This document shows positions 1-49,091 of a DNA stretch of 49,091 nucleotides, one piece after another. The position numbers and the translations under genes are program-made. Under the pieces are notes generated by a model. The model made no database searches. It was given only the letters and a program-made list of their open reading frames with translations, and was not told the DNA's origin. The stretch lies in sequence record DRR378314_2518. The stretch is one strand, 5' to 3'. Numbering within the stretch: position 1 is the stretch's first letter; every line of letters starts with the position of its first letter.

Positions 1-59
1 GATAGAGTACCTGGCTACGAACCAGGCGGTTGGAGGTTCGAGTCCTCCCGAGCGCGCCA
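1..59 (+). tRNA. tRNA-Arg(ACG), 5'-truncated by the window edge
   Basis: Anticodon stem CCTGG/CCAGG (10-14/22-26) with loop CT-ACG-AA; T-arm GGAGG-TTCGAGT-CCTCC; encoded 3' CCA at 57-59. Confidence 0.95.
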
Positions 60-235
60 TTCTTTTTTATATCCCCTTAAATTATCTTCTTTGCTCATTA
101 GTCCCTTTGAATATTTTTTAATCTCATTTAAATCCTGAATACCCACTATTTACTGCTGTATCTCCTTGCGTGACTTGCTACCATGGTATTTAATAATTTT
201 ATAACAATACCTTAGCAACCAATCAGGAGTGCTTC

Positions 236-499
236 GTGTCAGAATTGCTCAGTCAAGCTGCGCAACTCATGCTGGTCGGTATGGGCGCAGTCATCATCTT
301 TCTTTGCTTACTGGTCGTTGCCATGAGCGTTATGAAACGCCTGATCCCAACACCAGAGCCTGTTGCCAGTACTCAGCCTTCAGTCGAAAGTAATAGCTCT
401 GATGCAGCAAGTCCTGCGGTACTGGCTGCAATTTCTGCTGCGGTACACCGTTATCGTCAAGGCAAAAAAGCAGCGAATAACAAGGAGAAATCACAATGA
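236..499 (+). CDS. oadG: Oxaloacetate decarboxylase Na+ pump gamma subunit
   Basis: GTG start after AGGAG; single N-terminal TM ([17 protein letters not shown]), Pro-rich linker, [11 protein letters not shown] motif; first gene before oadA/oadB. Confidence 0.9.
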
Positions 500-2307
500 G
501 TAAACCCCTGTTACTAACAGAGTTGGTGCTTCGTGACGCACATCAGTCACTACTCGCAACGCGTATGCGTCTGGACGACATGCTTCCCATTGCTGAAAAG
601 CTCGACAGCATCGGCTACTGGTCAATGGAGTCCTGGGGTGGTGCGACTTTTGATTCTTGTATTCGCTACCTTGGTGAAGATCCCTGGGAACGCATTCGTG
701 AACTGAAAAAGGCTATGCCGAATACTCGTCAGCAAATGCTGCTTCGAGGGCAAAACTTGCTGGGATATAGGCATTACGCCGATGATGTGGTGAAGCGTTT
801 TGTCGAGCGTGCAAAAGAAAATGGTGTTGATGTTTTCCGTATTTTTGATGCGATGAACGATGTTCGAAATTTAAAAACAGCAATAAAAGCGGCAAAAGAC
901 GTTGATGGCCATGCGCAGGGCACTCTCGCTTACACTGTCAGCCCGGTTCATACCCTGGATAAATGGGTGGCAATGGCACAAGAATTGGAAGATTTAGGCT
1001 GTGACTCGTTATTCATTAAAGATATGGCTGGCTTGTTAAGGCCTAACGACGCCTATGAACTGGTTAGCGCGTTGAAGGAAAAGACGGACTTGCCAATTGC
1101 TATGCAGTGTCATGCAACAACGGGCTTAAGTGTGGCAACCTACCAAAAAGCCATTGATGCTGGTATCGATATGCTGGATACCGCCATTTCGTCAATGAGC
1201 ATGACTTACGGCCATTCGCCAACAGAAACCCTGGTTGCAATGACAGAGAATACCGACCGGGACACAGGCTTGTCATTACCTGACTTAGCTGAAGTGGCCA
1301 GCTATTTCCGCGACGTGCGTAAGAAGTACGCTAAGTTCGAAGGTTCTCTCAAAGGGGTTGATGCGCGTATTCTTCTGGCTCAGGTACCGGGAGGTATGCT
1401 GACCAATATGGAAGGGCAGTTAAAAGAGCAGGGCGCGCTGGATAAATTTGATGAAGTTTTAAAAGAGATTCCGAAGGTACGTGAAGACCTTGGATTTATC
1501 CCTTTGGTTACGCCAACCTCACAAATTGTTGGAACTCAGGCGGTTCTGAACGTGTTGAGCGGTGAACGTTACGAGAATATCTCTAAAGAAACGGAGGCGG
1601 TTCTGAAAGGCGAATATGGAGCAACTGCTGCTGAGGTTAATAAAGACCTACAGAAGCGCGTTCTGGACGGTGAAGAACCTATTACCTGTCGCCCGGCGGA
1701 TTTACTGGATAACGAACTGGATGCGCTGACCAAAGAGCTAAAAGATAAAGCGACAGATGAAGATATTCGTTTAGCGGACGATGTTGTTGATGATGTCTTA
1801 ACTTATGCACTGTTTCCGCAAATTGGGCTTAAATTCCTGAAGAACCGTGATAACCCGGATGCTTTTGAGCCGGTGCCTGGAGAAGAACCTGAAGAGCAAA
1901 CGGAATCTAAAGAGCAACAAGCTCCAAAGGCAACCGGAGATGTTGAGCAATACGAAGTTGAGGTTGAAGGTAAGCGTTATAATGTAAAAGTCGGCTCAGC
2001 GGGTCAGCTCGATTCTGTGAAGTCATCGTCCTCAGCTGAGTCTTCGCAATCATCACCTGAGTCATCGCAGCAATCATCTGGTGGATCAGGCGAGGGTGAA
2101 ACCATAAAAGCGCCATTAGCCGGTAATATTTTTAAAGTTGTAGCCAAAGAGGGCGCTGCGATTAAAGCCGGCGACGTTGTCTTAGTAATGGAAGCGATGA
2201 AAATGGAAACCGATATTAAAGCACCAAAAGACGGTACTGTTCAGTCTCTTCATGTAAAAGAAGGTGACGCAGTGACCGTGGGTGATGCTCTGGTGACGGT
2301 AGGCTAA
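496..2307 (+). CDS. oadA: Oxaloacetate decarboxylase alpha subunit
   Basis: [27 protein letters not shown] carboxyltransferase motifs; C-terminal biotin domain EAMKM. Confidence 0.97.
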
Positions 2308-2308
2308 T

Positions 2309-3436
2309 ATGGAAAAGCTGCAGATTTTATGGGAAACCACCGGCATTGCTGCAATGACATTCGGCCAGTTCAGCATGATTCTGGTGGGTGGGTTGTTGTT
2401 GTATTCGGCAATCTCAAAGAAATTTGAACCTCTATTACTATTACCTATTGGCTTTGGCGCAATACTGGCAAATATCCCCTTAGGTGGCTTCACGGAGCCA
2501 GGTGGAGTTCTTTATTACGTGTATAGCGTTGGTATCGACACCGGTGTGTTCCCTTTGCTTATTTTTATGGGAGTTGGGGCGTTAACCGATTTTGGTCCCT
2601 TGCTGGCAAACCCTAAAATGCTGTTTTTGGGTGGGGCGGCTCAGTTCGGTATCTTTGCTACCCTGTTTGGTGCTATTGCTCTGAATGGCATACCGGGCAT
2701 TGAGTTTTCGATGTCCGATGCGGCGGCTATTTCAATTATAGGCGGCGCTGATGGCCCCACGGCTATTTTCCTGGCGTCGAAGCTGGCACCAGACTTATTG
2801 GGAGCTATAGCTGTTGCAGCGTACTCATATATGGCGCTGGTGCCTATTATCCAGCCGCCAATAATGAAACTACTGACAACTCAGGCCGAGCGTGAGATTA
2901 AAATGGAGCAGTTACGGCCGGTAGCTCGTCGTGAGAAGCTTTTCTTCCCGCTAATAGCCATGGGGCTAACGCTATTATTTTTACCTTCAGCAACGCCTTT
3001 GGTTGGCATGTTCTGCCTGGGTAACTTAATGCGTGAATCGGGCGTGGTGGAACGCTTAACTAAAACCACTCAGAACGAGCTGATTAATATAGTGACCATC
3101 TTTCTCGGTTTGGCTGTGGGTTCTAAATTGCAGGCGGAGCAATTTCTCAGCTTCCAAACGCTGGGCATTTTGGTATTAGGTGCCGTTGCATTTGCCATAG
3201 GAACTGCCAGTGGTATTTTAATGGCGAAATTAATGGGTAAATTCAGCAAAGACCCGATTAACCCGTTAATTGGTGCTGCTGGAGTATCCGCTGTACCTAT
3301 GGCAGCACGGGTGGTTAATAAGGTTGGTTTACAGGCTAATCAGCAAAATTTCCTGTTAATGCATGCGATGGGACCTAACGTAGCCGGAGTATTAGGCTCA
3401 GCAGTTGCAGCGGGGGTTTTACTGGCATTGGTTTAA
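2309..3436 (+). CDS. oadB: Oxaloacetate decarboxylase beta subunit (Na+-translocating)
   Basis: [44 protein letters not shown] motifs; polytopic membrane protein. Confidence 0.97.
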
Positions 3437-3606
3437 CGTCCGGCCAGAAACATCATCGCCGTGTAAAAAGCGGCGATGACAGCGCTTATCACCGCAATAT
3501 ACACAAAGCCTTTGTAACCTTGTTTGATACTCCAGCCATTAGCGCGTAAATACAGCAACCAAATCAGACTGAGCAGCAGCGGAATAATAAAAAAATAGCG
3601 GATCAT
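3433..3606 (-). CDS. 57-aa small membrane protein, not in the ORF track ([57 protein letters not shown])
   Basis: ATG preceded by AAGGAA, which overlaps the kinase stop; two hydrophobic segments; fills the whole gap; stop overlaps the oadB stop by 4 nt. Confidence 0.8.
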
Positions 3607-3615
3607 AGTAATTCC

Positions 3616-6216
3616 TTAAGACTGATGTTGTTGAATGGCTTCTAAGTCTACAGCGGCTTGATGTGCGTAGCGTAAACGTTTTTCCAGCTCAGTGATCTGG
3701 TCAGCAACTTTATCAATATTACCTTCTGCCATAAATTGCTCTAAGTCGGCGGCCTTGCTTTGTAACTGAGTAAAGCCTAAATTCGCGGCGGCTCCTTTTA
3801 ATGAATGGAAGTAGCGGCGTGCACTTTCATGCTGGCCCCGGGTAATAAAGTCAGAGACTTTAGTAGCGCTACCCTGGTAGGTTTCATACAGCTGCTCTAC
3901 TAATTTCAGATAAAGCTCAACATTGTACTGTAAGCGTTTTAATGCCGTTTCAAACTCAATGCCCTTCACTTGTGGAATACGAACCGGCGGTTTATTAACC
4001 TCATCCTGTTTAGATTCTGGTGGTACTTCTGGTTGTTGGTTATTGGTGTAGTCACCCGGGACCGCCCATTTAATAATGGCTTTAATCAGTTGTTGTTCAT
4101 CAATTGGCTTAGCAATATGTCCTTGCATACCCGCGGCAAGTGAACGCTCCTCGTCGCCACTCATCGCATTGGCCGTCATTGCCAGAATAGGAAGCTGCTG
4201 ATAATTGAAGTCGGCGCGGATTGTTTGCGCAGCTTTCAGCCCGTCCATGACCGGCATTTGAATGTCCATTAATACCAGCGAATAATTTTTGTTATGAACG
4301 GCTTCTACTGCTAGCTGTCCATTTTCCACTATATCCACTTTAAACTTGTGGCTTGAGAGAATTTCTCTGGCGACTTGCTGATTAATCTCATTGTCCTCTA
4401 CCACCAAAATAGGCGCTCGCAAAATACTTTCCGGGATGCCGTCACCACTGTCAGCATCGTCCGCATCGGAGAGCTCTCGCTGAAATAATGTTGAGGTCAG
4501 GCTTCTACCTAATGTTGACGCGGTAAAGGGTTTTGAAATGATGTCATTGACGCCTGCTTGTTTCGCCTTTTCTGATAATTCTTCAGCGTAATATCCCGTT
4601 GCCAGAGTCATTTTCGGCCGAATGTCTTCTGCATAACGTTCGGTTATCTTCTGGCAAAATTCCAGACCATCCATACCCGGCAAACGCCAGTCAACCAAAA
4701 CCAGTTGATAAGGATTGTTGTCCTCGACAGACAGCTGAAACACTTGCAGAGCTTGTTCAGCTGTGCGACAAACTTTTACGTCAACCTGATAGCTGCGCAG
4801 CATTTCATAGAGCATTTCGCGGGTACTTAAGTTGTCATCTATGGCGAGAATTCGAACACCTTTAAGTTTCTGCAAAAGATATTGATGATGACTGTTGTCC
4901 TGCTCTGTCTGTAACGGCAGCTCTACTTCGATATAAAATGTAGAGCCCTGACCGGCGGCGCTGGTTACGCCGATATCGCCGCCCATTAATAAAATAAGAC
5001 GTCGGGAAATGGCTAAGCCAAGGCCGGTACCTCCATACTTACGGGTTGTAGAAGTATCTGCCTGAGTAAAGGCTTTAAAGAGGTTGGCGCGCTGTTCTTC
5101 GTCCATACCAATACCGGTATCGGTAACCGATATCCGTAGTAAAACATTATCCCGGGAACTGTCCAGCAGGTTAACGGCAACATTGATTTCACCGTCTTCG
5201 GTAAACTTAATAGCATTACTAATTAGGTTAACCAGTACCTGATTTAAGCGCAGTGGGTCACCAATTAAACGCGTTGGTATATTGGCCGGTAAGTTAATAA
5301 TAAACTCGAGGTCTTTATCGTAAGCCCGGTACGCAAACATATCCGCCAGTGAGGTCAATACGTCCTGCAAGTCGAAAGGAATGCGCTCGACAGTTAACTT
5401 ACCCGCGTCAATTTTCGAAAAATCGAGAATGTCATTAATAACCCCCAGTAGAGCCTGTGAAGAGGAGTCGATGACTTTGATGTAGCGTTTTTGTTTTTGC
5501 GTAAGTTCGGTTTTCAAGCAAAGGTTTGCCATACCGACGATAGCGTTAATTGGTGTGCGAATTTCATGGCTCATATTCGCCAGAAACTCACCTTTTGACT
5601 GATTAGCACGTTCGGCGGTTTCTTTGGCTTTTTCCATTTCTTCAGCGACCGATTTAATACCGGATATATCGTAGTAGCTACCGAGGATACCGATAATATT
5701 ATGGTCGTCGTCGTAAAGTGGAACACTGGAATGCTCGACCCATTGACTCTTACCACCCACTTTTAGTTCGATTTCTGCATTAACGGAAGGTGCCTGCTGA
5801 CTAAAGGTTTTTCTGTCGCGCTCCAGTAATACGTCATTACTGGCAAGGGAATCGATTTCAGCATCCGTTTTACCGGCCAGAGACTCAGGATCAATACCAA
5901 AGTCATTGGCAAAAGCGCGGTTTCCCCCTAAAAGTTTTAACTCAGGATCGCGCCAGTAAACCCGGGTTGGCAGGTCATTAAAAACTTGTTCAAACAGTTG
6001 TAACGAGTCTGACGATAAAAAGGGTTGCCGAAAAGGCGCAGTCAGTGCGTTACGTCGGGACCACCACCAAATGACAATGCCAATAATTAAACTGAACAGA
6101 ATCATCGCGACTAATACAGTGTCACTCCAGGGGGCAGGTAACAGGGCATATAACGCAAGACTGGTTACCTGAAGAATGACAAAAATGAGCTGTAAAAAAG
6201 TCCAGAATGAATTCAT
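3616..6216 (-). CDS. Hybrid (unorthodox) sensor histidine kinase: 2 TM-PAS-HisKA-HATPase-REC-REC-Hpt
   Basis: H-box [13 protein letters not shown]-box [22 protein letters not shown]; receivers [10 protein letters not shown] and [10 protein letters not shown]; Hpt [12 protein letters not shown]. Confidence 0.93.
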
Positions 6217-6384
6217 GGTTGATCCGTAACCGAAAGGTTAGATAAACAGTAGCTAGTCTGCCACGTTGAGCCGTAATCGCCAAGTTATGTGGTCAAATTA
6301 AGGGTGACAACCATAGACCTTTTAGCGAATTACCAGTAAGCTTAGCGGCAGAAAACCTTCCGTCTCAGTGAATGGAGTTGTCTT

Positions 6385-7998
6385 TTGCAAGCAACATTTC
6401 AAGCAGTTATCGAAAAGCTTAAGCAATCGGGTAAAACAGCAGTTTGGCAGGGCATTAAGCGTGGTATTGAACGTGAAGCTTTGCGAATAAAAGAAAATGG
6501 AACGCTGGCGCCGGGTGACCATCCCCAGGAACTGGGAAAAACCCTGACCCATCCAACCATTACAACCGATTACTCAGAAAACCTACTTGAGTTCATTACT
6601 CCAGTTGCCTCCGATATTGACACAACGCTGTCACAACTCCGGGATATTCATCGGGTGGCTTATAACGCCATTAATGACGAGTTGCTGTGGCCTATGAGCA
6701 TGCCTTGCTACATTGGCTCAGATGACGATATTCGTATCGCTAAATATGGTGACTCGCACTCGGGACGTATGAAAAGCCTTTACCGTCGGGGATTAACCTA
6801 TCGCTATGGCGCTACCATGCAGGTTATTGCCGGGGTGCATTACAATTTTTCTGTGTCCGATGCGATGTGGGAAGAATTAGCGGAGATTGAAGGCGTTAGC
6901 AATAACCAGAGCTTCCGTACGGAACGCTATTTCGCTCTCATTCGCAACTTTAAACGCGTTGCCTGGGTTATTCCGTATTTGTTTGGCGCTTCACCTGCTT
7001 TGTGTAAATCGTTTTTCAGTCAGACAAAAAACGAAGAGATTCTGCAGAAGTGGGATTTTGATACGGTAGGTAAAGGCACGGTATTTTTGCCTTATGGTAC
7101 GTCGTTGCGAATGAGCGACTTAGGTTATACCAATAAAGAACAGGCAACGCTGAAAATCACGTATAACTCATTGGATGAGTATGTGACAGGCCTGCGTCGC
7201 GCAATTACAACTCCTTCTACACAGTTTTCGAAAATCGGTGTAAAAGTGGGCGACGATTATCGTCAGCTTAACGATAATATTCTGCAGATAGAGAATGAAT
7301 TTTACTCGCCAATTCGTCCTAAACAGACAGCACGCGATGGTGAAACGCCAAGCCAGGCTCTAGAGCGGGGCGGAGTAGAATATGTCGAAATTCGCGCGCT
7401 GGACGTGAACCCGTTTAGCGATGTTGGTATCACAGCACAACAAATGCACTTTCTGGACTTAATGCTTCTGCATTGTTTATTACAGCCAAGCGAAGAAATG
7501 AGCTGGGAACAGCAGCAGCAAGCCGATAAGAACTTTACTAAAGTGGTTATGCAGGGGCGTAATCCGCGCCTAAGCTTGCAGCAAAACGGCATTGACCGCC
7601 TAATGGCTGACTGGCTGGAAGAACTGTTTGCAGATTTCTCTTCAATTGCTAAAGCACTGGATAACAGTTCAGGCAATAAAGTGTATCAGAATCATTTAGC
7701 GGATTTGTACGAGTGGGTATTAAATCCGGAAAGTACGTTATCGGGCCAAATTTTACGGTTGCTCAAAGAAGAAGACCGCGATAACAGTAATTTGGGTATG
7801 CAGTTGGCTAAGCAATACCGTGAGCAATTGAAAAATGAGCCGCTCAGTTACTACAAACAAGATGACTTTGTTAAATGGGCGGCCGAATCAGAGCAAGCGT
7901 TTGAAGAACGTTATCAGCAAGACAATAACGTTGACTTTGATACGTTTCTGGCAAATTATTTCAAACAGGCGGAACGCTCTGGCCAGGTAGCTGACTGA
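6385..7998 (+). CDS. gshA: Glutamate--cysteine ligase
   Basis: RGIEREALR, ITTDYSENLLEFITP, TSLRMSDLGY, LQIENEFYSPIRPK, GVEYVEIRALD; TTG start after GGAG. Confidence 0.96.
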   Translation: MQATFQAVIEKLKQSGKTAVWQGIKRGIEREALRIKENGTLAPGDHPQELGKTLTHPTITTDYSENLLEFITPVASDIDTTLSQLRDIHRVAYNAINDELLWPMSMPCYIGSDDDIRIAKYGDSHSGRMKSLYRRGLTYRYGATMQVIAGVHYNFSVSDAMWEELAEIEGVSNNQSFRTERYFALIRNFKRVAWVIPYLFGASPALCKSFFSQTKNEEILQKWDFDTVGKGTVFLPYGTSLRMSDLGYTNKEQATLKITYNSLDEYVTGLRRAITTPSTQFSKIGVKVGDDYRQLNDNILQIENEFYSPIRPKQTARDGETPSQALERGGVEYVEIRALDVNPFSDVGITAQQMHFLDLMLLHCLLQPSEEMSWEQQQQADKNFTKVVMQGRNPRLSLQQNGIDRLMADWLEELFADFSSIAKALDNSSGNKVYQNHLADLYEWVLNPESTLSGQILRLLKEEDRDNSNLGMQLAKQYREQLKNEPLSYYKQDDFVKWAAESEQAFEERYQQDNNVDFDTFLANYFKQAERSGQVAD

Positions 7999-8005
7999 TA
8001 AACAT

Positions 8006-8036
8006 AAAAAAACGCAGCCCAAATTTGGACTGCGTT
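8006..8036 (-). terminator. Intrinsic terminator oriented for minus-strand transcription
   Basis: Minus strand AACGCAGUCCA-AAUU-UGGGCUGCGUU ending in a U7 tract; the stem has a G-U pair on the minus strand but a C-A mismatch and no U tract on the plus strand. Confidence 0.8.
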
Positions 8037-8092
8037 CAATAAAACGTTCAGGGGATGAACATGAATGCATTTATCAGCTACAACATGTGTTC
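8006..8092 (-). ncRNA. Candidate sigmaE-dependent, MicA-like small RNA (ends approximate)
   Basis: Minus-strand sigmaE-type promoter upstream and minus-strand intrinsic terminator downstream, with no credible minus-strand gene between them; UUCAUCCCCUGAA core; convergent with gshA as micA is in enterobacteria. Confidence 0.65.
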
Positions 8093-8098
8093 AATTAC

Positions 8099-8125
8099 TG
8101 AGAGTTTAACGAGTGAATAAAGTTC
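8099..8125 (-). promoter_or_regulatory. sigmaE (RpoE)-type promoter
   Basis: Minus strand GAACTT (8125-8120), 16-nt spacer, TCTCA (8103-8099); compare consensus GAACTT-N16-TCTGA/TCAAA. Confidence 0.7.
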
Positions 8126-8126
8126 A

Positions 8127-8765
8127 ATGGCGATAAAACTTTTTTTTCCTATTCAACCGAAAGTACTGGTAAGTGCTTTGTTCGTAGCGACGCTCAGTGG
8201 TTGTGCAACGCCACCGCCGGCAAACCCTGAAAATGTCTGTCATATTTTTGAAGAACACCGAGACTGGTATCATGCGGCCGCCGATGTGCGTGAACGCTGG
8301 GGCGTGCCTATTCATGTGCCAATGGCGATGATGTATCAGGAGAGTTCCTTCAAGCATAATGCTTTGCCGCCCAGAGACTACCTTTTAGGTTTTATTCCAT
8401 GGGGTCGGGTGAGTTCGGCTTACGGTTACTCGCAGGCGAAAACGATGACCTGGGAAGATTACCAGCGTGAAACGGGTAACGGTTGGGCCAGTCGCGATGA
8501 CTTTGAAGATGCAATTGATTTTATGGGTTGGTTTATAGCAAAAACCTATAAAATTAATGGGGTATCGAAATGGGACGCCTACGGACAATATCTTAACTAT
8601 CATGAAGGCTGGGGTGGCTATCAGCGTAAGTCTTATTTAAAGAAACCCTGGCTGGTAAAAGTATCTAGGGTTGTAAAAAGCCGCTCTATGACATACGCCG
8701 CGCAATTGAATAAGTGTGAGGAAGATTTAAAGCACGGCTGGCTATGGCGTTTATTTTTCGGTTAG
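8127..8765 (+). CDS. Lipoprotein with transglycosylase SLT-like domain
   Basis: Lipobox LSGC; MYQESSF catalytic-Glu-like motif, SSAYGYSQA, YLNYHEGWGGY; start codon uncertain. Confidence 0.8.
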   Translation: MAIKLFFPIQPKVLVSALFVATLSGCATPPPANPENVCHIFEEHRDWYHAAADVRERWGVPIHVPMAMMYQESSFKHNALPPRDYLLGFIPWGRVSSAYGYSQAKTMTWEDYQRETGNGWASRDDFEDAIDFMGWFIAKTYKINGVSKWDAYGQYLNYHEGWGGYQRKSYLKKPWLVKVSRVVKSRSMTYAAQLNKCEEDLKHGWLWRLFFG

Positions 8766-10060
8766 TCATTGGTCTGGTTATCGGGTTTTTGGTAGAGCTC
8801 AGGAAACACTCTAATTTGTTTTATCATGGTGTCACCAATTTCAACAAGCTCTACCGGATAACCGCCTAAACGCAGCGACAACCGGGCATCAGGAATATCT
8901 CCGAACTGTTCAATAATAAGACCGCTTAAGGTTTTTGGGCCATCAGTCGGAAAATCCCAATTCATTTCTTTATTCAATTCGCGCAAGTTAGCTGAACCGT
9001 CGACTAAAAAGCTGCCGTCAGTTTCCAGTGTGACAGATTCGCTGGGAGCCGGCGCCATAGAAGTCGTGAAGTCACCAACAATTTCTTCCAGAATATCTTC
9101 CAGAGTAACGAGTCCCTGAATGTCGCCGTATTCGTCAACAACCAGTCCGATACGTTCTTTACGACGCTGGAATTTTAGTAGCTGCACATTTAATGGTGTG
9201 CCTTCGGGAATAAAATAACTGTCCCGCGCAGCACGCACTAAAATGGACTTATCCGCAGTAAACTGATTTTTACTCATCAGGCGCATGATATCGCGTGCAT
9301 GCAAAAAGCCGATAGCGTCATCTATTTCATTACGATAAAGCAGTACGCGGGTGTGTTGACCATTTGACAGTTGCTTAACAATAGACTTCCAGTCGTCACT
9401 AATATCGATGCCAACGATTTCATTACGGGGCACCATGACGTCTTCTACCGTAACTTTCTCGAGGTCCAGAATGCTGACCAGCATTTCCTGGTGCGAAGTC
9501 GGAATTAAATTCCCTGCTTCATTTACTACTGTACGCAGCTCGTCGGAGCTTAACGCGTCAGCCATTTGTGACTGCTTGGGGTTAACTCCCAGCAGGCGCA
9601 TGAAAGAATTGGTGATGAAGTTCATACCAATAACGATAGGGTACATGACCTTTAGCAAAGGCATCAAAATTAAGGAGCTGGGAAAAGAAATGCGCTCCGG
9701 ATGCAGTGCTGCAATGGTTTTCGGCGTAACTTCAGAAAAAATCAGAATAATTAAGGTTAAACCAAAAGTAGCTATTACTATTCCAGCGTCACCGAACCAG
9801 CGCAGACAAAGGATAGTTGCGATAGCCGATGCACCAATGTTGACCAGATTATTGCCAATAAGGATAAGGCCAATTAACCGATCGGGACGATCAAGCAGGT
9901 ACTGGACACGCTTAGCTCCGGGGTGATTGTTTTGTACCAGATGGCGCAGACGGTACCGGTTGATAGACATCATGCCAGTTTCGGAGCCAGAGAAGTATGC
10001 GGATAAAAGTAACAGTACGGCTAAAATCACGAGCAACATGCTCGTTGATATCTCGTCCAA
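8762..10060 (-). CDS. yfjD: HlyC/CorC (CNNM; DUF21-CBS-CorC) family membrane protein
   Basis: SAYFSGSETG, ILIGNNLVN, FSEVTPK, VDEYGDIQGLVTLEDILEEIVG; TTG start; paired with ypjD next to ffh. Confidence 0.9.
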   Translation of the reverse strand: MDEISTSMLLVILAVLLLLSAYFSGSETGMMSINRYRLRHLVQNNHPGAKRVQYLLDRPDRLIGLILIGNNLVNIGASAIATILCLRWFGDAGIVIATFGLTLIILIFSEVTPKTIAALHPERISFPSSLILMPLLKVMYPIVIGMNFITNSFMRLLGVNPKQSQMADALSSDELRTVVNEAGNLIPTSHQEMLVSILDLEKVTVEDVMVPRNEIVGIDISDDWKSIVKQLSNGQHTRVLLYRNEIDDAIGFLHARDIMRLMSKNQFTADKSILVRAARDSYFIPEGTPLNVQLLKFQRRKERIGLVVDEYGDIQGLVTLEDILEEIVGDFTTSMAPAPSESVTLETDGSFLVDGSANLRELNKEMNWDFPTDGPKTLSGLIIEQFGDIPDARLSLRLGGYPVELVEIGDTMIKQIRVFPELYQKPDNQTND

Positions 10061-10128
10061 CGGTTTATTCCTTAATTATACTGTGAATGTGACAATGTAG
10101 AGTTCTCAGCTATGAAGTCAAGTGTCAT

Positions 10129-10926
10129 TCAGGATAAGAGAAAGTCTTTCACGAACCGACTGCCAAAATATCCTAAGGTTAATAGGGTGCTGGCAAGTAC
10201 GGTAATGACCACAATAATGCGGCCTCGTAAGCCTGACGTCCGGTGCAAAACCACGGCCAAGAGATAAAGCAAAGCTGCGACGCTGGTTAAAATGGTTTTG
10301 TGTGCTTGCTGCTGAGCAAGCATGTCATCGAGGAAAAGAAACCCTGAGCCCAGAGCGAGAAACAGTACAAAAGTCCCCAGCGCCAGAAGATTAAAAAAGT
10401 ATTTTTCGACGGTCATTAATGGTGGCAGTTTGCTCAGCAGACTATGACCTTTGCGGTTTTTTAATACACGGTTTAAATAACTGGTTTGTAACGCGTAAAG
10501 TGTGGCTAAGGCCAATATTCCATAGGCGACCAGTGACAAGGTAATGTGAAAAACTAACCCATGTCCGATGCTGATGTCAGCACCCCAGTTAACCGGAGTG
10601 AACACAAGTAACAGTGTGGTAAGCGCAGAAAACAGATAAATAACCGGCTTCAGGAATAAGTTACTGGCCTGGTTATTTTTCACTACGGTTAAAGCGGCTA
10701 TCAGAAAAGCCACAATAGCCAGACTGGATGAGATATTAATGTGATCGAAATCATCGTTGGAAAGTTGTATTAAAATGAGCCAGCCATGCGCAGCAACCGC
10801 CAAAGCGGCTGGTACAATCTGATAAGCTGGGTGAAGCACTTTGTTTTTTAAGATATTTTGTAGAATAACAAAAGCGCTGGCACTGTAACCCAATAAGCTG
10901 ATTAGCAACAATAAAGAGAGCATCAC
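10129..10926 (-). CDS. ypjD: Cytochrome c assembly (CcsA-like) inner membrane protein
   Basis: Multi-TM; FHITLSLVAYG, LPPLMTVE, AHKTIL, LGYFGSRFV; divergent from ffh. Confidence 0.85.
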   Translation of the reverse strand: MMLSLLLLISLLGYSASAFVILQNILKNKVLHPAYQIVPAALAVAAHGWLILIQLSNDDFDHINISSSLAIVAFLIAALTVVKNNQASNLFLKPVIYLFSALTTLLLVFTPVNWGADISIGHGLVFHITLSLVAYGILALATLYALQTSYLNRVLKNRKGHSLLSKLPPLMTVEKYFFNLLALGTFVLFLALGSGFLFLDDMLAQQQAHKTILTSVAALLYLLAVVLHRTSGLRGRIIVVITVLASTLLTLGYFGSRFVKDFLLS

Positions 10927-11080
10927 GCGCCCGACTTCCCTGATTCCTGTTGTTCGTGCCCTGAGTATACGACGTCAGTCGGTTAAACCCAATACTTACG
11001 GGGCGAAACTTTCTTGCAAATCAGATATACTGCCCCCATTACTATTAACGTCAGAAATCGCAATATAAGAGACGATCGAC

Positions 11081-12445
11081 ATGTTTGAGAATTTATCGGA
11101 ACGCTTGTCGCAAACGCTGCATTCTATTGGTGGCCGGGGGCGACTGACCGAAGACAATATTAAAGAAACCTTGCGCGAAGTTCGCATGGCGCTGCTTGAA
11201 GCCGATGTTGCCTTGCCTGTGGTAAAAGACTTTATTGCTAAAGTTAAAGAACGGGCCGTAGGTACAGAGGTCAACAAAAGCCTGACGCCGGGGCAGGTTT
11301 TTGTCAAAATTGTCCAGTCTGAGCTGGAAGCGGCAATGGGTGAGGCGAATGCACCTCTGCAATTAAATACCCAGCCGCCAGCTGTTATTTTGATGGCAGG
11401 TTTGCAGGGTGCGGGTAAAACCACCAGTGTGGGCAAGCTGGCTAAATATTTAACTGAGCGCCAGAAGAAAAAAGTCATGGTGGTTAGTGCCGACGTTTAT
11501 CGTCCGGCCGCTATTAAACAGCTGGAAACTCTTGCCGAGCAGGTAGGCGTTGAGTTCTTCCCGTCTTCAACTGATCAAAAACCAGTTGATATTGCTAATG
11601 CTGCTATTGCCCAGGCACGTAAGCAGTTTATTGATGTGGTATTAGTGGATACCGCCGGTCGTCTCGCTATTGACGAAGACATGATGCAGGAAATTCAGCA
11701 GCTGCACTCAGCCATCAATCCGGTTGAAACCCTGTTTGTCGTTGACGCGATGACGGGTCAGGACGCGGCAAATACCGCCAAAGCATTCAGCGAGGCTTTG
11801 CCTTTAACGGGTGTTATTCTGACGAAGACCGATGGTGATGCTCGTGGTGGTGCGGCTCTGTCTATTCGCCATATTACCGGTAAGCCTATTAAATTCCTGG
11901 GTGTTGGTGAGAAAAACGATGCGCTGGAGCCGTTTCACCCGGACCGTGTAGCCTCCAGAATTCTTGGCATGGGCGATATGCTTTCTCTGATTGAGGAAGT
12001 CGAACAAAAAGTCGATAAAGAAAAAGCGGAGCGAGTGGCGAAAAAAGTCATGAAAAAAGGCCAGTTCTCACTGGAGGATTTTCGTGATCAGCTCGTACAG
12101 ATGCGTGAAATGGGCGGCATGATGGGATTAATGACCAAAATGCCGGGCATGGGTAAAATGACAGAACAAATGAAAGGTCAGATGGATGACAAAATGACCT
12201 TGCGCATGGAAGCCATTATCAACTCCATGACTCCTAAAGAACGGCTACGACCCGACGTAATAAAGGGCTCGCGTAAGCGCCGTATAGCAACCGGTTCAGG
12301 TACTCAGGTGCAGGACGTGAACAAGTTGCTTAAACAGTTTACTCAAATGCAAAAAATGATGAAAAAAATGAAAGGTGGCGGCATGCAGAAAATGATGCGC
12401 GGCATGGGCGGAAAGATGCCACCAGGAATGTTCCCCGGACGCTAG
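11081..12445 (+). CDS. ffh: Signal recognition particle protein
   Basis: GLQGAGKTT, DTAGR, TKTDGDARGG; Met-rich M domain with SRKRRIATGSG. Confidence 0.98.
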   Translation: MFENLSERLSQTLHSIGGRGRLTEDNIKETLREVRMALLEADVALPVVKDFIAKVKERAVGTEVNKSLTPGQVFVKIVQSELEAAMGEANAPLQLNTQPPAVILMAGLQGAGKTTSVGKLAKYLTERQKKKVMVVSADVYRPAAIKQLETLAEQVGVEFFPSSTDQKPVDIANAAIAQARKQFIDVVLVDTAGRLAIDEDMMQEIQQLHSAINPVETLFVVDAMTGQDAANTAKAFSEALPLTGVILTKTDGDARGGAALSIRHITGKPIKFLGVGEKNDALEPFHPDRVASRILGMGDMLSLIEEVEQKVDKEKAERVAKKVMKKGQFSLEDFRDQLVQMREMGGMMGLMTKMPGMGKMTEQMKGQMDDKMTLRMEAIINSMTPKERLRPDVIKGSRKRRIATGSGTQVQDVNKLLKQFTQMQKMMKKMKGGGMQKMMRGMGGKMPPGMFPGR

Positions 12446-12462
12446 GAAAAAGCGCGTCAAGC

Positions 12463-12490
12463 TTGCATTTGCAGTAAAAATCAGTAGAAT
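12463..12490 (+). promoter_or_regulatory. sigma70 promoter of the rpsP operon
   Basis: TTGCAT (12463-68), 16 nt, TAGAAT (12485-90), followed by a GC-rich discriminator. Confidence 0.65.
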
Positions 12491-12564
12491 TGCCGAGCCT
12501 TCCGACTCTGTCGGAGGGCTTTGCTATTTTTTACATTTACAAAACAGTTATATTGAGGAACGCA

Positions 12565-12813
12565 ATGGTAACCATTCGTTTACAACGTGGTGGCGCGAAA
12601 AAACGCCCCTTCTACCAAATGGTAGTTGCTGACAGTCGCAATGCTCGCGACGGTCGTTTCATTGAGAAAGTAGGATTTTTTAACCCTGTAGCTCGTGGTC
12701 AGGAAGAAAAACTTCGTGTTGATGTTGACCGCATTGAGCATTGGGTAAGCAAAGGCGCTCAGTTATCTGATCGTGTTGCTAAATTAGTTAAAGATGCAAG
12801 CGCTGCGGCGTAA
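12565..12813 (+). CDS. rpsP: 30S ribosomal protein S16
   Basis: [17 protein letters not shown]; true ATG at 12565 after GAGG (the ORF track start is too far upstream). Confidence 0.98.
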
Positions 12814-12841
12814 GCATTAACAGATTCAGGTAGGTAAATTA

Positions 12842-13366
12842 ATGCAGCAATCAGAGCAAATCGTCGTTGGTCGCATCGGTGCGGTGTATGGCGTAAAAGG
12901 CTGGTTGAAAGTGCAGTCATTTACCGATGATCCAGAATCGATATTTGAATACAGCCCTTGGTTACTCAGCCAGAAAACTGAGCGCGAAATGAAAGTTGTC
13001 GAGTGGCGTCGCCACAACAACGGACTTATCGCCAGGTTAGAAGGCATATCCGATCGCGATGAGGCTGCGCGCCTTACTGGTGCGGATATTTGCATTACGG
13101 CAGATGAGTTACCGGCATTAGCTGACGATGAGTTTTACTGGCGCGACCTTATTGGTATGCGTGTAGTGAACACCAACGGCTATGATATGGGTGTGGTTGA
13201 ACAAATTATGCCCACCGCATCGAACGATGTGTTGGTCGTAAAAGCAAACAGCAACGATGGGTTCGGAAAATCTGAACGTTTAATTCCTTTTATCCAAAGT
13301 GAATATGTCACGGCGGTTGATAAGGAAGCCAAACAGATTCAGGTTGAGTGGCCATCGGACTTTTGA
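12842..13366 (+). CDS. rimM: Ribosome maturation factor RimM
   Basis: [31 protein letters not shown]; operon position. Confidence 0.97.
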
Positions 13367-14124
13367 TGGGCAAGCCTTTGCAGGTTGGCGTCATCAGTTT
13401 GTTTCCTGAAATGTTTTCGGCCGTCACCGATTACGGTGTTACCGGCAGAGCAATAAAGGAAGGTTTGCTGACAGTGAGTGTCTGGAATCCTCGTGATTTC
13501 ACTCATGATCGCCACAGGACTGTTGATGACAGGCCTTATGGCGGTGGTCCGGGTATGTTGATGATGGTGCAGCCACTTGTGGATGCTATCAACGCAGCAA
13601 AACAAAGCCTGGGTGAGGATACACCTGTTATTTATTTGTCACCACAAGGGCAAAAACTTGATCACAGCGGAGTGCAACAGCTCTCCGGCAATGATCGAAT
13701 GATTTTGATTGCTGGCCGTTATGAAGGCATTGATGAACGCGTTATTAAACAATACGTTGATGCAGAATGGTCGATAGGGGATTACGTATTAAGCGGTGGT
13801 GAGTTGCCAGCAATGGTACTTATTGACGCCGTTTCACGGTTAATTCCCGGGGTGTTGGGACACCAGGATTCAGCAGCAGAAGATTCTTTTGCCAGCGGGT
13901 TACTGGACTGCCCTCACTATACTCGACCAGAAACTTATAATGAACAGCAAGTACCGCCGGTTTTATTAAGCGGTGATCATGAAAAGATACGTTGCTGGCG
14001 TTTACAGCAGTCTTTGGGTAAAACCTGGCTGCAACGACCAGAGTTAATTCATAGCCTAGCTCTGACTGACGAGCAGGAAACATTGTTGAACGAGTTTATC
14101 GCACAACAATCATCCGGCGAATAA
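13366..14124 (+). CDS. trmD: tRNA (guanine37-N1)-methyltransferase
   Basis: [41 protein letters not shown] overlaps the rimM TGA. Confidence 0.98.
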
Positions 14125-14156
14125 AGTACAGTTTACCTAGGATAGGAGATACGAAA

Positions 14157-14516
14157 ATGGCAAAAGTTAGCCAAAGCATCATTAAGGCTCTTGAAGAAGA
14201 GCAGATGAAACAAGATTTACCTGAGTTTGCACCAGGTGACACTGTTGTTGTAAATGTAAAAGTAAAAGAGGGTAACCGCGAACGTCTTCAGGCGTTTGAA
14301 GGTGTTGTTATCCGTGTTCGTAACCGCGGTCTGCATTCAGCGTTCACAGTACGTAAAGTATCGAACGGTGAAGGCGTAGAGCGTACTTTCCAAACGCACA
14401 GCCCATTAGTTGACAGCATTAAAGTCAAACGTCGTGGTGCGGTTCGTCGCGCGAAACTGTACTACTTGCGTGAGCGTTCTGGTAAGTCTGCACGTATCCG
14501 CGAGAAGCTGTCTTAA
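14157..14516 (+). CDS. rplS: 50S ribosomal protein L19
   Basis: [28 protein letters not shown]. Confidence 0.98.
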
Positions 14517-14545
14517 GCTTTTAGCAAACAAACGAAATAGCAAAG

Positions 14546-14573
14546 AAAAACCCAGCCTTGTGCTGGGTTTTTT
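14546..14573 (+). terminator. Intrinsic terminator of the rpsP-rplS operon
   Basis: AAAAACCCAGC-CTTGT-GCTGGGTTTTTT. Confidence 0.9.
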
Positions 14574-14587
14574 GATAGTGTTTTAGA

Positions 14588-15190
14588 ATGAACGAAGATA
14601 TCGAAATATTAACCCAGATTTTAGCTGAAAATTTGGATGCTCAGCACCACTGGACTGAGCATGAACTGATTGCGTCTTTGCAGGGGCCGCCTTATGAGTT
14701 CTTTGATAAAGAAGCTCTGCGTGATCCCTTGACCTTGTTTCAGACTCACTTTTTATTGTTTCACTGTCTTTATAAATTGCGTGAACGCTGGCGGAAAGAA
14801 AAAAAGTACGAGCTTTTTATTCATACCCTGAATATTGAATGTCAGCCATGGCAACGTGGCGTTTCTGCATTGACAGAAAAGGACGCGTTAGCAGAATATT
14901 ATTTAGATCTGAATCAACTGGGCTCGACATCCGGCGCTGATGTTGAATCTATGCTGGATGATTTTTGGCGGCGCATGGGGCATTCTTCTTCTAGGGTGGA
15001 AACCAGTATGCCTGTGAACGATGCCTGGCAGATTATGGAAGTTGAACCGCCGGCAAGCCAGACCTTTATTAAAAAGCAATATCGTAAATTAGTACACAAG
15101 TATCATCCCGATAAAGGCGGGAGTGTGGCTAAAATGCAAAAAATTCAGAAAGCCTACCATCGTGTTATAGAAGCCATCAAAGAGGAATAA
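14588..15190 (+). CDS. DNA-J-related domain protein with C-terminal J domain
   Basis: LFQTHFLLFHCLYKL N-terminal motif; IKKQYRKLVHKYHPDKGG J-domain with HPD. Confidence 0.85.
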   Translation: MNEDIEILTQILAENLDAQHHWTEHELIASLQGPPYEFFDKEALRDPLTLFQTHFLLFHCLYKLRERWRKEKKYELFIHTLNIECQPWQRGVSALTEKDALAEYYLDLNQLGSTSGADVESMLDDFWRRMGHSSSRVETSMPVNDAWQIMEVEPPASQTFIKKQYRKLVHKYHPDKGGSVAKMQKIQKAYHRVIEAIKEE

Positions 15191-15201
15191 GATAACAGCT
15201 C

Positions 15202-16344
15202 ATGAGCCATGACCCGGACCAACAATTATCAGAACTGCGCAATGCAATTGATGCCACTGATAACGAATTAATTGAGATAATTGCCCGGCGAGCAAAGTTA
15301 ACAGCCGCTGTGGGAGAAACCAAACGTTCGTTGAAACAGCCTCTTTACGTTCCACAGAGAGAACGTTCTTTAATAAAAGCGCGCAGAAGCAAAGCCAAAG
15401 AGGCAGGCTTGTCGGAAGACTTAATCGAAGATGTTATTCGTCGTATTATTCGAGAGTCGTATCGGACGCAAACAGCACAGGCGGCTGCAACTTCGACTCA
15501 ACTTGAACGACCGGTTTTTGTGTTTGGCGGTAAAGGAGCTTTGGGTGCGCGTCTGGTCAGTCAGTTACGACAAACAGGCTATTCGGTAATAACCATCGAT
15601 AAAGACGATCACTGGCCAGACAAGGACGATTTAAGCCAGGCGCAGTTGGTATTGATGAGTGTGCCGGTCAATAAGACCGTTGAATTGATAAAGCAGTTAC
15701 CACCTTTAGCGGAGGACTGTGTTCTGGCTGATGTAACCAGTATTAAAGCGGCTCCTTTAAATGCCATGCTGGCACAGCATCGCGGCCCTGTCGTTGGCTT
15801 GCATCCTATGTTTGGTCCTTCTGTGCAGAACTTGGCGAAGCAGCTGGTGGTTGTTACTCACGGTCGTCAGACTGAGCGTTATCAGTGGTTACTGGACCAG
15901 TTTGTTAACTGGGGCGCGCACTTACACGAAGTGAATGCCGATAAGCATGACGACGCTATGGGCTGGATCCAGGCGATGCGTCATTTAAGCACTTTTGCTT
16001 ACGGTGTTCACCTGGCTAATGAACGTGTCGATATTAAAGAGTTGCTGGAACTGAGCTCGCCTATTTATCGAATGGAATTGATGATGATTGGCCGTTTGTT
16101 TGCGCAAAATGCGGAACTTTATGCCGATATTATTGCTGCGAACAAAGGACAATTTGCATCGATCAGACGTTATCTGCAGCAATTCTCAGCAATCATTGAT
16201 GATATCGAAAACGGTAAAAAGTCTGACTTTATATCTCTTTTCGATGAAGTTAGCCAGTATTTCGGTGAATTTTCCAGTCAGTTCTTGAAAGAAAGTGAAT
16301 CTTTGGTTCAATTGGCGGACGACCAAAGATTCAAGCATCAGTAA
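15202..16344 (+). CDS. tyrA: Bifunctional chorismate mutase/prephenate dehydrogenase
   Basis: AroQ-type N-terminus (LRNAIDATD...RE); GGKGALG, DVTSIK, HPMFGP, HDDAMGWIQAMRH, RLFAQNAELY. Confidence 0.93.
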   Translation: MSHDPDQQLSELRNAIDATDNELIEIIARRAKLTAAVGETKRSLKQPLYVPQRERSLIKARRSKAKEAGLSEDLIEDVIRRIIRESYRTQTAQAAATSTQLERPVFVFGGKGALGARLVSQLRQTGYSVITIDKDDHWPDKDDLSQAQLVLMSVPVNKTVELIKQLPPLAEDCVLADVTSIKAAPLNAMLAQHRGPVVGLHPMFGPSVQNLAKQLVVVTHGRQTERYQWLLDQFVNWGAHLHEVNADKHDDAMGWIQAMRHLSTFAYGVHLANERVDIKELLELSSPIYRMELMMIGRLFAQNAELYADIIAANKGQFASIRRYLQQFSAIIDDIENGKKSDFISLFDEVSQYFGEFSSQFLKESESLVQLADDQRFKHQ

Positions 16345-16363
16345 TAGTTGCTGGCTACAAGCT

Positions 16364-16720
16364 TTATAAGTATTCCGTCATTAACTCGCTAAGCGCTTCT
16401 GGTGAAACTGGCTTATGCAATGTTGCATTCATGCCGGCTTCACGACAAGCGCTCATTTCGCTCGCGCTTTGATGACTGGTGATAGCGATAACCGGTGTGT
16501 TCTTGTGCATATCGCTTTGTCGCAACTCCTGGCAGACTTCAGCTCCCGACATGTCCGGCATTTCGTAATCCAGAAAGATAAGGTCCGGAGCCTCTCCTGC
16601 CAGGTTCAAAGCTTCTTCCCCTGTCATTGCTGTTAATATACTTACCTCAAAATTGGCCAGCATCGCTTTTAACACTTCAAGGCTGATAAAGTCGTCGTCA
16701 GCAATAAGAACTTTGCGCAT
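16364..16720 (-). CDS. Single-domain response regulator (CheY-like)
   Basis: VLIADDD, IFLDYEMPDMSG, HKPV; start ATG 16720 or GTG 16726. Confidence 0.88.
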   Translation of the reverse strand: MRKVLIADDDFISLEVLKAMLANFEVSILTAMTGEEALNLAGEAPDLIFLDYEMPDMSGAEVCQELRQSDMHKNTPVIAITSHQSASEMSACREAGMNATLHKPVSPEALSELMTEYL

Positions 16721-16798
16721 AGTCACTACCCATTTAATGGAATTAATTATACCCTAGCACTTAGCTTTTTATATTCCCAGTAATTTGGAGCTAACAAC

Positions 16799-17446
16799 AT
16801 GAATCAGAAAGGAAATTCTATAAAAGTTTGGGATAGCTTTATTCGTGTATTTCACGGCCTGCTTATCTTGCTTTTAGGCGGACTCTGGTGGACCGTCGAA
16901 AATGGCCGCATGGAGCTGCATAAGGATATTGGAATTGCCTTACTTGCGTTACTTTTAGTCAGAGTTTGCTGGGGAATATTTGGTAGCGAAAATGCCCGTT
17001 TTAAAACCTTTTTAAAGTCTCCTAAGGCTATCTTGAAGCATCTGCATAATGTTTTTAAAGGGCGCTATGAAGCAGAAAACACCCACAGCACTGCTGGTGG
17101 CTGGGCTGTCATCATTATGCTTGGGTTGCTTTTAAGCCAGGTTATTACGGGGCTATTTTCAACCGACGGCATTTTATTTTCGGGGCCATTATCTAATTGG
17201 CTATCTTCGGATGGGCAAAAAGCGGTAACCAGCTGGCATAAAACCCAGTTCGACGTAATATTAATTGTTATTGCCGTACATATTCTGGCCGTGCTTTTTT
17301 ATCGCTTTAAAGGAACACCTTTAGTGGCTTCCATGGTGCATGGTTACAGAATCACCAGTCAGCAAGCGCCAAATCTAAAACCCGGTTGGCAGGGGCTCAT
17401 TTTAGCGGTTGCTGTCTGGTTAATCTTAATGTTGCTGCTTAACTAG
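16799..17446 (+). CDS. Cytochrome b/b6-domain (Ni-hydrogenase cyt b-like) membrane protein
   Basis: VWDSFIRVFH, ELHKDIG, RVCWGIFGS, QVITGLF, WH...VHI heme-ligand His pattern. Confidence 0.85.
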   Translation: MNQKGNSIKVWDSFIRVFHGLLILLLGGLWWTVENGRMELHKDIGIALLALLLVRVCWGIFGSENARFKTFLKSPKAILKHLHNVFKGRYEAENTHSTAGGWAVIIMLGLLLSQVITGLFSTDGILFSGPLSNWLSSDGQKAVTSWHKTQFDVILIVIAVHILAVLFYRFKGTPLVASMVHGYRITSQQAPNLKPGWQGLILAVAVWLILMLLLN

Positions 17447-17907
17447 TCTTTATATTCGTCGTGGCAACCTTTGCAGGTTTTTGCGGCGTCCATAAAAACG
17501 GGTTTTATTGAGTCAATAGAGCCTTCTTGGCTAACTTCAGCCAGTTTCGCAGCGTACTCTTGCAAGTCATTAGCGCGCTGCTGAAAGTCATCCCAGTTAT
17601 CCCATATGGCAGTTAATGCATCAGAGTTATTGCCTGGCATTGCGCCTTCAACGGCAAAACCGGCCCACGGAATACCTGACATTTTCTCGAAATCATTTGC
17701 ACGACGTTGAAAAAAATCTGCGTTGTATTCAACTTCGCCTTTTACCATAGCGGCCATAGCGGAAAAGTTTTCTTTCATAACAGACAATGCTTTTTGACGG
17801 TACTCTACGGCTTTCTCGGCATCGTTAAAGGCGGTTTCATCAGCGGCTACATTGAATGACAGAGTCATCAGGCCAGCTAGAGCTGTTGTTAGTAATTGTT
17901 TTTTCAT
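17443..17907 (-). CDS. Class II cytochrome c (cytochrome c'/c556)
   Basis: Signal peptide; VEYRQ, AIWDNWDDF, C-terminal CKGCH heme motif. Confidence 0.92.
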   Translation of the reverse strand: MKKQLLTTALAGLMTLSFNVAADETAFNDAEKAVEYRQKALSVMKENFSAMAAMVKGEVEYNADFFQRRANDFEKMSGIPWAGFAVEGAMPGNNSDALTAIWDNWDDFQQRANDLQEYAAKLAEVSQEGSIDSIKPVFMDAAKTCKGCHDEYKD

Positions 17908-18048
17908 TGAAACACTCCGTTTATTGAATTCACTGATCGTTAATAATACACGATCTGTCGGTTAATGCTTGTCACCTCTATGTATAACAAAGTAACTTAT
18001 CTAATGAGATAACTAAATGACAAGAATAAGTCAAAATGGGGACAATTC

Positions 18049-21000
18049 ATGAAAAAAGTGCATCAGTTCAGTGCTTTGACGTTAGCGGTAACGTCGGTAC
18101 TGACCGCTTCGGTTGCGGCTGATCAGACTTCCCGGACAAACGGGATGCGGGATAACACACCAAGTCTGACAGCAATTCAGAATGCAACAATTATTACTGA
18201 GCCGGGAAAATCTATTACTAACGCCACTTTGGTTATTGAAAATGGCGCTGTTCAGTCAATTGAGCGCAATAATCGGGCTCCTGCAGGAGCGCGGGTGATT
18301 GACGGGACCGGATACACGATTTACCCGGGATTTATTGACCCCTACAGCAGCTACGGAATTAACGTTAGCAGTGAGCAAGAACGTTCAGATACGCCAATTT
18401 ATAACAATGAGCGTGAGGGCGGCAACGCGGCAAATGACGCGATTCACTCGCAAAAACACTGGTTCAGTGAGTTTAAGACCAATTCTGAAAACGCGAATAA
18501 ATGGGTGTCACAAGGTTTCACCAGTGTGCAGTCAGCTAACTTAGACGGTATTTTTCAGGGGCAGGCGGTAACGGTTTCGCTGGCAGACAAAATACCTAAT
18601 GACGTTATTTACCAAAGTGAGGCAAAGCACTTCGGTTCATTTGATAAAGGCTCCTCACAGCAGCAGTACCCGTCATCGCTAATGGGCAGTATTGCGCTGG
18701 TCAGACAAACCTTATCTGATGCTAACTGGTATGAAAACTCTTATGGAAAGCAGTCGCATAATCAATCGGTTGAATTTAATGCGGCGCTTGATTCACTGAC
18801 AGATATCGAGAATACCGGAATTGTTTTTAAAGTAAGCAATGAAAAGTCATTGTTACGTGCTGATGATGTCTTTGATCAGTTCAAAGTGCCGTCGGTTTAT
18901 GTTGCCTCGGGTTATGAATATGCGCGCTTAGACGCGGTAAAAAATGCCGGGAGTGATTTAATTCTCCCACTTAACTTTCCGGCTGCACCAGACGTTGGCG
19001 GTGTCGATGCGCACCTCGACGTCGATTTAGCTAAGCTGCGCCACTGGGAACGAGCTCCGTCTAATCCAGCTATGTTAGCTGAGGCAGGTGTGAACTTTGC
19101 TTTGACTTTACACGACCTGGAAAATGCGGAGAGCTTTTGGCCTAACCTGCGTAAAGCGGTTAAGTATGGCTTGAGCGAAGAGCAGGCTCTTGCTGCGTTG
19201 ACGACTATTCCGGCGAAAATTGCCGGGGTAGACGACAAAGCCGGTAAGCTGGCTCAGGGCTACAAGGCTGACTTTGTTATGGTCAAAGGCGATTTGTTTG
19301 CAGATGGCACCATTCAGTCAGTTTGGTTGCAGGGCGAAGAAAACGAGCTGGTATCACGGGATAAAGTCGATTTTGTTGGCAATTACAGCATGAAATTGAA
19401 TGACCTGGATATCGAGATTGCAATTAAACCTGGTGCAGCGCTAAGCGGTGAAGTTAAGGCGAATGAAAAGACCAGCGCTTTACGTCACGTTCAGTCTGGA
19501 AACCAGTCTTTGTCTTTTGTTGCCGACCTGGAAGCAGAACCCGCTGGAAGCTGGCGCTTCAAGCTGGAACCTGAAGCTCAGGGAGTGTTTTTAGTAACGG
19601 CTGTTTCTCCTCAAGGAGAGGAAGTCAGGTTAGAGGCTCAAATGGATTCTGCTGAAAGCGAGACTGAAACAAGCGGTGAAGCAGAGCCGGTGAATTATGT
19701 CAGCGAGCTGACTTTCCCGAATGTGGCATACGGCCTGGACGGTTTGCCGGAGCGTCAGGATGTTCTTATCCGCAACGTAACGGTTTGGACTGCAACGGAC
19801 GACGGCATTCTTGAAGAAACTGATGTGCTGGTTCGAGATGGTGAATTTGCAGCTATTGGCAAAAACTTGTCTGCACCTTCCGGCGTGACTGAAATTGATG
19901 GCGCAGGAATGCATTTAACTCCGGGAATCATCGACGAGCATTCACACATTGCTATTGAAGGTGGTGTTAACGAAGGCTCTGAAGCGGTGACATCGGAAGT
20001 CCGAATTGGTGATGTGGTTAACCCGGATGATATTCACATTTATCGTTCGCTGGCAGGCGGTACGACCATGGCACAGTTGCTGCACGGCTCAGCTAACCCT
20101 ATTGGCGGTCAGGCGCAAGTGATTAAGTTACGCTGGGGAGCTGATGCTAATGTCATGAAGTTTGATGCAGCCCCTGAGTCTATCAAGTTTGCATTGGGCG
20201 AAAACGTTAAGCAGAGTAACTGGGGCGACAACATGACCGTTCGTTACCCTCAAACTCGCCTGGGTGTTGAAACCATTATGCGCGACGCTTTCCAGGCTGC
20301 TCTTGAGTATCAGCAGCGGAAACAGGCTTACGAACGTATGAGCCGTTCAGAACGCAATAAAGTTGCAGCTCCGCGGCCGGATTATCGTCTGGAGACATTG
20401 CTGGAAATTCTAAACAGTGAACGCTTTGTACATGCTCACTCTTACGTAGCGTCAGAAATTTTGATGTTAATGGAAGTCGCAGAAGACTTTGGGTTTACCC
20501 TGGATACCTTTACTCACATTCTGGAAGGCTACAAGGTCGCTGATGAAATGGCTGAGCACGGTGCCAGTGGCTCAACCTTTGCGGACTGGTGGGCATATAA
20601 GTTTGAGGTTTATGATGCCATTCCGCATAACGCGTGCTTGATGAAAGAACGCGGAGTCTTAACCAGCATTAACTCTGACAGTAATGACTTACAACGTCGT
20701 TTAAATACTGAAGCGGCTAAATCGGTTCTGTACTGTGATATGGATCCACACGAAGCACTGAAAATGGTGACCATTAACCCGGCTAAGCAGTTAAAAGTGG
20801 ACCGTTATGTAGGGTCTGTTGAAAAAGGTAAACACGCCGATTTCGTACTTTGGAGCCATTATCCGTTAAGTGCTTATGCGCGAGCAGAGCAAACCTGGAT
20901 CAACGGCCGTAAGTTCTTCGACCGCGAACTGGATAAACAACGACAGCAGGCAGTTAAACAAGAAAAGAACGCACTTATCCAAAAAGTTTTAGCGGCAGGT

Positions 21001-21129
21001 GATGATGCAAAAATAGGGGCTAAAGACGGTTATAAGTCGGATCAGCCTACCTGGCACTGTGATACTGAACACGACTTTTGGTTAGATCACTTTACCGGCA
21101 AAGGGCATCAGCACGGAGGACAACACTAA
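18049..21129 (+). CDS. Exported two-domain amidohydrolase-family protein
   Basis: Signal peptide; two amidohydrolase repeats (PGFIDPYS...GKLAQGYKADFV and PGIIDEHSH...INSDS...GSVEKGKHADFV). Confidence 0.85.
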   Translation: MKKVHQFSALTLAVTSVLTASVAADQTSRTNGMRDNTPSLTAIQNATIITEPGKSITNATLVIENGAVQSIERNNRAPAGARVIDGTGYTIYPGFIDPYSSYGINVSSEQERSDTPIYNNEREGGNAANDAIHSQKHWFSEFKTNSENANKWVSQGFTSVQSANLDGIFQGQAVTVSLADKIPNDVIYQSEAKHFGSFDKGSSQQQYPSSLMGSIALVRQTLSDANWYENSYGKQSHNQSVEFNAALDSLTDIENTGIVFKVSNEKSLLRADDVFDQFKVPSVYVASGYEYARLDAVKNAGSDLILPLNFPAAPDVGGVDAHLDVDLAKLRHWERAPSNPAMLAEAGVNFALTLHDLENAESFWPNLRKAVKYGLSEEQALAALTTIPAKIAGVDDKAGKLAQGYKADFVMVKGDLFADGTIQSVWLQGEENELVSRDKVDFVGNYSMKLNDLDIEIAIKPGAALSGEVKANEKTSALRHVQSGNQSLSFVADLEAEPAGSWRFKLEPEAQGVFLVTAVSPQGEEVRLEAQMDSAESETETSGEAEPVNYVSELTFPNVAYGLDGLPERQDVLIRNVTVWTATDDGILEETDVLVRDGEFAAIGKNLSAPSGVTEIDGAGMHLTPGIIDEHSHIAIEGGVNEGSEAVTSEVRIGDVVNPDDIHIYRSLAGGTTMAQLLHGSANPIGGQAQVIKLRWGADANVMKFDAAPESIKFALGENVKQSNWGDNMTVRYPQTRLGVETIMRDAFQAALEYQQRKQAYERMSRSERNKVAAPRPDYRLETLLEILNSERFVHAHSYVASEILMLMEVAEDFGFTLDTFTHILEGYKVADEMAEHGASGSTFADWWAYKFEVYDAIPHNACLMKERGVLTSINSDSNDLQRRLNTEAAKSVLYCDMDPHEALKMVTINPAKQLKVDRYVGSVEKGKHADFVLWSHYPLSAYARAEQTWINGRKFFDRELDKQRQQAVKQEKNALIQKVLAAGDDAKIGAKDGYKSDQPTWHCDTEHDFWLDHFTGKGHQHGGQH

Positions 21130-22430
21130 TGAATAAATTACTTACAACCGTTAGTGCCGCATTAGTCAGTGCGCTGACGCTTAATAGTGCTGCGGCACAT
21201 GACGAAGTTCCGGGCGAAGAACAAAGCAACCCTATTGTACTTCAGGGAGGAACCTTGCATACCGTTTCTGATGGGGTGCTTACCAACTCAGACTTAGTGT
21301 TTGAAAATGGTAAAATCACCGCTATTGGTCGAGATGTCAGTATCCCGGACGGAGCTGAAGTCATCGATATTTCAGGTCAGCACGTGTATCCGGGGGTTAT
21401 TGCCATGGATACCACTATTGGACTGAATGAAATTGAAGCAGTAAGGGCAACCCGCGACGCGCGTGAAGTGGGTGATGTGCATCCTGAAGTTGCTGGCCAC
21501 ATTGCCTTTAATGCTGATTCGGAAATTATTCCGACGGTACGTTACCACGGCATTACACACGCTCAGGTGGCTCCTGAGGGCTCGCTGGTAGCAGGCCAGT
21601 CATCCTTAATGCATTTAGATGGCTGGAACTATCAGGACGCTCTGGTCGCCGGAGAAATAGGTGTGCATGTTTCCTGGCCGCGCACATACGTGGTGAATAC
21701 CTGGTGGGAGAGACGTTCACCTGAAGAACAGCGTAAAGCGAACGAGGAATCCCGTCAGCAACTAATGAAAGTCTTCGCTGATGCAAAGGCTTACTACGAT
21801 GCGAAGCAGGCCGATCGTAAAATTGATCTGGACCAGCGCTGGGAAGCTATGGCGGGTTTGTTTGACGGTAGTAAGAAGCTGTACGTACACGCCGACGACA
21901 AACGTCAGCTGGAGCAGGCTATTGATACCAGTCAGGAGTATGGTTTTGAATTGGTGCTTATGGGAGCCAGAGATGCCTGGCGTATTGCCGATAAGCTAGC
22001 TGAGCTTAATGTTCCCGTTGTTTTTGGCTCGCCTTACGGTCTGCCTGCCCGTAACGACGAAGGTTATGATCAGGCCTTTGCTACGCCGGCTCGTCTGGCT
22101 GAAGCCGGAGTAAATTTTGCTATCTCTTATCCGGGTTACTGGGACGTACGTAACTTACCTTTTGCTGCCGGAAACGCGGTTGCGTTCGGTCTGGATCAAC
22201 AGCAGGCTCTTGCGGCTATTACATTGAAGCCAGCAGAGATTATGGGAGTTGCCGATAAGCTGGGCTCACTGGAAGTGGGTAAAAGTGCCTCACTGAGTGT
22301 CTCTGAAGGTGACTTACTTGATCCAATAGGACAAAAATTAACGCACCTTTATATTGATGGACGCAAAGTAAGCTTAAGCAGCCGACATACGGAGCTTTAC
22401 GAGAAGTATCGTCAGAAGCCATCTGAATAG
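21129..22430 (+). CDS. Exported amidohydrolase-family protein
   Basis: ATG overlaps the upstream TAA; signal peptide MNKLL...AAA; HVYPG, ITLKPAEIMGVADKLGSLEVGKSA. Confidence 0.85.
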   Translation: MNKLLTTVSAALVSALTLNSAAAHDEVPGEEQSNPIVLQGGTLHTVSDGVLTNSDLVFENGKITAIGRDVSIPDGAEVIDISGQHVYPGVIAMDTTIGLNEIEAVRATRDAREVGDVHPEVAGHIAFNADSEIIPTVRYHGITHAQVAPEGSLVAGQSSLMHLDGWNYQDALVAGEIGVHVSWPRTYVVNTWWERRSPEEQRKANEESRQQLMKVFADAKAYYDAKQADRKIDLDQRWEAMAGLFDGSKKLYVHADDKRQLEQAIDTSQEYGFELVLMGARDAWRIADKLAELNVPVVFGSPYGLPARNDEGYDQAFATPARLAEAGVNFAISYPGYWDVRNLPFAAGNAVAFGLDQQQALAAITLKPAEIMGVADKLGSLEVGKSASLSVSEGDLLDPIGQKLTHLYIDGRKVSLSSRHTELYEKYRQKPSE

Positions 22431-22455
22431 CCGCTCTTTGGCTAAGTCTAAAACG

Positions 22456-22492
22456 AAAAAAGCCCCTGTCAGTTCAACTGGCAGGGGCTTTT
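22456..22492. terminator. Bidirectional intrinsic terminator
   Basis: AAAAAAGCCCCTGTCAGTT-C-AACTGGCAGGGGCTTTT between convergent genes. Confidence 0.9.
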
Positions 22493-22528
22493 CATTTTAA
22501 CGGACAATATTAATTATTAGATTTAGGA

Positions 22529-23323
22529 TCAGCTGTTTAATAAACGGGCGATAAGCTTTCTTAACGTTGCCGGTTCAAATGGTTTGTCCGTTAAGGCATC
22601 GACACCGCTTTGTTTTACGTTAGCAAGTTGTGGCTCATTGGCGCGTGCAGTCACCATGAGAACCGGAGTGTGAGCATGTGCGGAGCTATTACGAATGTAT
22701 TGAGTGAGTTCACTGCCGTTTACCTCTGGCATATGAAAGTCGGTGACGATCAAGTCAAATTGATGTTCCGCCAGAATATCAATGGCCTGCTGACCGTTCT
22801 CTGCCTCAACAAAGCTCTCAACACCCAGGTTTTCAAACACACGTCTTAAGACATGGCGCGAGGTCATGCTGTCATCAACAATCAAGACCCGTAAATCTTC
22901 TACGTCGTAAAGCTCCAGGTGAAGCGGCTCGGGTTCCATCATGTCCATGGTGGCGGTAATAGCACGCTGGAGCTGATCTGGCGTAAAAGGTTTTGGTAAA
23001 ATGGCAATAATACCCGCTTGTTTGAACTGCTCCAGCTGATCGGCACGATGTTCGGATGACACCAACATAAAATGTAAGGTATCTTTTAAATCGTTAGTGT
23101 TAATGAATTCAATGAGTTCATGTGAAGTGCCGTCAGAGAAATACATAGCGCTGGTGACAATATCGGGTTGCCAGCGAAGTATTTCTTCTTTTGCTTCAGC
23201 AATGGTTGAAGCGCCACGGGTATGCTGAATGCCCGCCTGCTTCAGGTGCTGAGTAATTACTTTTCTTTGCACATCGGAAGGTTCGATAAGCAAAATACGG
23301 AGTTCGTCAAAGGCTATTGCCAT
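22529..23323 (-). CDS. Tandem receiver-domain protein (pseudo-REC + REC)
   Basis: Domain 1 ILLIEPS...PDIVTSAMY...PKPF; domain 2 VLIVDDS...IVTDFHMP...DKPF; probable ATG at 23323. Confidence 0.85.
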   Translation of the reverse strand: MAIAFDELRILLIEPSDVQRKVITQHLKQAGIQHTRGASTIAEAKEEILRWQPDIVTSAMYFSDGTSHELIEFINTNDLKDTLHFMLVSSEHRADQLEQFKQAGIIAILPKPFTPDQLQRAITATMDMMEPEPLHLELYDVEDLRVLIVDDSMTSRHVLRRVFENLGVESFVEAENGQQAIDILAEHQFDLIVTDFHMPEVNGSELTQYIRNSSAHAHTPVLMVTARANEPQLANVKQSGVDALTDKPFEPATLRKLIARLLNS

Positions 23324-23424
23324 AATCACATAATTAGGATTTATTGTGATCGAAAGAGTAGGGTATTCAGCAGATAAACTCAATCAGAAAATCTGTGTTA
23401 TGCTCATTAAAAAAAGAGGTGAGT

Positions 23425-23730
23425 ATGAACGTTAGTCGCGACTTTTCAAATGATGGTAAGCAATTAGTTATTGCTATTAAAGGGAAATTTGACTTCAGTC
23501 TGGTACAGGAGTTCCGCCAGGCCTACAGTCATATTGGTGATTCACAGCCAACCGTAATTATCGACTTGAGGGAAACCGATTATCTGGACAGCTCTGCGCT
23601 CGGTATGCTGCTCAACATGCGTAAGTCTTTAGGCAGCAGTGTGAAAGGTATTCAACTGATTAATGCTAAACCGGACGTGCGTCGTATTCTCGATATATCC
23701 CGCTTTGATAAGATGTTTGTTATTGCCTGA
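23425..23730 (+). CDS. STAS-domain anti-sigma factor antagonist (CrsA/HsbA-like)
   Basis: KGKFDF, IDLRETDYLDSSALGMLL phospho-Ser motif; ATG at 23425 after GAGGTGAG. Confidence 0.9.
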   Translation: MNVSRDFSNDGKQLVIAIKGKFDFSLVQEFRQAYSHIGDSQPTVIIDLRETDYLDSSALGMLLNMRKSLGSSVKGIQLINAKPDVRRILDISRFDKMFVIA

Positions 23731-25400
23731 TGAAGGTACTGATTGTCGATGATCAGCCTGCTAACCAGCTGATGCTGAGTGGCTTGATTAAACGCTTTGG
23801 CCATCAGGTCACCTGCGCTGATAACGGCATTGAGGCTATAGATATTTTCGCCAGTCTGGCGCCGGACGTGGTGCTACTGGACGTTATGATGCCGGTTATG
23901 GATGGCTTTCAGACTGCTCCCCGGCTAAAAGCTCTAAGCGGCGATGTCCATTTGCCTATTTTATTTATTACGGCACTGGATGATCAGGAAACCTTGTTGA
24001 AATGTCTTGAGGCTGGAGGGGACGACTTTATTAGTGTGCCTTTTGAACCAGTTGTCTTGCAGGCAAAACTCAATGCTCACGCGCGGGTTCGCGAGTTAAG
24101 TTATTCCCTCAAAGGGAAAAATGAGACCCTAGCTTACCATTCTAACCGAATGGAGCGTGAGCAGAACGTTGTCAGGCACATGCTGGCTAACGCGCTGCAG
24201 GAAAACGAAACGGAATATCCATTCTTAAAAACCTACCTTGCACCGGCCAGCGAGTTTAACGGTGACTTAGTTCTCTCTAAAGCCGGACCTCTGGGAAATT
24301 TTTATCTGTTTGTCGGTGACTTCACCGGACACGGGTTAGCTCCTGCTACCGGTGCTCTTCCCGTTGCTCAAACCTTTTTTGATTCAGCTGAAAAAGGGCT
24401 CTCAATAGCTAACATGGTTGAAGAGTTTAACCGCAAACTGGTTAAGCTGTTACCCGATGACATGTTTTGTGCTGCTTTTGTTGCTGAGTTGTCAGCCAAT
24501 GGCGATCGTTTAACTTATTGGAATGGTGGCATTCCTGATGCTCTGCTGATAAATGAAGCCGGAGAAGTCGAGAAGCGACTGGTGCCTGAGCATATGGCAT
24601 TGGGCATTTTGTCTCCGGAAGAGTTCAGTAGTCAGGTTAGTCATTGTTTTGTTGAGAAAAACATCCGCCTGATAACCTATACCGACGGTGTGGTGGAGAT
24701 GACCAACAAGGCTGATGAACGATTATCTGAACGGGGATTCGAGGCTCTGTTGTTACGCTATGCCCGCGAGCGAGACTTTGAGGGGTTAGTCGGATCATTC
24801 CAGACTTTTCAGCAAGGGCAAGAACAGTTTGACGATATTTCATTGGTGTGTCTGGATTGTGAAGCCACCAATTTACCCGTTAGCCAGCCTGATACTAACG
24901 TAACTCATTTGCCCTTTCGGTTAGTGGTTTATTTAAAAGAAAATGAGATTAAAGGGCGAGATCCAATTATCAAGCTGGTGGATTCTTTAAGCCATCTTGA
25001 AGGTATCCGCGCGCACAAAACAACCTTGTATTTATTGTTAGCAGAAGCTTTTAACAATACCCTGGAACACAGCGTTTTGCAGCTGGACTCGGGAATTAAA
25101 GAGACCGGGCAGGGGTTCGATGAATACTACCGGACACGGGAAGCGCGGTTGGCTGTTTTAGAAGGGGTAGAAATAGAAATTGATATTGAATACAAACCGG
25201 ATAACAAATTGCTTTCGTTTAGTATTTCATCCAATAGCGGAAATGGTTTTTCGGAATATCAGCAAGTATCCGACGATGACGAACAACAGGCGTTTGGTCG
25301 TGGATTACAGCTGATAAGAAACTTTTCAAGCCATGTTGAGTGGCGTGATGACGGACGACGTCTATATATTGAATACGACCTTAGCCGCCCGCACGCTTAA
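23730..25400 (+). CDS. Fused receiver / PP2C (SpoIIE-type) phosphatase / GHKL anti-sigma kinase (CrsR/HsbR-like)
   Basis: LLDVMMP receiver; NGD, GDFTGHG, YTDGVVE, FDDISL phosphatase motifs; EAFNNTLEH and FGRGLQLI kinase boxes; ATG overlaps the STAS TGA. Confidence 0.88.
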   Translation: MKVLIVDDQPANQLMLSGLIKRFGHQVTCADNGIEAIDIFASLAPDVVLLDVMMPVMDGFQTAPRLKALSGDVHLPILFITALDDQETLLKCLEAGGDDFISVPFEPVVLQAKLNAHARVRELSYSLKGKNETLAYHSNRMEREQNVVRHMLANALQENETEYPFLKTYLAPASEFNGDLVLSKAGPLGNFYLFVGDFTGHGLAPATGALPVAQTFFDSAEKGLSIANMVEEFNRKLVKLLPDDMFCAAFVAELSANGDRLTYWNGGIPDALLINEAGEVEKRLVPEHMALGILSPEEFSSQVSHCFVEKNIRLITYTDGVVEMTNKADERLSERGFEALLLRYARERDFEGLVGSFQTFQQGQEQFDDISLVCLDCEATNLPVSQPDTNVTHLPFRLVVYLKENEIKGRDPIIKLVDSLSHLEGIRAHKTTLYLLLAEAFNNTLEHSVLQLDSGIKETGQGFDEYYRTREARLAVLEGVEIEIDIEYKPDNKLLSFSISSNSGNGFSEYQQVSDDDEQQAFGRGLQLIRNFSSHVEWRDDGRRLYIEYDLSRPHA

Positions 25401-25716
25401 CTTTATAGCCTTCCTTTTTTAACCAGCTTTCAATGCTGTCGCGCTGGTCGCCTTGTAGTTCTATTTCGTACTCTTTAACCGCGCCACCAACGCCACAGAA
25501 CTGCTTGAGTTTTTTTGCAATCGACTTTAACTCTGTTTGCGGTTTATCCAGCCCAGTGACAATGGTTACTCCTTTGCCCTTTCGACCTTTGGTTTCGCGG
25601 CGAAGGCGGACAATACCATCACCTTCAGGAACTTCCTCCGGTTCAGGTTCCGGATCAATACGTCCCGAGTCTGTTGAATATACCATTTGGCTTAGTTGGT
25701 CTTTCCAGTCCGGCAT
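25381..25716 (-). CDS. yciH: SUI1-family translation factor YciH
   Basis: VYSTDSGRI, DGIVRLRRETKGRKGKGVT, CGVGGAVK, IELQGDQR, VKRAGG; probable ATG at 25716. Confidence 0.93.
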   Translation of the reverse strand: MPDWKDQLSQMVYSTDSGRIDPEPEPEEVPEGDGIVRLRRETKGRKGKGVTIVTGLDKPQTELKSIAKKLKQFCGVGGAVKEYEIELQGDQRDSIESWLKKEGYKVKRAGG

Positions 25717-25721
25717 TCTCT

Positions 25722-26480
25722 CTACCATTTTCTCTTAGGTTGAAACAGTTCTTCTAAATCGTCTTCTTTTTTATGTTTTTCTTTGTCTCGCGTATGAGCA
25801 TCTTTCAACTCTTGTGCAATTTGTTCCAGCGCTTTTTTAATCGATTGCTGGCGCGACGTAGTGTAGTCGTCGCTAAAGCTCTGGTCTTCTATGGTGCGTA
25901 ATGCTTTTTCATAATACTGTCTGGCGGAACCTAACATCTGACTTTCGTAAGCATGACGGCCCCGGCGTATTAAGGTTTCAATACTAATTTTCAGTTGCAA
26001 CTTGGTCAAACGCTGATCTTCGACACTAAAAACATTGCTGTCGACCCGACCGCGGGAATGCTCATTGCGTAAAGTAGAACGTAAACGCTTCAGTCCATTG
26101 ATCATTGCTATGATTTGCTTGTTGTTTTCCGGGATCTCAAAGTCTTCACTGATTAACGAGGTGTCGTTACGGTCAACACTTTGTATGCGCTCTTCGTAAT
26201 CCTGTATTCGCGCCTTATAGTCTTTTGACGGCGATGCTGCGTTCATACCTTTAAGTATTTCTAACGCACGGCTATTAAGAACCACCAGCATGGATTTACC
26301 AATAGGGAAGAAGCTCGACATATGAATGAGATCTTCGATCTGTTCAAGCGAACTGCGAAAGCGCGCCAACTTCTTACGCCGCTCTAGTTCTAAACGCTGT
26401 CTGTTCTGTTGTACCGCACCAACTATAATTGCCATTATTATTAGTAATATAATCAATGCGATGACAATGGTGTAAATCAT
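25722..26480 (-). CDS. Membrane-anchored helical hypothetical protein
   Basis: N-terminal TM followed by coiled-coil/TPR-like helices (GSARQYYEKAL); C-terminus LFQPKRKW. Confidence 0.75.
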   Translation of the reverse strand: MIYTIVIALIILLIIMAIIVGAVQQNRQRLELERRKKLARFRSSLEQIEDLIHMSSFFPIGKSMLVVLNSRALEILKGMNAASPSKDYKARIQDYEERIQSVDRNDTSLISEDFEIPENNKQIIAMINGLKRLRSTLRNEHSRGRVDSNVFSVEDQRLTKLQLKISIETLIRRGRHAYESQMLGSARQYYEKALRTIEDQSFSDDYTTSRQQSIKKALEQIAQELKDAHTRDKEKHKKEDDLEELFQPKRKW

Positions 26481-26508
26481 ATTACGCTCGTTAAGTTATA
26501 ATTATTTT

Positions 26509-27192
26509 TCAGGGTAATGTTAAAGAGAAAACACCACCACCTAAGTGTCCATTATTTTTCAGCTCGATAAAACCTTTTTTATTATTTCGCTCATGGGCAC
26601 TTGCTATCATCTGAGCAAAGTATAGACCTAATCCCGTCCGGGATTGCTGAATATTCAATTGTTGTATCGGCATAGCGGCGTTTTCCAGCATACTAGCAGG
26701 AAAACCATCGCCATTGTCGTGAACCATAATACGACATCCACCATCTTCGGTTATCTCTACTTTTATAAAGAGCTTATCGGCTGTGTAGCGCATTGCATTA
26801 ATGATGATGTCATTAAGCAGATTAAAGATTAGGTCCCTGTCGAACCAGCCTGTTGCTGTTTCATCAATGTCGGTGCTGACAGTAATGTTCCGCTGCTCAA
26901 GATAGAGCTCATTGTTTAGCAACAGCTCTTCGACAAGTTCGTCGACGTGGTGCTGGTCGCTATTGAGTGGTAAAGCGTTATTGTCGTTGCGATAAAGCGT
27001 GAGCATTTGCATCAAACTTGAATTGATACGCTGAGCCTCATAATGGACTTTCGCCATTTTTTCTGTTGCACTGCTGTCAGCGACCTGTTCTGATACTTCT
27101 TCTATCATCTGAATGAGTAAGCACAGTGAATTTTTCATGTCGTGCACAGAAGAAGCCAGGACGGTTGAAAAATCAAATGCGGGTTGGGTCAT
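26509..27192 (-). CDS. Cytoplasmic histidine kinase without an input domain
   Basis: H-box SSVHDMKNSL about 15 aa from the probable ATG (27192); INAMRY, HDNGDGF, TGLGLYFA, GGVFSLTLP. Confidence 0.85.
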   Translation of the reverse strand: MTQPAFDFSTVLASSVHDMKNSLCLLIQMIEEVSEQVADSSATEKMAKVHYEAQRINSSLMQMLTLYRNDNNALPLNSDQHHVDELVEELLLNNELYLEQRNITVSTDIDETATGWFDRDLIFNLLNDIIINAMRYTADKLFIKVEITEDGGCRIMVHDNGDGFPASMLENAAMPIQQLNIQQSRTGLGLYFAQMIASAHERNNKKGFIELKNNGHLGGGVFSLTLP

Positions 27193-27305
27193 AGATGACA
27201 GTTCCTGTGGTCCAAAGAGAAGCCTCGACAAAATACTGTTGCGATAGCTTTTATATTTGTCATAGTTATCAAGATTATTATAGTATTTTCTTATATCACA
27301 TTTAG

Positions 27306-28304
<999 letters not shown>

Positions 28305-28327
28305 GCACCGGCAGCAGCATCAACTGG

Positions 28328-29701
28328 TTAACATTCAATAATATTGACTGCCAAACCACCGCGAGCGGTTTCTTTGTATTTGGTTTTCATATCGTTGCCG
28401 GTGTCCCACATGGTTTTAATCACTTTATCCAGAGACACTTTATGATCGCCTTCGCCTCGCATGGCTAAGCGGGCGGCATTAATGGCTTTAACCGAGCCCA
28501 TGGCGTTTCGTTCAATACAGGGTACTTGTACTAAACCTCCCACCGGGTCGCAGGTTAGACCCAGGTTATGCTCCATACCTATTTCTGCCGCATTCTCGAC
28601 TCTTGACGGGTCACCGCCCATAAATTCGGCCAGGGCACCAGCGGCCATTGAACAGGCAACACCCACTTCACCCTGACAACCGACTTCAGCACCTGAAATT
28701 GAAGCATTTTTCTTATAAAGAATACCGATAGCAGCTGAAGTCAGTAAGAAGCGCACGACTGCATCTTCGTCCAGCGTTTCGATGAATCTGTCAGCGTAGC
28801 TCATTACCGCAGGAATAATGCCAGCGGCTCCGTTAGTCGGGGCTGTTACAATGCGCCCGCCTGCGGCATTTTCTTCGTTAACGGCTAAAGCGTATAAATC
28901 GACCCAGTCCATGACCTGCATGGCATCGCTGGATTTTTCTTTCTTCAGTCGCTGATATAAAGACGATGCGCGGCGACGCACTTTAAGTCCACCCGGCAGA
29001 ATGCCTTCGGTAGTAATACCGTTTTTGATGCTTTCCTGCATGGTGCGCCAAATCTTCATTAATCCGGCCCGAATATCCTCTTCACTGCGGAAGACTTTTT
29101 CGTTAGCCATCATTAATGAACTCATGCGCATACCGTGCTCTTTGCAATGCGCCAGAAGATCCGCTGCACTGTCAAACGGATATGGAATAGGTTTAGACGA
29201 CTGTTCTATCGCTTCTTCCAGCGTCTCGTCAAAATCTTCATCGCGCACAATGAAGCCACCGCCGATGGAGTAATACAGGTCGCTATAGATGATCTCACCG
29301 TCTTTTAGCAGCTTGAGTTCCATGGCGTTGGCGTGTTTGGGCATGGTTTTGCGGCGGTGAAAAGTAATGGCGCCTTCGCTGGGAAAGGAGACTTCTTTCT
29401 CACCAAGCAAGTTTAGCTTTTCAGTCTTTCGAGTTTGCTCCAGAAAATCTTCCACGCTGTCAGTGTCTACTGTTTCTGGTGTCTCGCCCACGAGCCCAAG
29501 GATAACAGCTTTGCCGGTACCATGACCTTTACCCGTTTGGCCAAGTGATCCGAACAGTTCGACTTTTATGCCATCGGCGTTATTTAGATGCCCTGATTTT
29601 TTTGCGGCATGCAAAAATTCATAGGCTGCTTTCATCGGCCCCACAGTGTGAGAACTGGAAGGACCAATACCAATTTTGTAGATATCAAAAACGCTGATCA
29701 T
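28328..29701 (-). CDS. sdaA: L-serine ammonia-lyase (Fe-S dependent)
   Basis: [60 protein letters not shown] at 29701. Confidence 0.96.
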
Positions 29702-29797
29702 ATTTATCCTTACCTGTCGCGCATGCGTATTCTGTTTATTATAGTATTGTCGCACGATTCATGTGGGGGGAATCAAGTTTTAAGCAAAAATAAGTGG

Positions 29798-30412
29798 TCA
29801 GTTCAGTGGTCTGAAGTGATTTTTGCCGTCGGGCTGCAGTTGCTCTGATAACTCACGTAAAATACCGGCGGTTGCGCCCCAAATATTCCGGTGCTGCCAG
29901 GGAATAAAATACACCCGGTCGTAGATAAATTTCCGAATACGATAAACGTAGTGGTTACCATGATCGAGAATATCAGCCAGCGGTACTTCAAAAATTTCAG
30001 CGACTTCACTTTCCTCGGCAACCAGCGGCTGTTGCGGTGAGACAAAAGCCACGTAAGGTCGGATCATAAAATAAGATAGCACAGGGTAGTCGTGTAAACG
30101 TCCTATGACTTCGACTTGACTGCGGGGTAAGCCGATTTCTTCTTCGGTTTCCCGCAATGCTGTATCCAGTAAGTCGCTATCGGTTTCGTCAAAGCGACCT
30201 CCGGGGAAACTGATTTGACCCGCATGCTTGCGCAATTTGCTGGAGCGCCGGGTAAGTATTAACGACAACCCATGCGTACGCTCAACAATTGGGATTAACA
30301 CCGCCGCGGGGCGCAAACGTTTGCGCAAAGGCTCATCAATTCTGCGCTCAACCGGCGGTGAAGGATAAAGGCTAAAGCGACGAATAAAGTCTGCGCGAGT
30401 ATTAATTGTCAT
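29798..30412 (-). CDS. nudL: Nudix CoA pyrophosphatase
   Basis: AAVLIP, LTRRS..LRKHAGQISFPGG, ALRETEEEIG, IWGATA; follows pabB. Confidence 0.88.
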   Translation of the reverse strand: MTINTRADFIRRFSLYPSPPVERRIDEPLRKRLRPAAVLIPIVERTHGLSLILTRRSSKLRKHAGQISFPGGRFDETDSDLLDTALRETEEEIGLPRSQVEVIGRLHDYPVLSYFMIRPYVAFVSPQQPLVAEESEVAEIFEVPLADILDHGNHYVYRIRKFIYDRVYFIPWQHRNIWGATAGILRELSEQLQPDGKNHFRPLN

Positions 30413-31791
30413 GAAGTTAACACCGGCAGTATGCGTGACACTTTGTCTTTGGTTTCCTGATATTCATCCGCTGCTGTTGAGTCAGCGACCAGACCACCAC
30501 CGGCCCAGCAATATAAGTGATCATTTTCGGCGAGCAGTGTACGAATGGTGATGCTGGTGTCGCTACGACCGTGCTGAGAAAAGTAGCCCATACTGCCACA
30601 GTAGATACTACGGCGATGGGGCTCCAGCTCTTCAATAATTTGCATGGCCCGAATTTTCGGTGCGCCAGTAATAGAACCGCCCGGGAAAGCGCCGTTAAAC
30701 AAACTTAATGCGGTACGGTCGGGTTGCAGTTTGCCAATAACTGTCGATACCAGGTGGTGAACCGCCGGAAAACTCTCTATGGCAAACAGGCTTGGCGTTT
30801 TGATGCTGCCCGGCTTACAGTTTTTACTGAGGTCATTACGCAGCAAATCCACAATCATCAGGTTTTCTGCTCGATCCTTTTCTGAGGTTAACAGAGCCTG
30901 CTGACTAGCCTGATCTTTAAGCGAATTTTCAAACCGCGGACGCGTGCCTTTAATGGGTTTTGTTTCTACCAGTCCCTTGGCGTCGGTTAGCAGAAAGCGT
31001 TCCGGCGACAGGCTCAGAATAGCGCTGCCGGGAAGGCGCATAAAGGCAGAAAACGGTGCTGAATTCGCTTGTCGTAATTTAAGGTAAGCGGACCATTCAC
31101 TGCCTTGATAACGGGCTGAATACCTTTGCGCTAAATTAATTTGGTAGGCATCTCCGGCCAGCAGGTAGTTTTGCACGGCCTTAAATTTCTCGGTGTACTG
31201 CTGCTCGCTCATATTGCTTTGCCAGTCGCTTAGCAATTGAAAAGCGTCGGGCTTTTTTGTTGCTACTGGCTGTTCCCAGAATTCTCGAAGCTCTTCTGAC
31301 CCTTCTATTGGTGCAACTAACCAGATCGCGTTGCTCTGCCTATCGATAATCAACGCCTGGCTGTAGTAGGCCAGTACTGCATCGGGAGACTGATAGATGT
31401 CTGCATTAAACTCAGGTATGACTTCCAGCGAACGGCCATGGTCATAGCCGACAGCCCCGGCAAACCCGCCCTGAAAAGGCAGTTCAGCAGGCCCCGAATA
31501 ATGACCTGATAACTGATTCAATTGCCCGGCATAACGGCAAAGCTCGGCTGCGTCTTCGGGGGCTGGCGGTAGTTCTAAAGGAGCGTCTGTTGATACATTT
31601 AACTTGCCTGCTTTGCAGTTTAAAATCAGTTCTGGCTGTCGGAAGATAATATCGTAGGCACAGTTCTGGTGGCTTTGCGCGGCAGAGTCCAGTAATAGAG
31701 CGTAGCTTTCATGCTGACAACGCTGAAATAACTCAATAGCTGAGGCTTCGCAATCAAGTTTTATCGCACAGAGATCCGGGAAAACACTCAC
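30409..31791 (-). CDS. pabB: Aminodeoxychorismate synthase component I
   Basis: LLDS, GDAYQINL, SPERFL, PIKGTRPR, KDRAENLMIVDLLRND, FPGGSITGAPK. Confidence 0.95.
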   Translation of the reverse strand: MSVFPDLCAIKLDCEASAIELFQRCQHESYALLLDSAAQSHQNCAYDIIFRQPELILNCKAGKLNVSTDAPLELPPAPEDAAELCRYAGQLNQLSGHYSGPAELPFQGGFAGAVGYDHGRSLEVIPEFNADIYQSPDAVLAYYSQALIIDRQSNAIWLVAPIEGSEELREFWEQPVATKKPDAFQLLSDWQSNMSEQQYTEKFKAVQNYLLAGDAYQINLAQRYSARYQGSEWSAYLKLRQANSAPFSAFMRLPGSAILSLSPERFLLTDAKGLVETKPIKGTRPRFENSLKDQASQQALLTSEKDRAENLMIVDLLRNDLSKNCKPGSIKTPSLFAIESFPAVHHLVSTVIGKLQPDRTALSLFNGAFPGGSITGAPKIRAMQIIEELEPHRRSIYCGSMGYFSQHGRSDTSITIRTLLAENDHLYCWAGGGLVADSTAADEYQETKDKVSRILPVLTS

Positions 31792-31928
31792 ATCATGCTC
31801 GCAATTCAGGCTGGTTATTCATTACCAATATACTATCACAGCAAATATTCGCCGGTCAGTGGCACTGGTCAGTTGTTAGCGAAAACGCTATTATAGCGCC
31901 ACGCAAAAGTTAACCAAGAGGCAGTTCC

Positions 31929-33452
31929 ATGACCACCATTCGTCAGGCCGATTTTATTGACAGTATTGCCGATGCGTTGCAGTACATTTCTTATTATCAC
32001 CCACTGGACTTTATTAAAGCACTGGACGAGGCATACCAGCGTGAAGAGAGCGAAGCGGCGAAAAACGCCATTGCTCAGGTGCTGACTAACTCGCGTATGT
32101 CTGCGCAAGGGCACCGTCCAATTTGCCAGGACACCGGTATTGTCACCTGCTTTGTGAAAGTGGGCATGGGCGTGCAATGGGATAAAACCGACCTGACCGT
32201 TCAGCAAATGGTGGATGAAGGTACTCGTCGAGCCTACAACAACCCGGACAACCCACTGCGTGCTTCTATTGTGGCTGACCCGGCGGGCGCTCGTAAAAAC
32301 ACTGGCGATAACACGCCAGCTGTGGTGCATATTGATATGGTGGCGGGCAATGAAATTGAAGTGATGATTGCCGCTAAAGGTGGTGGTTCTGAGAATAAAT
32401 CGAAAATGGCCATGTTAAACCCCAGCGATTCGATTGCCGATTGGGTTGTTGAAACCTTGCCGAAGATGGGCGCTGGCTGGTGTCCGCCGGGTATGCTGGG
32501 TATAGGTATTGGTGGTACAGCGGAAAAGTCTGCGGTATTGGCAAAAGAATCTTTAATGGAGTCTGTCGATATCCATGAGCTTATTGAGCGCGGCCCGCAG
32601 AATGCCGAAGAAGAGCTGCGTTTAGAAATTTTCAACCGCGTTAACGCATTAGGTATTGGTGCTCAGGGTTTGGGAGGTTTAACAACGGTGCTGGATGTGA
32701 AGATTAAGTCACTACCAACCCACGCAGCCTCTAAGCCTGTCACTTTAATTCCGAACTGTGCAGCCACCCGTCACGTTCACTTTACGTTAGACGGCAGCGG
32801 AGCAGCAGATTTAACCCCGCCGAAACTGGAAGATTGGCCGGATGTGACTTTTGAACTGGGTGATGATGCCCGCCGTGTGAACCTGGATGAAGTGACCAAA
32901 GAAGACATTCAGGACTGGAAAATGGGTGAAACCGTGCTCTTGTCCGGTAAGTTGCTGACCGGTCGTGATGCGGCGCACAAACGCATTAAAGGTATGCTGG
33001 ATAACGGTGAAGAGCTGCCAGTTGATTTCAACAACCGCTTTATTTACTACGTAGGGCCGGTAGATCCTGTGGGTGATGAAGTTGTTGGTCCGGCAGGTCC
33101 TACAACCTCTACGCGTATGGATAAATTCACTGACCAAATGTTGGAAGAAGCCGGTATTATTGGCATGGTCGGTAAAGCAGAGCGTGGACCTGAAGCGGTG
33201 GAAAGTATTCGTAAGCACAAAGCGGTTTACCTGATGGCCGTCGGCGGTGCCGCGTATCTGGTCGCTAAAGCTATTAAAAAATCCCGGGTTGTGGCTTTTG
33301 AAGACTTGGGTATGGAAGCCATATACGAATTTGAAGTGGAAGACATGCCGGTAACTGTGGCTGTGGATAGCGACGGTCAAAACGCGCATACCCAAGGGCC
33401 TGCTATCTGGAAAGCGAAAATTGCTGACCTCAATGAAAAATTAGGAGCTTAA
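31929..33452 (+). CDS. Fumarate hydratase class I (Fe-S)
   Basis: PICQDTG, AKGGGSEN, AGWCPP, NCAATRH, GRDAAH, GPTTSTRM. Confidence 0.94.
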   Translation: MTTIRQADFIDSIADALQYISYYHPLDFIKALDEAYQREESEAAKNAIAQVLTNSRMSAQGHRPICQDTGIVTCFVKVGMGVQWDKTDLTVQQMVDEGTRRAYNNPDNPLRASIVADPAGARKNTGDNTPAVVHIDMVAGNEIEVMIAAKGGGSENKSKMAMLNPSDSIADWVVETLPKMGAGWCPPGMLGIGIGGTAEKSAVLAKESLMESVDIHELIERGPQNAEEELRLEIFNRVNALGIGAQGLGGLTTVLDVKIKSLPTHAASKPVTLIPNCAATRHVHFTLDGSGAADLTPPKLEDWPDVTFELGDDARRVNLDEVTKEDIQDWKMGETVLLSGKLLTGRDAAHKRIKGMLDNGEELPVDFNNRFIYYVGPVDPVGDEVVGPAGPTTSTRMDKFTDQMLEEAGIIGMVGKAERGPEAVESIRKHKAVYLMAVGGAAYLVAKAIKKSRVVAFEDLGMEAIYEFEVEDMPVTVAVDSDGQNAHTQGPAIWKAKIADLNEKLGA

Positions 33453-34795
33453 TGATGTCGCTGGCACTGTGGCAATGGATGGCAATAATTGGAGTGCCGG
33501 TTGTGACTGTCATTACGGCGTTGTTGTTGCTTTGGCAACAGCAGCGCCGTTTGCGTTTACAGGCAGAACAACAAAATGCGGCACTGGAGCAAGACGCGGA
33601 CATTCTTCGTGAGCGCGTCGATGAACTTCAGCATGAGGTGTATGAAAAAGACAGCCGTCTGCGTGAAACTCTGGCTAGATCTGAGCATGAGCAGAAAACC
33701 GCAGAAGAAAAGCTGAACCTACTGAAGGTTAGCGAAGAACGGCTGACCCAGCAGTTTGAAAATTTAGCCAACCGTATTTTTGATGAGAAGTCCAAAGGGC
33801 TGCAGCAACATCATCAGCAGTCCTTGCAGGCTACGCTGGAGCCTTTCAAACAACAAATTGATGCGTTTAAAAAGCAAATTACTCAGCAGTATACCGATGA
33901 GACCAAAGAGCGCTCGGCACTTAAAAATGAAGTGATGTCGCTTAAGGACTTAAATCGCCAAATGGCGTCTGAAGCTGAAGCCTTAACCCGGGCATTAAAA
34001 GGTGACACCAAGCAGCAAGGTAACTGGGGCGAAGTGGTACTGGAGCGTATTCTGGAGCAGTCCGGGTTACGTGAAGGGCACGAGTATCAGACACAGGAGC
34101 ATCACCGCGATGAAGACGGTAAGTCGTTCAAGCCGGATGTGATTGTGCATTTGCCGAATAAAAAAGACGTGATTATCGACTCGAAAGTCAGTTTGTCGGC
34201 CTACGAGCGGTACTTCAACTCTGATGACGATACAGAACGTGAACGGGCGTTAAATGAGCACGTTCAGTCGCTGAAGCAACACATAAAACAGTTGGGTAAA
34301 AAGAGCTACCATCAACTGGAAGGGTTGCGTACGCTGGATTATGTATTGATGTTTATTCCGATTGAGCCGGCATTTTTGCTGGCGGTTGACCGTGACCCTG
34401 AATTGATTCGGCTGGCGCTGGACAACCAAATTATGCTGGTAAGTCCTACTAATTTACTGGTTGCGCTGCGTACTGTTCATAATATCTGGCAGTACGAGTA
34501 TCAGAATCAGAACGCGGAAAAAATTGCGACCGATGCTGCACGTTTGTACGACAAGTTTGTGGGTTTTGTAGAAGACTTAGAAAAAATTGGTAACGGCTTA
34601 CAAACTTTGGATAACCGTTATCAGGAGGCTATGAAGAAGCTGAGTACGGGGCGCGGTAACCTCATTGGTCGTGTCGATAAGTTCCGCCAGATGGGGGTGC
34701 AAACCAATAAGCGGTTAAATCCCGATTACCTTGATTCGGACGAAACCTCTTCGGAAGGTATTGAATCTGATGATGCTAATAAGAAAAACGACTGA
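33452..34795 (+). CDS. rmuC: DNA recombination protein RmuC
   Basis: N-terminal TM plus coiled coil; QGNWGEVVLERILE, PDVIVHLP, IIDSKVSL, SPTNLL, GRGNL. Confidence 0.94.
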   Translation: MMSLALWQWMAIIGVPVVTVITALLLLWQQQRRLRLQAEQQNAALEQDADILRERVDELQHEVYEKDSRLRETLARSEHEQKTAEEKLNLLKVSEERLTQQFENLANRIFDEKSKGLQQHHQQSLQATLEPFKQQIDAFKKQITQQYTDETKERSALKNEVMSLKDLNRQMASEAEALTRALKGDTKQQGNWGEVVLERILEQSGLREGHEYQTQEHHRDEDGKSFKPDVIVHLPNKKDVIIDSKVSLSAYERYFNSDDDTERERALNEHVQSLKQHIKQLGKKSYHQLEGLRTLDYVLMFIPIEPAFLLAVDRDPELIRLALDNQIMLVSPTNLLVALRTVHNIWQYEYQNQNAEKIATDAARLYDKFVGFVEDLEKIGNGLQTLDNRYQEAMKKLSTGRGNLIGRVDKFRQMGVQTNKRLNPDYLDSDETSSEGIESDDANKKND

Positions 34796-34819
34796 GCCAA
34801 TGCGCAGTCGTTTACTTTT
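34784..34819. terminator. Probable bidirectional terminator overlapping the rmuC stop
   Basis: AAACGACTG...CAGTCGTTT 9-bp stem between convergent rmuC and cysZ, flanked by A and T runs. Confidence 0.6.
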
Positions 34820-34820
34820 A

Positions 34821-35561
34821 TTAACTTAATGCGCTACGGCGATAATGATCAACCCATAGTGAGGTTGCTCCACAAACCGCCAGCGGCATAATAATCAGGT
34901 TAATCAGCGGTATCATTGTCAGTACCGTCACCCCGAAACCAAAACCGAGCGTTTTACTGCGCTGTCGGTGTAATTCAGAACGCATGCGCGGAAACGATAG
35001 TTTGTGATTATCGAACGGGTAATCCAGGTATTGTATTGACATCATCCAGCAAACAAAGACATACCAAAGAGCTTGCCCAATAACCGGAATAACGAGTGAT
35101 AATAAAAAGAAACCGAGCGCCCGCGGAATGTAGTACATAAGTTTTTGCATTTCACGTTTAAGCGTACGCGGAATATCTTTAAATAGCCCAAGGAAACCCT
35201 CGTCGCCTAAGCTCTCGCCACTTTCATAGCGTTCTACTTTCTCTGCCAGAAGGCCGTTAAAAGGAGCCGCAATTAAATGCATGATGGTACTAAAAATAAA
35301 CGAGAAGAGCGCAATAATGGTAATAACCGCCAGTGGCCATAAAATAAACTCCAGCCATTGGAAAAAGTCGGGCAGCCAGCTCATAAAGCGGTTCAGCCAA
35401 TAGTCGACTTCGCCATACAACCAGGTGAAAGCAAGTGAGAACAGGATAAGATTGGTTAGAATAGGCACCACAACATAGCGGCGCAAACCTTTGGTTCGAA
35501 TAAGCTCTAAACCGCGTCCTATGTAAGCTAATCCCGAGTTGCTATAGGCTGCTTTTTGCAT
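34821..35561 (-). CDS. cysZ: Sulfate transporter CysZ
   Basis: GLRRYVVVP, IAAPFNGLLAEKVE, IQYLDYPFDNH, PLAVCGAT; usual neighbour of zipA-ligA. Confidence 0.93.
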   Translation of the reverse strand: MQKAAYSNSGLAYIGRGLELIRTKGLRRYVVVPILTNLILFSLAFTWLYGEVDYWLNRFMSWLPDFFQWLEFILWPLAVITIIALFSFIFSTIMHLIAAPFNGLLAEKVERYESGESLGDEGFLGLFKDIPRTLKREMQKLMYYIPRALGFFLLSLVIPVIGQALWYVFVCWMMSIQYLDYPFDNHKLSFPRMRSELHRQRSKTLGFGFGVTVLTMIPLINLIIMPLAVCGATSLWVDHYRRSALS

Positions 35562-35706
35562 GAAAACTCCAGAGGTTTTAATTTGCTAAGTATAATAAGG
35601 CAATACAATGGCAATGTGCGGGCTAAATTGTTACAAATGGCTACCGGATCTGCTAGAGTCTTGTGATAATAAACCGCCGTATTAAATTGATAATAAAAAC
35701 AACTGA

Positions 35707-38700
35707 ATGCGCCTAAAACACATCAAATTAGTTGGCTTTAAATCCTTTGTGGATCCAACCAAAGTTCCTTTCCCTGACCAAATGACCTGTGTCGTCGGTC
35801 CGAACGGCTGTGGTAAATCCAATGTGATTGATGCCGTGCGCTGGGTGCTGGGTGAAAGTTCAGCCAAAAACCTGCGTGGCGATGCCATGAGCGACGTAAT
35901 TTTTAATGGCTCCAGTGCCCGAAAACCGGTTTCTCAGGCCAGTGTTGAACTGGTGTTTGATAACAGCTCCGGACGTATTCAGGGTGAGTATGCTGCATTT
36001 AATGAAATTTCGGTTAAGCGTCTGGTAACCCGTGATGGGCAGTCGAACTATTTTTTGAACGGCAGTCGTTGCCGTCGCCGTGATATTACCGACTTATTTT
36101 TGGGAACCGGACTGGGTCCGCGTAGCTATGCCATTATCGAACAAGGTATGATTTCCCGTCTGATTGAATCGCGCCCGCAGGAGCTGCGCGTTTTTATCGA
36201 AGAAGCAGCGGGCATTTCAAAATACAAAGAGCGCCGTAAAGAAACCGAAAACAGGATGCTGCATACGCGCGAGAACCTTGAGCGCTTGAGTGACGTTCGC
36301 GAAGAGCTGGGTCAACAGTTGGAGAAGCTGGAGCGTCAGGCCGCGGCGGCTATTCGTTATAAAGAATTGAAAGCCAGTGAGCGTAAATTTAAAGGCGAGC
36401 TGCAGGCCCTACGCTGGCTGAAATTGGATAATCAACGACAGCAGCTGCAAGCGCAGTATGCAGAACAGCAAACCGAGCTTGAGCGTTGGCAGGCACAGCA
36501 AAGTGGTGATGAGCGCGGTGCCATTGAACTGAAAGAGCAGGCTGAAGAAGCACGCGACCGGGTTGAGCAGTCGCAGGAAAAGATGTTCTCAGTGGGTAAT
36601 GAAATTACTCGTATTGAGCAAACTCTGAAACATCAGCAAGAGTTAAAAGAGCAACGTAACCAGCGGCAACAGCAGTTGAATGAGGAAATTGCTCAGTTAG
36701 ATGAGCAACTGACGGATGACCGCCTGCAAAGAGAGCAACTGGAAGAGCAGCAGCTGATGCTGGAGCCGCAGCTGGAGCAGGTTGAAGAACAACTTGAAAG
36801 TGTGGCTGAACAGTTCCAGCAAGCTAATGAGAAATGGCGGCAGTGGCAGCAACAACAAAGACAGCAGCAACAGCAGCAGCGCGATGTCGAAAAACAGCAA
36901 CAGCAGGCGCAACTTAAACTGCAGCAGCTGAAACAGAGCCAACAATATGCGTTGCAACAAGTGGAGCAATTTCACAGCCAGCAACAAGAGTTGCAGCAAC
37001 AGGAACAAGCATTATCTGTTGACGAGAACGAACAGGCCCTGGTCGAACTAAAACGTCAGCTGGAGCAGGAAGAAACTCGGTATCAGCACAGTAAGCAGCA
37101 ACTGCAGGCTCTGCAGCAAGCGTTTAAAGAACAGCAGCAACAGCACCGACAGAATCAGCAGCAACAAGATAAAGCTCAGGCTCAGTTAACCGCCATTGAG
37201 CAACTGTTGGAAGGGAAGCAAAATAACGACAGCCGCAGTGAAAAATGGTTACAGCAAAACTATCCAGACAGCTTGAAGGTAAGAGAGTTACTGCAGGCTG
37301 AAAGTGGCTGGGAAATGGCGGTTGAGCAGCTGGCTTACGACTGGCTGGATGCCGTGGTTCTGGAACAAGCTCCGGAAGAATTGAAAGCGGTTTCTGGGGT
37401 GAAGCTGGTGTGGCCTGTGAGTGGACAAGAGCCTGAAAACTGGTCTCTGGCCAGTAAGGTTAAAGGTCTGTTACGTTATTGGGCGCCGTTGCAGCAGTGT
37501 CTGGCGATTGAACAGGATGCTGATGCGAAGCAGCAGTTACAACAAAGCAATGCCAGTTTTGCGGTATCAAAAACCGGCAATTGGTATTGGCAGGACGGTT
37601 TTATCGCGGCTCGAGTTGACGAAGATAACAGTGTTCTTCATCTGCAGACACAGCGCCAAAATTTACTCGAACAATTGGAGTCGCTGGCAGCCAGGTTGTC
37701 TGAAAGTGAAGTGCAGCTGGAACAGACTCAGACGAAGGTTGAGCAGGCTCAAGAGCAGCTGGAGCAGGTTCAGGAGCAGGTTCAGCAGACTCGTAACCAG
37801 CAGGGTAAAGTCGAAGAGCGATTGCAGTGGAATATGCAGCAGGCTGAGCAAATACAGCAGCAATTAGCGAACGTGCAAGATAAGCAGCAAGAGCAACAAC
37901 TGCATGCTGAAAACGCCGCAGAGCAGCAACAGCAAATTGAAATGCAGCTGGAAGAGTTTGAATCGATGCTGGAACAAACTGAGCAGGTTGATGAAGACTT
38001 TGGCGAACAATTGGAATCTAAAGTTCGTGCCGAAGATGAACAGTTGCAGCAACTGCGCAGTCAACAGCAACAGATGACACTGCAACAGCAGAATTTACAG
38101 GCTCAGGCCGCGCAGTTGCAGAAGTTACTGCAACGCAGTGAACAACGCTACCAGCAACTTTTGCAGGAACGAAGTGAGCAGCAGACTGCAGACACGGATG
38201 AAAATGAAAGTGCACTCGATGAACAGTTAACCGAGCTGCTGGATAAGCGTGGTGAAGTTGCGGAACAATTGCAGGAACAACGTCAGCAATTGTCGCGGTT
38301 AGAGCACGATTTGCAACAAATAACTCAGGGACAATCTGCAATTCAGGTCAAAATAGGCCAGGCCAAAGAGGCTATGCAAAGTACTGAAATTGAGCAGGTT
38401 AAGCTTCAGGAACGCAGTCAGGCCGTACTGGAAACGCTGGCTGAAACAGGCCTTACATTGAAAAACATACTGGAAGAGCTCTCTTCCGACGCTGATGAAA
38501 AGCAGTGGCAGCAAGAGCTGGAGTCAATACAAAATAAAATAAAACGCTTAGGCGCTATTAACCTGGCGGCAATTGATGAAGCCGAAGCGCAAAGAGAACG
38601 TAAACAGTACCTCGACCAGCAAGTGGATGATCTATCATCGGCGCTAGACACTTTAGAAGCGGCGATTCGTAAGATTGATAAGGAAACGCGACATCGGTTT

Positions 38701-39165
38701 AAAACCACTTTTGATGCGATAAACCATGATTTACAAATTCTGTTTCCGAAAGTTTTTGGTGGTGGCAGTGCCACGCTCGAACTTACCGATGATGACTTAC
38801 TGGAAACCGGGGTTACCATCATGGCAAGGCCACCGGGCAAGAAAAACAGTACAATTCATTTGCTTAGCGGTGGAGAAAAGGCACTGACCGCATTATCATT
38901 GGTATTCGCGATATTTCGCTTGAATCCGGCACCTTTTTGCCTGTTAGATGAGGTTGATGCGCCATTAGATGATGCCAACGTAGGACGTTTCTGCCGTCTG
39001 GTGAGTGAAATGTCGGAATCGGTGCAATTTATTTATATAAGTCACAATAAAGTGGCAATGGAAATGGCTACCCATCTGGCAGGGGTAACAATGCAGGAAG
39101 CGGGCGTTTCGAGATTGGTAGCGGTTGATGTTGAACAGGCTGTGGCGATGACAGACGCCGGATAA
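35707..39165 (+). CDS. smc: Chromosome segregation protein SMC
   Basis: GFKSF, Walker A GPNGCGKSN, long coiled coils, signature LSGGEK, Walker B LLDEVDAPLD. Confidence 0.96.
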   Translation: MRLKHIKLVGFKSFVDPTKVPFPDQMTCVVGPNGCGKSNVIDAVRWVLGESSAKNLRGDAMSDVIFNGSSARKPVSQASVELVFDNSSGRIQGEYAAFNEISVKRLVTRDGQSNYFLNGSRCRRRDITDLFLGTGLGPRSYAIIEQGMISRLIESRPQELRVFIEEAAGISKYKERRKETENRMLHTRENLERLSDVREELGQQLEKLERQAAAAIRYKELKASERKFKGELQALRWLKLDNQRQQLQAQYAEQQTELERWQAQQSGDERGAIELKEQAEEARDRVEQSQEKMFSVGNEITRIEQTLKHQQELKEQRNQRQQQLNEEIAQLDEQLTDDRLQREQLEEQQLMLEPQLEQVEEQLESVAEQFQQANEKWRQWQQQQRQQQQQQRDVEKQQQQAQLKLQQLKQSQQYALQQVEQFHSQQQELQQQEQALSVDENEQALVELKRQLEQEETRYQHSKQQLQALQQAFKEQQQQHRQNQQQQDKAQAQLTAIEQLLEGKQNNDSRSEKWLQQNYPDSLKVRELLQAESGWEMAVEQLAYDWLDAVVLEQAPEELKAVSGVKLVWPVSGQEPENWSLASKVKGLLRYWAPLQQCLAIEQDADAKQQLQQSNASFAVSKTGNWYWQDGFIAARVDEDNSVLHLQTQRQNLLEQLESLAARLSESEVQLEQTQTKVEQAQEQLEQVQEQVQQTRNQQGKVEERLQWNMQQAEQIQQQLANVQDKQQEQQLHAENAAEQQQQIEMQLEEFESMLEQTEQVDEDFGEQLESKVRAEDEQLQQLRSQQQQMTLQQQNLQAQAAQLQKLLQRSEQRYQQLLQERSEQQTADTDENESALDEQLTELLDKRGEVAEQLQEQRQQLSRLEHDLQQITQGQSAIQVKIGQAKEAMQSTEIEQVKLQERSQAVLETLAETGLTLKNILEELSSDADEKQWQQELESIQNKIKRLGAINLAAIDEAEAQRERKQYLDQQVDDLSSALDTLEAAIRKIDKETRHRFKTTFDAINHDLQILFPKVFGGGSATLELTDDDLLETGVTIMARPPGKKNSTIHLLSGGEKALTALSLVFAIFRLNPAPFCLLDEVDAPLDDANVGRFCRLVSEMSESVQFIYISHNKVAMEMATHLAGVTMQEAGVSRLVAVDVEQAVAMTDAG

Positions 39166-39189
39166 CAAAATAAGCTTGATGGAGCAAAA

Positions 39190-40161
39190 ATGGGCAGTTT
39201 ACAAATAACCCTCAGTATTCTTGGGATCCTGGCAATCGCAGGTATTGTTGCGCATGGCGTATGGAAGATACGTAAAGGTAACCAGCAACAACGGCAGCGT
39301 GAACAACGGGTTGCAGAAAATCGTCAGCAGCAATCGTCCGGTTTTGATGACGACGGCATTGGCGAAGTTCGGATTTTAAAGAAAGAGACTTCAGATGACG
39401 GCTTTAACCATGACCAAGCCGTTGAAGCAAAAGCAAAAACATCGTCGCACAGTAATGTGAGAACACAGGACAATGATGCCGAGGCTGTCGAGCAAATGTC
39501 GATGGACCTTAGCAATGATGACGATATGTCTGACTCATTACCCTCTATGCGTGTCAGCAATGATGAAACGGTTGAAGTAGAGCAAACTGAGCTTAAGTTT
39601 GATGGGGATGTTCCTTCAGAGCCTGATGACTCTTATAAAAGTGCCGCCGAACAGAGCTCTTTGCAAGAGTCGGAGCAGGAGCTTGAGCAAGAACCTGAAC
39701 CTGAAACAGAAGTCAGTGCAGATACGACTGATGATTTTGAATCGGCTCCGGAAGAAGTTATTGCGTTACATGTTAAAGGGCCGGTACAGGGCGCAGTGTT
39801 GTTGCAAATGATGACCGAGCTGGGCTGTAAATTTGGCGAACTGGGTATTTTCCACCGCTATGAAAACACCGCAGGCACCGGCCCCATGATTTTTAGTGTT
39901 GCCAACATGTTCAACCCCGGCACGTTTGACCTGGATAACATGGAAAACTTTGAAACCGAAGGCGTCGCGTTTTTTATGGCCTTACCCATGAAGTTTGACG
40001 GTCAGCAGGCCTTTAATATGATGTTGAATGCGGCTAAAAAGCTCGCTACCGAAATTCCTCAGGGGCAGGTTTTGGATGGCCAGCGCCAATTATTGACCCG
40101 CCAGTCTATTCACGAAGCACGCCAGCGTATTCGTGAATTTGAACGTAAACACTCAGCTTAA
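39190..40161 (+). CDS. zipA: Cell division protein ZipA
   Basis: N-terminal TM ending HGVW, DDDGIGEVR, acidic linker, IFHR...FSVANMFNPGTFD C-terminal domain. Confidence 0.92.
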   Translation: MGSLQITLSILGILAIAGIVAHGVWKIRKGNQQQRQREQRVAENRQQQSSGFDDDGIGEVRILKKETSDDGFNHDQAVEAKAKTSSHSNVRTQDNDAEAVEQMSMDLSNDDDMSDSLPSMRVSNDETVEVEQTELKFDGDVPSEPDDSYKSAAEQSSLQESEQELEQEPEPETEVSADTTDDFESAPEEVIALHVKGPVQGAVLLQMMTELGCKFGELGIFHRYENTAGTGPMIFSVANMFNPGTFDLDNMENFETEGVAFFMALPMKFDGQQAFNMMLNAAKKLATEIPQGQVLDGQRQLLTRQSIHEARQRIREFERKHSA

Positions 40162-42689
<2,528 letters not shown>

Positions 42690-42697
42690 AGGTTGCC

Positions 42698-44332
42698 TCA
42701 ACTACTTACCTCGGTAACATCTACTTTTAACTTAAGCATTTGTCCGGGTTGTAGATAACGATTGCGTTGAATGTTGTTCCATTGTTCAATTTGACGAATG
42801 GTGACATTAAATTTATCAGCAATCCTGGCTAATGAGTCACCGCTACGCACACGGTATCTTATATTACGCATGATACTGTTAATACTGCTTTGTATCGTCG
42901 AAGAAGGCTCGGCTTCCGTCCAAACCACGAGTTCTTGTCCTGGCCTTAAATAATCCCCCGGAGCCATTGAGTTCCAGCGAGCCAAGTCACGAAGGTTTAC
43001 CTGATAAGCGCGACTGAGATCCCAGAGCGTATCGCCAGACTGAACAACGTGTTCAATACGTTTACCTGAACGTTTCTGATCTTGACGGTCTTCACGGCGC
43101 TGATCTTGCGATAACGTGTAATTGTCGATATCGAGTGTGGCAACTGGCACTAGCAAATGATCGCCTGCGCGGATGATATCACTGCTGATGTCATTAACCT
43201 GCTGTATCACGTCAACAGACGTATTGTATTTTTTGGAAATAACGAGCAGGCTCTCACCCGATTTAACCTCGTGGCGGGTCCAGCTCAGCCAGTCTTTTGG
43301 CTCTGTTTTATCCAAAGCCTGTTTAAATTTATCCGCATTTTGATTAGGCAGAAGTAAACGATGTGGGCCGTTCGGCGCCGTTGCCCAGCGGTTATAACCA
43401 GAGTTGTACTGGTGCAGTAAATCCAATGGCATGTCAGCCATATCAGCAGCTAATGCTAAGTCGATTTGTGCTGGTGTCTCAACAACCTCAAGCTTTGGCT
43501 GATTTTCGATCGGGTACCATGCCACACCATACTCTTCACTGTTGGCTAATATTTCTGCTAAAGCTAATAGCTTGGGCACGTATGCGCGAGTTTCGCGAGG
43601 TAGCGACAGATTCCAGAAGTCAGTTGGTTTGTTCAGACGCTCATTCTTGCGAATTGCAGCGGCAACTCGGCCTTCACCTGAATTATAGGCTGCCAGTGCG
43701 TGCATCCAGTCACCGTCGAAGTATCGATGAAGTGCCTGTAAATAATCGAGTGCAGCGTGTGTTGCGGCAAAAACATCGCGACGACCATCGTACCACCAGT
43801 TGATATCCAAACCATATTGACGCGCGGTACCCGGAATAAACTGCCAGACACCAGAGGCACTGCCGTGCGAATAAGCAAACGGGTCGAAAGCACTTTCGAC
43901 TATCGGCAATAAAGCCAGATCTACTGGCATATCACGTTTTTCCAGCTCTTCAACAATGAGATGCAGGTAAGGTTCAGCGCGTTTAGCAACGCGGTCTAAA
44001 TACTCCGGGTGGCTGGCATACCAGTTGCGCTGGCTTTGCACTCTGGGTACATCAGGCACATGAAAGCTCAATTGCTGGCGAATACGCACCCATAAATCTT
44101 CCTGCTCTTGCGGGGTAAGCTTTACAGGTTCGCTGATTTTGATTTCTTCTTCGGCGTGCCGACTGATCACTTCTTCCGGAATGACCGTCAGTTTAAGCTC
44201 TGTAGTTTCGTTTTTTGTATTTACCGGTTCATTATTACTAAACAGCATTGTGCTCTGGCAGCCGCTTAATGCCAAACCACTGGCCACCATACAATACTTT
44301 AACCATACGTTCTTTTGCTTGCTGTTTATCAT
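42698..44332 (-). CDS. mltD: Membrane-bound lytic murein transglycosylase D (SLT + 3 LysM)
   Basis: Lipobox LSGC; LPIVESAF, WQFIPGT, AAYNSGEG, ETRAYVPK; three LysM repeats. Confidence 0.94.
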   Translation of the reverse strand: MINSKQKNVWLKYCMVASGLALSGCQSTMLFSNNEPVNTKNETTELKLTVIPEEVISRHAEEEIKISEPVKLTPQEQEDLWVRIRQQLSFHVPDVPRVQSQRNWYASHPEYLDRVAKRAEPYLHLIVEELEKRDMPVDLALLPIVESAFDPFAYSHGSASGVWQFIPGTARQYGLDINWWYDGRRDVFAATHAALDYLQALHRYFDGDWMHALAAYNSGEGRVAAAIRKNERLNKPTDFWNLSLPRETRAYVPKLLALAEILANSEEYGVAWYPIENQPKLEVVETPAQIDLALAADMADMPLDLLHQYNSGYNRWATAPNGPHRLLLPNQNADKFKQALDKTEPKDWLSWTRHEVKSGESLLVISKKYNTSVDVIQQVNDISSDIIRAGDHLLVPVATLDIDNYTLSQDQRREDRQDQKRSGKRIEHVVQSGDTLWDLSRAYQVNLRDLARWNSMAPGDYLRPGQELVVWTEAEPSSTIQSSINSIMRNIRYRVRSGDSLARIADKFNVTIRQIEQWNNIQRNRYLQPGQMLKLKVDVTEVSS

Positions 44333-44380
44333 GCGTAATCTACTTCCGATAATTATTAAAATCTTGAGGAGTTTAAAGAA

Positions 44381-45142
44381 TCACGCATTATCTTTCCACT
44401 GTCTAATTGTATAAAAAACATCCTCGGGGCTATTTTTTACACTTTCTGCATGCTTATTTGCTGCTGCAATAACACTTTTTTGGTCAAACCGGAGAAAAGG
44501 ATTAATGGCTAACTCTAGTTGCAGCGTGCTTGGCAGAGTTATTTGCTCTTGTTCACGTAACATTCTGACCTTTTCAGCGTAACTTTGCAGCACAGCGTTC
44601 TCTGGCTCAACTTTCAATGCGAAATTTACATTCGCCTGAGTATATTCGTGGGCACAGAAGACCCGAGTTTCGCCCGGCAGCTTACGCAGCTTTAATAACG
44701 ACTGCGTAAATTGTTCTGGCGTACCTTCAAACATACGGCCACAGCCACCGGAAAACAGTGTGTCACCGCAAAACAAAAAGCCGGGAGTATAAAAACTGAT
44801 ATGGTCCAGTGTGTGTCCCGGAGTGGTTAATACCTGCCACTGAATACCTCCAACGGTCAGCTCATCGCCTTCTGTAACTGTCTTGGTGAGCGTTTTTATC
44901 TCTGGGTTTTCCGGACCGATGACCGGACACGGGCTCTGTGCTATTAATTCAGCTATGCCACCAGTGTGGTCGTAATGGTGGTGAGTGACTAAAATAGTCT
45001 CAATACTTTTACTATTTTGTTCCAACCATTGTTGAACGGGTTGGGCTTCGCCGGGGTCTACAATAATAACCTTGTCTTTATCTTTGGTTTCAATTGCCCA
45101 TATGTAATTGTCGTCGAAAGCTTCAATAGCGTGCACTCGCAT
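44381..45142 (-). CDS. gloB: Hydroxyacylglutathione hydrolase (glyoxalase II)
   Basis: DNYIW, THHHYDHTGG, TPGHT, FCGDTLFSGGCGR, CAHEYT. Confidence 0.96.
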   Translation of the reverse strand: MRVHAIEAFDDNYIWAIETKDKDKVIIVDPGEAQPVQQWLEQNSKSIETILVTHHHYDHTGGIAELIAQSPCPVIGPENPEIKTLTKTVTEGDELTVGGIQWQVLTTPGHTLDHISFYTPGFLFCGDTLFSGGCGRMFEGTPEQFTQSLLKLRKLPGETRVFCAHEYTQANVNFALKVEPENAVLQSYAEKVRMLREQEQITLPSTLQLELAINPFLRFDQKSVIAAANKHAESVKNSPEDVFYTIRQWKDNA

Positions 45143-45216
45143 GTTAACCCCTATAACGCTAGGATGAGAAACCCAGCGAGTTAGTTGAAGATAAGTTCAT
45201 AATACAGGAATTAGCC

Positions 45217-45987
45217 GTGTTAATTAAACCAGCATATTCGAAAATTGATTTAGCGGCTCCCGGGGACTGGCAGCAAATGGCTTGCGGGCACTACATGATG
45301 GAACAGACGGCTGAGTTAATTCGCGCTCATCAGCGACGGTTGAAACCAGGAAAAACCGTGGCTATAGGCTCTTTGAGTCCGGGGCTTAACGAGTGTATTA
45401 AAAATGGAGCTCAGTGGCTGACTGTCGGTACAGGTAGTGACGTAGCGGTTCGCAGCAAATTAACGGAGCTGGCTTTGAAGGAAGACAGTGTCGATAACCT
45501 AGTTGCTCCTTTTGTCCTTGAATTTTGTCGGCATCCGCACCAGCTACTTAGGGAGGTTACGAGAGTACTGGATGATGATGGCGTATTAATACTTACGGGG
45601 TTTAACCCCTATAGTCCGGCAGTAGCCAGTGGCTTTTTCATTCGCCATAAAAAGAGCTTTCCATGGTGTGGAAGGTATTTTACGCCAGTGAGAGTTAAGG
45701 ACTGGCTGGAATTATTGGGATTCGAAATTCTGGAGTCTGAATTTTATGTTTCGAATTTTCTGCACCATAGCGAACACCGGGGAAGTGACTGGTCGACGAA
45801 GCTGAGCAACCTGATACCAGGACTGCGCGCCGCTTATTTCATAGTGGCACGAAAACAAACTCTGATTAACAGATTAAAACCGTCAGCTCAAAGAAAGCAG
45901 CTTGCGGTTAATGGAAGACAGGCAGCAACAGCAATGACGACGAAACAGTTTTCAAAGTCTAATAAACAAATAAGAGGTAAATCATGA
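45217..45987 (+). CDS. YafS-like class I SAM-methyltransferase-fold protein
   Basis: LEF..HPHQLLREVTRVL...GFNP, RVKDWLELLGFE; position between gloB and rnhA. Confidence 0.8.
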   Translation: MLIKPAYSKIDLAAPGDWQQMACGHYMMEQTAELIRAHQRRLKPGKTVAIGSLSPGLNECIKNGAQWLTVGTGSDVAVRSKLTELALKEDSVDNLVAPFVLEFCRHPHQLLREVTRVLDDDGVLILTGFNPYSPAVASGFFIRHKKSFPWCGRYFTPVRVKDWLELLGFEILESEFYVSNFLHHSEHRGSDWSTKLSNLIPGLRAAYFIVARKQTLINRLKPSAQRKQLAVNGRQAATAMTTKQFSKSNKQIRGKS

Positions 45988-46373
45988 TTACAGCACAAGA
46001 GTTATGTGGAAAAGCGAAATCGAACGTCAAAGAAGTAAACACCGAAGAACTACAAAAGGCCATAGAGCAGGGCGCGCGCGTTATTGATGTAAGAGAACCG
46101 GCTGAATATGGACAGGGGCACATTCGACAAGCGGTGAACATGCCCCGTGGTGTGTTGGAAATGCAGCTAAATCAGCACCCTGATGTGGCTGGATATGACA
46201 ATGCTCTGGAACGCATCGCCGAAAAGCCTTTGTACCTTATTTGTCGAACCGGTGGTCGCTCAGCTCTGGCGGCAGAGAGCTTACAACGCATGGGGCTGGA
46301 TAATGTCTATAGCGTAGATGGCGGCATGAGTGCCTGGCAGGAAAATAAACTGCCGGTAGTTGCCGGCGAGTAA
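45984..46373 (+). CDS. Single-domain rhodanese/sulfurtransferase
   Basis: IDVREPAEY..GHI, active-site loop CRTGGRS, GGMSAW. Confidence 0.9.
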   Translation: MITAQELCGKAKSNVKEVNTEELQKAIEQGARVIDVREPAEYGQGHIRQAVNMPRGVLEMQLNQHPDVAGYDNALERIAEKPLYLICRTGGRSALAAESLQRMGLDNVYSVDGGMSAWQENKLPVVAGE

Positions 46374-46374
46374 T

Positions 46375-46848
46375 TTACTCGCCCCCAAATCCTTCATCTT
46401 CAAGCATAGGCTCGCGCGTTGCGGCGTCGCGGGCCAGTTCATCACAACGCTCATTTTGTTTATGCCCGGAATGGCCTTTAATCCATTTCCATTCAACTTT
46501 ATGACGGTTAACTTCTTCGTCCAGTTGTTGCCATAAGTCTTTATTTTTAACCGCTTTACGAGCAGAAGTACGCCAGCCGTTTTGCTTCCAGCGATGCATC
46601 CACTGCTCGACACCTTGTTTCACATACTGGCTGTCGGTAGTCAGAATGACATGACAGGAGCGCTTTAACTCGCGCAGGCCAGCGATAGTAGCCAGCATCT
46701 CCATGCGGTTATTGGTGGTCAGACGATACCCCTGACTTAATTCTTTGTGATGTTTCCCGTATTCCAGTACAGCGCCATAGCCACCCGGCCCCGGGTTTCC
46801 CAGACAAGAACCATCAGTATATAAATGAACAGTTTTTGAGTTCGACAT
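46375..46848 (-). CDS. rnhA: Ribonuclease HI
   Basis: [43 protein letters not shown]. Confidence 0.98.
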
Positions 46849-46899
46849 GTTACTTGCTACTATATCCTCTGTTTCCAGCGAGTATATCAGGATTTCACC

Positions 46900-47607
46900 A
46901 TGCGTCAGGTCGTATTAGATACAGAAACTACCGGAATTGACCCTGCAAAGGGACACAGAATTATTGAAATAGGCTGTGTGGAGCTTATTAATCGCAAATT
47001 AACCGGTAATCATTTTCATGTTTACATTAATCCGGAGCGGGTGGTCGAGCAGGAAGCAATTGAAGTTCACGGTATAACCAATGACTTTTTAACCGACAAG
47101 CCCGTATTCGCTCAGGTGGTGCAAGATTTCATTGAATTTATTAAAGGCTCTCAGTTAGTTATTCATAATGCGCCATTTGACGTGGGCTTTATGGATGCTG
47201 AATTTAGTCGTATTCGCCCGGCGGTTGGCCTGACCAATGATTTCTGCTCGGTACTCGATACCTTGCAGCTTGCCCGTGAAATGCGCCCGGGGCAAAGAAA
47301 CAGTTTGGATGCACTATGCCGCGCCTACGACGTTGATAACTCTGCGCGTGAACTGCACGGCGCCTTACTGGATGCCGAGATTCTTGCTGACGTCTATTTG
47401 ATGATGACCGGTGGGCAAACGGCATTAAACCTGGCCAGCCACGGAAAAGACAATCAGGGTGGCTCACAAAAAGTGGAACATCAACGAATAACCAATCGTC
47501 CCGCATTAAAGGTTTTACGGGCAACGGCCGATGAAGAAGCATTACATCAGGAGCGTTTGGCGCGAGTCAAAGAAGAAGGTGGACATTGTCTGTGGCAAGA
47601 CTCTTAG
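46900..47607 (+). CDS. dnaQ: DNA polymerase III epsilon subunit
   Basis: [30 protein letters not shown] clamp-binding region; divergent from rnhA. Confidence 0.98.
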
Positions 47608-48926
47608 CAGTATTATTGGTTTTAATAAGTAGCTCATCAGCCTACGCGGTACAGAGTTTTAGCACGGTTGACTCTGACTCGAAAGAGGAAGTTGAAAAGC
47701 GTGCGATGAGCCTTATTGAAGGCGATCTTACTAATAAATTGCCAATTAAAGGGCAAAGTTTCCGCATAGACGAGAACGTTGAAGAGATTACTCTGTTATT
47801 TTTCCGCGAGCCGGGTAGCAAGCCCCTGATTCTCATCAAGCCTGATGGGAGCAAGTGGTACGATACTCGTTATCCAGCGGACAAAGTAACTTGGTATACC
47901 GATCCTAACTTTGACATTATCCGGATAAAAGAACCTCAGCCTGGTCCCTGGCAGGCGGCTGGTCGCATCGATGAAGAAAATAAAGCCTTAGTTATTTCTG
48001 ATATTCGCTTTGAAGCTGAGCCTTTACCTAGTCCATTATTCCAGAACGAAGAGCTGAAAGTAGAAGGAAAACTCTATAATGGCGACGAAGTGGTTAAAAC
48101 TTCACGTTTTCGTCAGACCGTTTTGCTGGATGTTCTATTTGTCAGTACCAATAACTCAGACTTTGATAACTTCGGCTCGAATCCGTCACGTGTGGCACAA
48201 TTTGAAGACGACGGGCGAGGGCATGACGAAAGAGCGGGTGATGGTATATTTACCGGTTTCTTTAATCTGGATGTTGTACCAGGTGAGTGGATGGCCACTT
48301 ATGAAATGACCACCCCTCTGTACCAACGAGTGTTTGAATCAGGCCCTGTTGAGGTTAAGCCGTTACCAGTTGAATTTAATGTTATTCAGTCAGAGTCTGT
48401 GGACGATAATCATCAATTAGTCGTTCGTGTTAATGAGGACTGGATAGATCCACAGAGCCTGGTGATTAATGGCGAAACCAGCTTCCCTAACGGAGAAGTT
48501 CGTAAATTTACGGTCAGCCAGATAGAGGGTTTCCCGCACAGTGTCGAAATTGCCAACCTGGCTTTTGGTAAACACCTTATAGACTTAGATATTTTTGCCA
48601 CTAGTGTAGGGGGGCGTGAGTTTGAAGCCAGAATTGATGACTTTAGTTTTATTGCAAAGGAACCGCCTCCACCTGAACCGACAGCCGCAGAGCTGGCTGA
48701 ACGACAGCAAATAGAGCTTGAGCGTCAACGTGAACAGGCAAGACTAGAGCGCGAGGCTAAGCAAAAGCAGGCGATGACCAATCTTATCATTATTGTTGTT
48801 GTTAATATTGTTCTCATTGCGTTAGCTTTAGTTGGGCTGTGGTGGTTTAAGTTTCGTCGGAAAAAAGTTGCCGTTGAGAGCGATGAAGCGGAAGCTGAAA
48901 AACCAGAGAAAAGTGGTAAAAAGTGA
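47586..48926 (+). CDS. TIGR03503-like exported protein with C-terminal membrane anchor
   Basis: Signal peptide; FRID..VEEITLLFFR..GS.P.IL..PDGSKW; C-terminal TM followed by KFRRKK; follows dnaQ; start may be GTG 47592. Confidence 0.75.
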   Translation: MSVARLLAVLLVLISSSSAYAVQSFSTVDSDSKEEVEKRAMSLIEGDLTNKLPIKGQSFRIDENVEEITLLFFREPGSKPLILIKPDGSKWYDTRYPADKVTWYTDPNFDIIRIKEPQPGPWQAAGRIDEENKALVISDIRFEAEPLPSPLFQNEELKVEGKLYNGDEVVKTSRFRQTVLLDVLFVSTNNSDFDNFGSNPSRVAQFEDDGRGHDERAGDGIFTGFFNLDVVPGEWMATYEMTTPLYQRVFESGPVEVKPLPVEFNVIQSESVDDNHQLVVRVNEDWIDPQSLVINGETSFPNGEVRKFTVSQIEGFPHSVEIANLAFGKHLIDLDIFATSVGGREFEARIDDFSFIAKEPPPPEPTAAELAERQQIELERQREQARLEREAKQKQAMTNLIIIVVVNIVLIALALVGLWWFKFRRKKVAVESDEAEAEKPEKSGKK

Positions 48927-48974
48927 CCTTTGTGGTTAAAAAAGCACAGATCTGAATATAAATCAGACAGTCGG

Positions 48975-49032
48975 TTAAAATCTTTAAAAAAAGTGTTGAC
49001 TCATTTGCCCCTCACTCGTAATATGCACGCCG
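48975..49032 (+). promoter_or_regulatory. Stable-RNA sigma70 promoter with UP element and GC-rich discriminator
   Basis: A tracts, TTGACT (48996-49001), 17 nt, TAATAT (49019-24), GCACGCCG. Confidence 0.85.
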
Positions 49033-49066
49033 CGTTGAGGGAGACTTCAACGTGTAGTACTAATGC

Positions 49067-49091
49067 GGAGTGGTAGTTCAGTTGGTTAGAA
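49067..49091 (+). tRNA. 5' part of a tRNA, probably tRNA-Asp (anticodon outside the window)
   Basis: GGAGTGG-TA-GTTC-AGTTGGTTA-GAA matches the acceptor and D arm of gammaproteobacterial tRNA-Asp; tRNA-Asp lies near dnaQ in E. coli. Confidence 0.8.

What the first reader, a model, noticed from the sequence alone, without database searches (positions are those of the whole stretch)
8006..8125. Candidate sigmaE-dependent MicA-like sRNA behind gshA, at a locus without luxS
Seen: between two plus-strand genes the minus strand holds a complete small transcription unit. It has GAACTT-N16-TCTCA, then about 87 nt (GAACACAUGUUGUAGCUGAUAAAUGCAUUCAUGUUCAUCCCCUGAACGUUUUAUUG plus hairpin), then U7. The hairpin pairs better on the minus strand and has a U tract only there. 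Known: RpoE promoters have this form; enterobacterial micA is RpoE-dependent, lies convergent with gshA and divergent from luxS, and as I recall contains AUCAUCCCUGAA; here the core is UUCAUCCCCUGAA. Inference: this is a distant MicA homologue or positional analogue outside Enterobacterales that acts in the envelope stress response. I am not aware of it being described, but cannot verify that.
Basis: partly seen in the sequence, partly recalled or inferred. Interest (0 to 1): 0.8.

Follow-up and report, generated by a model that had tools for sequence, protein, structure and literature searches.

The report
MicA-like envelope-stress RNA in Idiomarina
Behind the gshA gene of this marine Idiomarina lies a conserved, unannotated 87-nt small-RNA gene with an envelope-stress (sigma-E type) promoter, in the slot where E. 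coli keeps MicA; it is likely a distant MicA relative, predicted to block outer-membrane protein synthesis with a C-rich loop, and related marine bacteria carry up to seven copies in a row.

Summary
The minus strand holds GAACTT-N16-TCTCA, an 87-nt RNA (8092-8006) and a U7 terminator between gshA and an SLT_4 gene. 26 of 28 Idiomarina genomes have a strong match, and one more has a diverged copy. The promoter boxes, core UGUUCAYCCCYUGAA and terminator pairing are conserved while spacers drift. A model built from these units (promoter included) hits directly behind gshA in 64 of 147 family genomes. It also finds E. coli micA as its only hit on that chromosome. Thalassotalea and Colwellia carry 2-7 tandem units. 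The order gshA-SLT_4-luxS in other families suggests luxS was lost here and SLT_4 in enterics. It is not an Rfam MicA member: RF00078 and an RNA-only model fail, the 5' seed is missing, and the shared UCAUCCCUG forms a C-rich loop instead. Its complement CAGGG is the most enriched 5-mer in outer-membrane protein leaders (7/36 vs 70/2128), but a control genome without the unit shows the same rate. No transcript data were obtained. Verdict: a real, undescribed sigma-E sRNA and likely a diverged MicA orthologue; targets are predicted only.

The parts
8120..8125 (-). sigma-E type -35 box GAACTT
   Evidence: Invariant in 20 of 20 aligned genus sequences; same form before rpoE and rpoH in G001
8099..8103 (-). 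sigma-E type -10 box TCTCA (TCnnA), 16 nt after the -35 box
   Evidence: T, C and the final A invariant; spacer only 60% conserved
8140..8147 (-). A/T tract upstream of the -35 box, inside the first SLT_4 codons (possible UP element; inferred)
   Evidence: A- or T-tracts upstream in homologues and in E. coli micA
8006..8092 (-). Predicted 87-nt small RNA (start inferred from micA promoter geometry)
   Evidence: homologues 58-87 nt
8046..8061 (-). Conserved core UGUUCAUCCCCUGAAC; predicted 5-7 bp stem with an exposed UCCCC loop; likely pairing region
   Evidence: 89% column identity vs 55% for the 5' part; fold
8006..8037 (-). Intrinsic terminator hairpin and U7 tail (likely Hfq site)
   Evidence: 7 of 10 pairs with two-sided changes, all cells paired
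6385..7998 (+). gshA, glutamate-cysteine ligase; convergent with the RNA
   Evidence: PF04262, E 1e-168
8127..8765 (+). SLT_4 transglycosylase-domain gene; divergent from the RNA, in the place luxS has in E. coli
   Evidence: PF19489, E 5e-81; E. coli order

Best explanation
This is a conserved small-RNA gene with a sigma-E type promoter at the micA position, likely a diverged descendant of the same ancestral gene as MicA, predicted to repress outer-membrane protein synthesis by pairing its C-rich loop with ribosome-binding sites. Shown: anatomy, conservation, position and terminator covariation. Inferred steps: (1) envelope stress frees RpoE, which starts the RNA at 8092; (2) Hfq binds the U-rich 3' end; (3) the exposed UCCCC loop nucleates on CAGGG(G/A)-type Shine-Dalgarno regions, the weak stem opens, and pairing extends over the start region of mRNAs such as a DcaP-family porin and some TonB-dependent receptors; (4) their translation falls, easing the load on the envelope. 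My odds: real sigma-E sRNA gene about 0.9, common descent with micA about 0.7, this targeting mechanism about 0.55.
For: Conservation: 25 of 26 same-genus gshA/SLT loci carry the unit; 26 of 28 genus genomes score at least 73 bits, 15 of them in training. Position: 86 of 150 listed family hits lie 0.3-3 kb behind gshA on the opposite strand, in 64 of 147 genomes, against about 0.05 expected. Homology: R1, with no enteric sequence in it, finds micA as its only hit on NC_000913.3 (40.3 bits, E 3.7e-4) and scores RybB at 17 bits. The MicA-built model R3 has the gshA unit as top genome-wide hit in G117 (E 2e-5) and G218 (E 0.04). RNA bodies of 10 homologues align to MicA at p 0.003-0.075 and to RybB or CyaR at p 0.14-1.0. 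Synteny: gshA-SLT_4-luxS in 4 of 20 family representatives, one with a unit between gshA and SLT_4. Machinery: RpoE (71% to E. coli), RseB and Hfq (84%) are in G001. Loop: CCC sits in a hairpin loop in 38 of 77 units vs 12.3+/-2.8 in shuffles. Targets: CAGGG ranks 1 of 1024 5-mers in outer-membrane protein leaders, 7/36 vs 70/2128; core duplex AUC 0.60 vs 0.44+/-0.05, 0 of 60 shuffles; 8 of 58 receptor leaders in other genomes; porin site GGGAGAACA in 5 of 6 Idiomarina.
Against: No transcript evidence. Rfam MicA does not hit. The RNA-only model R2 does not find micA. R3 misses the window's own version and, genome-wide, those of G001 and G020; it ranks that of G004 second at E 1.35. R1 finds micA only weakly in two other MicA genomes (E 0.03, 0.6) and not in two more. 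A unit behind polA scores 48.7 bits on R1, above micA, so promoter plus C-rich core is not unique to this locus. The core stem shows no two-sided change within Idiomarina. CAGGG is equally common (3/23) in receptor leaders of G042, which has no unit at gshA. The predicted matching change in G218 (CUAAGGG) was in 0 of 20 leaders. The best-energy predicted targets are mostly not outer-membrane proteins. p = 2e-4 is unadjusted.
Confidence: 0.6

Rival explanations
1. A real sigma-E sRNA that is not descended from micA. A generic anti-Shine-Dalgarno C-rich sigma-E RNA (for example a copy of the polA-locus unit) occupies the same gap.
For: R2 and Rfam fail. The 5' seed is absent. The polA unit has a similar core and outscores micA on R1. 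Units behind gshA in two other families have a different, C-poor body.
Against: Same gap, strand and orientation across families. An 11-nt stretch identical to micA in several members, and bodies closer to MicA than to RybB or CyaR. Intermediate forms score 30-39 bits on the MicA-built model.
Confidence: 0.2
2. A real sigma-E sRNA whose main targets are not outer-membrane protein ribosome-binding sites. It could use another set, or act in cis on the divergent SLT_4 leader or a gshA read-through RNA, as proposed for MicA and luxS.
For: Control genome has the same CAGGG rate; failed covariation. The SLT_4 start codon abuts the -35 box, and gshA has no U-tailed terminator on its own strand. The luxS mRNA overlaps micA in E. 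coli (PMC2956633, passages).
Against: Selective conservation of the core and amplification into arrays with diverged cores fit trans pairing. Outer-membrane enrichment survives shuffling.
Confidence: 0.15
3. No sRNA: the hairpin ends read-through from the minus-strand ypjD-corB operon, whose stop overlaps that of SLT_4, and the promoter match is incidental.
For: The corB and SLT_4 stops overlap at 8762-8765, leaving no room for a terminator. No reads were seen.
Against: Invariant -35 box, fixed spacing and conserved core. Arrays repeat promoter, core and terminator as a unit. Several relatives have no unit and almost no gap.
Confidence: 0.05

Closest known systems
MicA (SraD), Rfam RF00078, Enterobacteriaceae
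   Same: Convergent with gshA and divergent from the next gene; sigma-E promoter of the same geometry; UCAUCCCUG core; U-rich linker, terminator and U tail; similar size.
   Different: No Rfam hit; lacks the 5' GACGCGCA seed; CCC is predicted unpaired (0.75-1.0) in a loop vs 0.34 in E. coli MicA; the neighbour is SLT_4, not luxS; about 18 extra 5' nt in the window's clade; tandem arrays in relatives.
RybB, MicV and VrrA (shared seed CRCUGCUUUU; PMC6694218, passages)
   Same: sigma-E dependent sRNAs that repress outer-membrane proteins.
   Different: Seed absent from the Idiomarina RNA; RybB scores 17 bits on R1. An 8-nt part of the seed occurs in 13 of 84 units behind gshA in other genera.
CyaR and other sRNAs with C-rich anti-Shine-Dalgarno loops (mechanism recalled, not from a call)
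   Same: Predicted exposed C-rich loop pairing to ribosome-binding sites.
   Different: No sequence similarity to E. coli CyaR (p 0.14-0.99); different regulator.
ErsA of Pseudomonas aeruginosa
   Same: Under the envelope-stress sigma factor (search listing); represses the porin mRNA oprD (PMC5819304, passage).
   Different: No Rfam match to ErsA.

Membership tests
MicA (RF00078) | Score at or above the Rfam gathering threshold (41 bits) | tested here: not met
   No hit at E up to 10 on the window stretch; 0 of 8 family genomes in a 151-genome search, which hit only two other families; none in 11 loci
MicA (RF00078) | sigma-E consensus promoter with micA geometry | tested here: met
MicA (RF00078) | Position convergent with gshA | tested here: met
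MicA (RF00078) | Divergent from luxS | tested here: not met
   Neighbour is SLT_4; no luxS hit in 2.4 of 2.84 Mb of G001; the order gshA-SLT_4-luxS in 4 of 20 other families suggests differential loss
MicA (RF00078) | Conserved 5' linear target-binding region | tested here: not met
   5' part 55% conserved and variable in length; only the 3' end of the region is shared; definition from PMC4618604 section 11
MicA (RF00078) | Two stem-loops with a U-rich linker and U tail | tested here: inconclusive
   Same layout, but the first stem is built from different partners and has no two-sided change within the genus
MicA (RF00078) | Detectable homology of the RNA body alone | tested here: inconclusive
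   Model R2 fails; pairwise p 0.003-0.075
sigma-E dependent Hfq sRNAs that repress outer-membrane proteins | RpoE-dependent transcription and Hfq binding | not testable with these tools
   RpoE, RseB and Hfq genes are present in G001; no read data
sigma-E dependent Hfq sRNAs that repress outer-membrane proteins | Pairing with outer-membrane protein mRNAs | tested here: inconclusive
   Enrichment; unspecific in the control and failed covariation
RybB/MicV/VrrA seed group | Seed CRCUGCUUUU | tested here: not met
   Absent from the window RNA and its genus homologues

The most novel reading that the evidence does not exclude
The gap behind gshA has held a sigma-E small-RNA gene since the common ancestor of enteric and marine Alteromonas-like bacteria. 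Enteric MicA is the derived form that moved its seed to the 5' end. The marine lineage kept a C-rich loop that reads a CAGGG-type ribosome-binding code on porin and TonB-receptor mRNAs, and repeatedly amplified the gene into arrays of up to seven, including units that join the MicA-type core to a RybB/MicV-type seed. That would link the two sigma-E seed families at one locus.
Probability: 0.3. Interest if true: 0.8.

Novelty: new variant of a known kind. Interest (0 to 1): 0.58.

Why it matters
A 2015 review limits MicA to Enterobacteriaceae, apart from one partial BLAST hit (PMC4618604, passages), and Rfam sees nothing here. This shows an RNA arm of the envelope-stress response in marine bacteria rich in TonB-dependent receptors (18-32 per Idiomarina genome). 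It also pushes the micA locus much deeper in time. Single copies, arrays and changed cores at one fixed locus give a natural series for studying how sRNA seeds move, duplicate and diverge.

Tried and rejected
Rfam gave only sub-threshold terminator-like matches. The RNA-only model did not reach MicA. ompW as a target was rejected: the 8-nt match is perfect only in G001 among 6 species, and it lies between a putative -10 box and the likely start downstream of an FNR-like box (motif recalled), so it is probably not transcribed. Seed/target covariation in G218 failed, 0 of 20. Raw duplex-energy ranking is dominated by strong ribosome-binding sites. A small protein is unlikely: the only minus-strand frame over 16 codons (26 codons) runs through the terminator. 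The tandem-promoter scan gave 118 stretches, 80 listed; 10 lay at gshA/SLT_4 and most of the rest were in unrelated phyla, presumably chance. Pf1 of Pseudoalteromonas is a Csr RNA, unrelated. No sequencing reads were examined. Ten paper searches listed no description of this RNA; only the top listings were seen, subscription papers are not covered, and no supplements were read, so an sRNA table could hold it unnamed.

Full report
OBSERVATION. The minus strand reads GAACTT (8125-8120), 16 nt, TCTCA (8103-8099), 6 nt, then an 87-nt stretch from G8092 to the end of a U7 tail at 8006. It lies between gshA and an SLT_4 gene, followed by corB, ypjD and ffh (ffh named from its sequence, not from a call). 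The hairpin is stronger and U-tailed only on the minus strand. The strict consensus arises in 0.2% of shuffles of the gap. The window's own genome is not held. In 2.4 of 2.84 Mb of the nearest genome G001, 7 of 32 matches are intergenic; they include sites before rpoE and rpoH, and only this unit and one behind polA end in a terminator. RpoE, RseB and Hfq are encoded; RseA and luxS gave no hit in the part held. The genus is Idiomarina.

CONSERVATION. The unit was extracted from 25 of 26 same-genus loci with gshA and SLT_4; L017 is diverged but scores 31 bits. Model R1 (promoter plus RNA, 19 sequences, none enteric) gives at least 73 bits in 26 of 28 genus genomes, 15 of them in training; G022 has no such hit. 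Column identity is 1.0 for the -35 box, 0.60 for the spacer, 0.83 for the -10 box, 0.55 for the 5' RNA, 0.89 for the core, 0.46 for the terminator loop and 0.97 for the U tail. Seven of 10 terminator pairs show two-sided changes; the 5-bp core stem shows none within the genus. Its closing pair is G-C or G-U in Idiomarina and U-A in two other genera.

DISTRIBUTION. In 150 family genomes R1 hit 95. Of 150 listed hits (5 unlisted), 86 lie 0.3-3 kb behind gshA on the opposite strand, in 64 of the 147 genomes whose gshA coordinates I used; about 0.05 are expected by chance. Kin are not independent and a few of these genomes were in training. In 48 loci examined I counted 84 units, with 2-7 per locus in 18 loci. 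Two arrays were counted twice, 7 known single units were missed through a clipped boundary, and 3 loci have none. Named records with arrays are Thalassotalea, Colwellia and Litorilituus. Across the order, units behind gshA occur in f2, f4, f23 and f26, and next to SLT_4 in f18. Most of 20 single family representatives have none. Four of the 20 show gshA-SLT_4-luxS, and G110 has a unit between gshA and SLT_4. Inference: the ancestral order was gshA, RNA, SLT_4, luxS, corB; enterics lost SLT_4 and this family lost luxS from the locus.

RELATION TO MicA. For: same slot and promoter geometry. R1 finds micA as its only hit on the E. coli chromosome (40.3 bits, E 3.7e-4, stricter filters) and gives RybB 17 bits. 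A MicA-built model R3 ranks the gshA unit first in 2 of 5 genomes and scores intermediate forms at 30-39 bits. Ten RNA bodies align better to MicA than to RybB or CyaR. Against: RF00078 hit 8 of 151 genomes, none in this family. The RNA-only model R2 misses micA. R3 misses the window's version, which has a longer 5' part. The polA unit outscores micA on R1. The 5' region that MicA uses on its targets (PMC4618604 sections 6 and 11; PMC3551931 passages) is not kept; only its 3' end is. It therefore works like MicA and probably shares ancestry, but it is not filed as a member.

MECHANISM. The kept core folds with CCC exposed (unpaired probability 0.75-1.0 in 9 homologues, 0.34 in MicA), and in a loop in 38 of 77 units vs 12.3 in shuffles. 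I called 2164 genes in the G001 part with a home-made caller. The outer-membrane set was 21 Plug-domain receptors plus 17 heuristic barrels. I dropped 2 of the 17 as false, and 8 of 12 checked had a Pfam family. CAGGG, the complement of the core, ranks first of 1024 5-mers (7/36 vs 70/2128, unadjusted p 2e-4), and the core beats 60 of 60 shuffles. It recurs in 8 of 58 receptor leaders from four other genomes, against the G001 background. A DcaP-family porin keeps GGGAGAACA over its ribosome-binding site in 5 of 6 species. Against: G042, with no unit at gshA, shows 3 of 23; the predicted matching change in G218 was seen in 0 of 20; the ompW site failed; and top-energy hits are mostly other genes. 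The motif may be a ribosome-binding variant of these genes that the RNA exploits, or may be unrelated to it.

LITERATURE. Passages or named sections were read for PMC4618604, PMC6694218, PMC2956633, PMC3551931, PMC11882849 and PMC5819304; all other papers were seen as listings only, and no supplements were read. Ten searches listed no account of this RNA. A Bordetella 'MicA homolog' (PMC12235514) was seen as a listing only.

VERDICT. A real, conserved, undescribed sigma-E type sRNA gene; likely a diverged MicA orthologue with a changed pairing mode; expression and targets are untested. New variant of a known kind, interest 0.58.

Noticed in passing
L105:1501-1613 (G001:C1:30363-30475, +): A second sigma-E promoter/sRNA/terminator unit directly behind polA, with core UGUUCUCCCUGGA. 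A 43-61 bit match of this kind occurs in all 28 genus genomes (position checked only in G001). It pairs without a bulge to the porin and receptor sites and is a likely redundant partner. No Rfam family.
   Followed up: partly
L136, L146, L170, L185, L191, L194, L198, L199, L209: Tandem arrays of 2-7 complete units between gshA and SLT_4 in named Thalassotalea, Colwellia and Litorilituus records; T. marina has five near-identical copies plus two other types.
   Followed up: yes
L185:2883-2982 and equivalents: The gshA-proximal array unit carries UCCCUGG followed by ACUGCUUU, part of the RybB/MicV/VrrA seed; 13 of 84 units.
   Followed up: partly
L348 (G038), L362 (G110): In two other families the gap behind gshA holds sigma-E type units (two in tandem in G038) with a C-poor, U-rich body.
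   Followed up: partly
L145, L147, L178, L182, L093, L104; G223:C1:953-7051: Tandem sigma-E type units at loci other than gshA (Succinivibrio, Paraglaciecola, unnamed handles; six hits within 6 kb in G223).
   Followed up: no
L035, L036, L038, L039: Rfam MicA above cut-off in 4 of 4 genomes of family f10, outside the family that holds the E. coli-like genomes.
   Followed up: partly
G001:C1:873321 region (rpoE leader): The rpoE leader contains GGGAGAACA, the same site as the porin leader and complementary to both sigma-E units; possible feedback.
   Followed up: no
window 8120-8147 and 8762-8765: The SLT_4 start codon lies 1 nt from the -35 box, so its leader must overlap the sRNA promoter; its stop overlaps that of corB.
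   Followed up: partly
window 23514 (minus strand): The only other strict sigma-E consensus in the window, upstream of a response-regulator gene at 22529-23383.
   Followed up: no
window 1-56: 3' part of a tRNA, cut by the window edge.
   Followed up: no
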